In this document: one piece after another, positions 1-64,000 of the stretch
Position numbering within the stretch: position 1 is the first letter of the stretch
Layout of the letters: each line of letters opens with the position of its first letter
Assembly (NCBI GenBank): GCA_964016885.1
Contig: OZ024742.1
Coordinates: 351,106,001-351,170,000, forward strand
Direction: 5' to 3'
DNA: 64,000 nt
Source of the DNA: Eledone cirrhosa
Lineage: Eukaryota
Position numbers and translations under genes: made by a program
The notes under the pieces: model-generated
What the model saw: only the letters and a program-made list of their open reading frames with translations
Database searches by the model: none
Told to the model about the DNA's origin: nothing

Positions 1-264
1 AGTAAATTCAGCCTTATAAGACCGTAAAATTAATTTAAACGTTTAATAGGGAAAGTTTGCTAACCGTCGTAATAAAAAAATAAATATCAATAACTTACGA
101 AGTAATGAACTCGCCGAACTTTTAAAGCGTTGTAGCATACAAAGGCAGTACAGTGCAAATGAAGCTATTAAACAAACTGGAGATTCCAATTCACTCTACT
201 AAAGATTTACTTAATCGTCTGCACATTCGCTAATCGTCTGCTCATTCCATAAAAGGGAAATAAT

Positions 265-396
265 CGCCTATATCACCTCTCTGCATGACTGTCTGTCTGC
301 ACGCCTATATCACCTCTCTGCATGACTGTCTGTCTGCACGCCTATATCACCTCTCTGCACGACTGTCTGTCTGCACGACTGTCTGTCTGCACGCCT
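265..396. repeat. 37-bp tandem repeat, about 3.5 copies
   Basis: CGCCTATATCACCTCTCTGCATGACTGTCTGTCTGCA starts at 265, 302 and 339, followed by a partial unit. Confidence 0.9.
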
Positions 397-685
397 AACG
401 AAATTTACAGATACATATATTTTAAATAAACTTATATAATTTTTGCTTTTTTTTACGAAATATTTGCTTGTTTTACGTAGTCTTTAAATAGACTTGTTTT
501 CAAGTAAAAATATTGTTTTAAAGGGCTTTTAAATGGAAATGAAGCAAAACGGAAGCTTAGTGTTCGAACTGATGAATTTTGCAGGTCAAAATTTTGCTGG
601 CTCGACAACTGTTCGTGTATTGTGTTAATGTCATTTTAAACGCTGAGAAAGCCAGCGTAATTTTTTTAATTTTTGCCAGCGTAAT

Positions 686-842
686 TTTTTTAATTTTTGC
701 ACGCAGAAAATGTAAACAGAACGTAAGACGCTACGCTGAATGTAAACAGAACAAAGGGAAATCATTTTTTTAATTTTTGCACGCAGAAAATGTAAAGAGA
801 ACGTAAGACGCTACGCTGAATGTAAACAGAACAAAGGGAAAT
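686..842. repeat. 80-bp direct tandem duplication
   Basis: ACGCAGAAAATGTAAA.AGAACGTAAGACGCTACGCTGAATGTAAACAGAACAAAGGGAAA occurs at 701 and 781. Confidence 0.9.
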
Positions 843-849
843 AACTGAT

Positions 850-1051
850 CACTTACGCTCAAAAATCGATACATTATATTCGATTTCGTCAGATAGGGCG
901 GGTCAATTTGAAATATCTTTTTCCGATGTCTTCGCTAGGGCTCAATGTACAAGTATAGCAATTTCGGTGCAATTCCGTGAGAGATTCTAAGAGGAGATGT
1001 GTGCCAAAAATCGATAGACAGACAGACAACCTCAGTTTTATATATATAGAT
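850..1051 (+). mobile_element. Possible terminus of a non-autonomous Helitron-like (Lep1/HINE-type) element
   Basis: The end pattern AATTTCGGTGCAATTCCGTGAG…(GACA)n…TTTTATATATATAGAT recalls Lep1/DINE-type ends. Upstream short tandem repeats fit this too. Recognised by pattern only. Confidence 0.3.
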
Positions 1052-1171
1052 TATATAGCTCTGATATAGAGTCAATCTAATTCATTCAGATTATTTTGTC
1101 CTTATTAATCAATGAGCAACAACGGCTAAGGTTGGCACCACACAAATTCAGCGATATATGTGTGTATATGC

Positions 1172-1237
<66 letters not shown>

Positions 1238-1691
1238 ATGGGTGTGTGTATATATATGTATGGGTGTGTGTATATATGTATAGGTGTGTGTTTGTGTATG
1301 TATTTGTGTATGTGTACGTATGTGTTTATGTATTTCTATATGTATATTTATGTGTGTGAGTGTGTGTATGTATTTACTTTTTCGTACGTATGTGTACGTG
1401 CATTTGTGTGTATTGCTTACCACGCGTCTCTGTTCATCTACTCGTCGCCTGTATCGCTGTCAACTGTATAATAGTCTTTATTATTATATTTTTTATATAT
1501 ATTATTTCTTATATTTATTAGTGTGTGTGAATATGAAGAGGTGTGTCATTTTTTTCTAATTTTTGTACATGCATATGTACGCATTTATGTATGCGTATGT
1601 ATGTTCGTGTGTATATAGGTATTATCGTGTGCATGTATGTATGTATGTATATGTATGTGTGTATGGCTATGTATGTGTATGTGTATGCATG

Positions 1692-1726
<35 letters not shown>

Positions 1727-1905
1727 TTCTATTTCTATATATATATGTGTGTATATATGTATGTGTGGTTGTATATGTGTATGTGTATGTATAGATGTAT
1801 TGATATTTATGTGCGTATGTATGTATGTATGTGTATGTGTGTATTTATATACACATATATATGTGTATATGTGTGTGTGTATGTATGAGTGTATGTATAT
1901 ATATG

Positions 1906-2491
1906 TCAGGTCACCAGTTGGTGCTACTGGTAACATGTATCCCAGTACAACCTGGCTCATGGTCGGGTCGTTGGCGACTAAACTGGCAACCCCACCAAGG
2001 TTTCTTGGTGAGGAGGGTGACTTTGGACATCCTGCAGGACTAAAAACAAAACCTGTCAAAGGGCAAAGGAGCTCTTAAGAGTCAATGGCCATCCAAAATC
2101 ACCGGGAGAGATGACCCCTTAGCCTTTGTCAAGGCAGAATTCTAGGAGAAGGAAAACTCTGATATAACACCTGCAACCCTGATGGTATCCAATGATGTTG
2201 ACTTGTTCTTCTTTTTGATAAATATCATCTTGGTTAAGAGAGTGGGCTGGCTTTGTGCAGTGCCTTTGCTCACTATAAAAGCTTCACGGCACAGGCATTG
2301 CTTCATATCTGGAGATCTCTCTGCACTTGCCCAGCACTGTGTGTCAATAATTGTCACAGGTGTAGTGTTTGTACCAGAGTTTTCAAGTCGCTGGCTGGAC
2401 TAAAAAGTCACACTCGTTCAGCGCATCGGTAGGCGTTCTCCTACATGGATATAAAGTAGTGGCCGTACTCGAAAACGAGTTGGCAGTCACC
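1906..2491 (+). mobile_element. Internally deleted RTE-clade LINE derivative (5'UTR-like part fused to the C-terminal zinc finger and 3' end)
   Basis: It contains the 5'UTR-type motif TCTAGGAGAAGGAAAACTCTGATA. Positions 2361-2432 translate to CSVCTRVFKSLAGLKSHTRSAHR*, a C2H2 end typical of RTE ORFs. There is a 3' hairpin ACTCG-AAAA-CGAGT, and ATGTATATATATAT flanks both sides. Confidence 0.6.
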
Positions 2492-2527
<36 letters not shown>

Positions 2528-2682
2528 ATGTATGCTTTTGTGTTTGTGTGTGTTTTTGTGTGTGTGTTTGCATGTGTGGTTTTATTTTATTTTTCCTTTC
2601 CTTCTTCTTTCTCCAGCCTTACTTTCATATAGATTGCATTTTTGTTTTTAAAATCCAAATTCAATAAACAGAGCAGGATTTT

Positions 2683-2740
2683 TTCATTCTGAGGATTGAA
2701 AGCAACATTTTTTGCTTTTAAGAAACTACTGGTAAATGGA
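2683..2740 (+). ncRNA. Type I hammerhead ribozyme with canonical core
   Basis: Stem I TTCATT/AATGGA; core CTGAGGA; 10-bp stem II TTGAAAGCAA/TTGCTTTTAA; GAAA; short stem III CT-ACT-GG; GTA cleavage triplet. Confidence 0.72.
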
Positions 2741-2840
2741 ATAATTGCCTTATGTTGTTTATTACATAACTATTAAGCTCTGTTACCTACATAGTGCACT
2801 CTTTTTTCCTGGACATTTCCGACGGAATTACTTCATTCAC

Positions 2841-2894
<54 letters not shown>

Positions 2895-2899
<5 letters not shown>

Positions 2900-2971
2900 T
2901 AACAGTCTAAAGTTGTAGCAAATATTCGCTGCTTTCACCCTTAACGGGATCTTCTGAAACTCAGAAGATCC
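2895..2971 (-). mobile_element. Pseudo-LTR fragment of the CAGAAGA-HHR family with a short fold-back
   Basis: Matches 44185-44249 and 48666-48732, and ends in the hairpin GGGATCTTCTGA-AAC-TCAGAAGATCCC. Flanked by (TA)n. Confidence 0.75.
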
Positions 2972-2989
2972 CATTATTATTATTACTAT

Positions 2990-3091
<102 letters not shown>

Positions 3092-4077
3092 CGTCTGTGG
3101 GTCTGGGTGCTGGTGGATGTGTGCGTGCGTATATTGCATGTGTGTGTGTTTATGTGTGTGTGCGGTTGTGTTTATTTGTAAAAAGTAAACAGAAATAAAG
3201 CAAATGAAGCAGCATATTGAGGAAATATATTAGTTTAACGCTTGAAATATGAGAAAAAGCGTCTTAACATTTCGGAAACTAGTTTTTCCACAGACGATAG
3301 AGTTAGAATTAGAAGTTAAAATAGAAAGATTAAGCATGGTGGGGCGGGAATAGGGGGAACATGAGAAAAAAAAATAATGCGCGAAAAAACATTAAAAGTT
3401 AATTATGAAATTCACTATTGTAATGTACCTACTAAATCAGATAGTATAGCGTCAGGGAAATATAAACAAAATATGCCTTCAAATATTTGATGTCATAAGT
3501 AATTGCATAATGCTTTATCATGATATGTCACAGACGACATTGGATTAGGAGTGTTGAATATTTAGAAGAAACTATTTATAATTCTATGTATGTGTGTACT
3601 CACAGATAATGATTATTTTTTTTTTATAATCCAAATATAGGTTTTACAAGCTATAGTTTGCAGCGTGGCATCGTTCTCCAGGGGAACATTTTGATATTCA
3701 GAAACTGTTAAAAATAACATTAATGTCACAGAAATATTGAGTATTTTCAGTGAAGTAGAAATTCTGAGTGCAAAGAGTGTGCCAAGAACCTGCAACCTTT
3801 GTGAATTTGGTGGATATTGAAATGAGTCATGTGTGTATATGAGCGAAACTCTCGGTTGCACGGTAAATATATTTTTATGCGAATCGACAAGATCCAACTC
3901 GTAATTCGCTAACAGTGTGGGGTGAGAATCGTCAGAACCTAACAAGTAAACAATAGTTGCATTGGTCTCTCCAATTGCAAATACTACCTACCTGTTAAAA
4001 CTCCTGTCAGAGGCAGCCACTTGAAATATAGTGTCTTACCAATCGAACTATCTAACTACTAAAGCTCAAGCCATCAT

Positions 4078-4232
4078 GTTGGAATAGTCATAAAATAGCA
4101 CAGCATTGGAATAGCCTGTCATAAAATAGCACAACGCTGGAATAGCCTGTCATAAAATAGCACAACGTTGGAATAGCCTGTCGTAAAATAGCTCAACGTA
4201 GGAATAGCCTCTCATGAAATAGCACAAAAGTT
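4078..4232. repeat. 31-bp tandem repeat, about 5 copies
   Basis: TTGGAATAGCCTGTCATAAAATAGCACAACG; the GGAATAG core recurs at 4108, 4139, 4170 and 4201. Confidence 0.9.
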
Positions 4233-4369
4233 GATGGAGATGACAAGATTAATATTACGTATAATATGTCGTACAGCATTGTATCAATGTGATTGCAAAG
4301 TCCAGAATACCAGGAATAAGAAAGGAAATAAATCAATGATATTCCACAAATACGGTGACAATTACCGTT

Positions 4370-4530
4370 TTCCAGCCGCAGGCGTGAGCCCCGCAAGTCG
4401 GAATGGCTCTTCCAGCGCGTCTCCCTTGCCGTCCTCCGGGGAAACGCCTTCTCTATTCTGTCCACCGGGGATGTTGGAAGGCCACCGATATGATTAAATG
4501 ACTCCCCATTTCATCAGTCAGATATTTGCT
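4370..4530 (+). mobile_element. 3' fragment of a CRE-like non-LTR retrotransposon (end of the RLE domain)
   Basis: Translates to SEWLFQRVSLAVLRGNAFSILS and is paralogous to 38660-38790. Confidence 0.7.
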
Positions 4531-4619
4531 TAGGACTTTCATCCTTCGTATTCCATTATGCTTCAATAATTCCAGATGATGCTCAAACTATTTAACGAAT
4601 ATTTTCTAACGAGGTTATA

Positions 4620-4975
4620 TTATGTCAAATACGAGGTCGATAAAAAAGTACCAGTAATGTACAGAGTAATTGCTGGCCTTGTGCCAACATTAGAAACAAT
4701 TATTACTAATATTCTTAATACACTGGGTAATTGCTAGCCTTGTGCCAACAGTAGAAACAATTATGTCAAATACGAGGGCGGTGGATTGCCAGTATCGGTA
4801 GAGGGTTTGACGCCATGCTTTCCAGCATAGTTACGTCCCTTTATGATCTGAGTTCAAATCCCGCCGAGGTTGACATTGCCTTTCATCCTTACGGGGTCGA
4901 TAAAATAAAGTACCAGTAATGCACTGGGTAATTGTTGGCCTTGTGCCTAAAGTAGAAACAATTATGTCAAATACG
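4620..4975 (+). mobile_element. tRNA-derived SINE cluster: full copy at 4775-4961 plus truncated 3' pieces
   Basis: A-box-like TTGCCAGTATCGG and B-box GAGTTCAAATCC. TTATGTCAAATACG occurs at 4620, 4761 and 4962 and looks like a target-site duplication. Confidence 0.8.
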
Positions 4976-5003
4976 TCATAACACGTAAATTTAATGTTGG
5001 TTT

Positions 5004-8000
5004 ATGCAGGGAGTAACGTTGACCCATGCAGGGAGTAACGTTGACCCATGCAGGGAGTAACGTTGACCAATGCAGGGAGTAATGTTGACCCATGCAGGGA
5101 GTAACGGTGACGTATGCAGGGAGTAAGGTTGACCTATGCAGGGAGTAACGTTGACTTATGCTGGGAGTAACGTTGACATATGCAGGGAGTAACGTTGATC
5201 TATGCGGGGAGTAACGTTGAACCATGAAGGGAGTAACGTTGACCATGGAGAGAGTAACGTTGAACCATGCAGGGAGTAATGTTGCCATAAGCAGGGAGTA
5301 ACGTTGACCCATGCAGGGAGTAATGTTGCCATAAGCAGGGAGTAACGTTGACCCATGCAGGGAGTAACGGTGACTTATGCACGGAGTAACGTTGACCTAT
5401 GTAGGGAGTAACGTTGACTTATGCAGGGAGTAACGTTGACCTATGCAGTGAGTAACGTTGACCCATGCAGGGAATAACGTTGATCCATGCAGGGAGTAAC
5501 GTTGACCCATGCAGGTAGTACCATCTACCTATGCATGGAGTAACGTTGACCTATGCAGGGAGTAACGTTGACCTATGCAGGGAGTAACGTTGATCTATGC
5601 GGAGAGTAACGCCGATCCATGATGGGAGTAATGTTGATCTATGCAGGGAGTAACGTTGATCTATGCAGGGAGTAACGTTGACCCATGCAGGGAGTAACGT
5701 TGACTTATGCAGGGAGTAACGTTGACCCAAGCAGGTAGTAACCTCTACCTATTCAGGGATTAACATTGACCCATGCAGGGTGCAATGCTGACTTATGCAG
5801 GGAGTAACGTTGACCTATGCAGGGAGTAACGTTGACCTATGCAGGGAGTAACGTTAATCTATGCAGGGAGTAACGTTGATCTATGCAGGGAGTAACGTTG
5901 ACCCATGCAGGGTGCAATGCTAACTTATGCAGGGAGTAACGTTGACCTATGCAGGGAGTAACGTTGACCTATGCAGGGTGCAATGCTAACTTATGCAGGG
6001 AGTAACGTTGATCTATGCAGGGAGTAACGTTAATCTATGCAGGGAGTAACGTTGATCTATGCAGGGAGTAACGTTGACCTATGCAGGGAGTAACGTTGAA
6101 CCATCCATGGAGTAACGTTGACCTATGCATGGAATAACGATGCCCATGCAGGGAGTAACGTTGACCTATGCACGGAGTAACGTTGACCTATGCAGGGAGT
6201 AACGTTGATCTATGCAGGGAGTAACGTTGATCTATGCAGGGAGTAACGTTGATCTATGCAGGGAGTAACGTTGATCTATGCAGGGAGTAACGTTGACCCA
6301 TGCAGGGAGTAACGTTGACTTATGCAGGGAGTAACGTTGACCCAAGCAGGTAGTAACCTCTACCTATTCAGGGATTAACATTGACCCATGCAGGGTGCAA
6401 TGCTGACTTATGCAGGGAGTAACGTTGACCTATGCAGGGAGTAACGTTGACCTATGCAGGGAGTAACGTTAATCTATGCAGGGAGTAACGTTGATCTATG
6501 CAGGGAGTAACGTTGACCCATGCAGTGTGCAATGCTAACTTATGCAGGGAGTAACGTTGACCTATGCAGGGAGTAACGTTGACCTATGCAGGGTGCACTG
6601 CTAACTTATGCAGGGAGTAACGTTGATCTATGCAGGGAGTAACGTTAATCTATGCAGGGAGTAACGTTGATCTATGCAGGGAGTAACGTTGACCTATGTA
6701 GGGAGTAACGTTGACCCATGCAGGGAGTAACGTTGACCTATGCAGGGAGTAACGTTGATCTATGCAGGGAGTAACGTTGATCTATGCAGGGAGTAACGTT
6801 AATCTATGCAGGGAGTAACGTTGATCTATGCAGGGAGTAACGTTGACCTATGTAGGGAGTAACGTTGACCCATGCAGGGAGTAACGTTGACCTATGCAGG
6901 GAGTAACGTTGATCTATGCAGGGAGTAACGTTGATCTATGCAGGGAGTAACGTTGACCTATGCAGTGAGTAACGTTGATCTATGCAGGGAGTAACGTTGA
7001 CCTATGCAGGGAGTAACGTTGATCTATGCAGGGAGTAACGTTGACCTATGCAGGGAGTAACGTTGACATATGCAGGGAGTAACGTTGACCCATGCAGGGA
7101 GTAACGTTGACCTATGCAGGGAGCAATGTTGATCCATTCAGGGAGTAACGTTGACCTATGCAGGGAGTAACGTTGACCTATGCAGGGAGTAACGTTAATC
7201 TATGCAGGGAGTAACGTTGATCTATGCAGGGAGTAACGTTGACCCATGCAGTGTGCAATGCTAACTTATGCAGGGAGTAACGTTGACCTATGCAGGGAGT
7301 AACGTTGACCTATGCAGGGTGCAATGCTAACTTATGCAGGGAGTAACGTTGATCTATGCAGGGAGTAACGTTAATCTATGCAGGGAGTAACGTTGATCTA
7401 TGCAGGGAGTAACGTTGACCTATGTAGGGAGTAACGTTGACCCATGCAGGGAGTAACGTTGACCTATGCAGGGAGTAACGTTGATCTATGCAGGGAGTAA
7501 CGTTGATCTATGCAGGGAGTAACGTTAATCTATGCAGGGAGTAACGTTGATCTATGCAGGGAGTAACGTTGACCTATGTAGGGAGTAACGTTGACCCATG
7601 CAGGGAGTAACGTTGACCTATGCAGGGAGTAACGTTGATCTATGCAGGGAGTAACGTTGATCAATGCAGGGAGTAACGTTGACCTATGCAGTGAGTAACG
7701 TTGATCTATGCAGGGAGTAACGTTGACCTATGCAGGGAGTAACGTTGATCTATGCAGGGAGTAACGTTGACCTATGCAGGGAGTAACGTTGACATATGCA
7801 GGGAGTAACGTTGACCCATGCAGGGAGTAACGTTGACCTATGCAGGGAGCAATGTTGATCCATTCAGGGAGTAACGTTGACCTATGCAGGGAGCAACGTT
7901 GATCTATCCAGGGAGTAACGTTGACCCATGCAGGGAGTAACGTTGACCTATGCAGGGAGTAACGTTGATCTATGCAGGGAGTAACGTTGACCTATGCAGG

Positions 8001-10455
8001 GAGTAACGTTGATCTATGCAGGGAGTAACGTTGATCTATGCAGGGAGTAACGTTGACTTATGCAGGGAGTAACGTTGATCTATGCAGGGAGTAACGTTGA
8101 CCCATGCAGGGAGTAACGTTGATCTATGCAGGGAGTAACGTTGACCCATGCAGGGAGTAACGTTGACCCATGCAGGGAGTAACGTTGACCCATGCAGGGA
8201 GTAACGTTGATCTATGCAGGGAGTAACGTTGACCCATGCAGGGAGTAACGTTGACCTATGCAGGGAGTAACGTTGATCTATGCAGGGAGTAACGTTGATC
8301 TATGAGGGAGTAACGTTGATCTATGCAGGAAGTAACGTTGATCTATGCAGGGAGTAACGTTGACCTATGCAGGGAGTAACGTTGATCTATGCAGGGAGTA
8401 ACGTTGACCCATGCAGGGAGTAATGTTGATCTATGCAGGAAGTAACGTTGATCTATGCAGGGAGTAACGTTGATCTATGCAGGGAGTAACGTTGACCTAT
8501 GCAGGGAGTAACGTTGATCTATGCAGGGCGTAACGTTGATCTATGCAGGGAGTAACGTTGACCCATGCAGGGAGTAACGTTGATCTATGCAGGGAGTAAC
8601 GTTGACCCATGCAGGGAGTAACGTTGACCTATGCAGGGAGTAACGTTGATCTATGCAGGGAGTAACGTTGATCTATGCAGGGAGTAACGTTGATCTATGC
8701 AGGAAGTAACGTTGATCTATGCAGGGAGTAACGGTGACCTATGCAGGGAGTAACGTTGATCTATGCAGGGAGTAACGTTGATCTATGCAGGGAGTAACGT
8801 TGACCGATGCAGGGAGTAACGTTGATCTATGCAGGGAGTAACGTTGACCCATGCAGGGAGTAACGTTGACCTATGCAGGGAGTAACGTTGATCTATGCAG
8901 GGAGTAACGTTGACCTATGCAGGGAGTAACGTTGATCTATGCAGGGCGTAACGATGACTTATGCAGGGAGTAACGTTGACCCATGCAGGGAGTAACGTTG
9001 ACCTATGCAGGGAGCAATGTTGATCCATTCAGGGAGTAACGTTGACCTATGCAGGGAGCAACGTTGATCTATGCAGGGAGTAACGTTGACCCATGCAGGG
9101 AGCAACGTTGATCTATGCAGGGAGCAATGTTGATCCATTCAGGGAGTAACGTTGATCTATGCAGGGAGCAACGTTGACCTATGCAGGGAGTAACGTTGAC
9201 CTATGCAGGGAGTAACGTTGACCTATGCAGGGAGCTAATGTTGTCCCATGTAGGGAGCAACGTTGACCTATGCAGGGATACATGTTAACATATGCAGGGA
9301 GTAACGTTGAACCAAGCAGCGAGTAACGTTGACCTATGCAGGGTGTAATGTTGACAAGTGCAGGGAGTAACGTTGACCTATGCAGGGAGTAACTTGACCT
9401 ATGCAGGGAGTAATGTTGACCCATGCAGCGAGTAAGGTTGACCTATGCAGGGAGTAACGTTGACGTATGTTGGGAGTAATGTTGCCCTATGCAGGGAGTA
9501 ACGTTGACCTATGCAGGGAGTAACGTTGACGTATGTTGGGAGTAATGTTCACCTATGTAGGGAGTAACGTTGACCTATGCAGGGAGTAGCGTTGACCTCT
9601 GCAGGGAGTAATGTTGACCTATGCAGGGAGTAACGTTGACCCATGCAAGGAGTAACGTTGAGCTATGCAGGGAGTAATGTAGACCCATGCAGGGAGCAAC
9701 GTTAACCTATCCAGGGAGTAATGTTGACCTATGCAGGGAGTAATGTTGACCCATGCTGGGAGTAATGTTCACCTGTGCTTGTAGTAATGTTGACCCATGC
9801 TGGGAGTAATGTTGACCTATGTTTGTAGTAATGTTGACCCATGCTGGGAGTAATGTTGACTTGTGCTTGTAGTAATGTTGTACCATGCAGGGAGTAATTT
9901 TGACCTGTGCTTGTAGTAATGTTGACCCATGCTGGGAGTAATGTTTACCTGTGCTTGTAGTAGCAGGTAGTAATGTTGACATGTGCTTGTAGTAATGTTG
10001 ACCCATGCTGGGAGTAATGTTGACCTGTGCTTGTAGTAATGTTGACCCATGCTGGGAGTAATGTTGACCTGTGCTTGTAGTAATGTTGACCCATGCTGGG
10101 AGTAATGTTGACCTGTGCTTGTAGTAATGTTGACCCATGCTGGTAGTAATGTTGACTTGTGCTTGTAGTAATGTTGTACCATGCAGGGAGTAATGTTGAC
10201 CTGTGCTTGTAGTAATGTTGACCCATGCTGGTAGTAATGTTTACCTGTGCTTGTAGTAATGTTGACCCATGCTGGGAGTAATGTTGACCTGTGCTTGTAG
10301 TAATGATGACCCATGCATGGAGTAATGTTGACTCCTGCAGTGAGTAGTGTTGACACATGCAGGAAATAGTGTTGACCTATTCAGGGAGTAATGTTGACCC
10401 ATGCAAGGAGTAATGTTGACCCATACAGGGGTAATGTTGACCCATGCAGCGAGTA
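5004..10455. repeat. 22-bp minisatellite of about 250 units, ending in a 43-bp dimeric variant
   Basis: Unit ATGCAGGGAGTAACGTTGACC(T/C). From about 9750 to 10320 a 22-mer alternates with the 21-mer TGTGCTTGTAGTAATGTTGAC. Confidence 0.97.
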
Positions 10456-10519
10456 CATGTGATTTTGAAATGCTATAGTCCTTAAACATCTGGAGTCCAT
10501 ACGAGGTATCAGTATAATA

Positions 10520-10985
10520 TTGGAGAGAATGTGGTACTCCTTACATGTAACATTACATGGAGAGTATGGTACTCCTTACATGTAGCACTACATGGAGAGA
10601 ATGCGGTACTCCTTACCCTTGATACTACCTGGAGAATGTGTTGTACACATTACATGTAACACTACATGGATAGATTGTGGTACTCCATACATGTAACATT
10701 ACATGGAGAGTGATTGATACTACATACATGTAGCACTACATGGAGAGTGATTGCTACTACCTACATGTAGCAGTACGTGGCGAATGTGCGGTACTTCTTA
10801 CATGTATCACTATATGGGGAGTGTGTGGTACTCCTACATGGAGAGTATGTGTTACTCTTACATGTAACACTACACGAAGAGAGTCTGGTACTCCTGACAT
10901 GTAACACTACATGAATTATGCCTGGTACTCCTGACATGTAACACTACATGAAGAGAATATGTAGTACTCATAACATGTAACACTG
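10520..10985. repeat. Diverged tandem repeat of about 36 bp
   Basis: Recurring TGGTACTCCTTACATGTAACACTACATGGAGAG, about 12 degenerate copies. Confidence 0.85.
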
Positions 10986-11214
10986 CGAATGTAAGACAAA
11001 ATAAATGAATGTTTATTAAGTGTAGCCTATTCCGGCAAAAATACATGATTGACAGCAAGATAAAGGAATATATCGTTTCGAAGTTATGACAACTGCTAAA
11101 GGGTAGATAATTCATATCTAATGTCTTTTGGACTCTCTCTAGTCAAACGTATTTACTTGCAAATCAATTCCAAGATTTATAACGGGTACACAAGTCATTA
11201 GACACCTACATTAT

Positions 11215-11400
11215 TTTTGGCAGAATCGGTAGAGCGTTGGACACCGTGCTTTGTAGCATAGTGTTATGGCCTTGTAACTAGCATTATTATAAACATTGGT
11301 ATGAATTCAAATCCTGCCGAGGTTAATTTTGCTTTTCATCCTTACAGGCTCGTTAAAATAAAGTACCAGTAATACACTGCAATAATTGGTGGCCTTGTGC
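11215..11400 (+). mobile_element. tRNA-derived SINE, 3'-truncated at the PLE junction
   Basis: TGGCAGAATCGGTAGAG…AATTCAAATCCTGCCGAGG…AAAATAAAGTACCAGT…GGCCTTGTGC, after which PLE sequence begins abruptly. Confidence 0.8.
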
Positions 11401-11401
11401 A

Positions 11402-13140
11402 GGGAGGTCTTTGAAAAGGGTATGTCTTTCTAATAAGTGTTTTTTATGGAGGTACCTGGTCTTGTTACTATCTTAATATTAAGTTTATGTTTATCTAGGG
11501 CCCTTCTAAATTTGTAAGCTAATTCACCTCTCGGAGTTGTATCGATGAACATTACACTCTGGTATTTATTGCTATCATACCATGAGTTTATTCTATTAGC
11601 CTTATTCATTGTTCTTTCTATTCTATTCCAAAACTTGCTCCTATACAAGGGGCAGGTCCCATTTGTGTCATTATTTACCATTTTTTCCCATTTGGTTCTG
11701 GCTCCTCTATACACTCTGATTTTATCTCTCTGATTGTAACCAGAGAACTGCATACGGTGGATGAAGTGTTGTATGTGTCGCTCTAGTTCTTCGGGGTGGC
11801 ACATGCGGAACACGTTTCTCATCACCCATACCAAATCCGCAATCAGTATGTTGATTTTGGTATGGTCCGAAACAGCTGAGTTTCGGTGGATCAGATATTT
11901 GGAAGTCATGGGTTTGGCATAATGGGAATGGAGGATTTGTTTTTTGTTATTAATGGTATCTAACCAGAGCTCTGTGTCAAGTACAGGTAATCGATGGTTG
12001 GGGTGTTTTCTTGGGTATTCTATAGTAACTCTAATACTCTGGTGGATGGAGTTAGCTATTTGCTGGATGCTTTTCATTGTGTTTTACTCTAATTCCTGAC
12101 TGTTCTCTAGTGGGGCTATTTTAACTACGATATTTATATCATCAACGTAGCGGGAGTACATTAGCAGGGTAAGGGGTCTTCTAATTGTTCTTTAAGTTTA
12201 AGTTTAAGTCTACTGTCCCACCATGCCATGAATAAGTTAGCTATGTCGCCTTCAATGCTAACACCAGTGGCTGCTCTCTCCTCTTGGGCATATGTTTTTC
12301 CATTAAATTTGAACATATGTTCCTTAAGGGTTAATATTATGCTGTCCCCCACCGCATGTGCAATCATTTTCTTTAGTTCATCGTGGTTTTCGGGGGTCCA
12401 TATGGCTCTGGTCCATCCGTTCCATCTATCTGTGTGGGTTTTCTTGGCCAGTGAGGTAATGGTAGGTGGTCTGCCTCTTGCTGGTCTTGTATGGCAAGGT
12501 TGCTAAGGCATATGTGTCTAGATAATTATTAATATAGGTAAGTTTAAGTAGGAGTCCCAGCTCACTGGTATCAATCCAACGGAATTCAACATTGCTCTCA
12601 CTGATCATTTCTACGCATTTCTCCACAGCAAAATCCACGTCAATAGATGGATACAGGAACACAACTTCCATACTACCTATTATGCAGTTTGTTAGGTCCC
12701 TAGATCGGTTACTCTCGCCGATTCTGCTGAGGAGGTCCTCCGTGCTGTCACATACATCTGGGGACATTTCAACGATGGGGCGTATGATCAGTGAGAGGAA
12801 GTAGGACAGTCTGTATTTACTAGCAATGTTAGCTCCACAGACTGGCCGTGTTGGTGGTCCCGTGACAGGGTCACTGCTCTTTTTATGGTCTTTTCGAAGC
12901 CCATTCAACGCTGGCACGTCATTGTTCCAGGCCTGGAAGTTGTTGGCAGTCCTTTTGTTGGGCTGCATTATATTTGTCGACATCACCATATGGCCATTGA
13001 GGGCTTTTTCTCTATACTCATGCTCTTGTGGTGTTACTTCTCTTGTGATAGTGATGTGGGGTTGGATTGCCTGGATGTAGTTTGGCAGACTCTCAACCGA
13101 CATTCTGCCAGACTTGTCTGTTGGAAAGCATGCTATCTCT
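11402..13140 (-). pseudogene. Penelope-like RT, inverted partial copy with frameshifts
   Basis: ORF pieces contain NGLRKDHK, PTRPVCGAN, IGSMEVVFLYPSI, HMFKFNGKTYAQ, ANLFMAWWD, SRYVDD, LPVLD and HYAKPMTS. 11402-12400 is the reverse complement of the forward copies. Confidence 0.92.
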
Positions 13141-13156
13141 CCATTACGCGAGCGCT

Positions 13157-14367
13157 GGATGAACTAAAGAAAATGATTGCACATGCGGTGGGGGCCAGCA
13201 TAACATTAACCCTTAAGGAACATATGTTCAAATTTAATGGAAAAACATAGGCCCAAGAGGAGGGAGCAGCCTTTGGTGTTAGCATTGCAGGCGAGATAGC
13301 TAACTTATTCATGGTATGGTGGGACGGTAGACTTAAACTGAAACTTAAAGAACAATTAGGAGACGCCGTAACCCTGATAATGTACTCCCGCTACGTTGAT
13401 GATATAAACATCGTAGTTAAAACACCCCCACTAGAGAACAGTCAGGAATTAGTAAATAGCTAACTCCATCCACCAGAGTATTAGAGTTACTATAGACTAC
13501 CCAAGCAAACACCCCGACCATCGATTACCTGTACTAGACACAGATCTCTGGTTAGATACCATTAATAACAAAAAACAAATCCTCCATTCCCATTATGCCA
13601 AACCCATGACTTCCAAACATCTGATCCACCGAAACTCAGCTGTTTCGGACCATACCAAAATCAACATACTGATTGCGGATTTGGTACGGGAGATGAGAAA
13701 CGTGTCCCGCATGTGCAACTCCGAAGAACTAGAGAGACACATACAACACTTCATCCACCGTATACAGTTCTCTGGTTACAATCAGAGAGATAAAATCAGA
13801 GTGTATAGAGGAGCCAGAACAAAATGGGAAAAAATGGTAAATAATGACACAAATGGGACCTGCCCCTTGTATAGGAGCAAATTTTGGAATATAATAGAAA
13901 GAACTATGAATAAGGCTAATAGAATAAACTTATGGTATGATAGCAATAAATATCAGAGTGTAATGTTCATCGATACAACCCCTAGAGGTGAATTAGCTTA
14001 CAAATTTAAAAGGGCCCTAGATAAACATAAACTCAATATTAAGATAGTAGAAAGACCAGGTACCTCCGTAAAAACACTTATTAGCAAGACATACCCTTTT
14101 CAAAGACCCCCTGTATAGATAATAAATGTATAATCTGTAAATTAAGCCCCCATATTAACTGTAAAACTAGAAATGTAGTATATATCATAAGATGTACCGA
14201 AGGATAATGTAGAGATAAAAATATAGTGTACATAGGTGAGACAGCTAGTAGTATACGGGAACGGATAAATGAACATTGGCGAGACCTTCAAGATAGTAAA
14301 GAATCATCTGTACTCTACTAACATGCTAACATAGAACATAAGGGTAAATTAGAGAACATAGAAATAA
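13157..14367 (+). pseudogene. Penelope-like RT-GIY-YIG, first forward partial copy
   Basis: Same sequence as 14385-15627 with stops and a deletion. It breaks off inside the GIY-YIG domain. Confidence 0.92.
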
Positions 14368-16160
14368 CGGACCCCCGAAAACCACGATGAACTAAAGAAA
14401 ATGATTGCACGTACGGTGGGGGCCAGCATGAAATTAACCCTTAAGGAACATATGTTCAAATTTAATGGAAGAACATATGCCCAAGAGGAGGGAGCAGCCA
14501 TTGGTGTTAGCATTGCAGACGACATAGCTAATCTATTCATGGTATGGTGGGACAATAGACTTAAACTTAAATTTAGAGAACAATTAGAAGACCCCTTAAC
14601 CCTGATAATGTACTCCCGCTACGTTGATGATATAAACATCGTAGTAAAAACACCCCCACTAGAGAACAGTCAGGAATTAGAGAAAAACACAATGGAAAGC
14701 ATCCAGCAAATAGCTAACTCCATCCACCAGAGTATTAGAGTTACTATAGACTACCCAAATAAAAACCCCCAAACATCGATTACCTGTACTAGACACAGAG
14801 CTCTGGTTAGATACCATTAATAACAAAAAAACAAATCCTCCATTCCCATTATGCCAAACCCATGTCTTCCAAATATCTGATCCACCGAAACTCAGCTGTT
14901 TCGGACCATACCAAAATCAACATACTGATTGCGGATTTGGTATGGGTGATGAGAAACGTGTTCCGCATGTGCAACCCCAAAGAACTAAAGAGACACATAC
15001 AACACTTCATCCACCGTATGCAGTTCTCTGGCTACAATCACAGAGATAACATCAGAGAATATAGAGGGAGCCCGAACCAAATGGGAATAAATGGTAATTA
15101 ATGAAACAAATGGGACCTGCCCCTTGTATAGGAGCACATTTTGGAATAGAATAGAAAGAACTAGGAATAACGTTAATAGAATAAACTCATGGTATGATAG
15201 CAATAAATACCAGAGTGTAATGTTCATCGATAAAACCCCTAGAGGTGAATTAGCTTACAAATTTAGAAGGACCATAGATAAACATAAACTTAATATTAAG
15301 ATAGTAGAAAGACCAGGTATCTCCATACAAACACTTATTAGCAATACATGCCATTTTCAAAGACCTCCCTGTATAGATAGGAAATGTATAATCTGTAAAT
15401 TAAGCCCCCATATTAACTGTAAAACTAGAAATGTAGTATATATCATAAGATGTACTGAAGGACAATGTAGAGATAAAAATATAGTCTACATGGGTGAGAC
15501 AGCTCGTAGTATAGCGGAACGGATAAATGAACATTGGCGAGACCTTCAAGATAGTAAAGAATCATCTGTACTCTACCAACATGCTAAAATAGAACATAAG
15601 GGTAAATTAGAGAACATAGAAATAAAAATAGAATCTACACACAGAAAAGACGCAATGTTTAGACAAATCACAGAGGCCATAAACATAAATGAATTTCAAC
15701 CAAAATTAAATAGAAAACATGAGTGGAACAGCAACATCGCAACTTACAATTAAGGACAAAATGAAAACACATTCGCATATAGAACAAACAACCAACCAGT
15801 AACATGCAAATAAACAAATAAATAAACGAATATAAACACACACGGACACCCGGATGTAACACATGCGCAAACTAAGCACACAACACACACACAAAAACAA
15901 GATGGCGTAGGACAGAACAAAGGTGAGGCACAAAAAGAAAAAAAAGAACCCCGAGTCACTGAAGAGGTCACAGAATGTGTGACGAAAAACTTTGACAATA
16001 TATAAACAACCATCTGGTTGTGGAACCAATCAACCAACCGGAAATTCTTAAATTCCTAAATTTAAATATAAATTTATTATAATAAATTGAAATGAAATCA
16101 TCTTGTGCGGGTGTTTCTTATTGGCAACATGACCCTCCCAAAGTATAACAGTACATAAAT
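14368..16160 (+). mobile_element. Penelope-like element 3' half (RT core, GIY-YIG endonuclease, pseudo-LTR), possibly Nematis-type
   Basis: GAAIGVSIADDIANLFM…YSRYVDD; CKTRNVVYIIRC…YMGETARSIAERINEH…HAKIEH…RQITEAI…LN (ORF 15091-15753); HHR at 15955. The clade is assigned from remembered motifs only. Confidence 0.92.
15955..15996 (+). ncRNA. Minimal type I hammerhead in the PLE pseudo-LTR
   Basis: GTCA-CTGAAGA-G-GTCACA-GAATG-TGTGAC-GAAA-AAC-TT-TGAC. The first G of stem II lacks a partner. Confidence 0.7.
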
Positions 16161-16183
16161 ATATATATATATATATATATATA

Positions 16184-16458
16184 TTGGAAAATGTGTGTAA
16201 TCCTTGGTACAGTTAGGTATATTAAGACAGGGGGGAAGAAAAAATGGCTTCACTTGTGCTTTCAACAAATTTATTTTCTTCACAAAATCCAAAAATAATT
16301 TTTCTTAAAAAAAATTATTTTATAAACAACCAACAACTTAATTTATAAAATAATTTTTTTTAAGAAAAATTCTTTTTGGATTTTGTGAAGAAAATAAATT
16401 GTTGAAAGCACAAGTGAAGCCATTTTTTCTCCCCCCCCCCCCCCCCTGTCTTAATATA
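16184..16458. repeat. Fold-back element in (TA)n, with arms of about 110 bp and a one-sided tail
   Basis: 16218-16326 is the reverse complement of 16342-16458, with a 15-bp spacer. Confidence 0.88.
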
Positions 16459-16980
16459 TATATATATATATATATAATTAATACAATAACGGAGATAGTT
16501 TAAAGCTAAACTCTGACTGGTAACCATCTCACTCAACAAACATCAGGTTATATTAAAATATAAACCCAATTTAAGTGTTTGGGGTGCTAACAATATGTAT
16601 AATGTGGAAAAACCAGTTGTATTATTTTATGAGATATAATTAATGTTAAAGTATATCTCTCTTTCCAAACAATTGTTTCATTATAAGTTTTTTACAAGTT
16701 TGGGAGAATGTTTCCTGTTTATGTAGAAGCCTAATATATATTCATGTAAGAATATATTTAGGTGGGCACTTATAAATCGTAAGTGGAAGCCCATTAAACA
16801 TTGATATAAGAAAACAATTTCTTACCGCTGTCAAAAATCATGTCCGTAAAGTTGATCTCTCTCACCTCGAATGACCGCTAAAGTTGAAATTCCAGCAGTT
16901 TTTGACTGAGGAAGTATCATAGCGACGCGAAGCGGGAAGGGGAGACAACCCACGAAATGAGGAAAAAATAATAATATACA

Positions 16981-17011
<31 letters not shown>

Positions 17012-17014
<3 letters not shown>

Positions 17015-17402
17015 CATGAAATGACAGGAGGCTGGACTTGTGTAAATCGAGGGCGACCGGCTAAGGTAGAGGGTGCAAGATGGCGGTCGCCCTCCGGTCC
17101 TCGATTTTCATCCCCATGGATTTTATCTATTACATTCACGTATTATATTTCGAATACCTGATGATATCACCGGATTCATACGGAACCCGGTCATTGAAAT
17201 GATCATAGTATAATAAACCTTTCAAGGATTTACACAAATCCAGCCTCCTGTCATTTCATTATATTTAACTCCGTAATAGCACCACCAACTAAAAAAACAA
17301 AGACGGTTGAACTGGTTTACGTTGAGTACTCTCTCTATTATTACATTACGATTGACCATAGGGAATAGACCAGCTCTATACAGTGGTGAACCTCAGACCT
17401 GA

Positions 17403-17403
<1 letters not shown>
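17012..17403 (+). mobile_element. ORF-less pseudo-LTR element with a short 5' inversion
   Basis: 17016-17048 is the reverse complement of 17227-17259. It contains an HHR and AATAAA and is flanked by (TA)n. Confidence 0.75.
17154..17211 (+). ncRNA. Type I hammerhead ribozyme
   Basis: ATAC-CTGATGA-stem II (TATCACCGGATTC/GAACCCGGTCATT)-GAAA-TGATCA-TA-GTAT, followed by AATAAA. Stem III is palindromic. Confidence 0.78.
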
Positions 17404-17436
<33 letters not shown>

Positions 17437-17457
17437 ATATATATATATGTATATAAT

Positions 17458-17619
17458 ATAACGAAGGACATGTGGTAAGGAACCAAGTGGACCATAACGC
17501 ACCAAAGTACTCAATACTTAGGGTAGTAGAGTGGGTAATAGGAACAAGTAAGACCCCGACGGCTGAATTAGCCGTTGAAACGGCTTGAGCTCGGCCGTCG
17601 GGGTCTTACTTGTTCCTAT
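17458..17619 (-). mobile_element. GACGGCT fold-back family, copy 1 (collapsed palindrome)
   Basis: Tail AACGAAGGA.ATGTGGTAAGGAACCA.GTGGACC… plus palindrome ATAGGAACAAGTAAGACCCC…GGGGTCTTACTTGTTCCTAT, in (TA)n. Confidence 0.9.
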
Positions 17620-17660
17620 GTATATATATATATATACATGTATGTATATATATATATATG

Positions 17661-17755
<95 letters not shown>

Positions 17756-17792
17756 GTATATATATATGTATATATATATGTATATGTATATA

Positions 17793-18360
<568 letters not shown>

Positions 18361-18439
18361 TTCATATATATAAATAGATATATATAGATATATATATATA
18401 TAAATATATATACATATATATATATATATACACATATAT

Positions 18440-18526
<87 letters not shown>

Positions 18527-18748
18527 CATATAATTTTATAATTTTCTTATTTTACGTCTCTCATATTATTGTTCTGCAACCCATGCATTGAACCACAACG
18601 CTACTAAGACAAAACCTATGTATTTGCAAGCATTGGTATGCATCTGTGTGTATATATATGTTACTAGATATATTAATTCTTTATAATCATATATATATAT
18701 ATATATATACATGTATATATATACTTATATGTATACATATACATTTAT

Positions 18749-18838
<90 letters not shown>

Positions 18839-18841
18839 GTA

Positions 18842-19401
18842 GATAAATCTACCAAGAGTTTACGGTAGTATCCAATCCGTATGAAGAACTCAATGTAATC
18901 CGGATATCATGGAAAGAAGAGATGCAATGAAAAATCACTTTCGGTGAAAGATAAACGGAATACAGAGTCAAGATAAAATATTAAAAAAATAATGAATAAA
19001 ACAATGAAACAGTTCCTTATATTAAACAAAAAAAGTTCATTATTTAACGATCGTTTCTGGGATATATATATGTTAGAATTGGCATGTATATTTAACAGAT
19101 CTATGTACAAAATTATACAAAATTATACAAACTAGCAAAATTAAATATACATACCAACTCATATATATGCCGTCTTCAGAAATAATCTGTTATTTCTGAA
19201 GACGGCATATATATGAGTTGGTATGTATATTTAATTTTGATAGTTTGTATAATTTTGTATAATTTTGTACATAGATCTGTTAAATATACATGCCAATTCT
19301 AACACATATATATCCCAGAAACGATCGTTAAATAATGAACTTTTTTTGTTTAATATAAGGAACTGTTTCATTGTTTTATTCATTATTTTTTTTATATTTT
19401 A
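18842..19401. mobile_element. Fold-back pseudo-LTR with arms of about 210 bp and an HHR on each strand
   Basis: About 18975-19185 is the reverse complement of 19190-19401, with a 4-bp spacer TCTG. One-sided tail at 18842-18975; (TA)n flanks. Confidence 0.9.
19190..19335 (+). ncRNA. Type I hammerhead with a long stem II (mirror copy at 19040-19185, minus strand)
   Basis: TTATTT-CTGAAGA-long stem II (CGGCATATATATG…CATATATATCCCA)-GAAA-CGATCG-TT-AAATAA. Confidence 0.75.
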
Positions 19402-19421
19402 TATATATATATATATATTTA

Positions 19422-19489
<68 letters not shown>

Positions 19490-19497
19490 CATATGTT

Positions 19498-19695
19498 TAT
19501 AGGAACGTGTAGGACCCCGACGGCTGAGCTCAAGCCGTTTCGACAGCTAATTCTGAGTCCAGAATTAGCCGTCGAAACGGCTTGAGCTCAGCCGTCGCGG
19601 TCCTACTCGTTCCTATTACCCTCTATACCAGCCTAAGTATTGAGTGCTTTGGTGCGTTATGGTCCACCTGGTTCCTAACCACATTTCCTTCGTTA
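19498..19695 (+). mobile_element. GACGGCT fold-back family, copy 2
   Basis: Palindrome centred at about 19556, followed by the family tail …CATTTCCTTCGTTA. Confidence 0.9.
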
Positions 19696-19702
19696 CATAT
19701 GT

Positions 19703-19861
<159 letters not shown>

Positions 19862-19878
19862 TGTATACATATATATAT

Positions 19879-19926
<48 letters not shown>

Positions 19927-21929
19927 TAGCCTCACATAGAAATTTGTTTCAGCACACTGTCTGAGATATTTGGCGAAATGTTATTATACATTTGTACATG
20001 GTAGACTGCAATTATGTGGGCTTGCATACTTCCACAGCCCGACTGGCGGCCTGTGCTGTATTCTACATTTTATACTAAAAGAAAGCCACGCTTTGTACAT
20101 TTCTTAAGGCGTTAAGCTATTTATTGTTAGTTCTATAGTAGACACATATTGTTGAGTAAACAGAAAATAAAAATATTCACGTAAGCTTGTTATCGACATT
20201 GCTGGTGACAGATACGAATAAACATGGCAGTATTTTATTGAATTCCACACCTACAGATATCAGATGCCTTTAATCAAAATGATTGGAGTGTAGGAACATA
20301 TGGTAGAAATGTGATTTACGAAAGAAACAAAAGAATCGTGATAAGATTTTAAAAATAATTCTCCTTTAATTCCGAAATCACGAACTACTTATACATTGAA
20401 AAGTATAAAAGACTGTAGTGGAATAGATTTAAATTGAAAAGTAGATTTGGGGGTGGGGGGGTGGGGGGGCTACTTGAATGCCAGTTTGAGTTGATTATGT
20501 ATTCTACAAAGCAGTTTGTCATTTTAAACTATTTATTTAAATCTTGCTAATTAGTACCGAATGCCTCTTGAAGAATTAAGATCATTGTCAGCTGTTCTCT
20601 ACCCTCTAGCATGGATGAAAGAAAATGACACAAATTGGACTTGAATGGTATAATTATAATTGACAATTCCCAAGTAAAAAAAATGGTTGAATCGATTTCA
20701 CAGGAAAGGAGAACTGAAATGTTTGTTTACTTTCTATTTAGAATTATTTGGTTTATTAGCTGCATTCATATTTGTAGGTTAACTTAAAGAGGGTGATATG
20801 ACAACCTTGATGAGCTCCTCGCGTGCAACATCAGAAAAGGAAGATAAAAACTAGGAACAAAAAAAAAAAGAAAATGTATTTATCTTACGAAAACCTTCAA
20901 GGGATATCTTGGTCTATAATCGAGGCAATTCCATGTAATTCTAGCTTCAAAACAATTTATAACAGAGGCAGAAGTACAAAACTGTCTATTAGATGCATAG
21001 CAGTAGTAATTCTAAAGTTAGTAATTCTATCATTCCCAGAAAGAGAGAAAAGATAATTGAGCTCAGTGGAGTTTGAACACAGGAAGTAACTAAATAACGC
21101 TAATAGTTGTACGGTACGCTATAAGGAATCTACAATCCATATCCCAACGCTTCCTAATATCACCAATAGTTTAAATACTAAGAAGACACTGAATATATCA
21201 TAAGCAGAGGATTACATGAGCATTGTTTCAATCCTATATTAAAATAATATCTTAAAAAGAAAGTTATATTAAAAGAATATCTAGAATTGTTCCAAGTTCT
21301 AATGAAATTATATATTTTCAGTTAGATGTAAGGGTCATGTTCCATTAAATAAAGCCCTCATATAACGTAGAACAGCGGAATATAGCTAAATACCCGGATT
21401 GAACTGATATATTCCTTTATGTACGGGTTGCCGCCCAAACATCTAGCGTCTTCATTCCCAGAACTGCGATTTACTCCGCAAAACTCGGAGGTGAGCTTGC
21501 TACATGAGGACCAATAGTTTCGAGGATGAGTCGCTGAATCAGCGGATAACTGCTCTGTTGCAAAGCTGTCTTTATTTTGTCTGCGGAGCGAAGCCAAGTT
21601 AGACTACCTGAACTGTGGGGTTGATTCCGCTAGTCCCCAAACTTTCAACGTCTTTCAGTATTATTTCTGTTATATCAAACGTTATATAATTTAATTGATC
21701 TTTGATGAAAAGAACTACCATGCCCCTCAAAAAGAAAAAAAGAAAAATCTGTTTGGTATATTAGAAATAGATTTTTTTCCTACAGCATATCACATAAACG
21801 TGTATTTCAACTGAACATAGCATTCCCACACCAACAACAAATGCATATATTACATCTTGGATTACATTAGGGAAACATTGAAATAATTATTATGAATAAA
21901 CGATTTACGTAAAACGGTTGAAATCTTCA

Positions 21930-24900
21930 TGGAAAGAGACGGGAAACAGAAAGATTAAGACAATACGAAAGACGATCGCAACTTTCTAAAAGTGACCAGA
22001 ACATGAGAAGTGAAACAGAAAGATTAAGTCAAGAACAAAGACGATCTTAACAAATGGAGGCTGAATATGCAAGCCACAGAGAGACAATGAGAGTTGTAAT
22101 GCAAACACGACGGCACAAATGACTCTTCAAGGCAAAATAAACTCGCTAAGAGCTGTGTTTTCATATGATCCATCAAGAAATTATAGAAATGATCCTAAAG
22201 TCGTGATTTGTAGCATGGATATTCTATGTAGTAGTTGTGGAGCGAGAAAATGAAGAGGAGAAACACTTGGCATGTGTTGCTTAGGGAGAAAAGTCAGATT
22301 GCCACTCGTAGAAGACGCTCCACCTGTTATTCGTATACTGCGTATTTCTCATACTAACGAAGCTAAACACTTCAGGAGCAATGTTATGCGCCATAATGCT
22401 ACATTTTTGATGACGGCCGTTAGAGCTGAAAACGATCATACTGACTATGGTTATTTCACAACATATAAAATCCAAGGACAATACTACCATTTAATCGGCA
22501 GCTTACTCTTCCAGCCTAATGAGGAAACACAATTCCTTCCAGTTTATATTTTGGGCAATAATGAACAAGAAGCTACTCAACGATGCAGAAATATTTCCAG
22601 TCGTCTTCAGCTACAATTACTAGCTGTCTGCAAAATATACTTCATGAAAACCATCATTACATAAGAGTATTCAAATTTGCCTTAGAAAAAGAAAAAGGCA
22701 GACCCCATGTATAAAATTACTATTAGACTTGATAAGAAAACAGCAAAAGAACACAAAAGACGTTACAACAATCCACTGGAAGAAGACGTCAGAGGGTATA
22801 TTACACTGAGGAAAATGTACAATTGAGTCCTGCGTCTCCTCCAGACTCAACGCTCATTGCTTCTTTTAAGGTTTGTGGAGAAGATACCTTTGGTAAAACG
22901 TTGCTTTATCATGAGGTTCCCACATTCTACACATGGAATAAAAATAATTGGAGCAGATGAAAGATAGACAATCATGTGGTTGGCTATCAATACATCAAAG
23001 TAAGTGGTGCAATAGGAAGAGTTTACACGGTACATCCTAGACATAGGGAATGTTTCCATTTGAGGTTACTCCTTCACACTGTTACAGGGCCAACATCATT
23101 TGGAAATGTGAAAATTGTACATGGAACTCCCCGTGTAATGTATGCTGAAGTATGTAAATTACGTGGTCTACTTGAAGATGGGGAATATTTGAAAAAGACA
23201 TTGGAAGAGAACGCAGCCACACAAATGCTTAAAGAGCTTCGAGTGCTCTTCGCTGTAATGCTCACTACGTGTAATATTTAAGATCTCTTGAGTCTCTGGG
23301 AAAACTATAAGACTTGTCGGAATATATGTTGCACGGGATCAAACTTCAAATCACTAGCATTAATGTAGATTTCTCTCCACCTATCCATAATGAAGTACTT
23401 TCAGAAATTAACCACCTGAGTTAAATTGGCTGGTCCGTTAAGGATTGCGGTTTACTAGAACGTGAGGATACAGTTGCATCCTCTATTGCACAGGATATAT
23501 TAAAGCAGATGAATTATGACATCAACAAGGTTACACAATATGTCAATGAAAATAAAGAAAAACTGATTGAAGATCAAAGAATTGATTATGAAAACATATT
23601 GACCAGTATCGACCAGAATGAAACAGGCCTTTACATCTTGGAGAGGGAACTGGTAAAACCACATTGGCAAAAGTAAGGCAGCGAAAGCAGATTTGGCTGT
23701 CGCATCGAGTGGTATTGCTGCTACCTTGCTGGAGGCAAAACAGCACACTCAACGTTCAAATTGCCATCGAATGTCACAAGAGAAGACCCTCCTTCGTGCA
23801 ATATCAAAAAGAACACACCAAAAGCTTTTAGAGAAATGCTCCGTGATGATATGGGATGGGACCACAATGGCACATAGAAAGTTATTTGAGGCTCTGGACC
23901 ATTCTTTAAGAGACATTAGAGGATGTAATGAAATCATGGGAAGAGTAATGATGGTGCTTGTTGGTGCCTTCAGATAGATTCTCTCCGTCATTCCTAAAGG
24001 CACGAGAGCTGATATTGTAAACGCTTGCCTCAAAGTCTAAACTATATGGCAACAAGTCCAGCGAAAACCCTTGAGGACAAACAGGAGAGTGCAATGATGC
24101 AGAAATTGATACTTTTGCAAAATAGTTAATTAAACTGGGTGAAGGAAAAATTCAACAAGATGAAAATGGAGGAGTCATCCTTCCATTGGGAAATGTCTGT
24201 AATACAGCAAATAAACTAATTGATTAAATATTTCCAAATGTTGCCTCAAATTATATCAATCAATCATGGCAGTTTGAACGAGTGGTTTTAGCGCCAAAAA
24301 ATAATATGGTAAATAAGGTCAACTGGATACGCTCCCAGGGGCGGTTCATATATATTTCTCCATTGACAAGATTGAAAAGGATGACAAAGCTGTTAATTAT
24401 TCTGCAGAGTTTCTTAATAGTCTGGAACTTCCTGGAATTCCTTCACAGAAATTAACGCTAAAAATTGAAACTCCCATTGTACTTTTGAGAAACCTGGACC
24501 CACCACGTCTATGCAATGGCTCGCGCTTAACAGTGAAGCGTATCATGAAACATCTCATAGAGGTAATTATATTTGGAGGCAATCATCAAGTCAAAAATGC
24601 ATTCATTCCAAAGATTCCATTTATCCCTTCTTCTACCGAGTTGCCATTCAAATTCTCAAGAATTCCGATCCCCGTTAGAGTCAGTTTTGCTATGACCATA
24701 AATAAAACTCAGGGTCAGAGTTTCAAAGTCGTAGGATTGAATCCCAGAGAATCAAGTTTTGCCCTTGAACAATTATATGCTGGTGGTTCATGAACGCTAA
24801 AACAAACAATCTGTTGTATCTAGAAGTCTTTTTACTTTGTTTGTCGCACGCACACACCACAGTCTCGTCTCATACTGTAAACGAGACAACGAATCCAATG

Positions 24901-24972
24901 CAGTCATTTTTTCTTCTACCTGTCTTCTCTTATCAACTGTTCACCCGGGCGAAGCCCAGTATCTCAGCTAGT
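21930..24972 (+). mobile_element. Degenerate, internally deleted Helitron (Rep N-terminus plus PIF1-like helicase)
   Basis: Motifs CCLGRKVRLP, YKIQGQYYHLIGSLL, IGRVYTVHP…ECFHLRLLLHTVTGPTSF, GTGKT, AVASSGIAATLL, LRNLDPPRLCNGSRL and FAMTINKTQGQS. A 3' hairpin CCGGGC-GAA-GCCCAG is followed by CTAG|T at 24968-24972. The 5' end is not defined. Confidence 0.93.
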
Positions 24973-24974
24973 CT

Positions 24975-25215
24975 TATATTCTTGTGGGATCTCAAGGATA
25001 GTAACATCCCGTACTCTATTGATTGGTCTATATTAGACCATTCGAGGGAGTACCAAATGGGGCACAAAGAATTGTTCTTTGTGTACCACACACAAGTATA
25101 GGATTTTGCTAAACTTGAGAGCTACTTCCGCTTGCCTTAACTCAAAGACTGAGATCTTCAGATGCTGTCCTCATCTGAAATCGCATCTGATCTGTAACTG
25201 GATTGACACTCCTAT
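24975..25215 (+). pseudogene. C-terminal GIY-YIG fragment of a Penelope-like element
   Basis: Translates, with a frameshift, to FLWDLKDSNIPYSIDWSIL…Y…CSLC…LNSKTEIFRCCPH. Confidence 0.75.
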
Positions 25216-25426
25216 GATAAATCAACCGCCTTGAACTCCTTTTCTGCTCTTTACTTCTGCTACGGTTTTTATTTTGCTGATTCTACGTTCTGTACTCGTG
25301 TATATTTACTTATTTTTCTCCCTCACCTCCCCTTATATTTTACCTCCTCTTATGCCCCCCCCCCCCATATATTCTTTTTGTTTTGCCCTTTACATAACTA
25401 TGTGTATGTGTATGTATATTTGTGTG

Positions 25427-25497
<71 letters not shown>

Positions 25498-25566
25498 ATG
25501 TGTATGTGTATGTATATGTATATTTGTGTGTGTATATGTATGTATATGTGGATAAACCAGGTTTTT

Positions 25567-25624
25567 TTCATTCTGAAGATTGAAGGAATTTTTTTTTGCT
25601 TTTAAGAAACCACTGGTGAATGGA
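25567..25624 (+). ncRNA. Type I hammerhead, paralog of 2683, probably inactive (GTG triplet)
   Basis: TTCATT-CTGAAGA-TTGAAGGAA…TTGCTTTTAA-GAAA-CCACTGG-TG-AATGGA. Confidence 0.62.
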
Positions 25625-25815
25625 ATAATTGCCTTATGTTGCTTTATTGCTTTACTACTATATATACGTTTATGTAAGGTTCATTTGAATTATCTAAGAC
25701 ATGTATATGTGTGTGTGTATGTGTATGCGTATGTGTATGTGTACGTATATGTGTATATATATATGTATGTATATATATGCGTGTATGTATGTGCGTATAA
25801 ATATATATGTGTGTG

Positions 25816-25888
<73 letters not shown>

Positions 25889-26030
25889 TGTGTGTGTGTG
25901 TTTGTATTTGGTTGTGCGTGTTTATGATATATACGTATTTGCATGTGTATAATTGTTTAGCTATGTATGTATATGGTGTGTATGTATACGTATATGTGTG
26001 TGTGTGTGTGTGTGTGCGCGTTTATATTTT

Positions 26031-26069
<39 letters not shown>

Positions 26070-26491
26070 ATACAATTACATATACATGTGTGTGTGTGTA
26101 TATATTGTATACGTGTGTGTGTGTGTGCTTGTGTATGTATGTGTATGTATGTGTTTATGTATTTGTATATGTATATTTATGTGTGAGAGTGTGTGTATGT
26201 GTTTACTATTTCGTACGTATGTATACGTGCATTTGTGTGTATTAGTTACCACGCGTGCCTGTCCGGTCAGCTGCCTCATGTAACGGTGTCAAACATTTTT
26301 TAATATATATATATATTTTCTTCTCATATTTATTTGCGTGTGTGAATATGTAGAGGAGTACATTTATGTATGTGTATGTATGTACGTTATGTATGTTTGT
26401 GTGAATGTATGTATGTATATGTGTGTGTGTATGGCTATGTTTGTGTATGCGTATGCTTGTACACACACATATGTATGTGAATGTGTGTGTA

Positions 26492-26548
<57 letters not shown>

Positions 26549-26809
26549 ATGGGTGTGCGTGTGTGTGTGTGTATGTGTGTGTGTATGTATGAATGTATGT
26601 ATGTGTATATGTGTATATATGTGTATGTGTATGTAAGTGTACGTTTTATATATATGTGTATATGTATATATGTGTGCGTACATATATATATGTATATATG
26701 TATGTGTGTGTAAGTATGCTTTTGTGTTTTTGTGTGTGTGTTTGCATGTGTAGTTTTATTTTATTTTCCTTTCCTTCTCCCTGCTCCAGCCTCACTTTCA
26801 TATATATAT

Positions 26810-26967
26810 ATAACGAAGGAAATGTGGTAAGGAACCAGGTGGACCATAACGCACCAAAGTACTCCATACTTGAGGTAGTAGAGTGGGTAATAGGAACCAG
26901 TAAGACCCCGACAGCTGAGCTCAGCCGTCGAAACGGCTTGAGCTCAGCTGTCGGGGTCTTACTGGTT

Positions 26968-26972
<5 letters not shown>
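26810..26972 (-). mobile_element. GACGGCT fold-back family, copy 3
   Basis: Same tail and palindrome as copies 1 and 2. Copy-specific variants are mirrored in both arms. Confidence 0.9.
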
Positions 26973-27025
<53 letters not shown>

Positions 27026-27035
27026 TACACCTCTT

Positions 27036-27092
<57 letters not shown>

Positions 27093-27505
27093 TTATTTTC
27101 ATAATTCCGAACGTGGTGTACTAACCTGCTTTTAAATTCCCTTTTTGCCATATTAAGGCAGTGGTTTTGGTTATCGTGTAGAGCTCTACTGAGGAACTAT
27201 TCCTACAGTGACTAATACCACTGAAAAGTTTCGTGAAGTAGTCTTTTTAAGACTATATAGAGCATTTGTAGTTTTTCGAAATTGAAGGATGAATAGTTAA
27301 ACTTTATTTTATTCTGAATTAAGACTCTATTGGTTTTTTCCCTGGATTTCACAAAATCTGTGGATAAAATCTGTCTTCATATTTGGAATTGAGTTTGAAT
27401 TATTTTCACATATCTTTCGTCAATTATTTTCCATTTTGACGTTATAGTCACTTATATATTATGAAATACTGTTGGCTTCTTGCTCACATTAATTTCTATA
27501 TTTTC

Positions 27506-27589
<84 letters not shown>

Positions 27590-28194
27590 TGGAAATCAGT
27601 AAAATGGAATCTCTGGCGGTTTTGAAGTAAATGAGGCCTACTTATATAAAATGAGGAGTTAGCAAACACTCGATAATATAGGATCTTAGAGTAATAACAT
27701 ACGTTTAAATAGCTTGACAAATCGAACATTGTGGTAGGCGACAATATATACCAAAGCAACGATAGAACTAATCAGGTTGAGAAAAGTACACCTGGACAAA
27801 TCAAACGAACAATTGATTAAAGTGTTTCTTTGAATCCGATATCAAATATCAGACTTACGTGAATGGCAAGCTCATGGTATTGGTGATCGAACGGAGGATT
27901 CAGTTTATCAACAGGTCTTTACTTCTGCCTAGGACCGGAGTGATAATTTATATGTTGCTGCTCCATGCGGCTAATCGTATCTATAGCTACTACGTGTTAA
28001 TTCGGGCAAGGGAAATAACCCCCGGTTTTAGGCGGGTCATTCAAAATGCTAGCGAAAGGAAATATTTTAATTTCCGCTAATCATCATGATAAGCTCTCAA
28101 ATAGATGTTATTAAACAAACACAAATAATTAACCAATCAACAGAATTGTCTAATTAAATTAATTAGTTAATTATTAAATCTAGGAGAATAATAT

Positions 28195-28345
28195 AATTGG
28201 AAATCAGTAAAATCGAATCTCTGGCATTAAAGTTTAAGCAAAGAATCGCTGCTTTCACTCTTAACGGGATCTTCTATATATAAGACGGGGTTCTTAAATA
28301 TTTCATACATATGCCTTATCGTGTCCTCTTCCGATTTTAGTCTTC
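28195..28345. mobile_element. Chimeric pseudo-LTR fragments including the CAGAAGA family
   Basis: AATTGGAAATCAGTAAAAT.GAATCTCTGGC (also at 27587) is fused to AAAGTTTAAGCAAAGAATCGCTGCTTTCAC, followed by an oppositely oriented tail. Confidence 0.6.
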
Positions 28346-28358
28346 ACATTTATTATTT

Positions 28359-28422
<64 letters not shown>

Positions 28423-28449
28423 TTTATGTAAATACACGATTATACAGAG

Positions 28450-28640
28450 TCGGTGTTCGACGGCTGAGCTCTTCACCATTCAACAACTAGTCTCAGACAC
28501 GAACTAGCTGTTGAAACGTTTAAGTTTTTACCTGCAGAGCTCAGACTCCTTATACTATATCCATACTCACTCTACTGTACCAAGTATTGATTACTCTGTT
28601 GAATAGTGATGTAACTAGTTCAAACCTGGTTCTTTCGTAA
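28450..28640 (+). mobile_element. Old, diverged relative of the GACGGCT family
   Basis: CGACGGCTGAGCTC…TTCAACAACTAG…CTAGCTGTTGAAAC…CAAGTATTGA…ACCTGGTTC. Confidence 0.55.
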
Positions 28641-28679
28641 CCTAAAAAGAGTGAGAGAGATTGCGAGAGAGAGTGAGTG

Positions 28680-28746
<67 letters not shown>

Positions 28747-29349
28747 ATTGTGTGTTTAAGAGAGTGGAGACGAAAGGAAAGATGGGAGAATTGTTTGATA
28801 GTTGAACCTGTATAACCTAATGAAATAGCAGACATGCTATTTTATTCTGACAAATATGTCTTTTATTAAATTTCTTCAAACTAGCTCGCTCTTTTCTGAT
28901 AAATATCTCTGGTAATTACTCTTATTGTATTGCAGATATTTATTGATTCTTTACGTATTAATGTCTGATATTATTTCACGATTTCTCGCTAGTATCCTAT
29001 GTAAATTGATAATCTCAGTAGGCAACAATTTGATGATGCGAGAGGATACAAAGAAAATATATTTCTTATATTAATCATTCTGAACATGTGGAGAAATGAC
29101 CATAACATATTTAGGAGCTTATGAATAGAAAAATTGCTACCCGTAGTCAAAGTTGGGCAGATTTTGGTTTATTGAAATTTCGTATCTGGAGAAAAAGTGC
29201 TGAAATGTATTATTGGTTGTTATTCAGAAGAAAATGTTTTCTGAATAAAAATGAGTACATCATATAAGAAGGCTAGTATAGTAGAAGATATCAATTATCT
29301 TTGTATAACTGAGATAATATTCTAGGGGAAGATGAAATAAAGGGGCTAT

Positions 29350-29500
29350 ATGAATCGCCCCACGGGCAAAAAGGTCATAAGCATTTCCACGGACAAAGGC
29401 AAGCAACACATACTTTAACAGAGGCCACACCTAGCATAGCTCATTCGTCAGGCGAGAGGCTTGTACGGTGATTGGTGCCAAGAGGAAACGTCTGAACATT
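29350..29500. repeat. Dispersed repeat with a second copy at about 30970-31117
   Basis: Both copies share CGCCCCACGG.CAAAA.GGTCA…GCATTTCC…GACAAAGG…CATAGCTC.TTCGTC…AAGAGGAA.CGTCTG. Confidence 0.75.
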
Positions 29501-29569
29501 ATTCGTCAAATCGGACCGAGGAAACAATGTTTCCATTGGTCATTCTAATTGCTAATACTCTCTATCGGC

Positions 29570-29705
29570 CGCAACTCTAGGTAGAAGGAGCAACGTGAAA
29601 TAAAATGTCTTGCTCAAGGATATAACACATCGCCCGGCCCGGGAATCGAATTCTCAAACTCACGATTACGAATCCAATTCTCTAACCGCTCAACCACACG
29701 CCTTC
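29570..29705 (-). mobile_element. Second tRNA-derived SINE family, 5' part
   Basis: The reverse strand reads GAAGGCGTGTGGTTGAGCGGTTAG…AATTCGATTCCCGGG…TCCTTGAGCAAGACATTTTATTTCACGTTGCTCC and matches 62560-62680. Confidence 0.72.
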
Positions 29706-29928
29706 GTTTATTGTATGACGAAAAGATAACACCGAATTCATGAGACATCTCCGGATCAAATATATTCTCTATTCAACTTGTGTTTGTTGTACTTTCTTTT
29801 ATTGATTAACTAATTATGCAATCTACACATGAGGACGTAACCAGTCCATATCGGCTTTTTGTAACAATAACATTCTAAATGAATATTTCCAGTGTGGCCT
29901 TTTTTGTGATAAATATATATATATATAT

Positions 29929-30172
29929 AGGATTCAGGATCCCAACGGCTTAGTTGCGGCCATTTCGACAACTAGATACGGACTAAAGCGCCAGTGTACG
30001 AGCTAGATTCCCGTCGCTCGTATACTGGTGCTTTAGATCGGATCTAGATGTCGAAACAGACGGAAGTCAGCCGTCGGATTCCTGAATCTGCTCATATTAC
30101 CCACACAACCACCCCAAGTATCGAGTTCTCTGGTGGGTTATGTTCTACCTGGTTCTTACCACAGCCTATCTG
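29929..30172 (+). mobile_element. Diverged GACGGCT-type fold-back with a longer central hairpin
   Basis: GATTCAGGA…TTTCGACAACTAGAT…GTACGAGC / GCTCGTATAC…ATCTAGATGTCGAAAC…CAGCCGTC…TCCTGAATC, followed by a related tail; (TA)n flanks. Confidence 0.75.
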
Positions 30173-30417
30173 ATATATATATATATAATTATAATATTTC
30201 GGTATCGATATACGAGGTGTAGAACACCCCGTACATAAGCCGTGGTTTATATACAATTAAATTTGATGCTAAATGGAGATATGACTCGGGGGAAGGCAGC
30301 TACACGTATATCGTTCAGCTCACCTTAATTGACTGCATGCTTTGGAGTCGTCCAATGGAAGGTTCGTTCCTGTGTTTCCCCGTCGTATATCTTTATTGTA
30401 GTATACACACTTACACA

Positions 30418-30492
<75 letters not shown>

Positions 30493-30570
30493 ACACACAC
30501 GCACACACACACACATGTATATGTATATATAAATGTATCTATAAATACCAATGCCATGTGTTACATCCTC

Positions 30571-30685
30571 CAGTATTCCGATGATTTGATCAGAGACACA
30601 CACTGTATTTAGGGTCGAGTGACGCAACTTCGAGTGATTACCGGCCTTTACACTCACCTGATCAATGAAACATTTGTTAATACTG
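30571..30685 (+). ncRNA. Type I hammerhead-like motif with a CCGATGA core
   Basis: 7-bp stem I CAGTATT/AATACTG; CCGATGA; stem II T-TTGATCAG…CTGATCAA-T; GAAA-CATTTG-TT; AATAAA at 30688. Confidence 0.7.
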
Positions 30686-30736
30686 TAAATAAAACCCCTT
30701 TTTGTACAGCCGACCATGTTATCCTTCACTCTTTCG

Positions 30737-30824
<88 letters not shown>

Positions 30825-30825
30825 G

Positions 30826-30870
<45 letters not shown>

Positions 30871-31154
30871 AGGAAAGTACTATACATGCCATAAATGAGA
30901 GGAAAAGGAGGGTAAGAGCATTAATACTAGACAGATGAAGAAACAGAGCGGGAAGGAGAATGGCTGTTTCAGCTGCGCCCCACGGACAAAAGGTCAAATG
31001 CATTTCCGCTGACAAAGGTAAGCGACAGACGCTGCAACGGAGACCACACATCTCATAGCTCCTTCGTCTGACGGGATGTTTGTAAGGTGAACGGTGCAAA
31101 GAGGAAGCGTCTGGACCAGCGCCGTTATTTACTTGGCTTCCTGTCCTCCGCATT

Positions 31155-31371
31155 GAGAGCCACGGTATCGGGGTTTGTGGCTCAAACGATTAATTTGGAG
31201 ACGGAGAACTTGTCACAGAATGTCGCGCCCAAGATGAGGGGACTTACCCAATTCGAACGGTAATTCGTCGGGGTCCTCAACATCACCACGATAGAGACAT
31301 ACTGGGTCCAGTTGTGAAGAGAAGCCTGTTGCGTTGAGGCTCATTCTCATTATGTAGTTGAGAGTGTCATG
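31155..31371 (-). mobile_element. CRE-like RLE-domain fragment
   Basis: The reverse translation HDTLNYIMRMSLNATGFSSQLDPVCLYRGD..PD..PFELGK…ATFCDKF…ATNP matches the sequence expected upstream of the 38470 fragment (ATNPGSAA). Confidence 0.65.
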
Positions 31372-31654
31372 TTCGGAGACCCCGACAGCTGAGCTCCGGC
31401 CGTTTTGACAACTAGATATATATGATTCCCAGAGACTATGAAGCGAAAATGTTTATATGAAAGATTAAATTGTAATTTAAAATACTTATTTTAAGAATTA
31501 GTGTGTACACTTGGGAAATACATTCATATATTTCATAGTTCTAAAGCACATTAAATGTAGACTTTAGCTTCAAATAAAATGAGAATTAAGAAACTATGTG
31601 ATACAAAGGCAAAAGGGTTTAAAAACCTCTGAATTGTAAAATGTTGTGTCTGTC

Positions 31655-31795
31655 TTTGGCGACATTCCCTTTATGATCTGAGTTCAAATCCCGCCGATGT
31701 CAACTTTGCCTTTCATCATTAAGGGGTCGATAAAATAAAGTACCAGTAATGCACTGGAATAATTGCTCGCCTTGTGCCAAAAGTAGAAACAATTA
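31655..31795 (+). mobile_element. tRNA-derived SINE, 5'-truncated
   Basis: CTGAGTTCAAATCCCGCCGA…GGGGTCGATAAAATAAAGTACCAGT…GTAGAAACAATT. Confidence 0.85.
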
Positions 31796-32386
31796 TTTAT
31801 CATTGCCATATGTGGAAATGTTTTTCGTTTCTTATATAAAAAAATGTATAGAGAAGAACTTCTCCATTAATAGAATTACAATATTTTCACTTAAAATTAA
31901 ATGTATTGCATAGGAAATATATGGAAGTATTTAAAATCGTTTTCCCTCTACTAGAAATGAAAATAATATCGACAAGCCTTCTTCAATATATTCTGACATG
32001 TAAATAATCTGAGACATGTAGAGCTAATTTTCCGAAAAATTAAGGAACCCTTATCATAAAAGAGAATCAACTAGAGAAAATTTACGTTTGAGACTTAGCT
32101 TCATATTTTAGAACTTCAATCTTCGGAGTAAAATAAGTTTCTTCAAAATGTCATGATTGCCACTTTTGCTTAAAAAGAGTCCATTGTAATATAATTGTAT
32201 TGGGTCTACTAATTGGAATAAGGCCAACTATGGTCTAATATTCAATTGGCTCTCGATATTATCATCCCCGTATTGCAATATTTAAGTCTGGAAACTATTT
32301 CTATCGATCACTATCTATAATTGTCAAGCCACGAGGTTGGAGCAAAATAATGAAAATTGCTGCATTGGGCATTGAATTAGAATATT

Positions 32387-32491
<105 letters not shown>

Positions 32492-32608
32492 ACATACACA
32501 CACACATACACACAGACACACACACACATACACACACACAGACACACACACACAGACACACGCACACACACACACACACACACACATACACAGACACACA
32601 CACACACA

Positions 32609-32656
<48 letters not shown>

Positions 32657-32754
32657 GAAACAAACAAAAAGTCAGGCAGATATACACATACAGAGAGAGT
32701 AACAGATAGATACGTATGGACGTACACACACACACACACATTTATATATATATA

Positions 32755-32973
32755 GTAATAATAATAAATGTGAAGACTAAAATCCAAACAGGGCTCGATA
32801 AGGATAAATATATATAAAATATATACGAACCCAAGAGCAAATATTTATTAAATTAACAGATTGAAGTTTAAGCAAACAATCGCTGCTTTCCCCCTTAACG
32901 GGATCTTCTGAAAGAAGGCTTAAGGGGGAAAGCAGCGATTCTTTGCTTAAACTTTATTCTGTTATTTTTATAA

Positions 32974-32975
<2 letters not shown>
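32755..32975. mobile_element. CAGAAGA-family pseudo-LTR fold-back
   Basis: HHR-like motif on the minus strand at 32865-32913, mirrored by a partial arm at 32920-32975. Confidence 0.8.
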
Positions 32976-33033
<58 letters not shown>

Positions 33034-33074
33034 GGAAAGTTATATTTAAATTGTTGGGTTACAACGAGTAAATA

Positions 33075-33518
<444 letters not shown>

Positions 33519-33544
33519 CCGCACGGCCAATAAGTGTATTTGCC

Positions 33545-33790
33545 TTCTCGTAAATATTCGCAAGTTCTTATGTTCAAAATGACTTGATTTACTCATTTTT
33601 TCCTCTCTTTACGTTGCCTCACCATTCGTCTTTGTTTACCTGTTTCTGTTTCTCCATCCAACTCTTTTTATCCCAATAACTTAATTTAGTGATTGTATCG
33701 CCCTAGCTTGAGGTATATGGTCTGTCATGCGAAGAAATACATAGGATGGCTAGTAGACCACTGATGACGGATATTCCTGGCTTCTTTTTC
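33545..33790 (+). repeat. Dispersed repeat, paralog of 51765-51990
   Basis: Both copies share ATATTCGCAAGTTCTTATGTTCAAA…TTTTTATCCCAATAACTTA…GATGGCTA.TAGACCACT. Confidence 0.85.
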
Positions 33791-33874
33791 TAATTCTTTT
33801 ATATATATCATATTTGCAACAACTCAGCTCGCCATTTTTCATTCATATATATATATATACATATACACACACGC

Positions 33875-33913
<39 letters not shown>

Positions 33914-33931
33914 GACACACACCCACCCAAC

Positions 33932-33967
<36 letters not shown>

Positions 33968-35552
33968 CATATACACATACACATATATACACACATATAT
34001 ATATATATGAGTATTATGTGAAGGCATATAAAACATGTTTATATATGATAAATATAAAATATTTGCTACGAGTATTTTCAAGTGTGATCATTTCATAAAT
34101 ATCTCAGTAGCCGTGGGATTATATAAGGGACGTGTTACTGAATTCTAGAAGACTGATAAAATCAAAAACAGGCACATATCTAAGTTAATAAACACACTAA
34201 CACACACACTCACACACATTTGAGAAAATCTTACACACTTGAGAAAAATCACACTTATAAAAACGCACACATATATCTATCAAGTTTGAGTCACAATGCT
34301 TTCGTCATTTATCCCCTGGCCACAGAAAATCACCCTACAGAATATGACATACATAGGTAGAAGACAGCGTTATATATTTGTTTTCTCAAAGCAACTGTTT
34401 TCTAAGAAAGAGGAACTTCCGTCTTTCGAAATTCAAGACCATTTGACACATAGGTGCATTCGATCCCACCCGAGGGAATTATTCTCTGCCTAAATATAGT
34501 TTAATTTAATTTTCCTCTCAATCATATTTTCATGTGAACATTCTAGTTTATTTAACGCTGCAAGATATTATTTTCATAATGACGTCATATTTAAGTCATA
34601 TATTTATACATATTAATATCACCACATCTATAATAAAGATTGAACTGGTGATTCATCAATTGAAATATATACTAGAATTAACCGAAATGTGAGCGAATAA
34701 GCTTGCAGATTTAAGGAAAAGTTGAAAGAAAGAAATTATGTATAACTGGCTTTTAAAGTGTTCTTGTATTCTGGAGCAGATTGAATGTGTCTTTTTATAA
34801 GTAAATGTAGCTCTTTATCCAGCATTTGATTTCACTATATCACGTTAGCTTAATTTAATTTAAGTTTCTCATTCTTGATGTTGATTTATGTACAACAGAA
34901 GGTACGTTGCATCTCAAATTAGAATTTGCGCATTCTAATTAATCTGTTTCCAGCACAAACACGCACACATAAACGAACGTGCACACATATACTCAAACAG
35001 GTCCTGGCTAATATATTACAACGTCAGCACTGAAGGTGAGATGCGCAGGGACACTGTACAGTCCATATAAATCTTACTTATGTATTATTAAAGGAATACG
35101 GTCCATCTAACACAAAGTAATTATTTACAGAGCCAAACGTTAAATACAAAGTAAGAGATATGCCATTATATACGGGTGCAATTCCAATCACAGTCTTTTA
35201 ACAATATCCCAGAGCATATATATAAAGGAATAGATTCTGATGAGATCAATAGAGCAGGAATGCATATTCCCGTTATGTTAATCGAAACGTTCGTCAATCA
35301 AAAGCTTCTATCTAATTTTATTAAATCCTGGTTATCTTTATTCTTATATATATATATATATAGATGTAAGTGGGTGTACGTTGAGATGCGTGGTGTGTAA
35401 AGATGTGTAAACGTGTAGAAGAAAGAAGGGAAGAGTATAAAGGATAAAATAAAAATAACAACACAAGAGAGAGTTACCTTGGGAGAGATTTAATAGTCCC
35501 TATATATTTCGGATTCATATCCATCAACTGGGTTTTTTTTTCCGGGGTAAAG

Positions 35553-37018
35553 GTTGTCTGTCGGACAGGTGCGAATCGCGTCCTCCGCTGTTTGTTGTTT
35601 TGAATATCTCAGATATTTGAATATCTCAGATATTTGAATATCTGAGATATTCAACACAACAAACTGTCCGTGAAAGGTCGGGCGGAGGTGGCGAACACTT
35701 ATATAGCGTCCGTCATCTACTACCGCCTGACTGTTGTGCCTTTCCCAAGGGAAACGCTCGCCAACATTGAGCGCGCATTCTTCCAATTCCTTTGGAAGAA
35801 GCGGGCTCCTATGTTGAGGAGATCCATCTGCTGTCAACACCCTTCGAAAAGAGGGCTGGGGATGCCGTGGATAATGATACGTAAACACGCATTAAGGCTA
35901 CGGCATCTCCAGGTATTCCTCACCGGTCAACCGGTGTGGGCCCCGTTTGTGAGGCGAGCCTTTCCCAGACTCGTCTCACTCACCGAGCTGCAATCCTGGG
36001 TCAAGCAAAGACCGAGAAAACTGGGCGCCTGGCACACCGAGTGTGCCCAGGTGCTCACGGCTCTCTGGCAGGCGGACCCGGCTGTCAGTGGAGAATCCAC
36101 CTCGTCATTCTATAGAGGGCTGGTGGTTAGCAGGTGCGACGACGCCCTCGGAGAAGCCCTAGGCATGGAGGAAGACGAACTGGACAACATGTTCGGTAGG
36201 ACATTCAGCCCGGGACCCATGGATACATTCCAGAGTTCCCAGGCCTGGCAGTGCTACCGAGGGGCTCTGCCCGTTCAAGAAAGGCTCTACAGACACGGGC
36301 GCCCGCGTAGAGACCCCTCGAAAAAGATCTGTCCCAGATGCGTGTGCGACGAGGAAACCGTTGCACACGCTTTGGTACACTGCTCGGGCATTGCCGATCT
36401 GTAGGGCTATGTCGAACAACTGCTGTCAAGGGTGGGTCCGATCCGGTTGACCACCGAGTCCATTGTAACGATCAAGCCGCCTCCCCTCTTCAAAAACGAA
36501 GGAGAGGCGGTGTTTCTGTGCGTAATAGCCATGGCGAAAGAGGTTGCATGGTGGACGCGTCTGAAAGGACTGAGGTCAGACACCTTTCTCTCTGGCCAAC
36601 AACTGGTCCGTTTCTTCCGATATCATTTCGGAAGAAGGATCAGGATAGAGAGAGAGGTGCTGCACTCCAGCCGCTTTTATGAAAGATGGGTGAAAGTGGC
36701 GAGAATGGCCCGTGTGAATGGGCCTTCACTCTACATCAGACTATGGGTGAGGAAGATGAAAGACCAAGGGAGTACCCCGTATCTGTGCTCCTGAGGAGAA
36801 GGGTTGCACACTTTGTTTCGGGGGTGTGTGCAACCCCCAAGGCACCTCCTCCCTATTGAGGATTTTGTTATAAAATTTATTTTGTTATATTTTATTTTAT
36901 TTTTATACTTTTATATCTTGTTATTGCCTCCTCCACATTGAGGACGCCTTTGCATGTAAACTCCCCCCTTTGTACTTGTCCCACTTTTGATGTCCTGGTG
37001 GCAAATATAAAGAAAGTT
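35553..37018 (+). mobile_element. 5'-truncated, 5'-inverted L1/Tx1-clade LINE (ORF2 C-terminus and 3'UTR)
   Basis: LSVKGRAEVANTYIAS…FFQFLW…GLGMP…ALPV…CPRC…ETVAHALVHC (zf-RVT-like). There is one in-frame stop at 36402, the ORF ends at 36794, and (CTAT)n follows. Confidence 0.9.
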
Positions 37019-37054
37019 ATCTATATATCTATCAATCTATCTATCTATCTATCA

Positions 37055-37132
<78 letters not shown>

Positions 37133-37209
37133 ATATCTATCTATCTATCTATCAATCTATCTATCTATATCTACAGAATATTATAATATGTGGAGGAAAG
37201 TAGATAGAG

Positions 37210-37300
37210 ACTTAACGCGTTAGCATACTGGTGTCCTCCCCACAGCCCCGGCGGAGAGAATAAAGAAGGCGTTTCCCCGGAGGGCGGCAAGAGAGAACGA
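37210..37300 (-). mobile_element. CRE-like 3' fragment
   Basis: The reverse complement CGTTCTCTCTTGCCGCCCTCCGGGGAAACGCCTTCT matches 4418 and 38683. Confidence 0.65.
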
Positions 37301-37510
37301 ATTTCTATAGACTTTTGAATGAGGAATGTTCTAACAACTGACCAATGAGAGGAGAAGAGGCCCTTTGACACTGAAATTCGTTTATTTGAATTCATATGAT
37401 TCCAGTTCCTCAGTGAAATAACAACCCAACCAGGAACTGGGCATATCAGAGTATTAACAAAATTATACACCTCAACAACATATGTACTTGTCTATACCAC
37501 ACTAATTCAG

Positions 37511-37565
37511 ACTGCCTGAAGAGGTCACAGCCAAATATGGCTGTCACCGAAATATATATAGCAGT
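37511..37565 (+). ncRNA. Canonical Penelope-type minimal hammerhead
   Basis: ACTGC-CTGAAGA-GGTCACAGCCA-AATA-TGGCTGTCACC-GAAA-TATATA-TA-GCAGT, followed by AATAAA. A pseudo-LTR-like tail runs to about 37715. Confidence 0.85.
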
Positions 37566-37726
37566 AATAAACGAAGCTAAATTTTAAACATTTGACTTAT
37601 TTATTTTACTTTATTTTACATTACTCCGGAGTAACCCAACCAACCTGCGCACTTCATCGACTGCTCCAGCCTGCATACTGAGGTGTTGGTATACAACCAA
37701 CATATACTCAAAACCTATCTATCTAT

Positions 37727-37774
<48 letters not shown>

Positions 37775-38464
37775 ATATATATATTTAAAATCTTTATATT
37801 TATATTCTCTCAGTTCCTTTAAAAAGAGAAGCAGATAACGATTTATTAGATAATGTAGTATAAATTAATCTGTCTGAAAAATATCGCAATATGTGATGAT
37901 CAATAGTTATATATCCTTGAAACACATATCGTCTGGATGAAACACTCTTGGGATTAAACAGGAACAAAAACAACAGCACCGCCATCAACAACAACACTAT
38001 TCTCAAAATATTTTGCAATATTCACAATTTTTTTTACATCTGTCACTGATACCTATAATGATCTACTACTGACTTATATGTGAAAGTCATGGGTGTCCAA
38101 GTTGAAAATATGGATGATATATCGTTTTTCTAATATTTCGTCATTGCCAAAGAATTATCTACATGTGATATAATGGGGAATAGTTTTCTACATGGAAATA
38201 TAAACTTAATGAGAAACAAATTGTTCTACGAAATTTGGACGAGTCACAATCTTCATTGGACCCGTCTGCAGAAATATCAAACCATGCCAAGGTAGGCAAT
38301 TATCACTGGTAGAAGGCATTCCTATCACATTTCTTGCTTCACTATGAGGTTATCAATAATAGTTATCAATATTGCTTTTCTGAATAATCAATCCTTAAAT
38401 CTAATACTATTGCTCATCTTGGGTGACATTTGATAACTAAACTTATTTTGACTCAATAGAATAC

Positions 38465-38790
38465 GTGTAGTCAGCGACTAACCCAGGTTCTGCTGCACGT
38501 CGAGCTGAGGAGGCCAAACTCTCCAAATACCGGTCGCTCTCCGACAGGTTTGCGGTCGTACCTTTAGCAGTGGAGACTTCTTGTGTCCTCGGCCCTAAAG
38601 ATACCTGCCTATTCACCACCATAAGCGCTGAGTTGGCCAACCGTAGGGGTGAGTCAGGCGAGTTGGAATGGCTTTTCCAGGGCGTCTCCCTTGCCGTCCT
38701 CCAGGGAAACGCCTTCTCCATTCTTTCCGACGGGACCGTGGGGTGTTCAGCAATATGATTGACTGACTTGTCATTTCATCAGTCAACTGT
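38465..38790 (+). mobile_element. CRE-like retrotransposon 3' end
   Basis: SATNPGSAARRAEEAKLSKYRSLSDRFAVVPLAVETS…WLFQGVSLAVLQGNAFSIL (RLE C-terminus). Confidence 0.8.
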
Positions 38791-39109
38791 TGCTGTCGTT
38801 AACATGTGATAGTGCTAAGAGTTGGAATCATTGGTTGTCTAGTTTACTGTATTCAACTATTCTCACTGTCAAGAAACCCTGCATATATTGTCCTCAGTAA
38901 CTGTTCTGTCCATATCTCTGCATCCCCCCATTACCACACCTTATTCTCACCATCGCTACACCCACCACACACTTTAAACTCCAGAATACGTGTATGTACC
39001 TCACTAAGCTTATTAGAGTTAAAATGATAGCTTAATAGTGAGCTGAACTCCTAATGGTTGCAACGATTTATTTGGCACTGATAGTACGAGGAATTCGTTT
39101 ACCATTTAT

Positions 39110-39220
39110 ATATAATTGTTTCTACTTTAGGCACAAGGCCAGCAATAAACCCAGTGCATTACAGGTACCTTATTTTATCGACCCCGTAAGGATGAAAGGC
39201 AAAGTCAACCGCGGCGGATT
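39110..39220 (-). mobile_element. tRNA-derived SINE, 3' part
   Basis: TTTATCGACCCCGTAAGGATGAAAGGCAAAGTC, flanked by the direct repeat TTACCATTTATATATAAT (about 39099 and 39219). Confidence 0.82.
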
Positions 39221-40547
39221 ACCATTTATATATAATACAGTGGAATAATGTACAATATTTTTGCTGATATATCAAACGGCAGGTATTAGTACCTCGAAAT
39301 ATATGCTATCTAAACTATAATAAAGTAAGGAGTGCGTGAATGCTTCCAGAATATATTTTTTAATCCCGTTTGTAAAATAAGTTGGATTACTTTCAATAAA
39401 TAATGAATTAATATTACATAATATATCTACTAAATTTCGTTATATTTGATCTAATATAAATAATTTTGTTGCTTATTTTAAGATTCACTTCTTTAAAGTT
39501 TTCAAATATCCGGTTACCGATTGATTAAATGAACATTCATATATTTCCGTCACTAATTTTATCCTAATGCAGTTTATATATAGTATCACCTTTCTTAAAT
39601 GTATCATGCATTACGTTACTGATTACATAAGAGAGTGTAACGCAGTCTTTGTTCAATTTCTGGGGATATTGTCAATCACGATGTTATTTGATGTATCATA
39701 TCTACATGCATATATACTTGCGTATAATATTAATATGCACACTACATGCTAGCAGAAAACCACCCTTCGAGTGGTTTTTCTGCTAGTATAATTAATAAAT
39801 TCATATGATATACTTCAGATGCGTCAATTAATGATGACAATCTTTGTCTAGCTTTATTCCTCTAGACAGAGAATTACATATGTTGACAATTCAGACACAA
39901 GCTACAAGTAAGATCCATACAAATCCCATTTGAACTTCATCCAATGTTACACTACACTTTTAGCGGGTGTCTTTTCTGTTCATTTGTTTATAGGCATAAC
40001 ATTTTCACATATTTCTCCCTTATCGATCTCATTCATTCGTAACCTTAATGTTGGTGTGGTAACATTATTGAAAATATTATCAATTTATCTATTGTTGCAA
40101 TCGGGTGGAGTGAATTATGTCTATTTTATATGTTACGTCTTGTTATATTGTTGTTTTCGATGGAAATATTTGTTTTATTACAAAGAACAGAATTAAATAA
40201 TCTATTTCCATTTCATCATAGTGTGTCAGTTACTGGGGTCAGCAGCCAAACTATATTTCCGACAGATGAACAATAGACTGAAGTGATTTTTAATGTTAAC
40301 TATAGAAAGAAAAAATAAAATGTTTATGTCCAATGATTTTAAGTATAAAAGGTCTGGTCAACTTGCTCTAATTCCTAAATTTTCATAGTTAACATGAATT
40401 TAACAAATAAAACAAGACTTTGTAGAAAATATATAGGATTTAGTAAATCGAGTAATACTTTTAATCTATAACAGTTTTCAGTGATAAAATAGTGGACATG
40501 GTGAGAGGTTCTATGGACAGTGATCTCTCCCTACCTCTGAATATATA

Positions 40548-40634
<87 letters not shown>

Positions 40635-40654
40635 GTATATGTATATATATATAT

Positions 40655-40848
40655 ATAGGAACAAGTAAGACCCCGACGGCTGAGCTCAAGCCGTTTCGAC
40701 GGCTAATTCTGGTCCAGAATTAGCCGTCGAAACGGCTTGAGCTCAGCCGTCGGGGTCTTACTTGTTCCTATTACCCGCTCTACTACCCTAAGTATTGAGT
40801 ACCTTGGTGCGTTATGGTCCACCTGGTTCCTTACCACATTTCCTTCGT

Positions 40849-40850
<2 letters not shown>
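40655..40850 (+). mobile_element. GACGGCT fold-back family, copy 4 (perfect 58-bp arms)
   Basis: 40655-40712 and 40714-40771 form a perfect palindrome around T40713. The tail runs 40772-40850; (TA)n flanks. Confidence 0.93.
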
Positions 40851-40877
<27 letters not shown>

Positions 40878-40879
<2 letters not shown>

Positions 40880-41235
40880 GGAAGAAAATGAAACGAAATT
40901 TAATTTCTCACTCTTCGTACGGCCGTTACTTAAATATAAGTATGTATACGTACTTATATATATGTATACAGACGTACAGTAGTATGAATATATATATACA
41001 TACATGCACACATATATATGTATGTATAGATTCACCGAACATTTATTATAATGCTCGGTGTGTAAACTTTGTACGGCTTAATTCGGGATGTTTGTTTATA
41101 AACACACCTAGCATTATAATAAATGTTCGGTGAATCCATACGTACATATATATATATATGTGTGCATGTATGTATATATATATACATACTACTGTACGTC
41201 TGTATACATATATGTATGTACGTATACGTACTTAT
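40878..41235. repeat. Fold-back element with arms of about 125 bp and a one-sided tail
   Basis: About 40941-41063 is the reverse complement of about 41102-41232 (GATTCACCGAACATTTATTATAATGCT / AGCATTATAATAAATGTTCGGTGAATC). Confidence 0.85.
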
Positions 41236-41246
41236 ATATATATATA

Positions 41247-41381
<135 letters not shown>

Positions 41382-42169
41382 ATATATATATATATGTATG
41401 TATATATATATAAGTTATACCCGGGTTCAATCGGGGGTAACCACACTAAGTAAGGAACCCAATACAAAGCACCATATAAATATTTAATATAGACAGGCTT
41501 CTACAGGACTAGAACCGTTTTATTCGGGAGAAATCATCATATATATATATATATATATGTATATAAATATATGTGTGTGTGTGGGAGTGTGTGTACGTGT
41601 GTGTATGTGAATGTGTGTAAGTGTGCATAAATGTGAGTATGAGTGTTTAAGTGAGTGTGTGTAAGAATGTGTGTGTGTGAGAGTGTCTGTGGGTGAGTGT
41701 GAGTGTGTGAGTGTATGTGCGTAACAGTGTGCTTGTGGGTATGTGTGCGAGTGTGTTCACGTTCGTGTGATATCCTCGTGACGGAATGGGCAGTGACAGT
41801 GCCTTGATTGCTAGGAAATATACATAATTCTTTCGTGTTAACGCTACTCAGAACGAGGGTGTAAGATTTCCTGCAGTAGCGATGTTCTCAGTTACTAACC
41901 ATATTCTCTTGTTTGTGAACTACACAGAAAATATTTACGATAAAATCTCTCCAATGTACAATGTCATTATCTCACATTTCTATGATATTTGAAGCGGAAC
42001 TGGTTATTCAGTAATGGAAGCTCTTTTAATCTCAGCCATATGCATTTAATTACTATAATCTAAATATATATGTGGCATAACATTAAATCTAACGTAATGT
42101 ATCAGCCGTCTATCTACTGTCATACTTTATATGTATATGTACTTTTTATGTATGTATATATATATATAT

Positions 42170-43137
42170 ATATATGCACATTTTATAACTGATATAAAGC
42201 ACTCAACAAGTTTTGGAGTAGATATACGATATTAAACAAATGGAAACTAAAGAATTCCATTTTTTTCAGTTATAATATAAAGCGCTCAACAGTATTGGAG
42301 CAAAATATATGCACATTTTATAACTGATATAAAGCACTCAACAAGTTTTGGAGTAGATATACGATATTAAACAAATGGAAACTAAAGAATTCCACTTTTT
42401 TCAGTTATAATATAAAGCGCTCAACAGTATTGGAGCAAAATATATGCAAATTTTATAACTGATATAAAGCACTCAACAAATTTTGGAGTAGATATACGAT
42501 ATTAAACAAATGGAAACTAAAGAATTCCATTTTGTTCAGTTATAATATAAAACGCTCAACAGCATTGGAGCAAAATATATGCAAATTTTATATCTGATAT
42601 AAAGCACTCAACAAGTTTTGGAGTAGATATACGATATTAAACAAATGGAAACTAAAGAATTCCATTTCTTTCAGTTATAATATAAAGCGCTCAACAGTAT
42701 TGGAGCAAAATATATGCAAATTTTATAACTGATATAAAGCACTCAACGAGTTTTGGAGTAGATATACGATATTAAACAAATGGAAACTAAAGAATTCCAT
42801 TTTTTTTCAGTTATAATATAAAGCGCTCAACAGTGTTGGAGCAAAATATATGCAAATTTTATAACTGATATAAAGCACTCAACATGTTTGGGAGTAGATA
42901 TACGATATTAAAGAAATGGAAACTAAAGAATTCCATTGTTGAGCGCTTTATATTATAACTGAAAAAAATGGAATTCTTTAGTTTCCATTTGTTTAATATC
43001 GTATATCTACTCCAAAACTTGTTGAGTGCTTTATATCAGTTATACATTTTGCATATATTTTGCTCCAATACTGTTGAGCGCTTTATATTATAACTGAAAA
43101 AAATGGAATTCTTTAGTTTCCATTTGTTTACTTCGTA
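42170..43137. repeat. 135-bp tandem array (about 5.6 copies) plus about 1.5 inverted copies
   Basis: Units start at 42176, 42311, 42446, 42581, 42716 and 42852. Orientation flips at about 42937. Confidence 0.95.
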
Positions 43138-43514
43138 TATATTTATATATATATATATATATATATAAAGTGTAAAACCAAAATATAAGTGATGCATCTG
43201 AACTCAATTTATTGTGTTTTACAATTGTTTCGCCGGCGGACAGCTCGAGACACGATTATTGTGTGGATCTGTCTGGTTCTGGACCAGCAGGTTCGACGGA
43301 CACGTCTAATGATTTCGGAGCAAATTCATTCACTGAGGTATTACCATAAAAAACTTCATCCTCTTCGCGCTACCTGTTATTGGCCCCTGATTGTCTACGT
43401 CATCATAATTATGACCACAGGTATCGTTCGGCTGACCATCAGGTGTCCCATGTCTGCCACACTTCAGTGAATTAGTGGTGGGGTTGGTAGTTCACACGTC
43501 CACGCGCGCGCACA

Positions 43515-43592
<78 letters not shown>

Positions 43593-44001
43593 CACACATA
43601 CAATCACGTAGATAATGACAGTCGTACGCATAGACTCCCTTTATACAGACACATTTAAGGAGAACATATAAACATACGCATGCCTACATGCCTATATACA
43701 TCAACACACATACACACACACACATAGGCGCACACCCATGCATACGCGTATATATACCCATACACACAAACACGTACAGACATATACGCATATACCCCTC
43801 GTACATTTCCCCCATGCACACACACATACACACACGTATCCATATATACAGGCACAGATACACACTCGCTCGCAAACACACATATATATATACACACATA
43901 GGATATACACCCATAGTCATATAAATATACACAATGGGTCATACATGAAAGGATGCATCTTGTTATAAACATGCACATATATAAACAATATAACCATATA
44001 C

Positions 44002-44095
<94 letters not shown>

Positions 44096-44254
44096 TAATA
44101 AATTTGAAGACTAAAATCCAAAGATGGCTCGATAAGGATAGATATATATCAAATATATAAGAAGCGTAGAGCAAATATTTATTAAAATAACAGATTAAAG
44201 TTTAAGCAAAAAATCGCTGCTTTCACCCTTAACGGGATCTTCTGAAACTAGGTT

Positions 44255-44305
44255 AGTTTCAGAAGATCCCGTGAAGGGTGAAAGCAGCGATTCTTTGCTT
44301 AAACT
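44255..44305 (+). ncRNA. Hammerhead-like motif with a CAGAAGA core (mirror at 44199-44249; copies at 48682-48732 and 49988-50038)
   Basis: AGTTT-CAGAAGA-TCCC-GT(G/T)AA-GGGT-GAAA-GCAG…TTGC-TT-AAACT. Confidence 0.62.
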
Positions 44306-44325
44306 TTATTCTGTTATTTTAATAA

Positions 44326-44562
<237 letters not shown>

Positions 44563-44589
44563 TACATATATATATATATACATATATAC

Positions 44590-44816
<227 letters not shown>

Positions 44817-45047
44817 TATATATATATACACATACATATATACATATATATATATAAGAAATATAAGACACACAATAAAATTAGTTCAGATGCATCACTG
44901 ATTTTTCGTTTTATATTATATCATACTCTGCTCTGTAAGAGCATAGAGTGCTCAACCGGCATACCGCCTATGGAGGCATCTTAACTACCATCAGACACAC
45001 ACATATATTACGCTCCTCTACAAGTAGAGCGCCTACAGCGATCCGCC

Positions 45048-47790
45048 ATGGAAAAATCCAATTACTCTTCTTCCCTGAAAGACACACCGATCCCTTCTGA
45101 TAACACGTACATGAGCCTACTGATACCCCACACCACCTCTTTCGTTAGACGCATGAGATGGCGCGCATTTCACCACGACAGAAGGACACAGCAACACGCA
45201 CCCGATAATCCTCAGGACCGCCTAAAACGGATCTTTAGATAAAGACTACACCCACCACATAATGCACAGTTGGAAGAATTTGAAAACCGTACATCAACAT
45301 CGCCCGAAACATCAAATTCCGAAGGATAATACACGACATACGGATTATCTCCGGAGATTGAGCTCCACAATCAAAAGCATGGAAGAATGCCCTGATTTAC
45401 TTGTGCCCTCAGACAAAACTGCTAATGTATACATGCTTGACCGTTTTACATACAACGACTGCATCGGGAAAGAGGTTAGGAAAAATTACAGGACCACAGA
45501 ACAGGACAACTTAGATAACATTAACGCCACGACCAAAACAATAATGACTGGGCTAGAAATAGATGATAGGACAAAACAATATGTACCTAAAAAACCTCGG
45601 ATATCCATTAAGGATCATAAATTAGACTTTAGAACTAATCTACCCGTTATGCTAATAGCACCCTCCAAATCAGACATAGGTAGGACCAGCAAAAATATCA
45701 TAGACAGGATACTACCGGTACTTAGGAACAAAACTAGCCTTAGCTTATGGACCTCCACCAAGGAGGCAATTGACTGGTTCTATCTAATAGATAACAAACA
45801 GCAGGTAAATTGTATTCAATTAGACATAGCGAAGAAACATTAGTAATCGTGAACAAGGCCCTCGTGAGCGCCATGGCCAGTCCAACCTGACTAGGAAAGA
45901 GGCAAGCCTTATAATAACAGCAAGAATGACGCTAATTAGCTTCGAAGACAAATTATGGGAGAGGAGGGACAGGCCCGACAGTTTCGATATTACGATGGGG
46001 TCGAGCGACTCTGCGCAGGTGACCGACCTGGTGGGAATCTATCTCCTCCAAAGATTAGTGGGGGAGACCCCAGACATCGGCGGAGGAATATACAGAGACA
46101 ACGCACTTTTTACCTTCCGTTGCCTAAGCCCCAGTCAGCTGGAACGTATGACGAAGCGCATATCGCACTTTTTCAAGCAACACGGCTTATCCGTGATGAT
46201 AGATCCTAGCACTAAGACGGTGAATTTCCTGGACGTTACCCTGGAAATGAATAAGGGCATTCACCGACCTTATCACAAGCCCAATGAGAACCTGCAATAT
46301 GTGAACAGGCAAACGATCCAACCCAAGTCAGTCATAGAAGCAGTAGTTAAAGGGGTATCAACACGCGTATCCACCCTGTGGGCCAACGCAGACGTGTTCA
46401 ACCAGCACGCCGACTAATATAATGAGGCACTGCGCAGGGCCGGTTACACAGAAACTATAGAGTACACCACGGATAGGGAAAAGCCTACTGCCGAGGCATG
46501 CGGATACGACAATAGCAATAGCACTTCCATAGGTAGACGAAACGACTCGGAACTAGCTTCCAAGAAAACGAGTAGCAGCATAGATCAAAATAAGGACACA
46601 GGACCGACAATAGGACAGACGAAGACACACACGGGCGACAGACCACCCAGTACACGTAGACAGAAGGCCGGCACGCACACCACATGCGTCGCGGAAACTA
46701 GAACTAGGGAGAGGGTAGAGGGAACACCCGGCCCGGTAGCAATGGTATAGCCACGACAACAGCACCACATAACATTAACGAGACTAACAGCAGAGCCTAT
46801 AATACAAAACGGAATATCTTAGTAAGCGAAAGCCGTAAACCTGATGACCACAGTAGGCATATAGATAGAGACAACATAGGGGACGAAATAATGGGCGGGC
46901 AAAACCCGAGACTGACACCAGACCCAAAACAAACACATTCACGCTACTACACACACACGAAATAACAATACATGACCTAAGGCCGTCACATGGTTTAACA
47001 CGTCGTATTCTAAGCAGGTATGCAGCAATGTACCAGGCCTCTTTTTCGGAGGGTTAGACGAGTGTTTCCCGCCGTCGAACAGATACCACAAGATTTTCAT
47101 CCGCCACACGGTGAAGTTTTCCTTCTCCACAGCACCTAACATTGCAGACTACAAGGCCAAAACCAACACAGCGAAGTTGGGGACCATCGACCGTCAACCG
47201 CGGCGAACGAATGACGGCCATCGGAGTTCGGAGGGCTCCTCGCAGACCAGTCTTCCAACTACAATCCGGCCCTTGCGGCGGCCGCCACGCCTGCGGAAGA
47301 CGATATAATCCAAGGCCGGGCGGGAATGAGTGGCGGAGGAGAGACCACCTTTCGACAGAACAACACCCTGAGAATCGGGAGAGGGCCGAGGCAGATCAAG
47401 GGCTAGGCGTCCGAAATGAACAACATAACGACAGAACGGGAAACTGCAGAGCGGGCACACAGTTCCCCCTGCAGGGAAGCGGGAAGATGCCTGATGAAGG
47501 GCCTGGCATATAAATGTGTGGTTAGCACGCACAATATAAAGCGCTCCTACATCTGCGCAACTTCCACGACCTTTAAATCGCGGATGTATAACCACACGAA
47601 CTCTTTCAAGGACCGGAGCAAGAGGCACTCTACTAGGCTGGCGGACCCGGCACACGAATGCATACTCGGCTGGAAATAGGAATTGTAGTCTATGCCTATC
47701 CGAGGCCATGGAGATAGTCAGACTGAAGGATGATGCGGTCAACCTGAAACCGGAAATAATCATGACGTGCAGACTCCAGAGAAGGTGAAC
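45048..47790 (+). pseudogene. Penelope-like RT-GIY-YIG ORF, disrupted; possibly Hydra-clade type
   Basis: YSSSLKDTPIPS…RRMRWRA; PSDKTANVY; ISIKDHK..F; LIAPSKSDIG; FDITMGSSDSAQVTDLVGIY; IYRDN; VNFLDVTL; PYHKPN; WFN…HKIFIRHTVKFSFS; PC..GRCL…YICAT…FKSRMYNH. Multiple stops and frameshifts. Confidence 0.9.
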
Positions 47791-48550
47791 AATATCCGAA
47801 TGGAATTCACCGGGCAGCCCAGTCTAAAAGCATGCGGCGGAGTGCACGCCGATCAGAGCGGCGAAACGGGTTCAAGAGATCAGATACCATACCCTGATGA
47901 CTATATATGCCCCGTGGAGTAAGCCGAAATAACCCAGGATGCCTACCCGACTGTGCATGTCACTGTAGGCAAAACATTGCCAGAGCCGGGACAGGTTGAC
48001 CAGGATTCCATTGACTTTCAGTCAAATGCCTTACACCAGTAAGACAATATACCTCAACCACAGTGACATACTCCACTATGGCCGGTCCACGCACCTCCCT
48101 GCATGTATATCTTTTCAGCAGAGAGTCCATACTCTCCACGTATTCTATTTTGTAACACCTGTATTTTCCGTATACAGACCCATGTGTGTATCTCATACTT
48201 CTCTTGTGTACTATCTCATATTCATACACGTTCCTTCTTTTTTTATATATATTCTGCACGCATTTTCTATGTACGGTCTGCGCATACTATTTACTGTAAT
48301 GCCATGAACGCCCACTATGTGGCTTTGTGTGAAGATTCCATATGTGGTTTCATCCATGTTCGCAACGTAACAACATCTATGAAGACACATAACTGAACGT
48401 GCCCTTACATGTATAGCACACTGTGTATCTCTATGTGACGTTATATGTATATTTTTAATATATTTCATATTTCTTTTATATATATATGTATATATGTATG
48501 TATATATATATATACATATGTATATATGTGTATATGTATGTATATGTATG

Positions 48551-48670
<120 letters not shown>

Positions 48671-50145
48671 TAACAGATTAAAGTTTAAGCAAATAATCGC
48701 TGCTTTCACCCTTAACGGGATCTTCTGAAACTAACAAAGTCAACCTGTAAACGCAGAACTGGATATTTCAAAAAACATTGCAGCCGGAGGAAGGCAGGAA
48801 GACGATACTTTGGTTCGTCGTAACGTTCGCTGGCAAAGAACGGGAAAAAACGAATAATACGTCATTAGCGGTGAAAAACAATTACGCGCAAAGACAGAAC
48901 CGCGTTTATGGTATAAAAGAGGTCGTAGACAAATGTTCTCTTAGGTGGTGCATAGAGACGTTCTCTGGCAATGAACGAAAACACGAAGATAATACGTCAA
49001 TGTGGACCGTGGAGAACAATAGCACGCAAAGACAAAACCACGTAAATGGTATAGCAGAAGTCGTAGACTAAAATTCTAACTAGGAGACCAAATGAATCTC
49101 CGCTACAGAGTTAAGAACAAAGTAAATAAATACAATACAGAAGTAATAGAAATAAATAAATACATACACGCAAACAAATACGTACATAGACAAGCATACG
49201 CAAAACCTTACCATAGGTATACAAAACCACGAACATATAAATATGTGTGTGTGTGTATGCGTGTATACAAATAAATAATAATATAAACGTATATAAATAA
49301 ATACATACGTATATAACAAGCGCACACACATACCTACATATAAATAGACGAATGTTCTGAGACGTAAGTCAACTAAAACAAGAAATACACATATACACAC
49401 ACCCACCATACGTACGAACCTGCATACTCACACAGACGCAACACTCCCGTATTCACATAGCCAAACCCTATGTACCAGAATATATAAAAATTATACGCCA
49501 TAACAATCAAATATACGTACGAGAAAGTATACGTACCTTCACAAAACATACGGGTAATATATACATACCTATGCAAATATGTAAAGGAATAAACAAAATA
49601 TATACTTAGCTCCCACATCAAGACGTAAAATATCCACGTATAGATCGTACTATCCGTTAAGGTATAACGTGGGGCTGTAATACAGGAAAGTTTTGATTGT
49701 CCTCCACGCTCCACATTGACGTATTATCTTCGTTTTTTCGTTCATTGCCAGAGAACGTCTCTATGCACCACCTAGAGAACATTTGTCTACGACCTCTTTT
49801 ATACCATAAACGTGGTTCTGTCTTTGCGCGTAATTATTTTTCACCGCTCCTAATAATGACGTATATTTGTTTTTTCCCGTTCTTTGCCAGCGAACGTTTC
49901 CACGAAGCAAAGTATCGTCTTCCTGTCTTCCTCCGGTTGCAACGTTTTTTGAAATATCCAGTTCTGCGTTTACAGATTGACTTTGTTAGTTTCAGAAGAT
50001 CCCGTTAAGGGTTAAAGCGGCGATTCTTTGCTTAAACTTTAATCTGTTATTTTAATAAATATTTGCTCTACGCTTCTTATATATTTGATATATATCTATC
50101 CTTATCGAGCCCTCTTTGGATTTTAGTCTTTAAATTTATTATTAT

Positions 50146-50208
<63 letters not shown>

Positions 50209-50317
50209 ATATGTATATGGTTATATTGTTTGTATATGTGCATGTTTATAACAAGATCCATCCTTTCATGTATGACTCATCGTGAATCTTTATATGACTT
50301 TGGGAGTATATCCTATT

Positions 50318-50361
<44 letters not shown>

Positions 50362-50809
50362 TATGTTTATGCGTGCGTGGGCGTTTATGTGAATATGCGC
50401 ATATTTGTAAGAGTGTATATCAGCCAGTGCGTGTGTGTACAAGCACCCACTGTAGGGAAAGGGCTTGTTTGTGTATATATATATAAATATATGTGTTTGC
50501 GAGCGAGTGTGTATCCTTGCCTGTATATATGGATATGTGTGTGTATGTGTGTGTGCATGGGGAAAAAGTATACGTATATGTCTGTACGTGCTCGTGTGTA
50601 CGGGTATATATACGCCTATGCATGGGTGTGCACCTTTGTGTGTGTGTGTGTGTGCGTGTGTGTTGATGTATACAGGCATGTAGGCGTGTGTTTGTGTATG
50701 CGGATGTTTATAGGTTTCTACGTTCTCCTTAAACGTGTGTGTATAGCGGGAGTCTATGCGTACGACTGACGTTATCTATGTGATTGTGGGTGTGTATATA
50801 GGTGTGTGT

Positions 50810-50845
<36 letters not shown>

Positions 50846-50904
50846 GCGCGTGGTAGTATGAACTACCAAACCCAGCAGTAATTCATTGAAGTTTGGCAAA
50901 CATT

Positions 50905-50980
50905 GGACAGCTGAAGAGGATGAAGTTTTTGACGGCAATAGCCCAGTGAAAGAATTTGCTCCGAAATCCTTAGACGTGTC
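50905..50980 (+). ncRNA. Degenerate hammerhead in the 3' pseudo-LTR
   Basis: GGACAG-CTGAAGA-GGA…AAGTTTTT/AAGAATTT…TCC-GAAA-TCCTTAGACG-TGTCC. Stems I and III are imperfect. Confidence 0.5.
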
Positions 50981-51186
50981 CGTCGGACCTGCTGGTCCAG
51001 AATCAGACAGATCCACACAATGTTCGTGTCTCGAGCTGTCCGCCGTCGAAACAATTTTAACACACAATAAATTGAGTTCAGATGCATCACTGATTTTTCG
51101 TTTTATATTATATCATACTCTGCTCTGTAAGAGCATAGAGTGCTCAACCGGCATACCGCCTATGGAAGAATCTTAACTACCATCAG

Positions 51187-51309
<123 letters not shown>

Positions 51310-51542
51310 CATATATATAGTGCAAATATACTTAGCTCTATATGTACATTGTTATAGAAGGCTGCATACTTCAACATATACAAAAGCTATATAATATTCC
51401 ACGAAAGACAGAATACACACACACACACATACGCCCCTCCCCACCATATATATGTATATATATATATATATATAGGAACGAAAAATGGCGTGCTGTCTTG
51501 TTGCAAATGTGATATACAAATTAAAATTAAGAATTACAAATA

Positions 51543-51990
51543 GAAGCCAGGACTATCTATCATCAGTGGTCTACTAGCCATCATAGGTATTTCTTTGTAT
51601 TAAAGACCAGATACCTCAGGCTAGCGCTATGCAATAACTAAAATAAATTATTGGGATAAAAAGAATTGTGTAGAGAAAGAGACTCTCTCACTTCCTCCAT
51701 CGTCCCACACTCTGCGAAATTCTTTCCTCGCTTACTTTCGCATGGTTAAGATGTGTCTTTCGTCTTCTCGTCAATATTCGCAAGTTCTTATGTTCAAATG
51801 AATCATTGACTTGATTTTCTCATTTTTTTCCTCTCTTATCGTTGCCTCACCAATCGTATTTGTTCACCTGTCTCTCTTTCTCAACCCAATTATTTTTATC
51901 CCAATAACTTATTTTAGTTATTGCATCACGCTAGCCTGAGGTATCTGGTCTTTAATGCGAAGAAATACCTATGATGGCTACTAGACCACT
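51543..51990. repeat. Fold-back element with arms of about 120 bp; right arm cut by the satellite
   Basis: 51565-51682 is the reverse complement of 51870-51990. Confidence 0.88.
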
Positions 51991-51991
51991 A

Positions 51992-52968
51992 CTATTTGGG
52001 TACAGGGTGAATATTACCGGTATGTAATATTTGGGTACAGGGTGAATATTACCGGTATGTAATATTTGGGTACAGGGTAAATATTACCAGTATGAAATAT
52101 TTGGGTACATGGTGAATATTACCGGTATGTAATATTTGGGTACAGGGTAAGTATTACCAGTATGTAATATTTGGGTACAGGGTAAATATTACCAGTATGT
52201 AATAGTTGGGTACAGGGTAAATATTACCAGTATGTAATAGTTGGGTACAGGGTAAATATTACCAGTATGAAATATTTGGGTACATGGTAAATATTACCAG
52301 TATGAAATATTTGGGTACAGGGTGAATATTACCAGTATGTAATATTTGGGTACAGGGTAAATATTACCAGTATGAAATATTTGGGTACAGGGTGAATATT
52401 ACCAGTATGTAATATTTGGGTACAGGGTAAATATTACCAGTATGTAATATTTGGGTACAGGGTAAATATTACCAGTATGTAATATTTGGGTACAGTGTAA
52501 ATATTACCAGTATGTAATAGTTGGGTACAGGGTAAATATTACCAGTATGTAATATTTGGGTACAAGGTGAATATTTCCAGTATGAAATATTTGGGTACAG
52601 GGTAAATATTACCAGTATGTAATATTTGGGTACAAGCTGAATATTTCCAGTATGAAATATTTGGGTACAGGGTAAATATTACCAGTATGTAATATTTGGG
52701 TACAAGGTGAATATTTCCAGTATGTAATATTTGGGTACAAGGTGAATATTTCCAGTATGAAATATTTGGGTACAGGGTAAATATTACCAGTATGTAATAG
52801 TTGGGTACAGGGTAAATATTACCAGTATGTAATATTTGGGTACAAGGTGAATATTTCCAGTATGAAATATTTGGGTACAGGGTAAATATTACCCGTATGA
52901 AATATTTGGGTACAAGGTGAATATTTCCAGTATGAAATATTTGGGTACAGGGTAAATATTTCCAGTAT
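51992..52968. repeat. 35-bp minisatellite, about 28 copies
   Basis: ATATTTGGGTACAGGGTAAATATTACCAGTATGTA; TTGGG occurs at 51996 and 52031. Confidence 0.97.
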
Positions 52969-53097
52969 TATTGACGATATGTAGTTTTTAATCCCGTGGT
53001 TTCAGCCTGTTTTATATGCTAAGTGACGTTCTGTCTAAATAATTTTCTCTTAGTATCAATCATTTTACTCTACTTCATTTTCGTATTTGTTCAATTT

Positions 53098-53275
53098 GTG
53101 GTGGATTGGCATTATCGGTAGAGGGTCTGACGCCATGCTTTGCAGCAAAGAATTACGGCCCTTTATGGTCTGAGTTCAAATCGCGCCGAGGTTAACTTTG
53201 CCTTTCATCCTTAAAATAAACTACCGTAATGCACTGGGATAATTGCTGGCCTTGTACCAATTGTAGAAACAATTA
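53098..53275 (+). mobile_element. tRNA-derived SINE
   Basis: Same family as 4775, with A and B boxes present. Confidence 0.85.
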
Positions 53276-54639
53276 TTTGTTCAATTTAAATAACCGGTTT
53301 TGAATAAACTTTTGATGTACATATATTGTTAATATACATTTTATAACAATTATATTGGTTCCTTTGATGTTTAATCTATCTAGTCTAATTATTTCATAAG
53401 TGTAATATTGTAAAATATTATCTGGAATATCACCAGCAGGTAAACTGTTTCGTAATATTCATTTCATATATAGCTTTATCTGTTTAGTTTTGATATTTGT
53501 GTCGGAATAAACGCATATTTAATGGAGAATATAGAATTACTGTGTAAAGCATTAACACCCTGTCACTGTTTTATTCTCCGTGTTGACAACTTTGACATCA
53601 TTGATACGTATTTGAGAGAGTTTTAATTTTAATTTGTAATGTTTCTTTAACGATTGGATTCCCATTAGTTATTATACGTCTGACGTTTGTGATGAACAAT
53701 CTGAACTTCTGCATTCAATAGGCTTCAAACATTGAAGTAATTAATCTCAAAATAAAAAGATAAAATACATCATTCCTTTTTTGGATAGGAAATGTCAGAT
53801 TTACTGATCTGAAGATTAAAGGATTTGAATTGATCTGGACATGCTTCTATTTATGTTTGACATAATTTAATAAGTAAACAAAACATCAAATAAATAACAT
53901 ATCGAATTATTTAAGATAATTCACGGGAATGGGAAGAACAAAGCCGTGAATTCTAAATGAATTCACACAAAAATAAATTGCCTAATTAATTACTTTTATT
54001 ATATGCTGGGAATATTTTACATAGAGCCAATTGATAGAATAGACAATACGATAGAACAATGAAATCTCATATTATTAAGTTAATACTTTTAAACATATCA
54101 ATCAAATGAGGATAAGTTTTTGTTAGTTTGACAGATAATTTATATACGTTTAACAATTAAACAATTGAAAGACACACGAGAAGCACTAGCTGAGTAAACG
54201 TTAATATATAATGACATTATAAATGACATTCGCTGAAGATTAATTTCAATGTTATTTTAATATAAATTGAAAGGGAGATAAATAAGGACACATCTACGTC
54301 GTGGTTTTAAATGTTCACAAAAGCAGACATATTCATAAATACGTTTGGTAGGGAAGAATCTATCTGTAAATAATTATAAAAATGATCCGTCTGTAACGAA
54401 TTGTATGTATTGTAAGGTGTCTCTAATGAGAATTACGGAAATCCCTGTTCATTATGATTTTAAACTAGGACAAATAAATGTATTGACACCCATGCATACC
54501 CATATTCATTTTTAGATTGCATTCTGGTATTCTATGTATTAAATATTAACATTGGTTTCGTAATAAACACACAAACATAACATATATACATGTATACCTA
54601 CGTACATACATATATGCATACATACGAAGAGTTCTATAT

Positions 54640-54715
54640 AATTATTTCCACTTTTGGCACAGGGCCAGCAATTAAACCAGTGCATTACTGGTACTTTATT
54701 TTATCGACCCCATAA
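54640..54715 (-). mobile_element. SINE 3' fragment
   Basis: TGGCACAGGGCCAGCAATT…ACTGGTACTTTATTTTATCGACCCC. Confidence 0.75.
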
Positions 54716-54819
54716 GAATATAGAAAAAGAAACGACGGATGTATTGTTGCAGAGTTTTTACTTCAATTAGAAACTTTCTTAGGTTTAACTAGTAAACACA
54801 AAATATCATTTCGGATATG

Positions 54820-55424
<605 letters not shown>

Positions 55425-55518
55425 TAGAACACTGGAAGGTAATATCCGTAGTGGTAGATCACTCTGCCCATAGGACGAGTTAGGTAGAAGTGGTTAGACA
55501 ACAATTAGTTCACCATAC

Positions 55519-55556
55519 CGAGAACAATTGTTTCACCTTAGCGGATCTTCAGCTCG
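55519..55556 (-). ncRNA. Compact canonical type I hammerhead
   Basis: The minus strand reads CGAG-CTGAAGA-TCC-GCTAA-GGT-GAAA-CAATTG-TT-CTCG, inside a 55420-55730 element between microsatellites. Confidence 0.75.
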
Positions 55557-56139
55557 TACTGGTCATAGTTACAGGGAACAGCAAGAACAACCGTATGAAC
55601 GCACATGACCAGAAACGGTCACTTTACCCAAGCAATGCAAAGCCACGGGCGAAAGGTGTAACAGAGATAACTGTGAAAGTCCGGAAAATGTGTTCCAGTT
55701 GATTAGAAAATTAGAATGTTGTTGTTATTCTTTATATATATATATATATATAAGTATGTGCTTTGACTCATTTACATTCTGAATTCACATTCCCCTTCCG
55801 TGATTCAAATCTCTACGATGACCAGCGCTAATTACCTGCAGGTAATTATGAAGTCTTTTATGAGTGGAAATCGTTCTGGCGGTCTGAACCTGTAGGCGAA
55901 CGACGATTATGATGATGAGGCCGATGATCGTTTGTTGTTCTCGCGACCCATTAATCACCGAAGAAATAATGTTTCCAGGAAGTAAAGAAACTGCTGTAAT
56001 GGTTGCCGAATAAATCACATGACAACACCAAATGAAAACGGGTTATACAGATTAAATATAATGGTTTCTTATATGAATATAATATATAATATTTCTTATA
56101 TTATTATTCAAGATAATAATTAAATATAATTGTTTATAC

Positions 56140-56320
56140 TGTTAGTACAAGGCCAGCAATTATTCCAGTACATTACTGGTACTTTATTTTATCGACCCCG
56201 TAAGGATGAAAGGCCAAGTTGACCTCGGGTGGGGGTGGGGGTATTAGAACTCAGAACATAAAGGGCCGTAACTCTACGCTGCAAAGCATGGCGTCAGCAC
56301 TCTAACGATACTGCCAATAC
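56140..56320 (-). mobile_element. tRNA-derived SINE
   Basis: Reverse complement of the 4775 family. Confidence 0.85.
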
Positions 56321-57401
56321 ACATAACGACGATGCAGTGTCCCACATCAACTACTTCACAGTGTTATAGAAGTATCTTCAAATCTAACGTCTCGAATAAA
56401 CACACCCCAACTTAATTAAGTTTTCACATTTTTCCCAATCCTCTAAAACGCTTATTAAATTCTGCTAATCTATCTACGGTGAAATTCTATTTTAATTTAT
56501 TTGATACATTAAAAACTATATTACTAGTATCCCGTTATAAAATAAATAAAATGGTTTTGTGTCTCAATATGTAAACTAAACGAGTAATTCTGTTTGATTT
56601 TTTCTTTTTAATCAACGGAGACAACATCGGAAATTAGCGATCCCCCCATACCCTGCGTATACCAGTCATTTTATTATTTGGGCCTCGAGAGTACGTTGTC
56701 TTCTTCTTGCCCACGAAATTGGTTGTATTTTAAAAATTCCTTTTGACCAGGAAGAATTACAGGAAACGCAAGTGAAGTAAATATATTTTAACGACATAGA
56801 AATACAGTAATTTTTACAAAGGAATGTTTACTGAAGTTGAAGAGAGACACTGTGTGTGCTTATATTGTTATTATTATCATAGCCAGACTCCATTAAGAAC
56901 ACGGAAATCTACATCGCTTTAAAATTATAGACATATGCATAAAAAACTGAATCAGCTCTAATACTACAATCATTTGTCCTACATTTTATTAAAAACAAAA
57001 GTATCGTGTGATATATAGTTCATAAATAGGAAAATACATTGCATTTGTTTGTATTTTACCTACAGCTAAAATATATTTGAAATTGTATCTGTTCTAATAG
57101 TACTTCTGTCTGTTTCATCTTTGAATTACTTCCATTTTCCAGGGATAAGAAGCGGCAGGCATCTAAACATATGATATCTGTTCATGAGCATAAAATAAAC
57201 TCCGGCATATAAGGCTGTTACAACCACCCTTATTTATTTTAATCTATAATGTCCACGTAAGAAATTGTAGGATTATATGCATACATTAAAATACTATTTG
57301 TATCAGCTATTTACCCACTAGCTTGTAATAATATTCCAAGTATGATCATCACACTAATTTAGAATATCGAAAATACATTTTTTGCAGGGCAGTATGTTAG
57401 G

Positions 57402-57462
57402 ATTTTATGATATTTTATGATATTTTATGATATTTTATGATATTTTATGATTTTATGATATT
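57402..57462. repeat. 10-bp tandem repeat GATATTTTAT
   Basis: About 5-6 copies are visible directly. Confidence 0.85.
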
Positions 57463-58589
57463 TAACTTTGATCACGTAACTAATTAATGCTTCAAGATTA
57501 GGTCAATTTCAAATAGCTACTGGAAATATTGGAATCATTTTAATCAATTCTATATTTATCCTAAAATTGTGAATCATGTGCCAATATAGGAAATTTGTAA
57601 GATTGTACGAGTTAAAATTATTGGAACTAAACTCTTACAATCTTTAATTCTCCTCATTCCAATGATTACAGATCTCTCCCACCACCTCCCACACACAAGT
57701 AAATTCACGGGATTATGTTACAGTTGTTATACATCATTAATCTGAATTAGGTAACTTATTGTTTTTGTCATAATGGATTATGAAATAGTACGCATTACAT
57801 TATGACGATTAAATTGTGTGGGATAAATAATATAAATATTGCAGCCACCCTGTCCATTCACTTAAAATATCTTCTTGATATATGCAATAATATGCTTATG
57901 CTTAAGCACGTTAATTCGTAATGCGTTGAAGAAAATTGCCTGGCATAATTAAGAAATTCCATGTAATATGTCTTATAATTTACCAATCCCTGTCACAAAA
58001 TAATTCTACGTAACTTTATATATACGTATTAAACAATATCACCGTACAAAGTCCTCGTCAATGAACGACAAGTAAGACAGGGCAAACAAGTATTTATTTT
58101 ATGATGTGGCTATAGAATTTGAAGCAGAATCGTTTTTAATTCCTGGGGGTGTTGTTTAAGTTAATGGAGGTGTTGTTTTCATCTAAACCATAGACTGATA
58201 GATGAAATAACAGTATATAGAAAATGAACACATTTAGATCCCTATGTTTTGTATGGATCATATTATATTGGGAAATGTTCGGAAGATCGGTTACGAGGAT
58301 TGCTTTAGCGGCAGTGACATTGATTATCATAAGCATGTGTATGTGTGTAGGTCAGCATAAGTGGGCCCGGTTTGTCTAAGTATAGAGTGTTTAGAGGTCA
58401 TAGGTGTATATCTAGAGTAATGTAGGTGACCTCTGTATGTACATATATGGCTATATGCCAGTATATAACTACAACTTCCATATAAGGTTCAAAGGTTATT
58501 TTAATAAAGTATATATTAATATTTATATGTTACTAACTACTCACTATGGGGCAGCCATACATGTATCTTCACATCTCTTTCTATATCTA

Positions 58590-58800
58590 GGGCTGGTAAA
58601 ATTCCTGAGATCCATGGATGAGCTCTCTCCAGCGGTCTCTGTCCTTCATCATCGCTGCCATGTCCTGCGTCTCCAAGAGACCAGTGTCTGTCCATAGAAC
58701 ATAAACATATGTTAACCTCTATCTTCCTCTTCCAGGTATCCATATAGGGGCTCCCACCAGAGCACTGAGTGCAGTGCCAACTCTGGATGTCGGTGAACAT
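58590..58800 (-). mobile_element. RTE-clade LINE 3' fragment
   Basis: Reverse translation HRHPELALHSVLWWEPLYG..GRGR.RLTYV..L.TDTGL…MMKDRDRWR. Confidence 0.72.
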
Positions 58801-59202
58801 GTCCAGCTAACCTCATATAAACATATGTATTCACATATGTCTCTCTCTCTACATATATGTATATATACATATATAAGAATACTCATATATGCACGCACAC
58901 ACACACACCCATATATATAGGTATGGTTGTGTGTTCAACTTTGAATCGAAAGGAATAACCTGTAATGATTACGCTGCGATATATTTTGCCTCACAACATA
59001 TATTTTGCACTAGGTATTATCAAACGATCACATAAGTCTCAAACAATATACCTAAAATCCACAGTACAGATGTTTGTATTGTCCATGTCTTGTCCGGAAT
59101 ATGTACAGCGTTCAAACATTGGATGATAAAAACTGAAATGCATGATTCAATAATATGCATACCCAGGATTTGAGCGAACAATATTAGAAATCTGTTATAT
59201 TA

Positions 59203-59390
59203 TGGGCGGCGGATTGGCAGTATCGTTAGAGGGTCAGACGCTAGGCTTTGCAGCATAGTTACGTCCCTTTATGGACTGAGTTCAAATCCCGCCGAGGTTA
59301 ACTTTACTTTTCATCATTACAGTGTCGATAAAATAAAGTACGAGTAATATACTGGGTTGCTGGGCTTGTGCCAAAACTAGAAACAATTAT
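59203..59390 (+). mobile_element. tRNA-derived SINE
   Basis: GGCGGCGGATTGGCAGTATCGTTAG…GAGTTCAAATCCCGCCGAGG…. Confidence 0.87.
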
Positions 59391-62379
59391 ATTATACATG
59401 TTTTAATATTTCCGTGTTCTTATGTCTAATCTCCTCCCATTAGCCTTTAATATTTCAAATATTATTTTCACTATATTTAATGTATTTCCCTTTTTAATCA
59501 TTGTTTGTGTATTTTTATTATTATTACTTGTCTCACTCGATCTTTGTGATTGTAAGGAGTACGTGATATTTCACCTAGTCTGTCATGTCTTACTTGCTCT
59601 ATACGGACGTTTGAATTGAATAAATACATGAATAATAAGACATTATAATCGTACATGCAGATTCCTGTAGATTATTTTAAGGGAAACATTTTCATTTGTA
59701 CCTATTCATTTTATACTTTTCAAGTTATTTTGAAAATAACATACTAAATTCTATTTTGAAAAATACAATATATTTCACTGACGCGTTGTCTGTCCTATAA
59801 ATATAGAAGAGACAAAAACGTTGGAGAGTTATTGTTTCCTCCCGCTCATATTTCAGGAGAAATAAAGAGATAGATCAATATTTGTAACATGTGACAGATT
59901 TTAAAGTTTGCAAAACTATATTGAAATAATAAGAATATAAAAATGTAGTGATTTCTATTGATTGTATTGTTGATGTATAAACACTGTTGGTAACGTAAAG
60001 AAGAAATATCTCGTAATTGCATATTGAAAAATATTCTGGTTATTTCAATTGATTCTGTGCAATCGCAAACCACACACACACATACACACACACGCGTACA
60101 CCGAGACACACACCCATACACACACACACACAGAGACACACACACACACAAATACACACACACATAGACCCACTCACATACACACACACAGATATATATA
60201 TATATTTATAAACTGTCTGACCTGGATCAATATTTAATGTTGCTCGATGTTCCCAATATACAATAGTTGTATAATGGGCATTTGAAATATTTACATATGA
60301 ATTATGTATTTTCTAACAACGCTGAATCTCATAGTTGTCAGCATTCCTCAAATATTCTATTATTCCTTTTAATTGAACCATTTGAATTGTTATTGAATCC
60401 TGACATGGTTTATTTTTTTGTTTTCTCAAATTACACTCTTTTGGTTCTAAATAAATAATTAACGATATCTTGTCAAAAATGATAGATAACTAATAGGTGT
60501 TCTATTCATCAAGAAAAGAACTTACGTAACGTCTAATGTCATAATATTAAGTGCCAGTAATGTCTGGTTTGGTTATGTCGACAATGACTTTTTACATACT
60601 CTTAATTTTACAAAATATTTCAATATGACTACGTATATTTTCATAAAGAAATAGATTGCTGAATCACACAATTGTAACATGAAATATGTTCCCGTAAGTT
60701 GTAATAGTAACTTCAAAGAAAGATCATCCTCCTTTTGGGAAAACAACGAATATCTTTTCTAAGTTGATTCGTTATTGAGCGCTGATTAGTAAATAAGTGT
60801 TTCAATACATTTCAGTTTGGGATCTCACTGATCATACGTTAACTATAACATTCCATATACATTTTTAATTTTCTGTAGTATTTCGATGAGAGACACATAC
60901 CCGGCAGACGTGAGGCCAATCATAACATATTGTCTATTCTTGGTAATGCATTTTATTCATTATGCTATATATACTTATTAGAGGAGAGATTATCATCCTT
61001 CTGAAATGTCGCTTGTAGGACTGCATTGGATTGTTTGGAATTGATAACAATATTTGGATAAAATGCTTCGAGCGTTTCCGTGATCAACTTTAGTAGATGA
61101 TTACAACTTTACTGTAAAATTTGAGAACTTGTAATATACGCATTTGAAGTTTATCTCATTCAGTTGATAAGAATAGTGAAAACAATCAGGAATTACTGAT
61201 AGAGGCCTTAGTAATATTTGTAAGTACAGTTGAAATATTTATATTAGTAATGAACTCTTTTCGAAAGACACAAATTAGAAATAGAATTAGTTAAGAAAAC
61301 TGAGCTGCGATACCTTGAAACGAACACGCAAACATGATGGTGAATATTGTATTATAACTCAATACTCTGTTAGTGTAGTTTAAAAAGCATCTACAATTGT
61401 TTGATATATGAAATATGTTTTACAAATTATCAGTTTGGAAGAAGACAATATTTTTGTTTGTAGTGGGTTTGGGGGTTGAAATGCTAATTCAAACACGGCA
61501 AAATAAACCCAATATGTCATGTTTAGGTAGAGAGGTTATTTAACACGTCAGATATAGCATTCAAGTATGTTCTATAGAGATATCATCGACCTGTATACAG
61601 CATGCAAAGCATTCAAGGAGTGATATTTGATGTATAATGCAATTAGAGAATACATATCTGTATGTAATGACATATATTGCGTTTAAGAACCCCACTTATT
61701 TCCAGAAATTGATCTAGGAGATGCAAGAGATATAGATATTGTATAAGGGATATGTTGTTATAATTATGACGTGCATATCTTATATCCACAGCAACTTTAC
61801 ATCTACCCAGCCTTACATCATACACAGAAATTCTATATGGTCCATAAATATATAACGATTTTGCAGGTGGTGTAAGGAAAATAAATAACAGGACCCAAAT
61901 GTGTTTATAATACATCAAAATACAAACAATTCCTGCGATATAAAAGGTTTTGTTCACATAAAATACAGAGATAGCTAAATATTTACATTGATGTATAGTA
62001 CAACGAGTAGATGCAGATATACATCAGTAGGATTAGTCAACCGTTATGATAAGAAATAGATCGTGACACGGATTCTTTCTAGGCAGAACATCTCTTAATA
62101 TGTTATACCTTCATGGAAAGCTTTTCAACGTTAAATAAAATATGGTTTTCTATATATATATTAATAATTAAATATTTATCTCTAATTAACCTGTCTACGG
62201 CTCAGAATAATAATGTTCGGAAAATAATGATTTCCTGTCTAGACAAAATACGAACTATGAAAGGAAATAATGTAGACATGGCACGATTGCAGAAACAGCC
62301 AAACAAATATTTAAAGAAATACGTATAAAATATCCCGGAAAAGTATTAGGTTTAGTAAACTATGACCATGGGATTTGGA

Positions 62380-62680
62380 CGTAGAAGGTTTCCTTCCGAG
62401 ACACACGTCCGGGCAAAGTTGTTTTTGGAAGACCAGCAGTCGTCCATGCCTACCAGATGACCCTCTCCATGCCACCGATGATGTCCAAGGGAAAGGCAAT
62501 GGCCGATATAGCTTGACACCAGTGACATCGCAACTGTTTTCTAAAGCAGAGTAAACTGGAGCAATTTGAAATAAAGTGTCTTGATCAAGGCTACAACCCA
62601 TCAACCGGTTCAAGAATTGGACTCAAAACCTTACGATTGCCAGCCGAATGATTTAACTACTAAACCATGTGCCTTCACGT
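62380..62680 (-). mobile_element. Second tRNA-derived SINE family
   Basis: Reverse strand: GAAGGCACATGGTTTAGTAGTTA…CCTTGATCAAGACACTTTATTTCAAATTGCTCCAG…TTTCCCTTGGACATCATCGGTGGCATGGAGAG. Confidence 0.75.
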
Positions 62681-62684
62681 GAAA

Positions 62685-62727
<43 letters not shown>

Positions 62728-62728
62728 T

Positions 62729-62821
<93 letters not shown>

Positions 62822-62940
62822 TAAACAGGTGAAACTCCAGAGTAACAAGACTCACTATTTAGCTTTAATAAAATGAATATTAAAACTCTACTTCGGTATT
62901 GAGTATTCTTTACTCTCATCCTTCAATGACATACGGAGAA

Positions 62941-63051
<111 letters not shown>

Positions 63052-63369
63052 AAGAGAGAGGGGGAGAAATAGAACAAGATAGCGATTTGAATGGCATATT
63101 TGGCGGCTTTGCGGTTTATGTAGGGGTAGAGTGTCATGGACGTAATGTGATATAGAAAAATTGAGAGAGAGAGTTGACAGATTCAGGAAAAGAAAGATGT
63201 ATAGGACGCTGTACATAACATCAAAACTATAGGGACTATTTAACGGAAATAGCGAAAAGAAACACAGGAAAGCTAAGAGAGACGTCGACGGCAGATAGAA
63301 AGATATATATATATATATGTAGAGGTTATATTTAATTTGTTGGGATACAACAAGCAAAATATTGTTATT

Positions 63370-63742
<373 letters not shown>

Positions 63743-64000
63743 AATAGAGTGAGAGAGAGAGAGAGAGAGAGAGAAGAGGGTATAAAATAAACAAGGGAAG
63801 TAAAAATTACAAAGCACGTTTAGAAGCCATAATAGTAAAGAGGCAAAGTGCCAACAAGAGATCACTTGTATGATGTAAATATCAACTAAACGACTCTCAT
63901 ATCAGATCAAAGTAACTTAAATTAGGTTAGATATTCCAAGTCTACTGGGAATCAATGTAGAATTAGTGTAGTTGTAATACATATTTTCATAGATAAACAG

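What the first reader, a model, noticed from the sequence alone, without database searches (positions are those of the whole stretch)
40655..40850. Palindromic family folded at hammerhead stem II that has lost CUGANGA
Seen: the right arm reads …AATTAGCCGTC-GAAA-CGGCT-TGAGCTC-AGCCG-TC-GGGGTC, which is the 3' half of a type-I HHR with a GUC site. The palindrome axis (T40713) is the loop of the would-be stem II, GACGGCTAATTCTGG/CCAGAATTAGCCGTC. No CTGANGA exists in any copy (17458, 19498, 26810, 40655, or the diverged 29929 and 28450). The inverted arm stops at the same CCTAT|(TA)n point in the four close copies. Private variants are mirrored in both arms, for example GGAACCAG/CTGGTTCC and GACAGCTG/CAGCTGTC at 26.9 kb. 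Inference: cDNA snaps back on the ribozyme stem II to prime the second strand, so one arm is re-copied from the other. This would be a ribozyme-structure-directed integration mechanism that produces MITE look-alikes. The core-less RNA might also be a trans-cleavage substrate.
Basis: partly seen in the sequence, partly recalled or inferred. Interest (0 to 1): 0.8.

Follow-up and report, generated by a model that had tools for sequence, protein, structure and literature searches.

The report
Aborted Penelope retroelement insertions mimicking MITEs
This 194-base palindrome-plus-tail is the front end of a Penelope-like retrotransposon, one of many such stubs in this genome, and it likely forms when two reverse transcriptases start from both ends of a cut in a TA repeat, run off the RNA's start inside a hammerhead-ribozyme loop, and their products are joined head to head.

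Summary
The element is positions +1 to +140 of an abundant, recently active Hydra-clade Penelope-like element (PLE), plus an inverted copy of +61 to +4. The parent has a 717-aa RT/GIY-YIG ORF and units of 3.1-3.5 kb. It carries a whole type-I hammerhead fold, but with a U3-A8 core (UUGANAA) rather than CUGANGA. Short copies lack the 5' half because their arms stop at a fixed point (+1) inside loop II: 26 of 60 randomly sampled arms end at -2..+3. The arms behave as two independent cDNAs. In long insertions the tail-less arm is the longer in 11 of 15 pairs, and one arm of three or more units faces a 129-nt tailed arm; a fold-back copy cannot do that. One arm is tailed and one tail-less in 66 of 71 pairs, and arms share source variants. 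This matches the two RT start sites shown in vitro for a PLE. The mirrored variants are subfamily markers, not private. About 10^5 insertions are extrapolated. That +1 is a capped start, and that tandem arrays come from circular RNA, are inferred.

The parts
40655..40712 (-). Tail-less inverted arm = parent positions +61 to +4; inferred cDNA primed at the upstream RT start (+61)
   Evidence: the same end in long and tandem copies
40712..40714 (.). Head-to-head junction (axis T40713), at parent +2..+4, inside hammerhead loop II; the junction differs from copy to copy
   Evidence: 34 distinct junctions among 37
40712..40771 (+). Sense arm = parent +2 to +61: 3' half of type-I hammerhead (stem II 3' strand 40718-40726, GAAA box 40729-40732, stem III, GUC site ending 40751, stem I 3' strand 40752-40755)
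40772..40850 (+). 79-nt PLE tail = parent +62 to +140, the start of the 5' UTR; in full-length copies it runs on to the ATG at +232; its end is the inferred second RT start
40543..40656 (.). Left (TA)n-rich target repeat
40849..40876 (.). Right (TA)n target repeat
17459..17619 (-). Close copy; tail-less arm (17563-17619) longer than the tailed arm's share of the palindrome
19499..19695 (+). Close copy of another subfamily; tailed arm reaches +1
26811..26972 (-).
29929..30175 (+). Old-subfamily copy whose arms both pass +1 into loop II and stem II
28458..28621 (+). Highly diverged copy
   Evidence: profile E = 1.5e-6
31351..31417 (-).

Best explanation
The palindrome is the first 140 bases of a Hydra-clade Penelope-like retrotransposon joined head to head with an inverted copy of its first 61 bases, and it is likely an aborted insertion made by twin target-primed reverse transcription. 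Shown: the parent, the two fixed outer ends (+61 and +140), the pile-up of inner ends at +1, independent arm lengths, one tailed plus one tail-less arm per insertion, and arms sharing source variants. Inferred: the GIY-YIG/RT protein cuts (TA)n, and each target end primes a cDNA on RNA from one source, one at +61 and one at +140. Both copy towards the 5' end. On a linear RNA starting at +1 (likely a capped transcription start in loop II of the hammerhead) they run off after 61 and 140 nt. The two cDNA ends are trimmed and end-joined, giving a variable loop. On a template with no end at +1 (circular or multimeric RNA) the same two cDNAs run on for kilobases, giving the long inverted and tandem insertions. 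The short form lacks the ribozyme's 5' half only because that half lies upstream of +1.
For: Parent: RT + C-terminal GIY-YIG ORF of 717 aa; arm and tail lie at both ends of the unit, and the tail continues into the 5' UTR. 60 of 65 scored ORF copies have no stop, at 99-100% identity. Inner ends in 1.2 Mb of evenly spaced genome samples: 26 of 60 arms at -2..+3, 21 at +4..+45, 9 beyond -40, 3 at -12..-3, 1 alignment artefact; 23 of 83 profile hits were left out as old, tail-only, at an edge or unaligned. 66 of 71 short pairs have one tailed and one tail-less arm. The tail-less arm is longer in 11 of 15 one-tailed long pairs (read; 10 tandem, both-tail-less or complex loci left out). Among 20 unselected short pairs it is longer in 7, shorter in 6 and equal in 7 (hand count; 34 of 71 pairs dropped for lack of an exact anchor). 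Tailed arms that never reach the palindrome face complete tail-less arms (L320, L323; L267, L268, L296). A tail-less arm of three or more units faces a 129-nt tailed arm (only its two ends were fetched). A four-unit array has units differing at 0-1 of about 3,000 sites versus 10-31 to the two closest other copies compared (116 to a third), and it ends tail-less. Arms within long insertions differ by 1.1% versus 4.3% between insertions, with 31 private mirrored variants in 4,917 sites. 13 of 14 full-length arms pass the upstream +1 (read; p = 1.3e-4 against first-pass arms). In vitro precedent: two RT starts flanking the tail, both target strands cut and extended (PMC11167929).
Against: No RNA evidence was obtained for a start at +1. 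The extra-G (cap) signal is only suggestive: 35 G, 47 T, 13 C, 5 A in the first 100 of 7,066 rows (hand count), and G was 6 of 30 in the selected loci and 5 of 15 non-parental random arms, some explained by the partner arm. No match to the Penelope downstream promoter element of PMC2377424 was seen by eye. Deletion in palindrome centres after insertion could also make arms unequal. Some insertions join arms of different subfamilies or families (L016, L301, L304, L307, L308, L031, L047), so a single source RNA is not universal. The ratio of short to long copies varies among subfamilies (20 exact long-type matches for the finding's subfamily, 8 with the 5' ribozyme half), so some short copies may come from short or defective source RNAs. 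The second-pass sample is from one subfamily and chosen by ORF similarity.
Confidence: 0.7

Rival explanations
1. Same twin priming, but +1 is not a capped transcription start. It is an RT stall at the small hairpin inside loop II, a splice acceptor, or another RNA processing site.
For: +1 lies in the 3' strand of a small predicted inner hairpin in some subfamilies. The extra-G signal is weak.
Against: Arms pass +1 freely in tandem and full-length copies (13 of 14; arrays), which a structural stall would not allow. A pentamer spanning +1 is invariant in all 13 aligned rows of an otherwise variable loop and resembles an initiator (initiator consensus recalled). No pile-up at the GUC site (+41/42).
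Confidence: 0.12
2. Snap-back (first reader; self-priming was also proposed in PMC3846280): the cDNA folds back at stem II or at its own end, copies itself, and the hairpin is resolved at +61.
For: Arms are closer within than between copies. One tailed plus one tail-less arm in 66 of 71 pairs. Some junctions are near-perfect hairpins (L102, L073).
Against: The tail-less arm is longer in 11 of 15 long pairs and up to three or more units long against 129 nt. There are non-overlapping arms, single tail-less arms longer than a unit (L241, L242), and both-tail-less (L247) and both-tailed (L016, L187) insertions. The axis is not at the parent's stem II. Other families keep whole hammerheads in both arms.
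Confidence: 0.07
3. Short copies are collapsed long palindromic insertions whose centres were deleted after integration.
For: Long palindromes are unstable (own knowledge). Junctions carry microhomology and short inserts.
Against: Deletion would scatter the ends. Instead 26 of 60 arms stop in a 5-nt window and no real arm ends between -13 and -39; the longer arm ends at +1..+3 in 18 of 20 unselected pairs.
Confidence: 0.06
4. A self-propagating non-autonomous element (MITE or other DNA transposon) in which the whole palindrome is the copied unit.
For: About 10^5 copies, and many share the same 194-nt form at 96-100%.
Against: The sequence is the 5' end of a PLE. The ends are asymmetric. Junctions are nearly all different (34 of 37). 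Each subfamily marker occurs in both long and short forms.
Confidence: 0.03

Closest known systems
Hydra clade of C-terminal EN+ Penelope-like elements (Craig et al. 2021, PMC8557442; section 11 read whole, plus passages)
   Same: Single ORF, DKT, CxCX5C linker, CxxC and CxH motifs, C-terminal GIY-YIG, (TA)n target, pLTR tandems, inverted 5'-truncated copy, tail on one end.
   Different: Unit of 3.1-3.5 kb (described as generally under 3 kb), RWR instead of RWK, tail of 79 nt instead of 30-40, hammerhead with a U3-A8 core and a long loop II instead of canonical, and most insertions reduced to about 200-nt palindromes.
Poseidon PAc of Anolis, in vitro mechanism (Frangieh et al. 2024, PMC11167929; parts 1-3 of 4 read)
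   Same: Two RT start sites flanking the tail, both target strands cut and extended, AT-rich target, product length set by the template's 5' end.
   Different: Different clade. The parts read report no population of run-off palindromes, no pairing rule of one start per target end, and no fixed stop inside the hammerhead.
PLE hammerheads including the U3-A8 variant of Schistosoma Cercyon elements (Cervera and de la Pena 2014, PMC4209133; passages)
   Same: U3-A8 core. Pairs of hammerheads 100-700 bp apart on opposite strands were noted. Circular RNA was proposed as template for more-than-unit cDNA.
   Different: Here stem III is a full 5-6 bp helix rather than minimal, and the short copies carry only the 3' half.
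Adineta vaga Penelope elements (Arkhipova et al. 2013, PMC3846280; passages)
   Same: Inverted pLTR, optional tail, palindromes at inverted junctions, initiator-like motif in the pLTR.
   Different: There explained by self-priming; the arm-length data here argue against that for this family.
MITEs and non-LTR retrozymes (retrozyme preprint 10.64898/2026.07.22.740005, part 1 of 5 read; MITEs from own knowledge)
   Same: Short, non-coding, very high copy; inverted repeats (MITE) or PLE-pLTR origin (retrozyme).
   Different: No symmetric terminal repeats, no constant internal sequence, no tandem monomers with a whole ribozyme.

Membership tests
Hydra-clade PLE (parent) | Single ORF with RT and C-terminal GIY-YIG endonuclease | tested here: met
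   717-aa ORF with YRDD and YIGLT; weak Pfam GIY-YIG hit E = 0.069, below cut-off; 767 homologues at E <= 1e-20, unnamed
Hydra-clade PLE (parent) | DKT motif, CxCX5C linker, CxxC and CxH motifs | tested here: met
   DKT at 117, CxCX5C at 572, CxxC at 670, CxH at 698
Hydra-clade PLE (parent) | RWK motif | tested here: inconclusive
   RWR at 37, a conservative change
Hydra-clade PLE (parent) | Insertion into (TA)n | tested here: met
Hydra-clade PLE (parent) | Canonical hammerhead in the pLTR | tested here: not met
   A variant instead: U3-A8 in 74 of 80 long arms counted and C3-A8 in 6 (overlapping loci not de-duplicated). The fold is otherwise whole.
Hydra-clade PLE (parent) | Placement in the Hydra clade on an RT tree | not tested
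   No named reference proteins were in hand; the assignment rests on motifs.
PLE insertion architecture | pLTR tandems, inverted 5'-truncated copy, tail at one end | tested here: met
Type-I hammerhead ribozyme (parent) | Three helices round a conserved core with a 3-8 pair, GAAA box and NUH site | tested here: met
   86.7% of cells paired; three stem II pairs with changes on both sides (two clean, one noisy); covariation score 0.150 versus at most 0.076 for slid controls; 3-8 is UA in 9, UG in 3, unpaired in 1 of 13 rows. Rows are related, so this is not a probability. N7 is seen as A, C, G and U. A 2x1 internal loop follows G10.1-C11.1.
Type-I hammerhead ribozyme (parent) | Self-cleavage at the GUC site | not testable with these tools
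   Needs an in vitro assay.
Type-I hammerhead ribozyme (short element) | 5' half of the core | tested here: not met
   Absent in all window copies; no Rfam hit at gathering score in the window.
MITE / DNA transposon | Symmetric terminal inverted repeats and a constant internal sequence | tested here: not met
   79-nt one-sided tail; 34 distinct junctions among 37
MITE / DNA transposon | Target-site duplication | tested here: inconclusive
   Cannot be read inside (TA)n.
Non-LTR retrozyme | Head-to-tail monomers each with a whole hammerhead | tested here: not met
   Short copies are head-to-head half-ribozymes.

The most novel reading that the evidence does not exclude
The transcription start bisects the ribozyme. 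The linear RNA begins with the substrate half of the hammerhead, which only the enzyme half at the far 3' end can complete. End-to-end cleavage and ligation then makes a unit-length circle. Circles yield the long and tandem insertions by rolling reverse transcription, while uncut capped RNA yields about 10^5 dead-end palindromes. The hammerhead would thus be the switch between productive and abortive PLE transposition, and the dozens of other palindrome-plus-tail families in this genome would each mark their own element's transcription start and two RT starts.
Probability: 0.28. Interest if true: 0.75.

Novelty: new variant of a known kind. Interest (0 to 1): 0.47.

Why it matters
How PLEs make their inverted, tandem and tailed insertions, and what their hammerheads do, are stated open questions (PMC8557442). 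This family gives genome-scale support for twin priming from two fixed RT starts over self-priming. It also points to two template classes: one with an end at +1 and one without. Intact, near-identical ORFs make it directly testable. In practice, about 10^5 MITE look-alikes here, and probably the other palindrome-plus-tail families, should be annotated as PLE stubs.

Tried and rejected
Rfam scan of the window: 0 hits at gathering score. Genome search for CTGANGA within 30 nt before the arm: 37 matches; the 30 examined are junction inserts in short palindromes or pieces of other elements, and none is the predicted parent. A first pattern for long arms used too long a spacer and gave only 5 matches; corrected, it gave 4,148. 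The cap signature stays inconclusive; a genome-wide count of the -1 base at TA-joined ends was not run. Pfam does not recognise the RT. Minimum-energy folding gave the hammerhead junction for only some of the six variants folded. Earlier findings of the scan: three look-ups, nothing. Literature: five completed searches on PLEs and one on hammerhead core variants found no paper describing run-off palindromes or a start inside the hammerhead, but the library lacks most subscription papers and Repbase, and no supplements were read (those of PMC8557442 list Hydra families and their hammerheads and may bear on novelty). The host was not identified; an octopus repeat paper (PMC13282606, part 1 of 3) was read on a guess from memory and added nothing specific.

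Full report
Observation. The element at 40655-40850 is a 117-nt palindrome (one mismatch, axis T40713) followed by a 79-nt tail, set in (TA)n. No CTGANGA lies in any of them. The genome is 3.0 Gb. In 120 evenly spaced 10-kb samples, mostly from the largest contigs, 83 profile hits fell into 51 insertions, which extrapolates to roughly 127,000 genome-wide.

Parent. Two loci carried unique sequence upstream of the arm. Searching with it gave a long family with variable 5' truncation and inversion and an RT plus C-terminal GIY-YIG ORF. The intact ORF is 717 aa with DKT, CxCX5C, CxxC and CxH motifs, the marks of the Hydra clade as described in PMC8557442; no tree was built. Units are 3,126 and 3,523 nt. 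Sixty of 65 scored ORF copies have no stop and are 99-100% identical, so the family was recently active. I number from +1, the base equivalent to window 40711. The arm is +1..+61, the tail is +62..+140, and in full-length copies the tail runs on into the 5' UTR to an ATG at +232. The short element is therefore the front of the PLE unit. The finding's own subfamily also has long forms: 8 of 20 exact long-type matches carry the upstream ribozyme half.

Ribozyme. About 45 nt upstream of +1 the parent has the stem I strand, the core UUGANAA-G and the 5' strand of stem II. This is the U3-A8 variant known from Schistosoma PLEs (PMC4209133). It was seen in 74 of 80 long arms counted, with C3-A8 in 6. 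An older subfamily keeps the core and has compensatory changes in stem II. So the family never had CUGANGA; short copies lack the core because it lies upstream of +1. The 37 genome matches of CTGANGA just before the arm are, in the 30 examined, junction inserts or pieces of other elements. Activity is untested, and a 2x1 loop next to the core may weaken it.

Inner ends. Of 60 young arms in the random sample, 26 end at -2..+3, 21 at +4..+45, 9 run beyond -40, 3 end at -12..-3 and one is an artefact; 23 of the 83 hits were left out. The stop is in loop II, not at stem II and not at the GUC site (+41). A pentamer spanning +1 is invariant in all 13 aligned rows of an otherwise variable loop and resembles an initiator (consensus recalled). 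Penelope itself has an internal promoter (PMC2377424, passages). An extra G before +1 would signal a cap. It is the commonest non-T base (35 G, 13 C, 5 A, 47 T in the first 100 of 7,066 rows, hand count) but weaker, so this is suggestive only. No RNA holder was listed.

Two cDNAs, not a fold-back. A fold-back copy cannot be longer than the strand it copies. In long insertions the tail-less arm is the longer in 11 of 15 one-tailed pairs, by hundreds to thousands of bases. In 20 unselected short pairs it is longer in 7, shorter in 6 and equal in 7, and the longer arm ends at +1..+3 in 18 (34 of 71 pairs had no exact anchor and were dropped). Some tailed arms never reach the palindrome. One insertion has a tail-less arm of three or more units opposite a 129-nt tailed arm. 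Hence +61 is a start, not a stopping point. This agrees with the in vitro result for PAc: two RT starts flanking the tail, and both target strands extended (PMC11167929). The two events are coordinated. One arm is tailed and one is not in 66 of 71 short pairs, subfamily markers nearly always agree, and arms differ by 6.8% within versus 13.9% between copies. In 13 long pairs the figures are 1.1% versus 4.3%, with 31 private mirrored variants and 54 arm differences in 4,917 sites. Against a strict single-RNA rule, some insertions join different subfamilies or families. Junctions are nearly all different (34 of 37) and often carry short inserts, as expected from end-joining (interpretation from own knowledge).

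Two template classes. Arms that have copied a whole unit mostly pass the upstream +1 (13 of 14, read), whereas first-pass arms mostly stop there (p = 1.3e-4; the samples differ in subfamily make-up). Head-to-tail arrays of 3-4 units exist with array-specific spacing. In one, units differ at 0-1 sites in about 3 kb against 10-31 for the two closest other copies compared. This fits a circular template, as proposed in PMC4209133, but a multimeric transcript or later duplication is not excluded.

Context. Of 574 segments of 70-700 nt between TA runs in 1.26 Mb, 98 have an inverted arm starting at a TA boundary, in 37 clusters; this family is the largest with 25. Several others keep a whole canonical hammerhead in both arms, with the axis well upstream of the core. 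The palindrome-plus-tail form is thus likely the general PLE footprint here and is not tied to stem II; parents of those families were not traced.

Verdict. A real and very abundant feature, explained as aborted twin-primed insertions of a Hydra-like PLE (0.70). Inverted copies, tails, U3-A8 cores, two RT starts and circular templates are each in print. What my six completed searches did not find is the fixed run-off point inside the ribozyme loop, the one-start-per-end rule shown on genomic copies, and the scale. Interest 0.47; novel case 0.28 probability, 0.75 if true.

Noticed in passing
window 45048-47815, hammerhead-like motif near 47894: Broken ORF of a different Hydra-like PLE (32-41% identity to the parent protein) followed by a canonical CUGAUGA...GAAA motif.
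   Followed up: partly
window 17012-17403, 18837-19399, 32754-32976, 33030-33415, 40877-41250, 44090-44328: Other palindrome-plus-tail elements in (TA)n from unrelated families; those at 17012, 18837 and 33030 contain CTGANGA.
   Followed up: partly
window about 4850-10000: Large 22-nt minisatellite array, over 200 units.
   Followed up: no
window 11441-12064 and 13451-14074: 624-nt inverted repeats, 96% complementary, 1,386 nt apart; possibly another inverted PLE insertion.
   Followed up: no
L350-L351 (G000:C1:437199400-437214900): Four-unit tandem array in which the single variant site alternates (units 1 and 3 alike, 2 and 4 alike), hinting at a dimeric template or a two-unit duplication.
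   Followed up: partly
L031, L047, L053, L046 around 1300-1650: Chimeras in which an arm of another hammerhead-bearing family is joined head to head to this family's arm near +1; three independent cases share the same partner family and breakpoint.
   Followed up: partly
L217, L136, L248, L291: A subfamily with a mismatched C3-A8 core spread to many copies, and old copies show U3-G8, suggesting that ribozyme activity may not be required for spread.
   Followed up: partly
L052 1480-1510; L129 7184-7307: Unrelated sequence captured between the two arms at the junction.
   Followed up: no
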